Source: a virus (Duplodnaviria; Caudoviricetes). Taken from it: a stretch of 32,161 nt of DNA. The stretch is from the IMG/VR virus record IMGVR_UViG_3300025779_000010, positions 1 to 32,161 of that record; one strand, 5' to 3'. Below, piece after piece: positions 1 through 32,161 of this stretch (the stretch's first letter is position 1; each line of letters opens with the position of its first letter). The translations under genes and the position numbers were made by a program. The notes beneath the pieces are model-generated. The model ran no database searches and was not told where the DNA came from. It worked only from the letters and a program-made list of their open reading frames with translations.

Positions 1-143
1 TCCATATTAATTTTTGTAACTACAGAAATTAATGTTGATTTAATAATGTCAAATATATTTGACAATTTACTTTTAATAATAAGATAAATAGCTTCTAATT
101 TTACAGTTGCGATATACAAATAAGGTTTAATCTTTTGCCACAT
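1..143 (-). CDS. Partial ORF downstream of endolysin (runs off window); possible spanin or other lysis accessory protein
   Basis: Not in ORF track. ATG at 143 preceded by AAGGA, open to window edge: MWQKIKPYLYIATVKLEAIYLIIKSKLSNIFDIIKSTLISVVTKINM. Function guessed from position only. Confidence 0.5.
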   Translation of the reverse strand, partial: MWQKIKPYLYIATVKLEAIYLIIKSKLSNIFDIIKSTLISVVTKINM

Positions 144-144
144 A

Positions 145-618
145 TTAATTATCCTTTAAACAAAGTTGACGTTCTGATTCTCGTCTTTTATAAATACCAT
201 AACATTTATTAGATTTAATCTTACAATCTTTTCCGCCTACAAAAGTCCAGCGTTTAAATTCATTACACGCCCCAATTAAATCGCCTTCATTTGCTTTTTT
301 AACAATAGTGGAATTACAAAATGAATAAGAGCCTACATTGTATGCAAGGCTTACAAAAGCATCATATTGATTTTGTGTAATGCGTGACGTTACACATGAT
401 GAAACAGCTTTACCAGATTCAGAAGTGTTTTGTTTTAAATCTTCTAAGGCTTTAGTTACTGTGACATTTTGATTGGGAGTGATTGAGGCGTTACCAAATC
501 CGTTTGTAATAACGCCTTTTGTATCTTTGTATGGAACTGGACTATAACTTTCCTGAGCTGCTAGAAAAATAAGCCCACTTGCAGATAATGATAAAAGAGC
601 TGCTTGCCATTTATCCAT
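145..618 (-). CDS. SAR endolysin, T4-lysozyme-like (GH24)
   Basis: E-x8-D-x5-T catalytic triad (QESYSPVPYKDTKGVIT), QNQYDAFVSLAYNVG and RRESER motifs, weakly hydrophobic Ala/Ser/Leu-rich N-terminal segment. Confidence 0.93.
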   Translation of the reverse strand: MDKWQAALLSLSASGLIFLAAQESYSPVPYKDTKGVITNGFGNASITPNQNVTVTKALEDLKQNTSESGKAVSSCVTSRITQNQYDAFVSLAYNVGSYSFCNSTIVKKANEGDLIGACNEFKRWTFVGGKDCKIKSNKCYGIYKRRESERQLCLKDN

Positions 619-889
619 TATCTTGGTCTATATCAGGTTCTTCTAACACGCTAATTTTTCCAGTTTTTAAAGCATCTGTTTCTGCATCAGTACGTTTTAC
701 TAAAAGCATATAACTTTTATGTTTGTAATACCAATTGATAAAGAAACCAAATACAGCAACAATTATGCCGATAATTACACCGATTTCATTAAGTGCAAGA
801 CCGCAAATTATGCTACCCGTTGCACCTGAATATTGAATGGCATTACCAGCTTGAGCAGCTTTATCTGTAAAATCATCGTGCTGTACCAT
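611..889 (-). CDS. Holin (pinholin/HP1-like)
   Basis: Small protein with TM segment IGVIIGIIVAVFGFFINWYYK followed by basic residues; overlaps endolysin start. Confidence 0.85.
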   Translation of the reverse strand: MVQHDDFTDKAAQAGNAIQYSGATGSIICGLALNEIGVIIGIIVAVFGFFINWYYKHKSYMLLVKRTDAETDALKTGKISVLEEPDIDQDNG

Positions 890-891
890 GA

Positions 892-1089
892 CTAACCTTT
901 CTTAGATTTTGTCAGGATATCGGCTTGAACTTCTACAGCCTCTTGAGTTTCCAATGCTTGAATTTCAGCTTGGATTTCTTCTATTTTAATATCAACTTGA
1001 GGAGTAAAAGCATCAGTAGGAATTTGGTCTAAAGGCGTTACATTAGTATCAAATTCAGTATTTAATGATGGTGAAAATAAAATTGTCAT
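892..1089 (-). CDS. Small hypothetical protein; N-terminus resembles tail fibre assembly proteins
   Basis: 65 aa ORF packed between neighbours; LFSPS...FD...IPTDA pattern recalled from fibre assembly proteins. Confidence 0.55.
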   Translation of the reverse strand: MTILFSPSLNTEFDTNVTPLDQIPTDAFTPQVDIKIEEIQAEIQALETQEAVEVQADILTKSKKG

Positions 1090-1100
1090 GTCATAGCCCT

Positions 1101-1460
1101 TTAAACTTTAGTCCAAACTTCTGTTGGTAGCGTTGGAAATGTAATATTACCAGCTACAGGATAAACTGCATATTGTCTTACTGCATTACGATAAGCAGTA
1201 AAATCAGCTCCATTAGATAAATATGGATTTGATTTTGTAGGGTCTGTTACATCTGCAATTGTAGTCCAATCAGTAGCACTTAATAATGCCGATGCTGTTA
1301 CTTTATTATCATTCGCAGTAGGAATGTAAGGAACTGGCGGAAAAGGATAAGAATTTGTTACATTCACCCATCCAGCAGCAATAGCTTCATTAATTAATTC
1401 TTGTTGTGTTTCAGGGTCGTAAGCATAAACCGATTCATTTGGAGCTTGATAATATACCAT
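1101..1460 (-). CDS. Tail fibre assembly chaperone-like protein
   Basis: Follows tail fibre; LLSATDWT...YRNAVR...FPTLP pattern typical of fibre chaperones; AAGGA RBS. Confidence 0.75.
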   Translation of the reverse strand: MVYYQAPNESVYAYDPETQQELINEAIAAGWVNVTNSYPFPPVPYIPTANDNKVTASALLSATDWTTIADVTDPTKSNPYLSNGADFTAYRNAVRQYAVYPVAGNITFPTLPTEVWTKV

Positions 1461-1469
1461 TTTTTTTCC

Positions 1470-2588
1470 TTATCTTAATTCCCACCAATAATCAATACTT
1501 GAACTACTATAAGTATTAAGATTTTGTAATGTTATTTCATAAGTAGAACCATTTGGAACTATAAAACTTGTTGTAAAAGAAGTTGAAAAAGCTGAATTTG
1601 ATTCAAAATGATACATATCAGCAACTTGAGTACCATTTATAAATACATTTGCTTGACTTGCTCCATTTTGACCGCCAAGATGAATTGATATATATACAAA
1701 TATTGGATTTCCAGTTGAATTTGTATATACAGTTCCAGCTACTCTACTTGAAGTTACATTAGTCCAAGTTTGTGCTGAAAGTCCTAAATTATTACTTGTA
1801 TAATTTGAAGGATTAGTTGCGTTGTATGGAGTAAATCCAAGAGCTGAAGTTACATCAGTCGAATTAAGTGTAATTGCCCCTGTACGAGTGTTAAAACTTG
1901 TTACTGAAGAAGCATTGGCATAATAAATATTAGTACCATCACCCCAACAATATTGTGATGAACCTTGAGCAATTGTTACGCCAGTACCTGAAGGTGTTTT
2001 AACTGTTAAAGTAAAAGCACCTGTAGTCTGATTAGAAAAAATCCATTGGCCAACTTGTGCAGGGATATTAACTGTAGCATTAGCTGTCAATGTTCCAGTA
2101 AGTGTAATAATAGGATATGCAGATTGAAGTTGAGTTAGAGTGGCTGTATTACTTACTACAGCAACAGACTGCAACCCTTCAAATGCAAGAGAAACCCATC
2201 CAGCACCGCCAGTATCAGGATTGGTAGTATTATTTTCTGCCGAACTTACCCACAATCCATTAAATGAGCTACTTTGTAGCACAGCACCTTTAGGATAACC
2301 GCCAATAGCCGTAGAAAATGTAGAATCATAAGGAAAAAACCCACCTGCTTCTTGCCATTGTTGAATAGCAGTAATCTCATATAAAATGCCATTCATATCA
2401 CCACCAAAAGGCGGAACACCGCCTGAACCAATAGGCGTAAATGTTAATGGAGGAAATCCATCAGTTAATGATGCTTTGCCGTTAGTAATACCAATTTGTG
2501 ACGAAGTGGGAATACTATATTTATATGTTGAACTTGCTGAGTTAGCAAAAGGTAATGGAATCTTTGAAGGTATATTGGTACTTTGCAT
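1470..2588 (-). CDS. Tail fibre protein
   Basis: Baseplate-attachment N-terminus (PLPFA...GFPPLT...GGVPP..DMNGIL...IGGYPKGA), T/S/G-rich shaft, C-terminal QTWTNVTSSR..GTVYTNSTGNPI domain. Confidence 0.9.
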   Translation of the reverse strand: MQSTNIPSKIPLPFANSASSTYKYSIPTSSQIGITNGKASLTDGFPPLTFTPIGSGGVPPFGGDMNGILYEITAIQQWQEAGGFFPYDSTFSTAIGGYPKGAVLQSSSFNGLWVSSAENNTTNPDTGGAGWVSLAFEGLQSVAVVSNTATLTQLQSAYPIITLTGTLTANATVNIPAQVGQWIFSNQTTGAFTLTVKTPSGTGVTIAQGSSQYCWGDGTNIYYANASSVTSFNTRTGAITLNSTDVTSALGFTPYNATNPSNYTSNNLGLSAQTWTNVTSSRVAGTVYTNSTGNPIFVYISIHLGGQNGASQANVFINGTQVADMYHFESNSAFSTSFTTSFIVPNGSTYEITLQNLNTYSSSSIDYWWELR

Positions 2589-2599
2589 TTTTTATCCTA

Positions 2600-3196
2600 T
2601 TAATATGTTAATGATACGCTAACGCCAGCAGGTCTAGGAAATACGCCCGAATTATTAATAATGGCGATTTGAACGGCACTTGGTACAAATGTTAAATGAT
2701 ATTGAAATGCCATACCACCTGAATCAATTACATAAGCTGCACCGTAAGGATTTACGCCATCACTTGTTCCAAATTCAGCTTGCAATAAAGCATTGATAGA
2801 AGGAATAGATAAATTAGAAATATTTGCAGCAGCTTTAACTAAAATCAATCTACGATATTGAGCATCAGACAAAGCATAAGTTGTTGTTGATGTAGCTCCC
2901 AAATAAAATGGAGCTTGATTAAAAGGCTGTGCGCCTGTCGATAAAGTAGGTGTAGTAACTGATTCATCAAAACCAAAATAATTTGACGCATTAATTTGTA
3001 AATAGCGTGATACACCTACAATTTGTCCCCAAATATCTAACCCGTTTCCTACCGCAGTTGCAACGTTCCAAATTTGAGTATAAAAATTTGCAATATCAAC
3101 TGAAGGGTCTATTGCATCATTAAATGATTGTAATATACCAACCAATGTTGGCGAATCAACATATTGACTTAATAAGGTTTCGTTCCAATTTATCAT
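2600..3196 (-). CDS. Baseplate wedge protein (DUF2612-like)
   Basis: SQY..SP, TAVGNGLDIWGQIVGVSR, LSDAQYR, PRPAGV motifs; follows baseplate J. Confidence 0.88.
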   Translation of the reverse strand: MINWNETLLSQYVDSPTLVGILQSFNDAIDPSVDIANFYTQIWNVATAVGNGLDIWGQIVGVSRYLQINASNYFGFDESVTTPTLSTGAQPFNQAPFYLGATSTTTYALSDAQYRRLILVKAAANISNLSIPSINALLQAEFGTSDGVNPYGAAYVIDSGGMAFQYHLTFVPSAVQIAIINNSGVFPRPAGVSVSLTY

Positions 3197-4401
3197 GCTA
3201 ATGTCACTGCTATATTAGATGCTGTTAATGTTGGAACTTGGTCAATGCCAAGTGATACTGACAATGTGCTAGGACTAGCACTTGCTCCTAAATAAACTTC
3301 AATTACGTTTACATTAGGATTAATAGCATTGATATTAGCGTAATAACGACCTGAATAAGAAGTAGAACCAATTGTTACAGCAGTTCCGCCATCTTGCCCA
3401 TTAAAGGACTGAATAACAGCAGCTTGAACCAATTGAATAATATTAGATGGCAGCAAAGCACTATTTTTAATTTGCACAGCAAAATAAATAGGAGTAGAAG
3501 TTGGAGTAAGCCAAGTTACTGTATAAGCTGGTGGAGTTGAATAAGTTGTATCATAAACTGTGTATGATGTATTTCCGTTATAACTTGTTCCAGGAGGTTT
3601 TTTACTCCAAATTGCTTGAGCAATTGCTGAAGCAGAACCACCAGCTACGGATACCGTAATAGAATGAGCAGCCATTGAATAATTGGTGCTGCCATAAGTA
3701 ATTGTGCTTCCTGTAGGATTATCTACTACCAAACACCCAATAACATTAGGAACTTGAGTTACAGCAGCATAAATAGAGCTAAGAGAATTTACTGAATTAC
3801 CAGCTACAGAAGCAGACCTACGAGCTTCAAATGCAGCTCTTGATTCTACAAGATTACCAAGTGTTCCAGCAGTAGGATTAGTAATTGTATTCCATCCTGC
3901 AATTGCAGTATAAATTGTATTTAATGCGCCAGCAGCACAAGCAATTGCGCCTTGAGTTTGATTTTGAAATTGAATAGTGACTGTACCCGTAGATGGTATA
4001 GTTGCCGTAGCTGTAGATGAATATAAATAACCGCTAGTATCTTGCGCTACAGAACCAGCAGGAATAATAGTACCAACAGCACCTGTGCAATTACAAGATA
4101 CCACTGTACCAGCTCCGGGGATTCTAGTAATAAAATAAATTTCACCGATAGCATCTTGCCATATTCCTGAAGCCATTGATGGATTAACTTGATTTGCAAT
4201 ATAAGCAATTTCATTATTTTTCTCACCAATAATAGCCGTTTCAGATTGTGCAATTTGACCTTGAGGAGTTTGTAGTGATGGATTTACGCCACCACCAAAA
4301 GCAGCATTAATATCGGCTTGAACTCCTGCTAAAATATCTGTTTCAGCAGGTAATACTGGACTGCCATTTACCCAAGTTATTTGTGGGACATTAGTTGTCA
4401 T
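3193..4401 (-). CDS. Baseplate J-like wedge protein
   Basis: TPQGQ, GIWQDAIG, ESRAAFEARR motifs; size and synteny. Confidence 0.9.
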   Translation of the reverse strand: MTTNVPQITWVNGSPVLPAETDILAGVQADINAAFGGGVNPSLQTPQGQIAQSETAIIGEKNNEIAYIANQVNPSMASGIWQDAIGEIYFITRIPGAGTVVSCNCTGAVGTIIPAGSVAQDTSGYLYSSTATATIPSTGTVTIQFQNQTQGAIACAAGALNTIYTAIAGWNTITNPTAGTLGNLVESRAAFEARRSASVAGNSVNSLSSIYAAVTQVPNVIGCLVVDNPTGSTITYGSTNYSMAAHSITVSVAGGSASAIAQAIWSKKPPGTSYNGNTSYTVYDTTYSTPPAYTVTWLTPTSTPIYFAVQIKNSALLPSNIIQLVQAAVIQSFNGQDGGTAVTIGSTSYSGRYYANINAINPNVNVIEVYLGASASPSTLSVSLGIDQVPTLTASNIAVTLA

Positions 4402-4406
4402 ATAGT

Positions 4407-4772
4407 TTATCCAAAGGCTACGTTGTTAATTACACCATCTGTGTCAATAATTTGTATTTCACCTGACAAAACACGATTAGTAAAAGATGTAAATGTTACT
4501 TTAGTTTTTGAAACATTAGGAATAGTAAATGCAGCTTCAGTAATTTTTTGGTCAAAAAATTGTAAAGGTGGAAATTTACCTAAAATATTTTGCCAATATG
4601 GAAGCCCTAAAGAATTATCATACCAACACTCACCGACAAACGTTCTAACGGCAGAAGCAACATCTTGAGCAATAGAATAAGGCGCATTAGCAAGAGCAAT
4701 ATTTCCGTTTACATCAAGCACAATATCCCATTGTGACTGGTCAAGCAATAATGTATTTTGAATAATACTCAT
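4407..4772 (-). CDS. Baseplate wedge/sheath initiator (gp25/Mu gp46-like)
   Basis: WDIVLD..GNIA, AQDVASAVRTFVGECWYDNSLGLPY; ATG overlaps HNH stop (TAATG at 4774-4770). Confidence 0.85.
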   Translation of the reverse strand: MSIIQNTLLLDQSQWDIVLDVNGNIALANAPYSIAQDVASAVRTFVGECWYDNSLGLPYWQNILGKFPPLQFFDQKITEAAFTIPNVSKTKVTFTSFTNRVLSGEIQIIDTDGVINNVAFG

Positions 4773-5278
4773 TATGCAGCCCTTGCAAATTCACCATGAT
4801 ATTTTTCTCTAACTTCATTTGCTACTAATTCAGCCAATTCAAAATCATCAAAATATCCTATATGTTTACTTTTTTTATTAATTCCAATTTGAACTTTCCA
4901 TTTATTTTTTGGTTTAAACCAATAAACACATTTTGCGCCCGTTGTATTATGTTTTGGCTTTTTCATATTGTAATTATTTTCTGTTTGAGTAGCTTCTCTC
5001 AAATTTTCAATTCTATTATCTGTTGTATCGCCATTTACATGGTCAATACATTTAGGACAATATCCATAATGCAATATAAAAATTAATCGGTGAGCGTAGT
5101 GCATTTTTTTGTTTATTCTTATTCTGCAATATCCATTGCCATTATCAGAACCAGCCTGTTGTCCTTTTTGCGCTCTTGAATTAACAGTTTTTTTCCAAAA
5201 TAGCTTGCCTTCATTATAATCAAATAAAGAATTAATTATTGATTGGTCAAGTAATAGAGTATTTTGAATTATTGTCAT
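4772..5278 (-). mobile_element. Free-standing HNH homing endonuclease with C-terminal AP2-like domain, fused to a duplicate of the baseplate gene's first 13 codons
   Basis: YAHRLIF...IDHVNGDTTDNRIENLR HNH core; TGAKCVYW...KWKVQI...IGYFDD AP2-like region; N-terminus MTIIQNTLLLDQS versus neighbour MSIIQNTLLLDQS. Confidence 0.92.
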
Positions 5279-5286
5279 ATATCACC

Positions 5287-5982
5287 TTACATTGAATTGC
5301 TTGGAGTTCCAGTATTTCCACCTTGTGGGTCAGAATGAGTATGGCTATTGTATAGACTACGCATTTGAGCCATTGTGTGAGTATTGGTCGCAGAATTGTC
5401 TATAATATCGCCACTTACCTTTAAAAGAGGAGTGTTCATTGTAACATTAGTTGACGAATTTACGATTGCCGTTGGCGCATTTATCGTTACGTTTGTTGGC
5501 GAAGTAATTGTTATTCCTGAACTATTAAATTGAACATATTGCGTAGGTGCTGCACCAATAATAGTCATCAAATAAACCATGTCGGACATATCATGTTTAC
5601 GATTTGAACCAGGGGCTGATACTTTGCTTGAGTTTTGAACTGTTGATATATCTCGGTCACAAACAGAAGCTATTCCAATATCACCAACAACAGGGTCTAA
5701 AATAATTCCGTTAGCTCCGCCTTGTATTCTCATATAAGGTACGTTATGAATAATTCCATGCGCCCAAATCTGACCTGAGCCATCTACTGAGCTAACCATT
5801 GGTTGAACATCTACAGTTCCAATAGGTGAAACTCCACCTGCGTTAGTCACAGAAATTACTTGAACAGGCATTGACGTTCTAACTCCTGACAATGCTGTCT
5901 TGATAATTAATTGTAATCGACCAATTTCAGAAGCATTATCTGCTGAAACGTAATTGGTTTGATAATTAGTTGTTTGCGACAT
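5287..5982 (-). CDS. Baseplate central spike (gp138/gpV-like)
   Basis: OB-fold-like N-terminus (VDVQP, P..GDIG...CDRDIS, RKHDMSD), beta-repeat C-terminus ending in HTH metal-binding motif (SHTH). Confidence 0.88.
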   Translation of the reverse strand: MSQTTNYQTNYVSADNASEIGRLQLIIKTALSGVRTSMPVQVISVTNAGGVSPIGTVDVQPMVSSVDGSGQIWAHGIIHNVPYMRIQGGANGIILDPVVGDIGIASVCDRDISTVQNSSKVSAPGSNRKHDMSDMVYLMTIIGAAPTQYVQFNSSGITITSPTNVTINAPTAIVNSSTNVTMNTPLLKVSGDIIDNSATNTHTMAQMRSLYNSHTHSDPQGGNTGTPSNSM

Positions 5983-6820
5983 AAGGTGGTGGAGCTAATG
6001 TAGTTGTTGTGAACCATGGACCATCGGGCGTTAATGTGCTAATTTCATGAGCAACGCTTTGTATTGCAAATGTTCCGTTCGCTTTAGGAAGTGAAGTTGT
6101 TATTTTCATTTGCCTTCCATTAAGAATTTGTGGATTAAATTCAGATTTTATTACAAATCCTGATTCCCAATAAGATGGATAACCAACCATTCCTGTTTGC
6201 GGACTCATATCAATAATCATATCATCTCTAAATCCGTTATTTGGAAATATAATTATTGTATTATTTTCAATAACAATTGGTATGCTTGCTGCTAAAGCAA
6301 CTTGACGCATTTGGTCAACAGCAGAGCCATATACATATTGATTTTGTAAAATTGCGTGTGCGCCATTATTTTGAAAATTTAACCCACATGATTTTGCTAA
6401 ATTTGCAATAATAACTTCTGCACTTTTTGCACCTTGATAAGTATTTGAAGCTACAGGAGTTCCTTTTTGCAAATATCCAGCAACTGCAGCACAATTAAAA
6501 GATATGTTTGGCATATTGCTTAAATCAATATAACTAGACATTAAATTGCCTTGAAAAACTTGCGACAATGCAATATCACCTTGATTCCCAGCACTTACTG
6601 TAATTGATTGTTGTTGAACAGCAACTTGATTAGTGCCAATACTTGAATATTCATTCATTTGAGCCAATGTCATGCCGTAAACTTTTAACTGCAATTGACC
6701 AAATGCCATTGAACCGCCTGGATTAACAATAGTTGCAGAACATCTCAACCCTTTTAAATTCACAACTTGTGAATTAACTCCACTAAATTGTAAATCAATT
6801 TGTCTAACAGCAAATGTCAT
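5966..6820 (-). CDS. Baseplate hub protein
   Basis: LKVYGMT, SPQTGMVGYP motifs; synteny upstream of spike. Confidence 0.8.
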   Translation of the reverse strand: MTFAVRQIDLQFSGVNSQVVNLKGLRCSATIVNPGGSMAFGQLQLKVYGMTLAQMNEYSSIGTNQVAVQQQSITVSAGNQGDIALSQVFQGNLMSSYIDLSNMPNISFNCAAVAGYLQKGTPVASNTYQGAKSAEVIIANLAKSCGLNFQNNGAHAILQNQYVYGSAVDQMRQVALAASIPIVIENNTIIIFPNNGFRDDMIIDMSPQTGMVGYPSYWESGFVIKSEFNPQILNGRQMKITTSLPKANGTFAIQSVAHEISTLTPDGPWFTTTTLAPPPYVANN

Positions 6821-7107
6821 GATGAATATACCAAAATAAATCTAGTACCAAATCCTGTGTAATAAGGGTCATCTGTGCCTTGAGTATCTACAAAAAACAA
6901 TTGACCAATAAATCCTAAATAAGATTCTCTTATTAAAGCAACTCTATCTAAACATAGCATTGTATTTAAAATTTGAGTTCCAGCCACGTTCAAATCTAAA
7001 TATAATCCCGTGCTTTTTTGATAAACATTAATTGTGCATTGTTGAGTGCCAAGCTGAATAGTTAATGTTTGAGATGGAACTTGTGAAAGAGCAATAGATT
7101 GGTTCAT
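6817..7107 (-). CDS. Small baseplate protein
   Basis: P.QTL.IQL..Q, YLGFIGQLFFVDTQG..DP; conserved position between tube initiator and hub. Confidence 0.7.
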   Translation of the reverse strand: MNQSIALSQVPSQTLTIQLGTQQCTINVYQKSTGLYLDLNVAGTQILNTMLCLDRVALIRESYLGFIGQLFFVDTQGTDDPYYTGFGTRFILVYSS

Positions 7108-8141
7108 TGTATAACTCTTTCGCTTAATGAAATTAAATTACCAATACCATTTGTTGTTGATTGAATTGCTTTAACAGAATTTAATAAAGGCACATTATTG
7201 TAATTTTCTAAAATAGCCATACCATTTGTAATTTTATTAATATCTCTAGTTATACAACCTATAGCATTAATATTAGCATTTATATTTAAAGGAACTCCAT
7301 TTAATAATCCACCAATATTAGGACTAATTGAACTTATCTCAGAAGAAAGTTGTGATGATAGTTGTGTTGCTTGTGTAGATAAATTGCTTAAAGGATTTAA
7401 TTGTCCTGATAATACCGAAGTTAATGGTGATGTTGTAGAAGTTAATGTGCTTTGAACATTTGATAAAGAACTATTCAATCCCGTTATACTAGGTAAATTA
7501 TCAGTTACAGAAGATAGAAAATCTTGTGGACTAACAATTTGAGCTTCCTGTGTTGCATCTAAATTTACTGGAGAAGTTTGCCCGTTATTTTGAACATAAG
7601 CTCCACTTGGCTCTGTAGTTGTTGGAATTGAAGATTGAGCAATTTTAACTTCTTGAAATGATAAAGCGACAATTAATAAAGAAACGCCTTGTTTTGATTC
7701 TCTACGATAATCATAATGAATTAAATTACAATTATTATAAGTTGCATTAGGCGTTATAACATTAACTAATGTCAAAGAACTAATTAAATTTTCTATTGCA
7801 TTTAAAAAATCTTCTTTAGTCATTTGACCTTTTCCGTTACATGAAACTGTAACTTTTACATCAAAAGGCAATGCGACTTTATTGTAACTTGCAAAACTAC
7901 CGCCTTCTACTGGGTAATTTGGAATTTTACGTTCTTCACGATATTCAAAATCAACAAATGAATCAGGTACAATTGGAACTTCACCGCTATCTAATACAAA
8001 TCCCCATTGTGTTAATAATGGTGGCAGTGGATTTGTTACGCTAGTTGTTTGAGTGGGTGCTAAAGTAGGAAAACTTGGTGAACGTGGAATTGCAGGAACT
8101 CCTGGCAAATTAGGCACATCAGGAAAATTAATTAATGACAT
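7104..8141 (-). CDS. Tail tube initiator/Dit-like baseplate protein with low-complexity C-terminal extension
   Basis: YPVEGGSFASYNKV..P motif directly after tape measure; last ~140 aa are S/L/N/T-rich. Confidence 0.78.
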   Translation of the reverse strand: MSLINFPDVPNLPGVPAIPRSPSFPTLAPTQTTSVTNPLPPLLTQWGFVLDSGEVPIVPDSFVDFEYREERKIPNYPVEGGSFASYNKVALPFDVKVTVSCNGKGQMTKEDFLNAIENLISSLTLVNVITPNATYNNCNLIHYDYRRESKQGVSLLIVALSFQEVKIAQSSIPTTTEPSGAYVQNNGQTSPVNLDATQEAQIVSPQDFLSSVTDNLPSITGLNSSLSNVQSTLTSTTSPLTSVLSGQLNPLSNLSTQATQLSSQLSSEISSISPNIGGLLNGVPLNINANINAIGCITRDINKITNGMAILENYNNVPLLNSVKAIQSTTNGIGNLISLSERVIQ

Positions 8142-9694
8142 TATCTATTTGCTCCCATACCAGCATTAATCATTGATTGATTTTGAATCGCTTGAGGAAG
8201 TTCTTTTGCAATTCCATTTGCATCTGTCGCTTGAGTATGAACATTAATATCACCATTAATAGCAACTTGAGTATTGTTAGCTGTTGATGTGTTATTTGTG
8301 TGTGCGTTTATACCAGCACCAGTCATATTTGCAGCTTGAATAGCATATTGTTCTCTTTTGCTTGCAGAATTATCATTTGGTCTTTCATAACTTCCCATAA
8401 TGACATCAGAAGCACCAATTGCAGTATTTTGTTGTTTTAATTTATTTCCAGCATTTTTTTCACTGCCTTGCGTTAATTCATATTGAATAAATGCAGCTTG
8501 TTTCATTAAATCAGCTTTTGGGTCATCAATTGCAAATCCAGCCCATTTTTGAAAATCAGCTTGCCTTGATTTGTTCCATTGAGCAATTCCTTTCATGCCA
8601 CTTGCATTTTTGGCATTTGGGTCTAATTTACTTTCTTGACTTAAATTTCCAATAATTCCAGCAGCTTGTTCTTTAGTCCATCCTTGAGAAACAAAATAGT
8701 CCATTAACTGTTTGCTATTTTTTTCTTGTGTTGCTGATTGTTTTTGTGCTTTAGCTGCTTTTCCAGTTACTTCGTTATAGGCTGCAATTGCAACGCCAGC
8801 AATAGGCATAGCTCTCGATAATACTTTTTGAACACTTGACATTCCAAGTTTTGATTCAAATTTATCAATAATGTCACTTAATTTTGTAAACCATGTAACA
8901 GCATCTTTAGCAAAATCTAATAATTCTTCAAGCCCTGGACCAATAGAAATATATGTTTGGTCTTTTAATCTTCCAAAAGCAGAAGATAAATCCACCATTT
9001 TGTCATTAAGTTTACCTGCTTCAATAGTAGCTTGTTCGCTTTTATCATTATACTTATCCATGTCTTTATAAAGACTGTTAAGCGCATCGCCACCTTTAAG
9101 CATGGCATTAAATGAAGCATCGTCACCAAATCCTAAAGTTTTGGCTAAATTTTGAGCCTCTCTTGTTCCGAATTTATCTCTAAATTTAATTAAAGCATCA
9201 GATATTTTGCCAATATTTGTTATATCTTTATCTTTATCAAGACCCAACATAGAAAACGATTGAGCAAATTCTTGACCACCTTTTCCCATGTGAAAAAGAG
9301 CAGCTTGTTCTTGCATTGTTTTCATTGCATTTGTAAATGTTTCAGGCGCAGCTCCAGCTTTTTGAGCCACTTCAGACCATGATTTTAATTGTCTTGCTGA
9401 TACATTTAATAAACTAGAACTAATACCTAATTGCATATTTGATTTAGTCATATCCATAACAAAAGATTTGACTGCATCAAAAGATAATAAAGCAGTTCCT
9501 AATGCAACAATTGAATCTTTAGCTTTTGAAAATTCATCCGCAGTTTGCTTAGCTCCACGTTGAATTACATCATTAGATTTTTTTGCTTGCTCGTCAGTTT
9601 TTCGTAGGCTTTCTACAGCCTTTTTTTGAGCGTCATTAAATTTAGAGGTGTCAAGTCCCAGCTCAATTAATAAACTATCAATAACTGTAGCCAA
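8141..9694 (-). CDS. Tape measure protein with C-terminal phage tail lysozyme domain
   Basis: ATVIDSLLIELGLD start, helical A/K-rich body, GWTKEQAAGIIGNLSQES...GIAQW...YERP lysozyme motif; TTG start with AAGGAG RBS. Confidence 0.9.
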   Translation of the reverse strand: MATVIDSLLIELGLDTSKFNDAQKKAVESLRKTDEQAKKSNDVIQRGAKQTADEFSKAKDSIVALGTALLSFDAVKSFVMDMTKSNMQLGISSSLLNVSARQLKSWSEVAQKAGAAPETFTNAMKTMQEQAALFHMGKGGQEFAQSFSMLGLDKDKDITNIGKISDALIKFRDKFGTREAQNLAKTLGFGDDASFNAMLKGGDALNSLYKDMDKYNDKSEQATIEAGKLNDKMVDLSSAFGRLKDQTYISIGPGLEELLDFAKDAVTWFTKLSDIIDKFESKLGMSSVQKVLSRAMPIAGVAIAAYNEVTGKAAKAQKQSATQEKNSKQLMDYFVSQGWTKEQAAGIIGNLSQESKLDPNAKNASGMKGIAQWNKSRQADFQKWAGFAIDDPKADLMKQAAFIQYELTQGSEKNAGNKLKQQNTAIGASDVIMGSYERPNDNSASKREQYAIQAANMTGAGINAHTNNTSTANNTQVAINGDINVHTQATDANGIAKELPQAIQNQSMINAGMGANR

Positions 9695-9704
9695 GATTTA
9701 CTCC

Positions 9705-9932
9705 TTATTTTTTGTTTGTTATATATGCGTTATGCCTATCAACAGCGTTAATTTCTAACAATATCCACATATCTTCAATTGAATAAACTGTATCTAATTC
9801 ATGCAAAGTAGCAAGCCTAGAAGATATACAAGTTGCTATCGCTTGCGTTGTGGCTTGATACTCAATGAGCTTTCTTGAGGATTGACTTGCGGATTTAATT
9901 CCGAAGTCGATTGGGTTGAATCTAAAAAAAAA
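9705..9932 (-). CDS. Tail assembly chaperone, -1 frameshift extension (GT-like)
   Basis: -1 frame relative to 9836..10300, entered at a T9 run; LATLHELDTVYSIEDMW motif; ends at tape measure RBS. Confidence 0.75.
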   Translation of the reverse strand, partial: FFFRFNPIDFGIKSASQSSRKLIEYQATTQAIATCISSRLATLHELDTVYSIEDMWILLEINAVDRHNAYITNKK

Positions 9933-10300
9933 TCCATGTGTAAATCCCATATAGATTTTCTTAACTGTAATCGAGTTATTACTTCTTCAATATCATCTTC
10001 AAATAATTTACGTTTTACATTTACTGATGGAATAATTTGAACGCAATCCATCATTTCATTTAATAAAGGCTCTGCTGCTTCAAATGGAATTTTTAGCAAA
10101 TTCATATAACCAATCGCTAATAATCCTGACATACCTTGTGCAGCTAAACCTTCGGGTATCTCGATACCAGCATTGCCGATAGCGAGTATTACCCGAAAAG
10201 CCCAGTTTTCAGCTTTAGAAGCCGACATTTCGGTAATTAAAAATTGTTTTCCAGTATCTCTACCAGTATCTGCTACAAATGTCGTTTCTTTTCTAGCCAT
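9836..10300 (-). CDS. Tail assembly chaperone (G-like)
   Basis: GRD.GK.F.ITEMSA..AE.WA, DIEEV.T..LR; between tube and tape measure. Confidence 0.85.
   Translation of the reverse strand: MARKETTFVADTGRDTGKQFLITEMSASKAENWAFRVILAIGNAGIEIPEGLAAQGMSGLLAIGYMNLLKIPFEAAEPLLNEMMDCVQIIPSVNVKRKLFEDDIEEVITRLQLRKSIWDLHMDFFLDSTQSTSELNPQVNPQESSLSIKPQRKR
9923..9932 (-). promoter_or_regulatory. Programmed -1 ribosomal frameshift slippery site
   Basis: Minus strand ATG GAT TTT TTT TTA (nine T); -1 frame reads GGA TTT TTT TTT AGA into the open downstream ORF. Confidence 0.78.
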
Positions 10301-10307
10301 AATTTAT

Positions 10308-10745
10308 TTAGAACCCGTTTTGTGTGCCTACAATTGATTCCCATGTGATTTCATATACTACTGGTTGCAATGTTTTCTTAACAGCAGGAAAAGGTGTCGC
10401 TGTTGTTAAGTAACCATTTTTTAGTGTATATGTAACACCTGTGGATTGAAGAACAATTGTACCATCGGCTGTAAAAACGTCAACTGCCGCATCTTGAGCA
10501 GCTCGCCAAGCATCAAAAATTTGAACACTTGGACTATCTGCTTGTAGATGAACTGTCATTTTGTATGGAACCCATACTTTACCGCCTGATAAATGCCCAT
10601 CAACTCCCATAAGAGTTTCTGATTGTTGCACAGCTTCTGATTCAAAAGCATCATCAACAGCAAAGCCTTGAATGTTTGTTGCGCTACCAAATACACCTGC
10701 TACCGCAAGTGTTAATACTGAATTTGCCGAGGTTATTGTTGCCAT
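10308..10745 (-). CDS. Tail tube protein
   Basis: TITSANS, IQGFAVDDAF, MGVDG.LSGG, LQADSPS; follows sheath. Confidence 0.85.
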   Translation of the reverse strand: MATITSANSVLTLAVAGVFGSATNIQGFAVDDAFESEAVQQSETLMGVDGHLSGGKVWVPYKMTVHLQADSPSVQIFDAWRAAQDAAVDVFTADGTIVLQSTGVTYTLKNGYLTTATPFPAVKKTLQPVVYEITWESIVGTQNGF

Positions 10746-10755
10746 GATTTAATCC

Positions 10756-12246
10756 TTATTGAATTACGATAGAAGCAAGAGTAATTTGTTGTACGCTTTC
10801 ACCATCTTGATAGTATAGAGTGATTGGTGGTGATTGACGAGCAGCACGAGTTTGAGCCGTTGCAGGAGCAATATACAACACATAACCTTGTGATTGGATT
10901 TGTGGTGCAGCATTGAAACCTAAAGCATATTGGATTTCAGCAGCTTGAGCAGCAGATACTTGAATACCTTTACGAATAGCACCAAAGTTAATTGCAGCGT
11001 TGATTGGGTCTAAACAAGCAGCGTTAATCAATGAATAACCTTGAGCATTGTAAGGAATAGAATTTACTGACAACAACAAATCAACCAAAGCTGTTTGTAA
11101 GTTTGCGTTTAACCAAATTTGGTTTACATAAGTATCAGCCCATAACCATTTGCCTGAAACTGAGCCTGGAGTAAACCAGTTAGCGTTATTTGCAGGATTG
11201 TTAGAACCGTATGCAGCGTAAGTGTTATAGCCGTTAGAAACTACAGCAGCCAAATTAGTTGCATTAGATACCGCGGGAGTTAAACCTGATTGTTGGCAGA
11301 AGTCTAAAGTAGTACGACCATTTAACGCATTGAAATTCAATGATGCAGCATAACCAGCAACAAAAGCAGACAATGAATTTGTACCATAAATTGCACAAGT
11401 ACCAACTAATTGATTTGTTTGCAAATAATTGCCAAAAGTAACTGTATTATTAGCTGTTAAAATGTTAATGTCAGAATCTTGACATACATATAAATAGCGA
11501 GGAGCAACAGAATTAGACCAAGTAGCAAATGCTTCTTTTTCTGTAATTGTTGATTCCCATGTTGTAAAGAATGTAGCCCAATTTTGATTAGAAGCAATGA
11601 TAGTGTTCATAAATGTTGCTGGAACACCAACCGCTTGACCTTGTGACAATACTGCGCCAGTAGCTTGAGTTAGCAATAAACCTGTTGATAAAGTACCTGT
11701 TGCATAAGAAATCGTTGCAGTTGCGCCTGTAGTATTAGTTGTAAAAATAAATGCGCTTACTGTTGAGTTCCAAGTAACTGTAAATGGTGGAGTTGTAAAT
11801 GCAGCTTGAATTGCTGCTGCTGCTGCACTAAAACTTGAAACTGCTGCCAATGAGATAGTTCCTGAAGTAATTGGTGTGCCATTTACTGTAAGAGTTAATG
11901 TGCCTGAACCCAACGCTTGCAATTGACCTAAAGTCATAGAAGCCATGTTTCCACTACGCAACCAACCAGCAGTTGCAGCTTCAGGATAATTAGCTACTAA
12001 CAAAGCACCTGGCAAAGTTGTGCTATCTGAAGTGCCGTTAAAATAAATACTTGCCAATGTTGCTTCAGTCGAACCTGCGCCAAAATAACTTTGAACGTTA
12101 GCTGCCGTTGCAAATTGTAAAACCGTACCCGCAGGTGCTAGAGCATTTTGCGTGAGCATCAGACCATTTAGGTCAACAGCGATGCCATTGGCTGCTAATA
12201 CCGATGGAATTACGTTTACTACTTGTGAAAAAGGAATGGTACTCAT
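10756..12246 (-). CDS. Tail sheath protein (DUF3383-like)
   Basis: 496 aa; IP.SQVVNV.P, WADTYVNQIWL, IPYNAQG, RAARQSPP motifs. Confidence 0.92.
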   Translation of the reverse strand: MSTIPFSQVVNVIPSVLAANGIAVDLNGLMLTQNALAPAGTVLQFATAANVQSYFGAGSTEATLASIYFNGTSDSTTLPGALLVANYPEAATAGWLRSGNMASMTLGQLQALGSGTLTLTVNGTPITSGTISLAAVSSFSAAAAAIQAAFTTPPFTVTWNSTVSAFIFTTNTTGATATISYATGTLSTGLLLTQATGAVLSQGQAVGVPATFMNTIIASNQNWATFFTTWESTITEKEAFATWSNSVAPRYLYVCQDSDINILTANNTVTFGNYLQTNQLVGTCAIYGTNSLSAFVAGYAASLNFNALNGRTTLDFCQQSGLTPAVSNATNLAAVVSNGYNTYAAYGSNNPANNANWFTPGSVSGKWLWADTYVNQIWLNANLQTALVDLLLSVNSIPYNAQGYSLINAACLDPINAAINFGAIRKGIQVSAAQAAEIQYALGFNAAPQIQSQGYVLYIAPATAQTRAARQSPPITLYYQDGESVQQITLASIVIQ

Positions 12247-12254
12247 AAAAGCTC

Positions 12255-12773
12255 CTATGGTTTAAATGTTTGGTCGATTGGTGCAAGCGTTACATTTGCT
12301 TCCAACATTGATTGTTGTGATGTAGTCAATATTGGGTTGTATTGTAAACTTGCCGTTATCTTCCAGCGTTGTTCATATTGTTGTTCCCCATCAATCAGAG
12401 GAATTTGAACAGGGTCATCTGCGTACAATGGCTGAATATTTGCAGGGAAAATGTCAGTTGCGTACTGGTCACGAAATAAAGCCTGAGTTTGCATAGCCCA
12501 CGTTTGTGACGTAGAGCCATAAAAATCAAGCTGCATTTCATATCTTGTTGGCGTTAAAATCATTTTTTGTTGTAAAGCTGGATTATAGTCATCTACGTTA
12601 AAAGATAATCTATCCATAGCTCCATTAGTCATTACAACAAAACCGCCTTTAGGCATGGCAACTAAGTTATCCTGCCCTTGAACTACTTGCGTACCGCTAG
12701 GTAAAAATGTATTAAAAAATGTCACCAAAGCCGTAAATACATCTTGGTCAATGATGTCAATTGTTACACTCAT
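12255..12773 (-). CDS. Tail terminator/neck protein
   Basis: QLDFYG, PLYADDP, QYEQRW...LQYNP; directly upstream of sheath. Confidence 0.8.
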   Translation of the reverse strand: MSVTIDIIDQDVFTALVTFFNTFLPSGTQVVQGQDNLVAMPKGGFVVMTNGAMDRLSFNVDDYNPALQQKMILTPTRYEMQLDFYGSTSQTWAMQTQALFRDQYATDIFPANIQPLYADDPVQIPLIDGEQQYEQRWKITASLQYNPILTTSQQSMLEANVTLAPIDQTFKP

Positions 12774-13354
12774 TCTTCAGTCCACTCTATTGAAACATAA
12801 ATATTAGTTCCGCTAGGAACTGTATCGCCATTTAAACTAAAGCAGAATGATTGATTAACTCCACGCAAAATAATGGGTTGTGTGTTTCTAATTCCAAAAT
12901 CTTCAATCCACGGGAATACAGGAATACCACTATTAGAAGCATTAGCCAAAGCATAATGGTCACCAAACATAAAAGTTCCAGTTCCTAATGTGGCAGGATT
13001 GGCTGAATAAGCCCTAACAACTGCCGTTGGTGCTGGATTAGTTGTGTCATAAGGAACACCCGTTAATACTGTAGAAGTGCCACCTGTATTAGCTGTAGTC
13101 CTAAAAAAACAATAAAAGTCAATTACGCCAGCAGAACTAGAATTGTCCGCAGTCACTTGTAATCTTGTAATTTTGATTGTTTTAGTTGCTGAACCTGTAA
13201 TAGTAAATACATCAGTTGCAGGTGAAGCTGGTGTAATATCATAAACACCTGCTCGGTATGTTGGAATATTGACTAAAGGATTACCAAACTGGTCAATTGA
13301 TACTGCTGCATCGGCAGCTAATCCAGGTGTTCCATTGTTTACATTGATTTGCAT
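12770..13354 (-). CDS. Hypothetical beta-rich virion-associated protein
   Basis: 194 aa T/G/A-rich ORF coupled to neighbours inside neck cluster; ends IEWTEE. Confidence 0.6.
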   Translation of the reverse strand: MQINVNNGTPGLAADAAVSIDQFGNPLVNIPTYRAGVYDITPASPATDVFTITGSATKTIKITRLQVTADNSSSAGVIDFYCFFRTTANTGGTSTVLTGVPYDTTNPAPTAVVRAYSANPATLGTGTFMFGDHYALANASNSGIPVFPWIEDFGIRNTQPIILRGVNQSFCFSLNGDTVPSGTNIYVSIEWTEE

Positions 13355-13357
13355 AAT

Positions 13358-13747
13358 TTATTCCTGTTGTAAAGTTACGATAACATGACACCAATCAGAC
13401 CAAGTTTCTACAACTTGAGTAATAAGCCAATTGCGATTACAGCCATTTGGAACTTCAGGGAATACCAATATATCACCGCCAATATTATCGGTTCTTACAA
13501 CGCCAGCAGCATTGCCATAGAGGTAAACTGAACGCATTACGCCTGTAATGTTTAATCCATCAGTATGTTGTAAATCTGTAGAACTTAATGCTTGAACTTG
13601 AGCTTGAACAGTCAGTGTTAAACTTGTTGGTGTTCTTTTACCTGCTGCATTAGTTGTATAGCCAGTAGATTGAATCCAATTGATTTGAATGTTTGGATTA
13701 GTTATCTGAGTATATTTATTTACCATTCCACGCAAATTCATTTTCAA
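13358..13747 (-). CDS. Head closure/head-tail joining protein
   Basis: MNLRG, AQVQALS..DL, GGDIL...WLI..V.E.W.DW; neck-region synteny. Confidence 0.78.
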   Translation of the reverse strand: MKMNLRGMVNKYTQITNPNIQINWIQSTGYTTNAAGKRTPTSLTLTVQAQVQALSSTDLQHTDGLNITGVMRSVYLYGNAAGVVRTDNIGGDILVFPEVPNGCNRNWLITQVVETWSDWCHVIVTLQQE

Positions 13748-14211
13748 TCCTTTTTAAATTCTGAGCCAGCCTTATTTACTGCGTTTGATACAGAAGCAAG
13801 CATATATCCAGTATCAATTAAAGGTTTTGCAGAACCTTTGCGTTTAATGGTAGATGGAGCATTAGGTGGACTGTAAATGCTAGATATTTTTGTTTGTATA
13901 TCGGCTGCTGCTTGCCTTCCAACTCTATCTAAAGTATCAAAAGCAGTTTCTTTATTTAAAACAACTCTTTGAACACCTTTTTTAATGGTTTCAATCCATT
14001 TGTCTTTTTGTTCTTTTATTGTTGGGCGCATGAAAGGGCGAGCAGGTGAAACGGAAGTTCCGTATTCATTCCATGCTGCTACAGTTGCAACAGGCGTTTC
14101 ATCTTCATAATTTATACCTGAAGGAAACCCTACTTGTGCAACAAGATTTTTAAATTCCTCAGGCGCACGTTCTAATGTCGCTTTAATCTTATCAAGATTA
14201 AGCGCAGCCAT
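13744..14211 (-). CDS. Neck/virion morphogenesis protein
   Basis: VAAWNEYGT..PARPFMRPT and PPNAPSTIKRKG..KPLIDTG motifs. Confidence 0.82.
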   Translation of the reverse strand: MAALNLDKIKATLERAPEEFKNLVAQVGFPSGINYEDETPVATVAAWNEYGTSVSPARPFMRPTIKEQKDKWIETIKKGVQRVVLNKETAFDTLDRVGRQAAADIQTKISSIYSPPNAPSTIKRKGSAKPLIDTGYMLASVSNAVNKAGSEFKKD

Positions 14212-14660
14212 TATCCGAAAAACCCACCAGCTCTACGAAAGCCTAGATTTTCGTTACTACCGCCTACAAATAGCCCTACGTTTGCTACAGCACGCAATAA
14301 AGCACGCAATTGACCGCCATAAGGAGTTGTTGCCAACCACCAGCCAAAAGCTGTTTTAACGGGTGGTGGTGTCATTGATACGTTGACTGTGCCTTCGCTA
14401 GTACCTTGAACAACTACTGTAGGGATGCCAGCATTTATCATTGTAAATGATTGTGCTAAATGAGCGCACATTAAATCTAAAGCAAGTTGCAATTGTTTAG
14501 AATTAAAATCCCAAGGAAAGTTATTTAAAACATTAATATAAGCTGTTCCCATAGTCCACCAGCTTTCCAACTGAACTTCAGGAAAGTCAGTAGTATTTTC
14601 AAACGCAGGAAATTGCAATCTGAAATTTGCATCGTTATAGCTAGGGACTAGAGAAGTCAT
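14211..14660 (-). CDS. Head-tail connector (DUF4054-like)
   Basis: FR.QFPAF, L..AHL, EG.V.VS, W...TPYG.Q motifs. Confidence 0.85.
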   Translation of the reverse strand: MTSLVPSYNDANFRLQFPAFENTTDFPEVQLESWWTMGTAYINVLNNFPWDFNSKQLQLALDLMCAHLAQSFTMINAGIPTVVVQGTSEGTVNVSMTPPPVKTAFGWWLATTPYGGQLRALLRAVANVGLFVGGSNENLGFRRAGGFFG

Positions 14661-14661
14661 C

Positions 14662-15018
14662 TTAGTTTACTTTCGGTTCTTCATCTTCTTTGAAATCTGA
14701 AGCAGTCAATGGTGCAGACTTGTCTTTCAGATTCATGTCAGGAACTACTTTTTCTACTTCTACTTTTTTAGCACGAACAGTAATGAAACCATCTTTTTCA
14801 TGTTTCAAAAATACTGGATTTTTCTTTAATGCTTCATAATCGGCTTCTTCAATCTCTGTTGGAACGCCAATTGGAGTGATAAGACGGTCATTTGCCACGC
14901 CTGTACCACCTTTAATTAATACGCCTTTATCCTTAATAGGAAGGTCGTTACCGCCTTGCAACCAATTTTGATAAAGCTGGTCATTTGCAAGCGTTGAAAA
15001 AACGTGAACTTTTGCCAT
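14662..15018 (-). CDS. Hypothetical head-associated protein
   Basis: AGGAG RBS; VLIKGGTGVA...TPIG; position after major capsid gene. Confidence 0.7.
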   Translation of the reverse strand: MAKVHVFSTLANDQLYQNWLQGGNDLPIKDKGVLIKGGTGVANDRLITPIGVPTEIEEADYEALKKNPVFLKHEKDGFITVRAKKVEVEKVVPDMNLKDKSAPLTASDFKEDEEPKVN

Positions 15019-15037
15019 TTGAAACTCCTAAATAGAA

Positions 15038-15067
15038 ATAGATGGGCGGATTTTTCCCCCCATCTAT
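15038..15067 (-). promoter_or_regulatory. Stem-loop upstream of the RBS of 14662..15018 (terminator-like or mRNA-stabilising)
   Basis: Minus strand ATAGATGGG-GG-AAAAAT-CC-G-CCCATCTAT followed by TTCTATTT. Confidence 0.55.
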
Positions 15068-15075
15068 ATTACATC

Positions 15076-15113
15076 AATAAAAAGAAAGAGGCTATAAGCC
15101 CCTCTCTTTTATT
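15076..15113 (-). terminator. Intrinsic terminator after major capsid gene
   Basis: Minus strand AATAAAAGAGAGGGGCTTATAGCCTCTTTCTTTTTATT: imperfect hairpin plus T tract immediately after the TGA stop. Confidence 0.65.
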
Positions 15114-15114
15114 T

Positions 15115-16221
15115 TCAAATCCCACTATATCTCACAACGGCGTATGGACGTTTCAACATAACACCAGCAGTAGCGTTTGAGTAGTCTTCTACATACGCTT
15201 TAGCTTGTTTTTCAACGCCAAGTGCTTGGAACTTAGCTGGAACAACTTGTACCCAAGTACGGCTGTCATCAGAAGCACCATCTTCAACGTGTTCTGCGTA
15301 TAGGTAGAATACGTTAGCACCACCGTTAGCATAGTTCAATTGAGGAGCTGAGATAACACGCAATTTAGCGTAAGTCTTGTTCAACCAGTCACGAACTGAG
15401 ATACCAAAGTCAGAAGTAACTGACAAGTATTGGTATGAATCAGTTGGCAATGCTAAAGTTAATTCAGCATCTTCAGGATTGATTGTATCTTGTGATTGAG
15501 TTTGCAATTGAGCAGCAGCAACACGAATGTCAGCTACGATTTGCAAGAATGTTTTGCTTGACCACAATGTTGAACCACCTGTACCAGTTGCAGCTACAGT
15601 AACGTAAGCTGGAAGTGATGGGTCATTCAAGAAGCCGTATGTCAAGTTATTGCCACCGTTGTAACCATTGAAACCAACTAAGTTACGTTGAATTTCCAAT
15701 GAAAGAGCAGCAGAAGCACGTTTTTCAGCAGAAGTGCTTACACGAATACGAGCAGCACGAGCTTCTTCCAACATACCTACTTTGATACCCTTTTCAAAAC
15801 GGATAACAGTACGGCGTACAAAGTTAGTGTTCCATGAAGCTAGTGGAACGTTTGTGTTGTCACCGTATGGTAAAGCGTTACCAATTGGTTCCAAGATACC
15901 TTGTACTATTTCCTCATCTTCCCATGAGCCTGTTGTAGTAATACCTACCAAATCGTCAATTTTACGAGCAGCAGTAATTACTTTAACAAAGCCTGGAAGC
16001 CAGTTTTGCAAGAATTGAACTGGAGTGGTCATAGATGGGCTAGTAACGTCAGCTTGGTTACCGCTATCCATTGCCCAGTTTGCCATTGCTTTTACTTGTT
16101 TGTCAGAAAAATTAATACCGATTTCGCTTAAGTCAGCAAAATTAGCAACATCTTTTTCATCCATTGCCAACGCACGAACTTGGCGTGGGGCGATGTAACT
16201 ACGTTCTTGTGATTTCATCAT
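15115..16221 (-). CDS. Major capsid protein (DUF2184-like, HK97 fold)
   Basis: 368 aa; G.W.DE, YGD...P, YGFLNDPSLP, ATAGVMLKRPYAV; strong codon bias; AAGGA RBS. Confidence 0.92.
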   Translation of the reverse strand: MMKSQERSYIAPRQVRALAMDEKDVANFADLSEIGINFSDKQVKAMANWAMDSGNQADVTSPSMTTPVQFLQNWLPGFVKVITAARKIDDLVGITTTGSWEDEEIVQGILEPIGNALPYGDNTNVPLASWNTNFVRRTVIRFEKGIKVGMLEEARAARIRVSTSAEKRASAALSLEIQRNLVGFNGYNGGNNLTYGFLNDPSLPAYVTVAATGTGGSTLWSSKTFLQIVADIRVAAAQLQTQSQDTINPEDAELTLALPTDSYQYLSVTSDFGISVRDWLNKTYAKLRVISAPQLNYANGGANVFYLYAEHVEDGASDDSRTWVQVVPAKFQALGVEKQAKAYVEDYSNATAGVMLKRPYAVVRYSGI

Positions 16222-16228
16222 TTATTCC

Positions 16229-16741
16229 TTAGTCAGTAATACGGATAGCTGTTAAGCCAGTTGCAGATTGTGGATAGTTCCATACTACTGCATTAGGGAT
16301 AAGAGCATTGCCAGTTGTTGCAGAAGAACCTGGAGCTACAGTCGATAAAACACCAGTTGTAGTATTGTATTGAACCAAGTCACCGATATTGCAAGCACCA
16401 ACGATAGTAACAACGATAGTTCCCATTGTTAAGAACTCACCTTGTGAGTAAGCTGGCAAGAACAATGTAGGGTCTAGTGGGTTGCCACCAACAGCACCGT
16501 AAGATGCGTAAACTTTTGGGTTCACCAAAATACCAGCAAATACTGAAGTGCCTGAAACGATTGTACCGCCTTGAGTTGCTACGTTAGTAGTATTTGATTT
16601 AGTAAATGCTAAACCGATAGTACCGCCATTGCTGTCAAGAGCTAGAGAATCTACTCGTTGTGGACCATCAACAATCAACTCGCCTGGAATACCAAAACCG
16701 AGATTGACATTGACTGTGGATTGGAAATTCGCAGTAGTCAT
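16229..16741 (-). CDS. Capsid decoration/cement protein
   Basis: FQ..V....GFG.PGE, FAGILVNPK; between protease and capsid genes. Confidence 0.8.
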   Translation of the reverse strand: MTTANFQSTVNVNLGFGIPGELIVDGPQRVDSLALDSNGGTIGLAFTKSNTTNVATQGGTIVSGTSVFAGILVNPKVYASYGAVGGNPLDPTLFLPAYSQGEFLTMGTIVVTIVGACNIGDLVQYNTTTGVLSTVAPGSSATTGNALIPNAVVWNYPQSATGLTAIRITD

Positions 16742-16743
16742 GA

Positions 16744-18432
16744 TTATTTACCTTCTAAGAAACGTTTAACGAAATTGTTTTTGCGAGTAGCATGAGAATC
16801 CATAGCTACAGCAGTTGATACACCTTTGCCTTGTAAGAAAGCATTTAAGAATGTAACACGACCAGTCTTAGGTGCTTCTACACCAAGTTTTTTCAAACCA
16901 TATTTAGCCATTTTGTCCAAATCCATTTCTGAATGGTCAAATGCGCCAATATGTTTTGATAAGCGTTCATAGAGTTTTGCTTTTTCAGCAATGTTTTTCT
17001 CTACTTTAGCAACGATAGCAGCAGCGTCCATACCATTGCCACGTTCACCTTCCATTGGTTCTTTCTCAGCACCACCAACCTTACCACCAGCAAGACCCAT
17101 TTCTTCGTCTGTTGCTTCGTCATCAGGTTTTTCTGTATCGCCATCAGGTTCGGTTTCATCTTCGTCAGCAACAGCTTCTTCACCTGCTGAACCAAAAGAT
17201 TGACCCGTTAATTCTTGAATTTTTGCCAATTTTGGCATGACTTCTTCAAGGAATTTATGAACTTCCTCTAGGGTCATAGTAGGCTTCTCGCTACCTACTT
17301 CTTTGTTTTCTTCAGCCATGTTAAAAAGCTCCTTATTATCTACTGTAAAAGTGAAATGGTCTAATACTGCTACATCAGGACCCATACGTCCGTTTTCGAC
17401 TAGGGCTAGATGATTGCCTCTGATTTCTCGTTGCACATAATCATAAGCTACACCATCATAAACTCCAGGAGCATATTCATATCTGCAACGATAACCGCAG
17501 GACAATTCTTTTTTACCGTTAGCAATAAGATTACTCATTGCTTCGGAAAATACTTTGATATTACCTTTAAGATATTCACCATCGAAATAAACATCTTCAC
17601 CGATAACACCTTGAATACCTTTTGCTTCGGCAGGAGTTAAACCTTCATCTTCACTGCCAAGCATAACGTGATTATCAATCCAGGGGAGCAACTTGAATGA
17701 GTTAATACATTCCTCAGTTGATAGTTCTTCTGCTGGACGATATACGTTGTAAATCTTATCTTGTTCGCAATCAGGAGAGATTGAACCGCCTGAATATTGA
17801 AAAATACCTATTTTAGAAAGCGGATTGTCTTTTACTTCAAACCATCCGTTTGTATCATATTCACGCTTATCCATTGCTGAAGCGTTCTCCTCAGCTTTTT
17901 CGGCAATTTCTTCTTCTTCCCCGTCAATTTTGTGAAACAGGGGATTGGGTGCATCTTCAATCGTTGCCCAAACAAATTCGCTGTGTTCGTCATTTAATTC
18001 AGGTTTAAATTCACCATCATTACATCCAAACAAACGAACTTTTCCATCTTCATAAATCAATTGAAGTCCAGTTTCAGGAACGTGCATTGTTTCTTCACGG
18101 GATTCACGAATAGCACCTTCAATTGCTGATTCGCCTTCTTCAACGTGACCGCCAGGAAAGCCCCAAGAATCATCTTTGGTACGTTTTAACCAAAGGATTT
18201 TGTCATCATCTGTATAAACGATAAACGCAACAATCTTAGAATCAGGTTCTTCTTTTAAATCACGCTTATGTGACTCATGTTCTGTTTCGGTTTCTTCTTC
18301 ATCAACCGCAGCGCATTTACGAGCATTTTGATAAGATGCAGCAATAGATTGATTAAGCGGATGCCCAGCCTTAACCATCTCACGGATATTTTCTTGAATT
18401 ATTTTCTTGCTACATCCTTCTAATAAAGGCAT
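16744..18432 (-). CDS. Prohead protease/scaffold (DUF2213-like) with N-terminal Nudix hydrolase domain
   Basis: Nudix box [22 protein letters not shown]; DUF2213 motifs [29 protein letters not shown]; acidic scaffold-like C-terminus; AAGGA RBS. Confidence 0.9.
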
Positions 18433-18435
18433 AAT
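18407..18435 (+). promoter_or_regulatory. Putative sigma70 promoter for the antisense HNH gene
   Basis: TTGCTA (18407-18412), 17 nt spacer, CATAAT (18430-18435); AAGAGG RBS at 18447-18452 before ATG 18459. Confidence 0.55.
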
Positions 18436-19043
18436 GTTCCTTTCTTAAGAGGCATTTTATGAATAAATGTATTGTATGTGACAAAGAGTTTCCTCTCAAA
18501 TATAGAAGCAAGGGAATTAAACAAGTTTGCTGTTCTAGAGCTTGTTCCTATAAACATCGTGGTGATAAAGAGGTTATTTGTAAAACTTGTAAAAAACCTT
18601 TTAGAGCGCATGGACTTAGACAATATAAAGAATATTGCTCTCTTGCTTGCGTTCAAAGGGAGCCTTGCCAAACTTGTGGAGAAATAATTACTGGTAGAGC
18701 AAAGTTTCAAAGTGGAGAAAGAAAATTTTGTTCTAGAAAATGTGCAGGAATTTCTCGAATCATTAATGGTAAAGCAAAAGTTCATTACATGGCAAATGGA
18801 TTTGCTCAAACTATTAAAAAGTTTGGAAAAATATGTTGTGAAATTTGCAATCAATTTAATATTGATTTTCTTGTTGTTCATCATATAGATGAAAATAGAA
18901 AAAATAATGAACCAAACAATCTTCAAACACTTTGTGCAAATTGTCATCATCAATTGCATTGGAAAAATTCTCGCAATAGAATTAATAATATTGAAAAAGC
19001 TAAATTTATTGCTAATAATTCCACAACCTGATTTTAACGGCAT
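18420..19043 (-). other. 207-codon antisense bridge ORF starting at the relic protease start (MPLKSGC)
   Basis: ATG overlaps upstream stop (TAATG); open across the entire HNH gene; stops just past the protease ATG. The product does not resemble a folded protein family. Confidence 0.5.
18459..19031 (+). mobile_element. HNH endonuclease with N-terminal Cys-rich zinc-binding repeats, opposite strand to operon
   Basis: Three CxxC...CSxxC repeats; CEIC...LVVHHIDENRKNNEPNNLQTLCANCHHQLH HNH core; only convincing plus-strand gene. Confidence 0.92.
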
Positions 19044-19405
19044 TAGATTACCCTACCTGTTTGGAACGGAATATTAGTTACATTAAGCAATACAGTAGCT
19101 TCACGAATATTATCTTCGCTTGTATTGAATATTGGGCGAATTGTATAAACTTGATTTGTTGCACCGCTTGAAACAATTCCACCTGATATATAAACTGATA
19201 TTACTTTTCCAATTGCTGCAATTACACCGTTAGGAAATGTGACAGGTGAACTATTGATTGCTGGAGCTGTAAACACTAAACCAGTTTGGTCAGATGTAAT
19301 AGAAGTAATAGACAAAATTGTTTCAGTAGTATCTAAAATATTGGTACAGTCAATATCGTACCAAATACTTTCAGTTGTCCGTTTTTCTAATATGTAACTA
19401 TTCAT
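19043..19405 (-). CDS. Fibre adaptor-like virion protein
   Basis: K...E...YDID...L...ETI, V.ISGG...Y pattern recalled from phage fibre adaptor proteins; coupled to neighbours. Confidence 0.6.
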   Translation of the reverse strand: MNSYILEKRTTESIWYDIDCTNILDTTETILSITSITSDQTGLVFTAPAINSSPVTFPNGVIAAIGKVISVYISGGIVSSGATNQVYTIRPIFNTSEDNIREATVLLNVTNIPFQTGRVI

Positions 19406-20690
19406 TTACATTCCAATAATCTAGTCTAGGTGAAACATTCCAATTGGTACTTCTTGGTAAAACGTGCCATACTTTTTCAGAGCTATTAAAAATAGGCTTG
19501 CAATAATAAATATCTACAGCATTTTCATGCTCTATAACTGTAACTATGACATAGTTAGTAGCGTTAATAAAATCTTGAGCATTTGCTTGTTCATTTACAA
19601 CCATCAAAAAATTTCTTATCATAGATTGAATATCTACAGCATTACCTGATTCTGAAATAGATGCAAATTTTACAACTACGCCATCTAATACATCTACGGC
19701 AGTTGCTGATTCAATCATTGACAAATACAAATTTAATTGTTCTGAAACAACATCACTAGCATTACCTGATTCTAAAATTGATAAAAATGCAGTTAAAAGT
19801 AAAGATTGTGTATCTAACGCATTTCCCGATTCATTTATTGTTAAATACGCAGTAACATTTTGAAATATTGAATCTATTGCAAGCATTGATTCTGTAATGT
19901 AGTTTTGTGATACTACTGCTCCATTATTTGCATCTTGAGCAATTCCTGTTTCTGAAATGCTTAAACCAGCCGTCATACTTTCAGACTGATTGTCTTGAGC
20001 ATTACCCACTTCGTTTACGGAAAGATTGGCTGACATCGTTTCAGATTGAGAATCTTGAGCTGAACCTGATTCTGAGACAGTAACGGGTGCACTCATAGAT
20101 TCCGATTGAGAATCACTAGCATTTTCGGTCTCAGTAATTGTTGCTTGAGCTGTCATGCTTTCAGATTGAGAATCTTGAGCATTTCCAGATTCAGTAATGG
20201 AAACTGGAGCTGACATTGTTTCGGATTGTGTAGATTGTGCATTTCCTGTTTCGTTAACGCTTACTGCATCAACAGCGTTTTCTGAAACCGTATCTTGAGC
20301 ATTAGCCGTTTCTGTATCTGTCAATGAAGCTGTCATTGCTTCAGATACAACATCTTGAGCATTTCCTGTTTCTAAAACATTAACAGAAGCTGTCATTAAT
20401 TCAGATTGTGTTGATACTGCATTACCTATTTCAGATATAGTACTAGCAGCAGTTGTATTTTCAGATTGAACTTCTACCGCACTTGCAGATTCCGTAATAG
20501 TTTTTGAAGCTACAAGAACTTGAGATTGTGCAGATATAGCACTTCCAACTTCTGTAATAGAAACAGAAGAAATTGTTAATTTTGAAGTAGAATCAACTGC
20601 TGAAACGCTTTCTTCTACAGAAAATATATAAGTGGTAACGCTAGATAAAGAAGAAAATGGAGCTTGCGAAAAAGCAGAAAGTGCAAACAT
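19398..20690 (-). CDS. Acidic repeat protein (20-aa period), probable virion fibre/appendage shaft
   Basis: MFALSAFSQAPF start, then ~19 repeats like ITESGNAQDSQSESMTAQAT. Confidence 0.75.
   Translation of the reverse strand: MFALSAFSQAPFSSLSSVTTYIFSVEESVSAVDSTSKLTISSVSITEVGSAISAQSQVLVASKTITESASAVEVQSENTTAASTISEIGNAVSTQSELMTASVNVLETGNAQDVVSEAMTASLTDTETANAQDTVSENAVDAVSVNETGNAQSTQSETMSAPVSITESGNAQDSQSESMTAQATITETENASDSQSESMSAPVTVSESGSAQDSQSETMSANLSVNEVGNAQDNQSESMTAGLSISETGIAQDANNGAVVSQNYITESMLAIDSIFQNVTAYLTINESGNALDTQSLLLTAFLSILESGNASDVVSEQLNLYLSMIESATAVDVLDGVVVKFASISESGNAVDIQSMIRNFLMVVNEQANAQDFINATNYVIVTVIEHENAVDIYYCKPIFNSSEKVWHVLPRSTNWNVSPRLDYWNVNE
19509..20618 (-). repeat. Degenerate 60-bp coding tandem repeat, ~19 units
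   Basis: Vertical alignment of tcagattg / cttgagc / attacc / tctga in successive 60-nt lines from about 19920 to 20520. Confidence 0.9.
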
Positions 20691-20696
20691 TTTATA

Positions 20697-21188
20697 TTAA
20701 GGCTTAGTAGGAAATATAACTGTAAAAGGGAATCCCTCTTTCTCAGGCAAATCTGCTAAAGCTTGGATATAAGTATCTAACTCATCAATATTATCTATTT
20801 GTGGTTTACCTAATCTAGCAAGTCGATTGTAACGGTCAACTCTGCTTTGAGCTTCTTTAAGTAAAAAGTCACGGTCAGCACGTTTTGAAACTGCAGCGTT
20901 TTGAGTTCTAAGTTGAATTAACTCTGCTGGTGTTTCCTCGTCTTTAACCAAAGATGCAACCCATTTTCCATCTACTAATTGTGGGTCTTTAGGTACATAG
21001 TTATACCCATCTACTATGTTACTAGGAGGGATAACAACCTTTGCTAATCCTACACTTTCCCAATTGGGTTCCTCTGTTAATTCAGAATAATTTGGAATAG
21101 CTGTTGTTAAAGATTCTTCAGATAATGGGTATTCTACAATAACACCATTTTGTATTTTAGCTAAATGTAAGTACATAATTGTATCCAT
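20697..21188 (-). CDS. Fibre assembly chaperone-like protein
   Basis: C-terminal R..RDFLL...Y.QALADLP..EGFP....FP.KP motif; follows a fibre gene. Confidence 0.8.
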   Translation of the reverse strand: MDTIMYLHLAKIQNGVIVEYPLSEESLTTAIPNYSELTEEPNWESVGLAKVVIPPSNIVDGYNYVPKDPQLVDGKWVASLVKDEETPAELIQLRTQNAAVSKRADRDFLLKEAQSRVDRYNRLARLGKPQIDNIDELDTYIQALADLPEKEGFPFTVIFPTKP

Positions 21189-22837
21189 TATTGATAAGTA
21201 TAATAATAATAAACATAAATGGTAGAAGCGTATGTACCAAAATTAAGAACAGTAGAACCTGTATTTGCATTCATAATTTGTGATGTTGTCATTGATATTG
21301 CAACATACGTATAACCGTTACCTGTAGTTGTTGATACTACTGTGCAGTTAACTCCAGTTGGTATATATCCAGTGCCTGAAAGTACAACGACACCTTGCCA
21401 AGTCATTGTGGCATACCCCATTGGACCTACCCAGCCAGTCGTATTGTTAAAAAATGACCCACTAAATGAAAACGTTGGATTATATTGAACAAACCCATTT
21501 ACAGGGAATGACCATTTAGGAGCTAAAGCAAATCTGACACCATTTGACCCAGAGTTTGCTGATACAGACCCAATAAGCATACCTGAAGTAGTATAAGTAT
21601 AAAATGGAATTCCTGAACCATAAGACATCCATGCGCCAGGAGAAGGTAAACTTCCTTGAAAATTAATGTTATCATTACCACCAATAAAAATATTATGTGA
21701 TGCAGAATTTGCTCCTGTTCCATCATAACCTGAAGGTAATGCTATAGTAGTAGATGGTGAGGTAGTTCCTAAAATAGTTAGCCAAGTTGCTCCACCACCG
21801 CCTCCGCCACTAGCAGCTATGGTTATTGTTTGGTATGCGCCTGTTGATGTAGTTAATGTTACCCCTGCCCCAGCTGCAAAGTTAATTGTAGATGCACCAG
21901 ATGCGGAAAAGGTTGGGGTTCCACCTACAGCAATATATGAGTAAGCGTTAGATAACCCACCGCCACCGCTAGGCGTATTCCAAAATAAGTTAGTACCATC
22001 TGAGGTTAATACTTGTCCATAGCTACCTACATAGGATAACCCTGTACCACCACCTGAAGGATTTAACGTACCTGAAAGAGTAACTGCACCAGTAGAAGAT
22101 GATGAAGGACTTAATCCAGATAGAGAAGTTTGGAACGATGTAACACCACCACCTCCACCTGCAGTTGCCCAAACAAAATTACTGCCATCATATTGTAAAT
22201 AGGTTCCCGCTGAAGACGGTGCAGTGATTGTTTGTAAAACTGTTGAGCTAGCTGCTGACTTATATAGAATACCATTATTAGTAAATGAAGTAGCTCCAGT
22301 ACCACCATAAGGAATAGTAACTGCACTTCCGTTCCATGTACCTGCATCTACAGTTGTAAAACGTGCAGTTGATGGTGTGGTAGCTCCAATAGCAACATTG
22401 TTCATTGAGCCGATTGCTGTTGGATTAATTGTTACAGTTCCAGTACCCCCAGTAGGCGAAAGATTTACATTGGCATTTACTGGTGTTAAGTTAATGTCAC
22501 CATTAGGGGAAACTAATACAGACTTTCCTGCTGGATAGGTACAAAAAACAGTCATCAAATTTGATGTATTAAAACTAATTGGTGATGTGGTTCCAAGGCT
22601 ATTGTTAAGAACGGTAGTTCTAGTTAATGTATTTGGTGAGCCTGAAGCAATCGTACCAACCCCTACTTCCCATGTGTAAGCTGTTTGGTCATAAATGCAA
22701 TAATATGTAGTATTGCCATTGCCAATGCTAGAAACAAAAGAAGTATAGCCATTGGCAGCACCAGCAAGATTAACCGCACCCGTACCTGTCGGTATTGTGC
22801 CAGTTTCTTGAACTCTATCATTAACTAAAAATGCCAT
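21188..22837 (-). CDS. Second fibre protein (G/T/S-rich)
   Basis: DRVQET...GTG...LAGA N-terminus, WEVGVGT, VFCTYPA, GGTG repeats and poly-Gly hinges. Confidence 0.8.
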   Translation of the reverse strand: MAFLVNDRVQETGTIPTGTGAVNLAGAANGYTSFVSSIGNGNTTYYCIYDQTAYTWEVGVGTIASGSPNTLTRTTVLNNSLGTTSPISFNTSNLMTVFCTYPAGKSVLVSPNGDINLTPVNANVNLSPTGGTGTVTINPTAIGSMNNVAIGATTPSTARFTTVDAGTWNGSAVTIPYGGTGATSFTNNGILYKSAASSTVLQTITAPSSAGTYLQYDGSNFVWATAGGGGGVTSFQTSLSGLSPSSSSTGAVTLSGTLNPSGGGTGLSYVGSYGQVLTSDGTNLFWNTPSGGGGLSNAYSYIAVGGTPTFSASGASTINFAAGAGVTLTTSTGAYQTITIAASGGGGGGATWLTILGTTSPSTTIALPSGYDGTGANSASHNIFIGGNDNINFQGSLPSPGAWMSYGSGIPFYTYTTSGMLIGSVSANSGSNGVRFALAPKWSFPVNGFVQYNPTFSFSGSFFNNTTGWVGPMGYATMTWQGVVVLSGTGYIPTGVNCTVVSTTTGNGYTYVAISMTTSQIMNANTGSTVLNFGTYASTIYVYYYYTYQ

Positions 22838-22839
22838 GA

Positions 22840-23019
22840 TTATGCACTAGTTACTTGAGATTGTTGAAAATAACGAGTTTGTTCGTTACCTTCATCATCC
22901 ACATAATTAACTAAAACTAAAACTTCGCCAGTTTCTTGGTCTAATGAAAAACCAGCTACCGTACCTTTAATTGCAGTCGGCATAATTTGAGTTACTTCTT
23001 GACCTTTGTTAAATGACAT
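22840..23019 (-). CDS. Small hypothetical protein (59 aa, missed by ORF track)
   Basis: AAGGA RBS; MSFNKGQEVTQIMPTAIKGTVAGFSLDQETGEVLVLVNYVDDEGNEQTRYFQQSQVTSA; fills the gap, stopping 2 nt before the next ATG. Confidence 0.8.
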   Translation of the reverse strand: MSFNKGQEVTQIMPTAIKGTVAGFSLDQETGEVLVLVNYVDDEGNEQTRYFQQSQVTSA

Positions 23020-23058
23020 GATTTTGTCCTTATAAATGTTTTATATGTTTTTAATTAA

Positions 23059-23640
23059 TTATAGAGATAAGCTATAAGTAACTTGAACTACGTTTCCTGA
23101 GCTAACTGGTTGATTTCCACCTGTAAATGCGCCAGCAGAAAGCAAAGTACCAGCAGTTGACATCAATGTGCTAACTGCGCTTGGACCGTATGTTAAAAAT
23201 GCGCCAACCAATGTACCAGCACCTGTCATTGTAAATGAAACAGCAGAGCTTGTAGCAATAGAACCAGCAGAAGCTGTGCCAAAACTTGGAGTAATACGAG
23301 CAGCAAAAGTAGGAGCGTTAGTAGAGCCAGCTTCAGTCCAACCTGTATGAGAAGTCATTGTATCGCCAGCAGCTACAGCAGTATAAGATACAGATGAGAT
23401 TAAACCCATGTAAGGACCAGTAACGCTATAAAGAGAACCTGTCAATGCTGTTTGAAGCATTAAATTTTTGCCAAGGGTACAAACTACGTTATCAATTTTA
23501 TCTTCCCAAAGCAATGGACCGCCTTCGTATTCAAAGCAGCGAAATGTATAAACACCTTCTGCTTGGCAATTTTCACCCATGCCAGCTAAAGAGCCGATAG
23601 ATGCTTTTGCTGATTCAACAGCATTTAATTTGTCTTTCAT
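23059..23640 (-). CDS. Hypothetical virion structural protein (fibre module)
   Basis: W...IDNVV...GKN, YMGLI, V..G..VQVTYSL pattern; GAGGA RBS. Confidence 0.7.
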   Translation of the reverse strand: MKDKLNAVESAKASIGSLAGMGENCQAEGVYTFRCFEYEGGPLLWEDKIDNVVCTLGKNLMLQTALTGSLYSVTGPYMGLISSVSYTAVAAGDTMTSHTGWTEAGSTNAPTFAARITPSFGTASAGSIATSSAVSFTMTGAGTLVGAFLTYGPSAVSTLMSTAGTLLSAGAFTGGNQPVSSGNVVQVTYSLSL

Positions 23641-23642
23641 GT

Positions 23643-24467
23643 TTATTCCTCTAAATCAAAGTTAATGACGGGCTTACAAATACAACGACAATTTGGTAAA
23701 TCACCAGGAAGTCCATGAACATCCTCACCATACATTACACCAATGAACGGAGGGTTATCGAAAGAGTACTCGTTCCCACTCATTCGCTTGTGCAATTCAC
23801 GAGGCTCTTTGCCACCACCTGAATGAATCCAAATGAACTTTTTAACACCCAAAGTCTTTAGTCTAGTTGTATTAATAGACTGATAAGCCTTACGAGTTTG
23901 GTCTAAAGCAACAAGCCTTGCGTGTCTTATGTTGCCTTTATATTTCTTCGTTAGGAAAGGAACTAAATCTTCCATCCCTTTGCCTGTTGTAATGGAGCGC
24001 ATTACCTGACCTTGCACTTCATTCAAGAACTTATAAGGTATGATTTTAATCAAGTTTGCAGCCTCTAATGTGCTTGCCTTGATGACCTCTTGTAATTGTT
24101 CATTTGAAAATGAAGTATCTATGCTTAAATCAGGTAATGCTTCTTTTAACGAATTACGCAATGTAATCGTTGAGTTCTTTATAGTACGCTGAATCATACG
24201 ATTAGTAGCACTTTTGGCTATCTCGTCAAAGCGAGGCTGCCATTTTCTTAATAACCAATTGAGCAACATACGGGATTGACTTGCCAATGAGGCATCCATC
24301 GCTTGCCCGTAGTGATTCTCGTTAAAAGTCTTTTTTAACTCTCTACGAACGTCACGAAACATTAATTCTAGTTCATTGACAATAGGCTTTGCGTAATCGG
24401 TTGAGATACCAGCGTTAGGACGCAAGGCAGAGCCGACTGCATTATTTTTTGATTGTTTTTTTAGCAC
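23643..24467 (-). CDS. Minor head protein (SPP1 gp7/MuF-like)
   Basis: ARLVALDQTRK, FIW.HSGG..PR..H, PG.LPNCRC motifs; GTG start uncertain. Confidence 0.9.
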   Translation of the reverse strand: MLKKQSKNNAVGSALRPNAGISTDYAKPIVNELELMFRDVRRELKKTFNENHYGQAMDASLASQSRMLLNWLLRKWQPRFDEIAKSATNRMIQRTIKNSTITLRNSLKEALPDLSIDTSFSNEQLQEVIKASTLEAANLIKIIPYKFLNEVQGQVMRSITTGKGMEDLVPFLTKKYKGNIRHARLVALDQTRKAYQSINTTRLKTLGVKKFIWIHSGGGKEPRELHKRMSGNEYSFDNPPFIGVMYGEDVHGLPGDLPNCRCICKPVINFDLEE

Positions 24468-26097
24468 GGCTAGTTACTTTTGACGCACTATTTTCGGCTT
24501 TATCTGTTGTATGAATTGATACTTCTTCGTTTTTAGGCATTGGAACCCAAATATTATCTTCAGCGTTTAAATAGTCTTTCTCGGCTATTGCTTCACCTTC
24601 AGGCGATTCTTCTTCCATAATGCCAATTTCATTGTAACCACTGGTCTTGTCAGTCGCTACACGTTGACGTTCTTCTTCGCTAGAGATTGCGCCTACTTCA
24701 ATCAATGCTGCACCAACTTGTGCTTTAGCAAGGTTAGTTCTTGCCAATTCTTCAGCAGTTGGAGTATCAAGTGGCAACCAATTCAATGTTGTTTCGACAT
24801 TAATTTTCTTTTTAAGCTGTGGCTCTACAAATGATTTAATGACTAATTGGTGATGACGTTCTGCCAATGGAGTAAGGTCATGCGTTTGGATAGATTCAAG
24901 TAATTCATGGTAAGAGGCTTCTTCGTATTCGCCTGTAGAGTTAAAGCCTTTTGGTGTTGTACCGATTAATTTAGTAGCAGGTACGCCAGCGATGGCAGCA
25001 ACCAATTGGTATTGCGTCATAATCAATTGGTCAAAGTCAGCAAGAGAAGTATCGAATTGTTGGAACTCGTCACCTTCTTTATCGCCTAGCTTGATACCGT
25101 AGTTGTCACGCATTTGCGCCCAATAGTTTAAACGACCAATAGCTTGCTCTGTGTTTGACATTGCAGCTTCCATGTCAGTCAACCAAACAGTTGTACGTTT
25201 AGACATAGCTAATTGTGGAGCTTCGTTAGCTACACGTTCGGCAGCATAAACACGTTCCATGATTTGTTGAGTGAGTGGAACACCACCATAAATGTATTGA
25301 GGTTTCAATACGTCCACAGGTTCCGCATGACGGAATATGATTAAGTGTGAACGATGAACTTTCTTACCGTTGATTATCCACCAAGTTGGCTCGTAAAAAT
25401 GTAGAGTATCAGGCTGACTAGCAGCAGCTCCATCCAACATAGGGGCGCACCAATACGGGTCAACTTGCACAATCCCTTTATAGCTATTAGCAGTAACACC
25501 ATCAATATTAAAAGGCTTTTCATAGTATTCAGGGTCTGTTGATTGAACTTTGAACATTGCAACACGAACGCCAAAGATACGACCTTTGCGAATGAACTCT
25601 CTCATATTCCATGTGAGGCGCATTGAACGGTCATAAGCCTTGATAATTTTTACAGCTTCTTCGTCTAATTCGTCACCGTCAATAGATACTACGTTGTAAC
25701 CTTTACGGATTGCGTCATCGCCAGGCATTGCACAGGCTTTGTTGACAAGCCAATTTTGAGCCAAGATACCGCAAAGCTGTGCGCCAATGAAGCCTTGAGA
25801 AGCGTACCAATAGACTACAGCGTCAGATACAGAGTTATTGCCAGCATCATACATTTTAAATGATGGAACGCCATTAGAGCTATCATCCATTGCCATGCCA
25901 TTAACAGCAGGGTCAAACATTGGTTGCTGTGATTTTAATGCAGAAAATTTGTCTAATACAAAGTCTTTAATATTGTTTGAGCTTTCAATGTCACCAGCAT
26001 GAGTGCCGAATAGACTTTTACGAGCGATAGCCTTAGGCGCATCTTCCGCCTTCTTGACTTCTTCTTTCTCGCCTCTAAACCAATCTAAAATTGACAT
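24442..26097 (-). CDS. Portal protein (DUF1073-like)
   Basis: VHRSHL, VPATKLIGTTPKGFNSTGE motifs; follows TerL. Start placed at MSILDWF (26097), which has a GAGGA RBS. Confidence 0.92.
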   Translation of the reverse strand: MSILDWFRGEKEEVKKAEDAPKAIARKSLFGTHAGDIESSNNIKDFVLDKFSALKSQQPMFDPAVNGMAMDDSSNGVPSFKMYDAGNNSVSDAVVYWYASQGFIGAQLCGILAQNWLVNKACAMPGDDAIRKGYNVVSIDGDELDEEAVKIIKAYDRSMRLTWNMREFIRKGRIFGVRVAMFKVQSTDPEYYEKPFNIDGVTANSYKGIVQVDPYWCAPMLDGAAASQPDTLHFYEPTWWIINGKKVHRSHLIIFRHAEPVDVLKPQYIYGGVPLTQQIMERVYAAERVANEAPQLAMSKRTTVWLTDMEAAMSNTEQAIGRLNYWAQMRDNYGIKLGDKEGDEFQQFDTSLADFDQLIMTQYQLVAAIAGVPATKLIGTTPKGFNSTGEYEEASYHELLESIQTHDLTPLAERHHQLVIKSFVEPQLKKKINVETTLNWLPLDTPTAEELARTNLAKAQVGAALIEVGAISSEEERQRVATDKTSGYNEIGIMEEESPEGEAIAEKDYLNAEDNIWVPMPKNEEVSIHTTDKAENSASKVTSRAKKTIKK

Positions 26098-26107
26098 TAA
26101 TAATCCT

Positions 26108-27490
26108 CTATCCAAAGAAACTTCGTCTTGGTACCATTACTTCGCTAAATGCTCTTGACAACGCATCAATTTGGTCATCATTAACGCCATTAGGAAACAT
26201 TCTCATTTCATTAATAAGAGATTGATTCCATTCGCCTCTAAGCATCATGACATTACCGATATTTACTTGAGAACCCAAAGGTTCAGCTCTAGTAATTTTA
26301 TCACCACTTTCAGGTGAACTTTTTACATTATATCCTGCTAATTCTCTAGTTAAGTAAATAACTTGAGTTTTACCTGCTTGTCCTGGGTCTTGCGGTATTG
26401 AAATCTTTACGCTGCGTCCATCTAATGAAGCAGTATTTTTAATTGCAGCATCTCGTTTATCAGGACCATCTCGTAACCGAACCATGTCAGCTATGATAAA
26501 TCGCCCATCAGGCAATCTTCCAATCTTTGCGCCAGCAGTCCAATCGCCATCAACAGTTGAAGCCAAATCCCAACCTCGACACCATTTAATCTCGCCAGCA
26601 GGTAAAGCATCAATAATTGCTATTTGGTCAGGTTTAAAGATACCACCTTCTGCTGGAGCTGGACGTTGCATATATTGACCAGCAAAAACATACGGGCTGG
26701 CTTCTTCCATGCGCCTTAAATCTTCAATTGTATGCTTAGCTTCCCATAACGCTGCACCATCTTCTTTGATAGCAGGTAAACAAACGTGTTCCCAATGCTC
26801 ACCATTACCACCATTTAACAGCCAACCTGACAAATCTTCTTCATGAAGCCTTTGCATAATTAACACAATAGGCGTATCAGGGCTATTTTTACGACTTTCT
26901 AGCGTGTTTTGAAACCAGTCGATAACATTCTCTCGCATTACATCTGAACGAGCCTCATCGGCTTTGTGTGGGTCATCTATGAGGATTGCCCCACCAAACT
27001 CTTTTCTATGTTTACCAGCACCGTAACCAGTAATTGAACCACCAGCACCTACGGAATAAACTAAACCGCCAGCAGTAGTGCGCCATTCATCTTTGGCTTT
27101 GCTATCGCTTTGTAAAATTGTATTAGGGAATATCTCACGATATTCATTGCTATCTACAATTTCTCGTGTTTGCCAAGAAAAGTTACTGGCTAATCTTGCT
27201 GAATAGCTTGTATAAATAAATTCACTGTCAGGATGATGCCCAAGCGTCCATGACATAAAGTTTTTAATTGCCAACTCTGTTTTGGAATAACGTGGCGGAA
27301 TGTTAATAATAAGACGTTTGATTTCGCCCTTATAAACTTTCATCAACCATTTACATATTTCTTCATGGTGTTCTGCTTGAAGCCATTTATAACCATGCTT
27401 CTGTAAAAACATCCAGCGACTGTAATAATAAAAGTCTGTTCGAGCTAAAATTGCTGAGGATTGTATTTCCTCTGAATGATATTCACGCAT
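26108..27490 (-). CDS. terL: Terminase large subunit
   Basis: INIPPRYSKT Walker A, ILIDDPHK Walker B, MQRLH, GWDLA and DDQIDA nuclease motifs. Confidence 0.97.
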   Translation of the reverse strand: MREYHSEEIQSSAILARTDFYYYSRWMFLQKHGYKWLQAEHHEEICKWLMKVYKGEIKRLIINIPPRYSKTELAIKNFMSWTLGHHPDSEFIYTSYSARLASNFSWQTREIVDSNEYREIFPNTILQSDSKAKDEWRTTAGGLVYSVGAGGSITGYGAGKHRKEFGGAILIDDPHKADEARSDVMRENVIDWFQNTLESRKNSPDTPIVLIMQRLHEEDLSGWLLNGGNGEHWEHVCLPAIKEDGAALWEAKHTIEDLRRMEEASPYVFAGQYMQRPAPAEGGIFKPDQIAIIDALPAGEIKWCRGWDLASTVDGDWTAGAKIGRLPDGRFIIADMVRLRDGPDKRDAAIKNTASLDGRSVKISIPQDPGQAGKTQVIYLTRELAGYNVKSSPESGDKITRAEPLGSQVNIGNVMMLRGEWNQSLINEMRMFPNGVNDDQIDALSRAFSEVMVPRRSFFG

Positions 27491-27996
27491 TAAACTTCTC
27501 TTAACAATCTTTGCGCTATTTCTTGGAAGCGTTCGGGTGTTAGTTGTGTATTGTTTACTTGCGTATTAACTTGTAATACTGAATTCTTAGGCTCTATTAC
27601 ATCCCTAGCCTTTAGGATTGTATCAGCTCTATGTTTAAAATCTAATTGATTAACACAAGATGCTTTCATGGCTTCTTGAGCATTTTTAAGAGCAGCCTTG
27701 TTTAAATAATCTAACCAAACAAACTTTTCATCTACTAATGTTTTTACTACATCAACTTGTGTTGAATTTAATGTGGATTTTTCTTCTTCTACTTCACTAA
27801 GGCTTTGTTTTGCTTGTATTTCTTTTTCAACAAGGTGTTGAATTTTAGCTTTAGTCCAACCTTCTTGCTTTGCTTTTTTACTTATTGAACTTCTATCTTT
27901 TATTTTTACTTCTTTACGTTCGGTTATTTCAGACAAAGATAATCCGCTTTCAAAGAAAGCCTGAACAACATCCCAGTCTTTTTTGTCATACGCCAT
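27490..27996 (-). CDS. terS: Terminase small subunit
   Basis: N-terminal HTH-like region (SLSEI...SSISKKAKQEGW); TAATG-coupled to TerL. Confidence 0.8.
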   Translation of the reverse strand: MAYDKKDWDVVQAFFESGLSLSEITERKEVKIKDRSSISKKAKQEGWTKAKIQHLVEKEIQAKQSLSEVEEEKSTLNSTQVDVVKTLVDEKFVWLDYLNKAALKNAQEAMKASCVNQLDFKHRADTILKARDVIEPKNSVLQVNTQVNNTQLTPERFQEIAQRLLREV

Positions 27997-28002
27997 ATAT
28001 AA

Positions 28003-28170
28003 TTACCAGCCTAATTGATTTACGACCAATTCCATAACTAAAATTTCTAGTTTTTCTTTGTTAGGCATTGTATTCATTTTTAATTCTGCTTTTGCCTTGT
28101 GCGTAAATAAACATTCATCAACTGGTGATTTGTCGTGTTTAAAAACCACACACCATCTTTTAAATGTCAT
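28003..28170 (-). CDS. Small hypothetical protein (55 aa, missed by ORF track)
   Basis: MTFKRWCVVFKHDKSPVDECLFTHKAKAELKMNTMPNKEKLEILVMELVVNQLGW; overlaps methyltransferase end and fills the gap to terS. Confidence 0.65.
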   Translation of the reverse strand: MTFKRWCVVFKHDKSPVDECLFTHKAKAELKMNTMPNKEKLEILVMELVVNQLGW

Positions 28171-29323
28171 TAATTAACTGTGCTTTTTTACCTGTAAAGT
28201 CTTCCCAACGCTTAACAATTACATCACAATAATGTGGTTCAAATTCCATCATAAAGCATGAACGATTAGTTTTTTCACAAGCTATTAATGTTGAACCTGA
28301 GCCACCAAACAAATCTAATACTGTGTTTACTTCTTTAAAATAATCAAATGACCATTCAGCCAAAGCTACAGGTTTTTGTGTTGGATGAACACGCTTTTGA
28401 CCATGCTCTGAACCTTTGATTAAACCTTTCCATAAATGTCTAAATATTCTAACGCTTGACCATTTAGATTTAACCCAAGCTAGTTCACAATCTGACTGTG
28501 TATCTTTTTGCTTTTCTTCAACACGCTTATCCCAAACAAACCAATTGTTAGATTGTGGCAAAGCGTGACAATAATAATTAGCACCCCACCAAACTTGTCT
28601 TGGTATATTTAATGCACCCTCTACAATTTGATAAGCCTCTACAGCATAATCAATTGTATCGTCTTTAAAATCTTTTAATTTATTGCCTTGAGCTAAACCA
28701 CCACGTTTAGACCTATCACCTTTTTCATTAATTCCATAAAGAGGGTCTGTGTAACATAAATCAATCTTTGTGCTATTAACTAACTTATCCACAGCATCAA
28801 TGCTTGTGCTATCGCCACACATCAAACGATGATTACCTAGCTGATATATATCCCCCAACTTTGTAATTGGCTCGTATGGCACATCAGGAATGGCATCCTC
28901 ATCTGTTAAACCTTCTATTTGCTCAGGTTCAATAATTTTATCTAAAAATTCTTCATCAAAACCTAAAAGAGATATATCAAAATCAAATTCTTTTAAATCT
29001 TCAATTTCAATTTTTAACATTTCTAAATCCCAACCAGCATTTAATGCTAGGGAATTATCTGCAATAACATACGCACGTTTTTGAGCTTCGGTTAATCCAG
29101 CAAGAGTAATAGTTGGAGCTTCAGTAAAATTTAATTTTGAAGCAGCAAGAACTCGCCCGTGACCAGCAATTATGCTTCCTGTTTCATCGATTAAAATAGG
29201 ATTAGTCCAGCCAAACTCTTTTATGCTTGAAGCAATTTGAGATATTTGTTCATTGGAATGAGTGCGTGAATTCCTTGCGTAAGGAATAAGTGAATCTATT
29301 TTTTTATATTCAATTTTAAGCAT
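28160..29323 (-). CDS. ParB-like domain fused to N4/N6 DNA methyltransferase (catalytic motif reads DPLY)
   Basis: LIPYARNSRTH...IIAGHGR...IADN ParB-N domain; HRLMCGDS, TDPLYG, HPTQKPV, DLFGGSGST. Confidence 0.92.
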   Translation of the reverse strand: MLKIEYKKIDSLIPYARNSRTHSNEQISQIASSIKEFGWTNPILIDETGSIIAGHGRVLAASKLNFTEAPTITLAGLTEAQKRAYVIADNSLALNAGWDLEMLKIEIEDLKEFDFDISLLGFDEEFLDKIIEPEQIEGLTDEDAIPDVPYEPITKLGDIYQLGNHRLMCGDSTSIDAVDKLVNSTKIDLCYTDPLYGINEKGDRSKRGGLAQGNKLKDFKDDTIDYAVEAYQIVEGALNIPRQVWWGANYYCHALPQSNNWFVWDKRVEEKQKDTQSDCELAWVKSKWSSVRIFRHLWKGLIKGSEHGQKRVHPTQKPVALAEWSFDYFKEVNTVLDLFGGSGSTLIACEKTNRSCFMMEFEPHYCDVIVKRWEDFTGKKAQLINDI

Positions 29324-29352
29324 AATTTTTAGACGAGCTTATCCCCACAGTC

Positions 29353-29380
29353 AAAATATCATATCTATGAATTATGTCAA
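29353..29380 (-). promoter_or_regulatory. Putative sigma70 promoter for packaging/morphogenesis operon
   Basis: TTGACA (29380-29375), 16 nt spacer ending in TGn, TATTTT (29358-29353), in one of the few intergenic gaps. Confidence 0.65.
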
Positions 29381-29388
29381 GCATTATT

Positions 29389-29634
29389 TTACCACTCCGT
29401 TTTATGTGGTTCGTCACAATCATACGGGTCTATTGTTGCAACCCATTTATCCCAAAGCGTCCAAGCCTCACCTAAATTATTATATGTTTTTAAAGATATG
29501 CCATAACTTGCTCTAATTGGCTGCCATAATGTGCTGTCTTGCGGAAGATACTTTGCGCCAATATGAATCAATGGCGTATTGCGTAAATGGTGCTCTTTAG
29601 GTAAAGTTTTTAAATCTACTTCAATATATTTCAT
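29389..29634 (-). CDS. Hypothetical protein
   Basis: Likely start MKYIEVDL at 29634 via TGATG overlap with the upstream stop. Confidence 0.6.
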   Translation of the reverse strand: MKYIEVDLKTLPKEHHLRNTPLIHIGAKYLPQDSTLWQPIRASYGISLKTYNNLGEAWTLWDKWVATIDPYDCDEPHKTEW

Positions 29635-29981
29635 CAGACTACTCCAGCTACTGTTAGCTTTCGCCACAAATAATCATGTCCGAATGAAAGCGCAGTTTCG
29701 TATTGATAATGATATTTCCATTCGTTAGGTAACAGACCAATAGAAATTTGTATTGCGTCTACCATAAATCCCTTGCCTGATTGCGTTAAGCTGGTCATGG
29801 CTGCATCTACGATTTGAACTGTGTAGTTGTCGCAATCATCGCCAATGTCATCCCAGCAATTTACGCCACCGCTAGAGATACCCATAGATTTTTGCGGATA
29901 ACCTAAACGTGAACCATCATGGCGCATCCATATAGCCCATAATTCAAGACATTCTTTAAGTCTAATAACATCAATTACCAT
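29634..29981 (-). CDS. Putative Q-like antiterminator/late transcription regulator
   Basis: L..WA.WMR....RLGYP.KS N-terminal pattern; located just upstream of the putative late promoter. Confidence 0.55.
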   Translation of the reverse strand: MVIDVIRLKECLELWAIWMRHDGSRLGYPQKSMGISSGGVNCWDDIGDDCDNYTVQIVDAAMTSLTQSGKGFMVDAIQISIGLLPNEWKYHYQYETALSFGHDYLWRKLTVAGVV

Positions 29982-30168
29982 ATAAATATCTAGCAGCTTC
30001 TCTTATAGCTTCAGCCAATGTGGTTTCTCTTGTATTCTTTGGCAGCTTGGCAAGTTGTTCTTCGGTAAAGATTGCAACTTTATTTTCTCGCCATCCGTTT
30101 TTTTTAATAACAAAAGGGTCAGGTACACTTGAAACCATGTTAGCCAACGAACTTCTAATTCTTGCCAT
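29971..30168 (-). CDS. Hypothetical protein
   Basis: Likely start MARIRSS at 30168; overlaps both neighbours. Confidence 0.6.
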   Translation of the reverse strand: MARIRSSLANMVSSVPDPFVIKKNGWRENKVAIFTEEQLAKLPKNTRETTLAEAIREAARYLYGN

Positions 30169-30295
30169 TAGAATGAAACCCAAATGCAAATGCCAAAATT
30201 AACCACCTTATTTCAAATGAACTACGTTTAGTATAAATTACAATTGTTGGAATTAAATAAATGGAACGTAAATCTAATCCCAATACAAAAAACAT
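30155..30295 (-). CDS. Small hydrophobic protein (46 aa, missed by ORF track)
   Basis: GGGAG RBS; MFFVLGLDLRSIYLIPTIVIYTKRSSFEIRWLILAFAFGFHSNGKN. Confidence 0.55.
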   Translation of the reverse strand: MFFVLGLDLRSIYLIPTIVIYTKRSSFEIRWLILAFAFGFHSNGKN

Positions 30296-30327
30296 AGTTT
30301 ACTCCCAATTTGTTATGTAACTATACC

Positions 30328-30438
30328 TCATTTTTTACAATGATTGTATAAATCTTGAAACCAAAACCAAACAATTACAAAAGGAAGCCATATAGGAAAA
30401 GTTAAAACAATTAACCATATTTTATGTTTCAACTTCAA
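30328..30438 (-). CDS. Small membrane peptide (36 aa, TTG start)
   Basis: Starts directly after the dioxygenase stop: MKLKHKIWLIVLTFPIWLPFVIVWFWFQDLYNHCKK, one TM segment. Confidence 0.45.
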   Translation of the reverse strand: MKLKHKIWLIVLTFPIWLPFVIVWFWFQDLYNHCKK

Positions 30439-31242
30439 TTATTTATCCCAATAATTATTAAATGCTTTTAAAGGATAAAATACAAGAGAGTTTCTATAGC
30501 CTTTTTCAGAAAGAGGAACAATAGGAGTAACGCCATGAACGTTGCGCCAAGCAGGGTAAACAAGCATACTATTGTCGCTAGAATCAACAGTCGCACCGTA
30601 ATCAGGAACGGTAGTATTGCCACCTCGAGCAAATTCTCTTTTTGCAATAATAACATTTACGCAATCCTTAAGGTTAGCAGAGTCGATATGATAATTAGCT
30701 GCAATGTTAAAATTTGAAATAGAACTTGTAAACAACTTTCCAAATCTAAATTTAGGAGGCACATTTTCTTCAATTGTTTTTAACTGTTTGTCATAAACAT
30801 TAGGTATTATTTTTTTTATTAATTCTTCCGATTCTCTGCAAGCAAGCAACATAGCTTTAATAAATGTTTGAGCCGATTTTTCATTGTGAATTGTTGATAT
30901 TCTAGGGTAAGGCATCCTCATGTGAGGTCTTGGAGCACAAGAGCCTATAATCGCGCTGTATTGGTCAACAAGCAACCTTCCTTCTTTTTCAAGTTTTTCA
31001 ATGTACCATTTGCTTTTTGGACCACGATTCATTACTGTTTTTGGTACTCGGTCAGATAAAAATTCAGCGTTTGCTATTTCTACATATTTTTTTAATTTGT
31101 CAGGTATATTTTTAATATAAAAACCAATGGGTTCGCCGTCGGCAACAAAAATAGTGTCCTCAATAACATTTGGTTGCAAATCAGGACATTCATGACCTAT
31201 TTTTACATCGTGCGGTTGTTTTTTAAGATGCAATATTTTCAT
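30439..31242 (-). CDS. TET/JBP-family 2OG-Fe(II) dioxygenase
   Basis: FTSSISNFNIAANYHID (HxD), VHGVTPI (distal His), YRNSLVFY (2OG-binding Arg); context with kinase and transferase. Confidence 0.85.
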   Translation of the reverse strand: MKILHLKKQPHDVKIGHECPDLQPNVIEDTIFVADGEPIGFYIKNIPDKLKKYVEIANAEFLSDRVPKTVMNRGPKSKWYIEKLEKEGRLLVDQYSAIIGSCAPRPHMRMPYPRISTIHNEKSAQTFIKAMLLACRESEELIKKIIPNVYDKQLKTIEENVPPKFRFGKLFTSSISNFNIAANYHIDSANLKDCVNVIIAKREFARGGNTTVPDYGATVDSSDNSMLVYPAWRNVHGVTPIVPLSEKGYRNSLVFYPLKAFNNYWDK

Positions 31243-31711
31243 TTAACATTCTCTTTATAATTAAAAGTGCTGTGTCACTATCCAAAACTTCAATATTGTG
31301 TTTAATGTTATTAACTCTTGTTTGAATAGATTTTAATTGCCGTTCACTTTGATTTGATTTTCTTTTTTTTCTTCCAGCTTCACCGTCATCCATTATTTTT
31401 ACAATTGTTGGTGAAAATTTAGCTATAAAAGTGCTGTTAGTAAATCTATCGCCTTCACATACGATAATTGAATTGTATTTTTCTTGCAATTTTTTTAGCA
31501 AATCGCAATCGCTCATAACAGCCATACTTAATTTATCGCTACCTTCAAACGTACTTTTGTCATAATTTCCAAGAACAAAGATTTTATCGTTTGTTTGAAA
31601 TACAACTTTTCCTATTTTGGCTTTTTTATTTAATTTAAATTCTTCTATAATTTTATTCATTACCCAAGTTTTACCGCTTCCGCAATTACCTATAAGCAAT
31701 ATGGTTGTCAT
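31223..31711 (-). CDS. P-loop nucleotide kinase of DNA-modification clusters (PLNK3-like)
   Basis: LLIGNCGSGKT Walker A, LG.Y....FEGSDKLS, IIVCEGDRF, R..R.SNQ motifs. Confidence 0.82.
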   Translation of the reverse strand: MTTILLIGNCGSGKTWVMNKIIEEFKLNKKAKIGKVVFQTNDKIFVLGNYDKSTFEGSDKLSMAVMSDCDLLKKLQEKYNSIIVCEGDRFTNSTFIAKFSPTIVKIMDDGEAGRKKRKSNQSERQLKSIQTRVNNIKHNIEVLDSDTALLIIKRMLNENIAS

Positions 31712-32161
31712 AACGATTCAACTCCTGTTAAGCCTTTAGTAGTCCAAAGTTTTTTTCTTTCTTTTCTAATCCCTTTCCATCCATTAAGTTCGCCTAACAA
31801 ATTGTGATTAAAACTTTTGTATCTTATTTCTAATATTGTTCTCCAAAGCTCTTTTTTTTCAGGCCAAGTTTTGTTGTATTCAATAATGTATTCTAATTGC
31901 CTGTCATGATGATATCCGCCATACCTGCTGTTTTTAAATAAATTTCTAAAACTACATAATTTGGTTATAAATAACGGAATATCAACTTTTTGTTTATATT
32001 TATTTTCAATTGCTTGTTCAATGGTTTTTACAGTATTTAATAAAACAGGATACCAAACTTCTAATTCTGATTTTTTTATAAGTTTTTTATCAAACTTATT
32101 AGCAAGCTCATCTTGATAAATAATATTAAACACAGCAGATGTTAAATTGTCGCAATTTTCC
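31708..32161 (-). CDS. Partial amino acid:DNA transferase (aGPT-Pplase2-like), C-terminal part
   Basis: Frame stays open to the window edge (ENCDNLTSAVFNII...); LCSFR.LFK..RYGGY..DRQ, WP....W....R, LGE..GW.GI motifs. Confidence 0.7.
   Translation of the reverse strand, partial: ENCDNLTSAVFNIIYQDELANKFDKKLIKKSELEVWYPVLLNTVKTIEQAIENKYKQKVDIPLFITKLCSFRNLFKNSRYGGYHHDRQLEYIIEYNKTWPEKKELWRTILEIRYKSFNHNLLGELNGWKGIRKERKKLWTTKGLTGVESL

Follow-up and report, generated by a model that had tools for sequence, protein, structure and literature searches.

The window, meaning the whole stretch of 32,161 nt analyzed here, covers the structural block of a myovirus-like phage, encoded on the - strand. Terminase, capsid, sheath-type DUF3383, tail lysozyme, hub, spike, baseplate J, and endolysin genes are recognized by Pfam. 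Runs with the window sequence are labeled freshwater, sediment, or lake water, and no RNA datasets occur among the 24 runs listed. In the head module, DUF2213 carries a NUDIX domain fused in front (16744-18432, -), and a further HNH gene, unrelated to that of the baseplate locus and bearing Cys-rich repeats, lies on the opposite strand within the head gene block (18459-19031, +), where it is overlain by a 207-codon ORF on the - strand.

Between a spike-type baseplate gene and a gp25-like sheath initiator gene lies an HNH-AP2 endonuclease gene (Table 1). Its ORF fills a 506-bp insert, with neither an intron nor an intein around it; positions 4200-6000 gave no Rfam match at E ≤ 1. The spike-type assignment is based on an N-terminal Pfam domain (PF18352, E 1.6e-6) and on the equivalent slot in Aeromonas phage vB_AsaM-56, annotated as 'baseplate spike'. 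The sheath initiator matches PHROG 120 (E 2e-27) and, in profile comparisons, the solved sheath initiators 9b45_G, 8env_H, and 7yfz_X (E 3e-7 to 4e-5).

Table 1. Features of the baseplate locus in the window
Feature	Positions	Strand	Remarks and basis
Spike-type baseplate gene	5287-5982	-	Upstream of the HNH gene; 3' end is the putative left homology arm
GGTGA ribosome-binding motif of the sheath initiator gene	5282-5286	-	Now ahead of the HNH gene
Upstream copy of the first 13 codons	5240-5278	-	In frame with the HNH gene
HNH-AP2 endonuclease gene	4772-5278	-	168 aa
HNH domain	~4973-5101	-	Pfam
AP2-like domain	~4793-4936	-	Pfam
Tract foreign to the resident L004-type allele	4736-5259	-	506-bp insert plus converted codons; alignments with empty alleles
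TAATG overlap of HNH stop and baseplate start	4770-4774	-	Sequence
Downstream (replacement) copy of the first 13 codons	4734-4772	-	
gp25-like sheath initiator / baseplate wedge subunit gene	4407-4772	-	121 aa; intact host gene
Baseplate J-like gene (gene J)	3193-4401	-	Pfam PF04865; junction ahead of it empty in the window

Judged by its sequence, the nuclease is of the ordinary HNH-AP2 type, which is known among phage endonucleases (described in the accessible parts of PMC2248197, PMC10448857, PMC12724721, and PMC5936750). Pfam HNH_3 is matched above the cut-off (E 7e-17), the C-terminus matches AP2 below the curated cut-off (E 0.002, 18.8 vs 33.3 bits), and PHROG 99 is matched from residue 10 onwards (E 8e-68). 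Residues D79, H80, N88, N92, and N101 are invariant among 81 aligned relatives, and the catalytic residues are intact. A sequence search of the PDB returned nothing at E ≤ 0.1, and a fold search with the HNH model returned no match at E ≤ 0.001, the top match being a weak one to I-HmuI (1u3e, E 6.5e-3). The predicted C-terminal fold comprises three strands and a helix, and AP2 chains are among the weak fold matches (E 0.09 and higher). Among cultured phages no close relative was found (3,572 of 3,573 records fall below 60%), nor was there any HNH match in 20 prokaryote-genome loci with baseplate homologs.

Two gene starts and their source alleles

The HNH ORF starts with MTIIQNTLLLDQS and the sheath initiator gene with MSIIQNTLLLDQS (both - strand). 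Direct comparison bears out the original observation that the copies differ at 7 of 39 nt and share 12 of 13 residues; the differences fall in six codons, five of them synonymous and the sixth a T2S exchange (2 nt). The likeness ends after codon 13, and the next-best 39-mer in the window matches at just 24 of 39 positions. The GGTGA motif and the TAATG stop/start overlap, both described from the outset, are present: GGTGA directly follows the spike stop, 3 nt 5' of the HNH ATG, and the same intergenic sequence precedes the baseplate ATG in the empty alleles L004-L012. The overlap likely couples translation of the baseplate gene to that of the HNH gene, as far as the sequence can tell. Pairing energies at the ribosome sites do not separate the two starts (-4.8 vs -4.2), while a hairpin over the downstream start is computed at -12.8 vs -5.7 for the empty allele, values obtained without a shuffle control.

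The nuclease had been described as fused to 13 baseplate codons. The fusion is real; the extra residues number only about nine, since residues 10-13 fit both proteins and stand in register with the native HNH N-terminus. Opposite L9-L10-D11-Q12-S13, the commonest residues in 120 HNH homologs are M-I-T-Q-E, and the commonest length to a conserved Tyr is 13 residues vs 21 here. In the predicted model residues 1-7 are of low confidence (thin alignment) and a helix runs from residue 12. The in-register replacement of the native HNH start by the baseplate codons LDQS suggests how the fusion originated. In the sheath initiator, L8, L10, D11, and Q12 are invariant among seven aligned homologs, so that the gene probably needs a substitute for its first 13 codons.

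The insert is optional at its allelic site. Among 166 fetched loci (a count that includes identical contigs filed in two collections), 14 are empty with an L004-type start and four carry the window's arrangement, three of the latter being identical to the window over 4407-5982 and possibly the same data. Downstream, the window differs from empty L004 at one position in 2,824 nt; upstream, it differs from empty L008 and L009 at 10-12 positions over ~2,400-2,500 nt. The downstream copy departs from the resident empty allele at 9 of 39 nt, vs 1 of 321 in the rest of the gene (Fisher p 8e-9), which upholds the claim that the nuclease brought its own version of the 5' end. The claim that it captured the resident start holds in part: the upstream copy is identical to the resident L004-type allele at 34 of 39 positions, and only its first six codons can be resident, as the match extends over 19 nt (5260-5278), while codons 7-13 traveled with the cassette. 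By these alignments, the traveling unit begins at codon 7 of the upstream copy and ends at codon 13 of the downstream one.

For the placement of both copies, 157 loci supplied 54 distinct 39-mers; nine further loci lacked a usable start and were left out. The upstream copy is 38/39 identical to an L073-type empty allele, whose gene otherwise differs from that of the window at 68 of 324 nt. The downstream copy has no whole match: its codons 8-15 are identical to those of L075, L077, and L146, it lies at least 5 of 39 nt from every other sampled allele, and some change in place is therefore possible. The proposal that the copies derive from different alleles, not from a fresh duplication, thus stands.

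Contigs from other runs carry the same junctions. A contig of run X6 covers 4706-5289 with 0 differences, and a contig of 741 nt from run X16 reaches across both junctions (4670-5410) and has L013/L073-type bases at 5281, 5283, and 5320. The X16 contig has no full explanation among the sampled alleles: it shows 12 differences, where 20 (L013) or 30 (L073) would be predicted. Runs X21 and X23 hold the filled form together with an empty form whose joint skips the 506 nt. At 4726 the X23 cassette contig leaves the window sequence with a loose end of 13 letters, under the 31-letter bridging rule, that matches L075-type codons 16-20, into which the contig appears to run. The spare copy and L075 share a stretch of 28 nt, and the assemblies of these runs presumably use 31-letter words; a false join is unlikely, as the shared stretch is shorter than such a word. 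As a guess, the X21 and X23 cassette contigs, seen only downstream from 5256, belong with the nuclease P0121 (see below). In L075-L080, codons 9-18 of the sheath initiator form an allele patchwork within near-identical genes, as repeated short conversions would give.

Nuclease relatives and neighboring junctions

Members of the 90% cluster of the window protein start with MTIIQNT or MTIIQNS, the latter in P0121, P0122, and P0127, which were compared as protein sequences. A further relative, P0002, likewise compared as a protein sequence, is 63% identical and starts with MATIQNTLL, the start of nine other baseplate loci; its capture length differs from that of the window. Once N-termini are trimmed, P0002 and the window's group come out as sisters (SH-aLRT 97) in a tree built by a quick method from 45 rows selected among 245 proteins, with locus ORFs added. 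HNH homologs at unrelated loci that also begin with IIQNTLLLDQS had been named as grounds for refutation, and the comparison did not refute the proposal: 11 of the 245 match a baseplate start at 8-9 of nine residues, all in two clusters, and the other 234 reach at most 6 of 9. The borrowed residues and the frame are kept in nine of the eleven cluster 1 members, the remaining two being N-terminally short. Viral contigs contain no close locus for P0002 (seven distant ones, 44-53%), and a degenerate-pattern search for further fused variants returned just three contigs, already known.

Other HNH genes occupy the two junctions of the sheath initiator. At the same junction as in the window, nine loci carry a different HNH gene (43%), with only the stop/start overlap recreated on each side and no codon capture. 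Before gene J, eight full HNH genes (49%) and 12 remnants were found in the 166 loci, and Aeromonas phage vB_AsaM-56 has an annotated HNH gene there. In L103-L106, L108, L172, L173, and L175, two different full HNH-AP2 genes flank the sheath initiator, one per side; in L083 only the upstream gene is present. None of the junction inserts of L133, L198, L210, and L212 gave an HNH match; these four loci and L204 carry non-HNH inserts at the sheath initiator's two junctions, some on the opposite strand.

The remnants (L075-L080, L146, L149-L152, and L191) are open frames of 26-39 codons that lie between the sheath initiator and gene J and end in a TAATG overlap with the latter. The L075-type remnant is identical to the 3' end of the window's HNH gene at 62 of 69 nt. 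Compared with empty L139, it has a four-codon version of the same layout, with ATG ACA ATT AAT in front and ATG TCA ACT AAC behind the TAATG, where the empty allele reads ATG ACA ACT AAT. Recoding cannot be read from an M-S at codon 2 of gene J taken on its own, since empty L084, L107, and L115 have it too. All three distinct deletions (L075 type, L150, and L191) leave an open frame from the start to the overlap, for which the probability by chance is ~1 in 27, a pattern noticed after the fact. Read from the sequence, these open frames fit selection for translational coupling.

Proposed homing into a gene start

The feature is real at the level of sequence and has unusually good allele evidence; direct observations are its anatomy, the existence of empty alleles, the tract foreign to them, and the fact that close relatives begin with different host-type starts. 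They are probably best explained by a 506-bp HNH-AP2 cassette that is inserted in frame within the opening 13 codons of the sheath initiator gene, uses its ribosome-binding site and start, carries a replacement start, and is likely propagated by homing when a co-infecting phage has an empty allele. Homing is favored by the near-identity of the empty alleles on both flanks of the foreign tract (9/39 vs 1/321), the co-occurrence of empty and filled forms in X21 and X23, the different host-allele starts of the nuclease relatives, the appearance of the cassette with other flanks (X16 and X23 contigs), and the intact catalytic residues. The sister remnant at gene J, with its four-codon version, and the frame left open by every deletion point the same way.

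Such an element would have been born when illegitimate recombination joined an HNH gene with the native start M-I-T-Q-E to the L-L-D-Q-S codons of one allele, the start of a second allele being placed behind the HNH stop. Spread would start with a nick or cut made by the enzyme in the unbroken region of spike end and gene start in an empty phage. Repair from the donor would then involve a left crossover in the spike end or first codons and a right crossover just past codon 13-16 of the spare copy, leaving the recipient's first codons on the nuclease and giving its baseplate gene the start of the donor. The element might protect itself in that the insert splits the target and the spare copy respells it. 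The baseplate gene would be re-initiated at TAATG once the nuclease is translated.

Alternatively, the nuclease may be a standard free-standing homing endonuclease that cuts at a distance, or a passenger moved by general recombination; the duplicated codons would in that case be left over from a single insertion, a scar conferring no immunity. These phages are mosaic in general, and recombination of the usual kind could move the cassette: at other places, empty relatives show long dense blocks of differences from the window (up to 17-19 per 39 nt), and under such heavy background recombination mosaic flanks do not prove homing. Other HNH-AP2 genes stand at both baseplate junctions without capture, and the cut sites of the free-standing enzymes of T4 lie far from their own genes, at distances of hundreds to thousands of bases (according to the portions of PMC2988022 available). 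Against this, on both sides the foreign tract gives way, within a few codons, to otherwise near-identical backgrounds, and a clade spanning 63% identity keeps host-allele-specific starts, so that we consider such an origin unlikely, if the most serious competitor. It is extremely improbable that the fusion was domesticated, its peptide targeting the protein to the baseplate or tuning sheath initiator levels to the benefit of the phage. The conserved frame and borrowed residues in cluster 1 would agree with domestication; the patchy presence (4/166 loci), the decayed remnants next door, and the different capture length in P0002 would not.

The two copies might also have arisen by one target-site duplication in a single phage and diverged in place. 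Both share T7 and S13 against the resident allele, and the downstream copy equals no sampled allele, with its AGT at codon 2 found in 0 of 53 others. The distances argue otherwise: from one natural allele (L073-type) the upstream copy lies 1 nt and the downstream copy 8 nt, the latter shares 24 straight bases with a different allele (L075-type), and a 1-nt distance is rare (5 of 1,378 pairs of other alleles), which makes divergence in place very improbable. An assembly chimera of two phage strains, anticipated as an objection and conceivable where empty and filled alleles co-occur in samples, is virtually excluded, and indeed already refuted, by the X6 and X16 contigs that cross the junctions; moreover, at least 81% of the sampled words occur in the 24 runs listed.

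Relation to known homing systems

Homing by the cassette would have precedents, to judge from the accessible parts of the sources cited here. In catalytic residues and, given its putative AP2 domain, in domain layout the nuclease resembles free-standing HNH-AP2 (HNN-AP2, I-HmuI-like) enzymes and the mob/seg enzymes of T4 (PMC2248197, PMC2988022, PMC10448857, PMC12724721). The patchy presence beside essential genes and the decayed remnants recall the intronless homing of mob/seg genes; the stop/start overlap has a counterpart in mobE (UAAUGA), and segC also adjoins gene 5.1/5.3. Free-standing phage enzymes are described in these sources as intergenic, with distant cuts, whereas in the window the HNH gene is set within the start of another gene, forms a fusion with it, and brings along a substitute start.

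A duplicated fragment of the host gene that comes from another allele and restores that gene is typical of WHO elements and gene hybrids, and it is present here. WHO elements of Torulaspora/Lachancea likewise do without splicing, use the duplicated fragment as a homology arm, and replace a gene end by a divergent allele; they involve the 3' end of FBA1 (~400 bp) and an intein-derived zinc-finger fusion with its own expression, for which cleavage and resistance were shown (PMC7282813, as far as its available text goes). The present case, as described from sequence, differs in having 39 bp at the 5' end and an HNH-AP2 enzyme fused in frame. It is not a WHO element, lacking a LAGLIDADG plus zinc finger protein at the 3' end of FBA1 and having instead HNH-AP2 at the 5' end of a phage gene. 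In the fungal mitochondrial hybrids of Glomus (atp6, atp9, cox2, and nad3), an endonuclease ORF also brings a foreign gene end and is sometimes in phase with the host gene, Allomyces atp6 being cited as well; these hybrids are C-terminal, LAGLIDADG or GIY-YIG, and organellar, unlike the window's (PMC3630166, in excerpt). The layout is best read, by analogy, as a mirror of WHO elements and fungal gene hybrids at the opposite (5') gene end.

The T4-type MobA element in a topoisomerase gene is also a phage HNH element within coding sequence that carries its own divergent homR and a new start. There, 55-75 nt are deleted, the protein is split in two, and a ribosome bypass insert is needed for immunity, polymorphisms in the element-supplied homologous stretch alone having failed to block nicking (bioRxiv 10.1101/2022.08.31.505936, as excerpted). 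In the window, the host gene shows neither split nor deletion, and the nuclease uses the old start. Assignment to the MobA type was rejected, the host being an unsplit sheath initiator and not a split topoisomerase with terminal extensions and a bypass cassette. Apart from this partial analog, the accessible portions of the open-access literature gave no account of start capture in phages.

If the homing interpretation is true, phage homing endonucleases gain a further route into essential genes, in addition to those through introns, inteins, split genes, and ribosome bypass, and one would expect to find HNH genes with wrongly annotated starts as well as structural genes whose 5' ends are mosaic. 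More tentatively, the locus may exemplify a long-lived, splicing-free class of phage homing elements in the start of an essential structural gene, in which the 5' end is swapped with each jump, translation of the gene depends on the nuclease frame, and only in-frame decay is tolerated. Such a class would mirror the WHO elements of yeast at the 5' end and would drive the shuffling of N-terminal alleles among phage tail genes; this broader proposal is quite possible, though we hold it with some reserve. Target, immunity, and coupling are directly testable because the locus is small (506 bp) and has natural empty, filled, differently occupied, and decayed alleles. Elsewhere in the window (28160-32161, -), a ParB-like plus DNA methylase gene, a Tet/JBP-like oxygenase (below cut-off), and a P-loop protein are encoded; they possibly form a DNA-modification cluster, which could affect nuclease targets.
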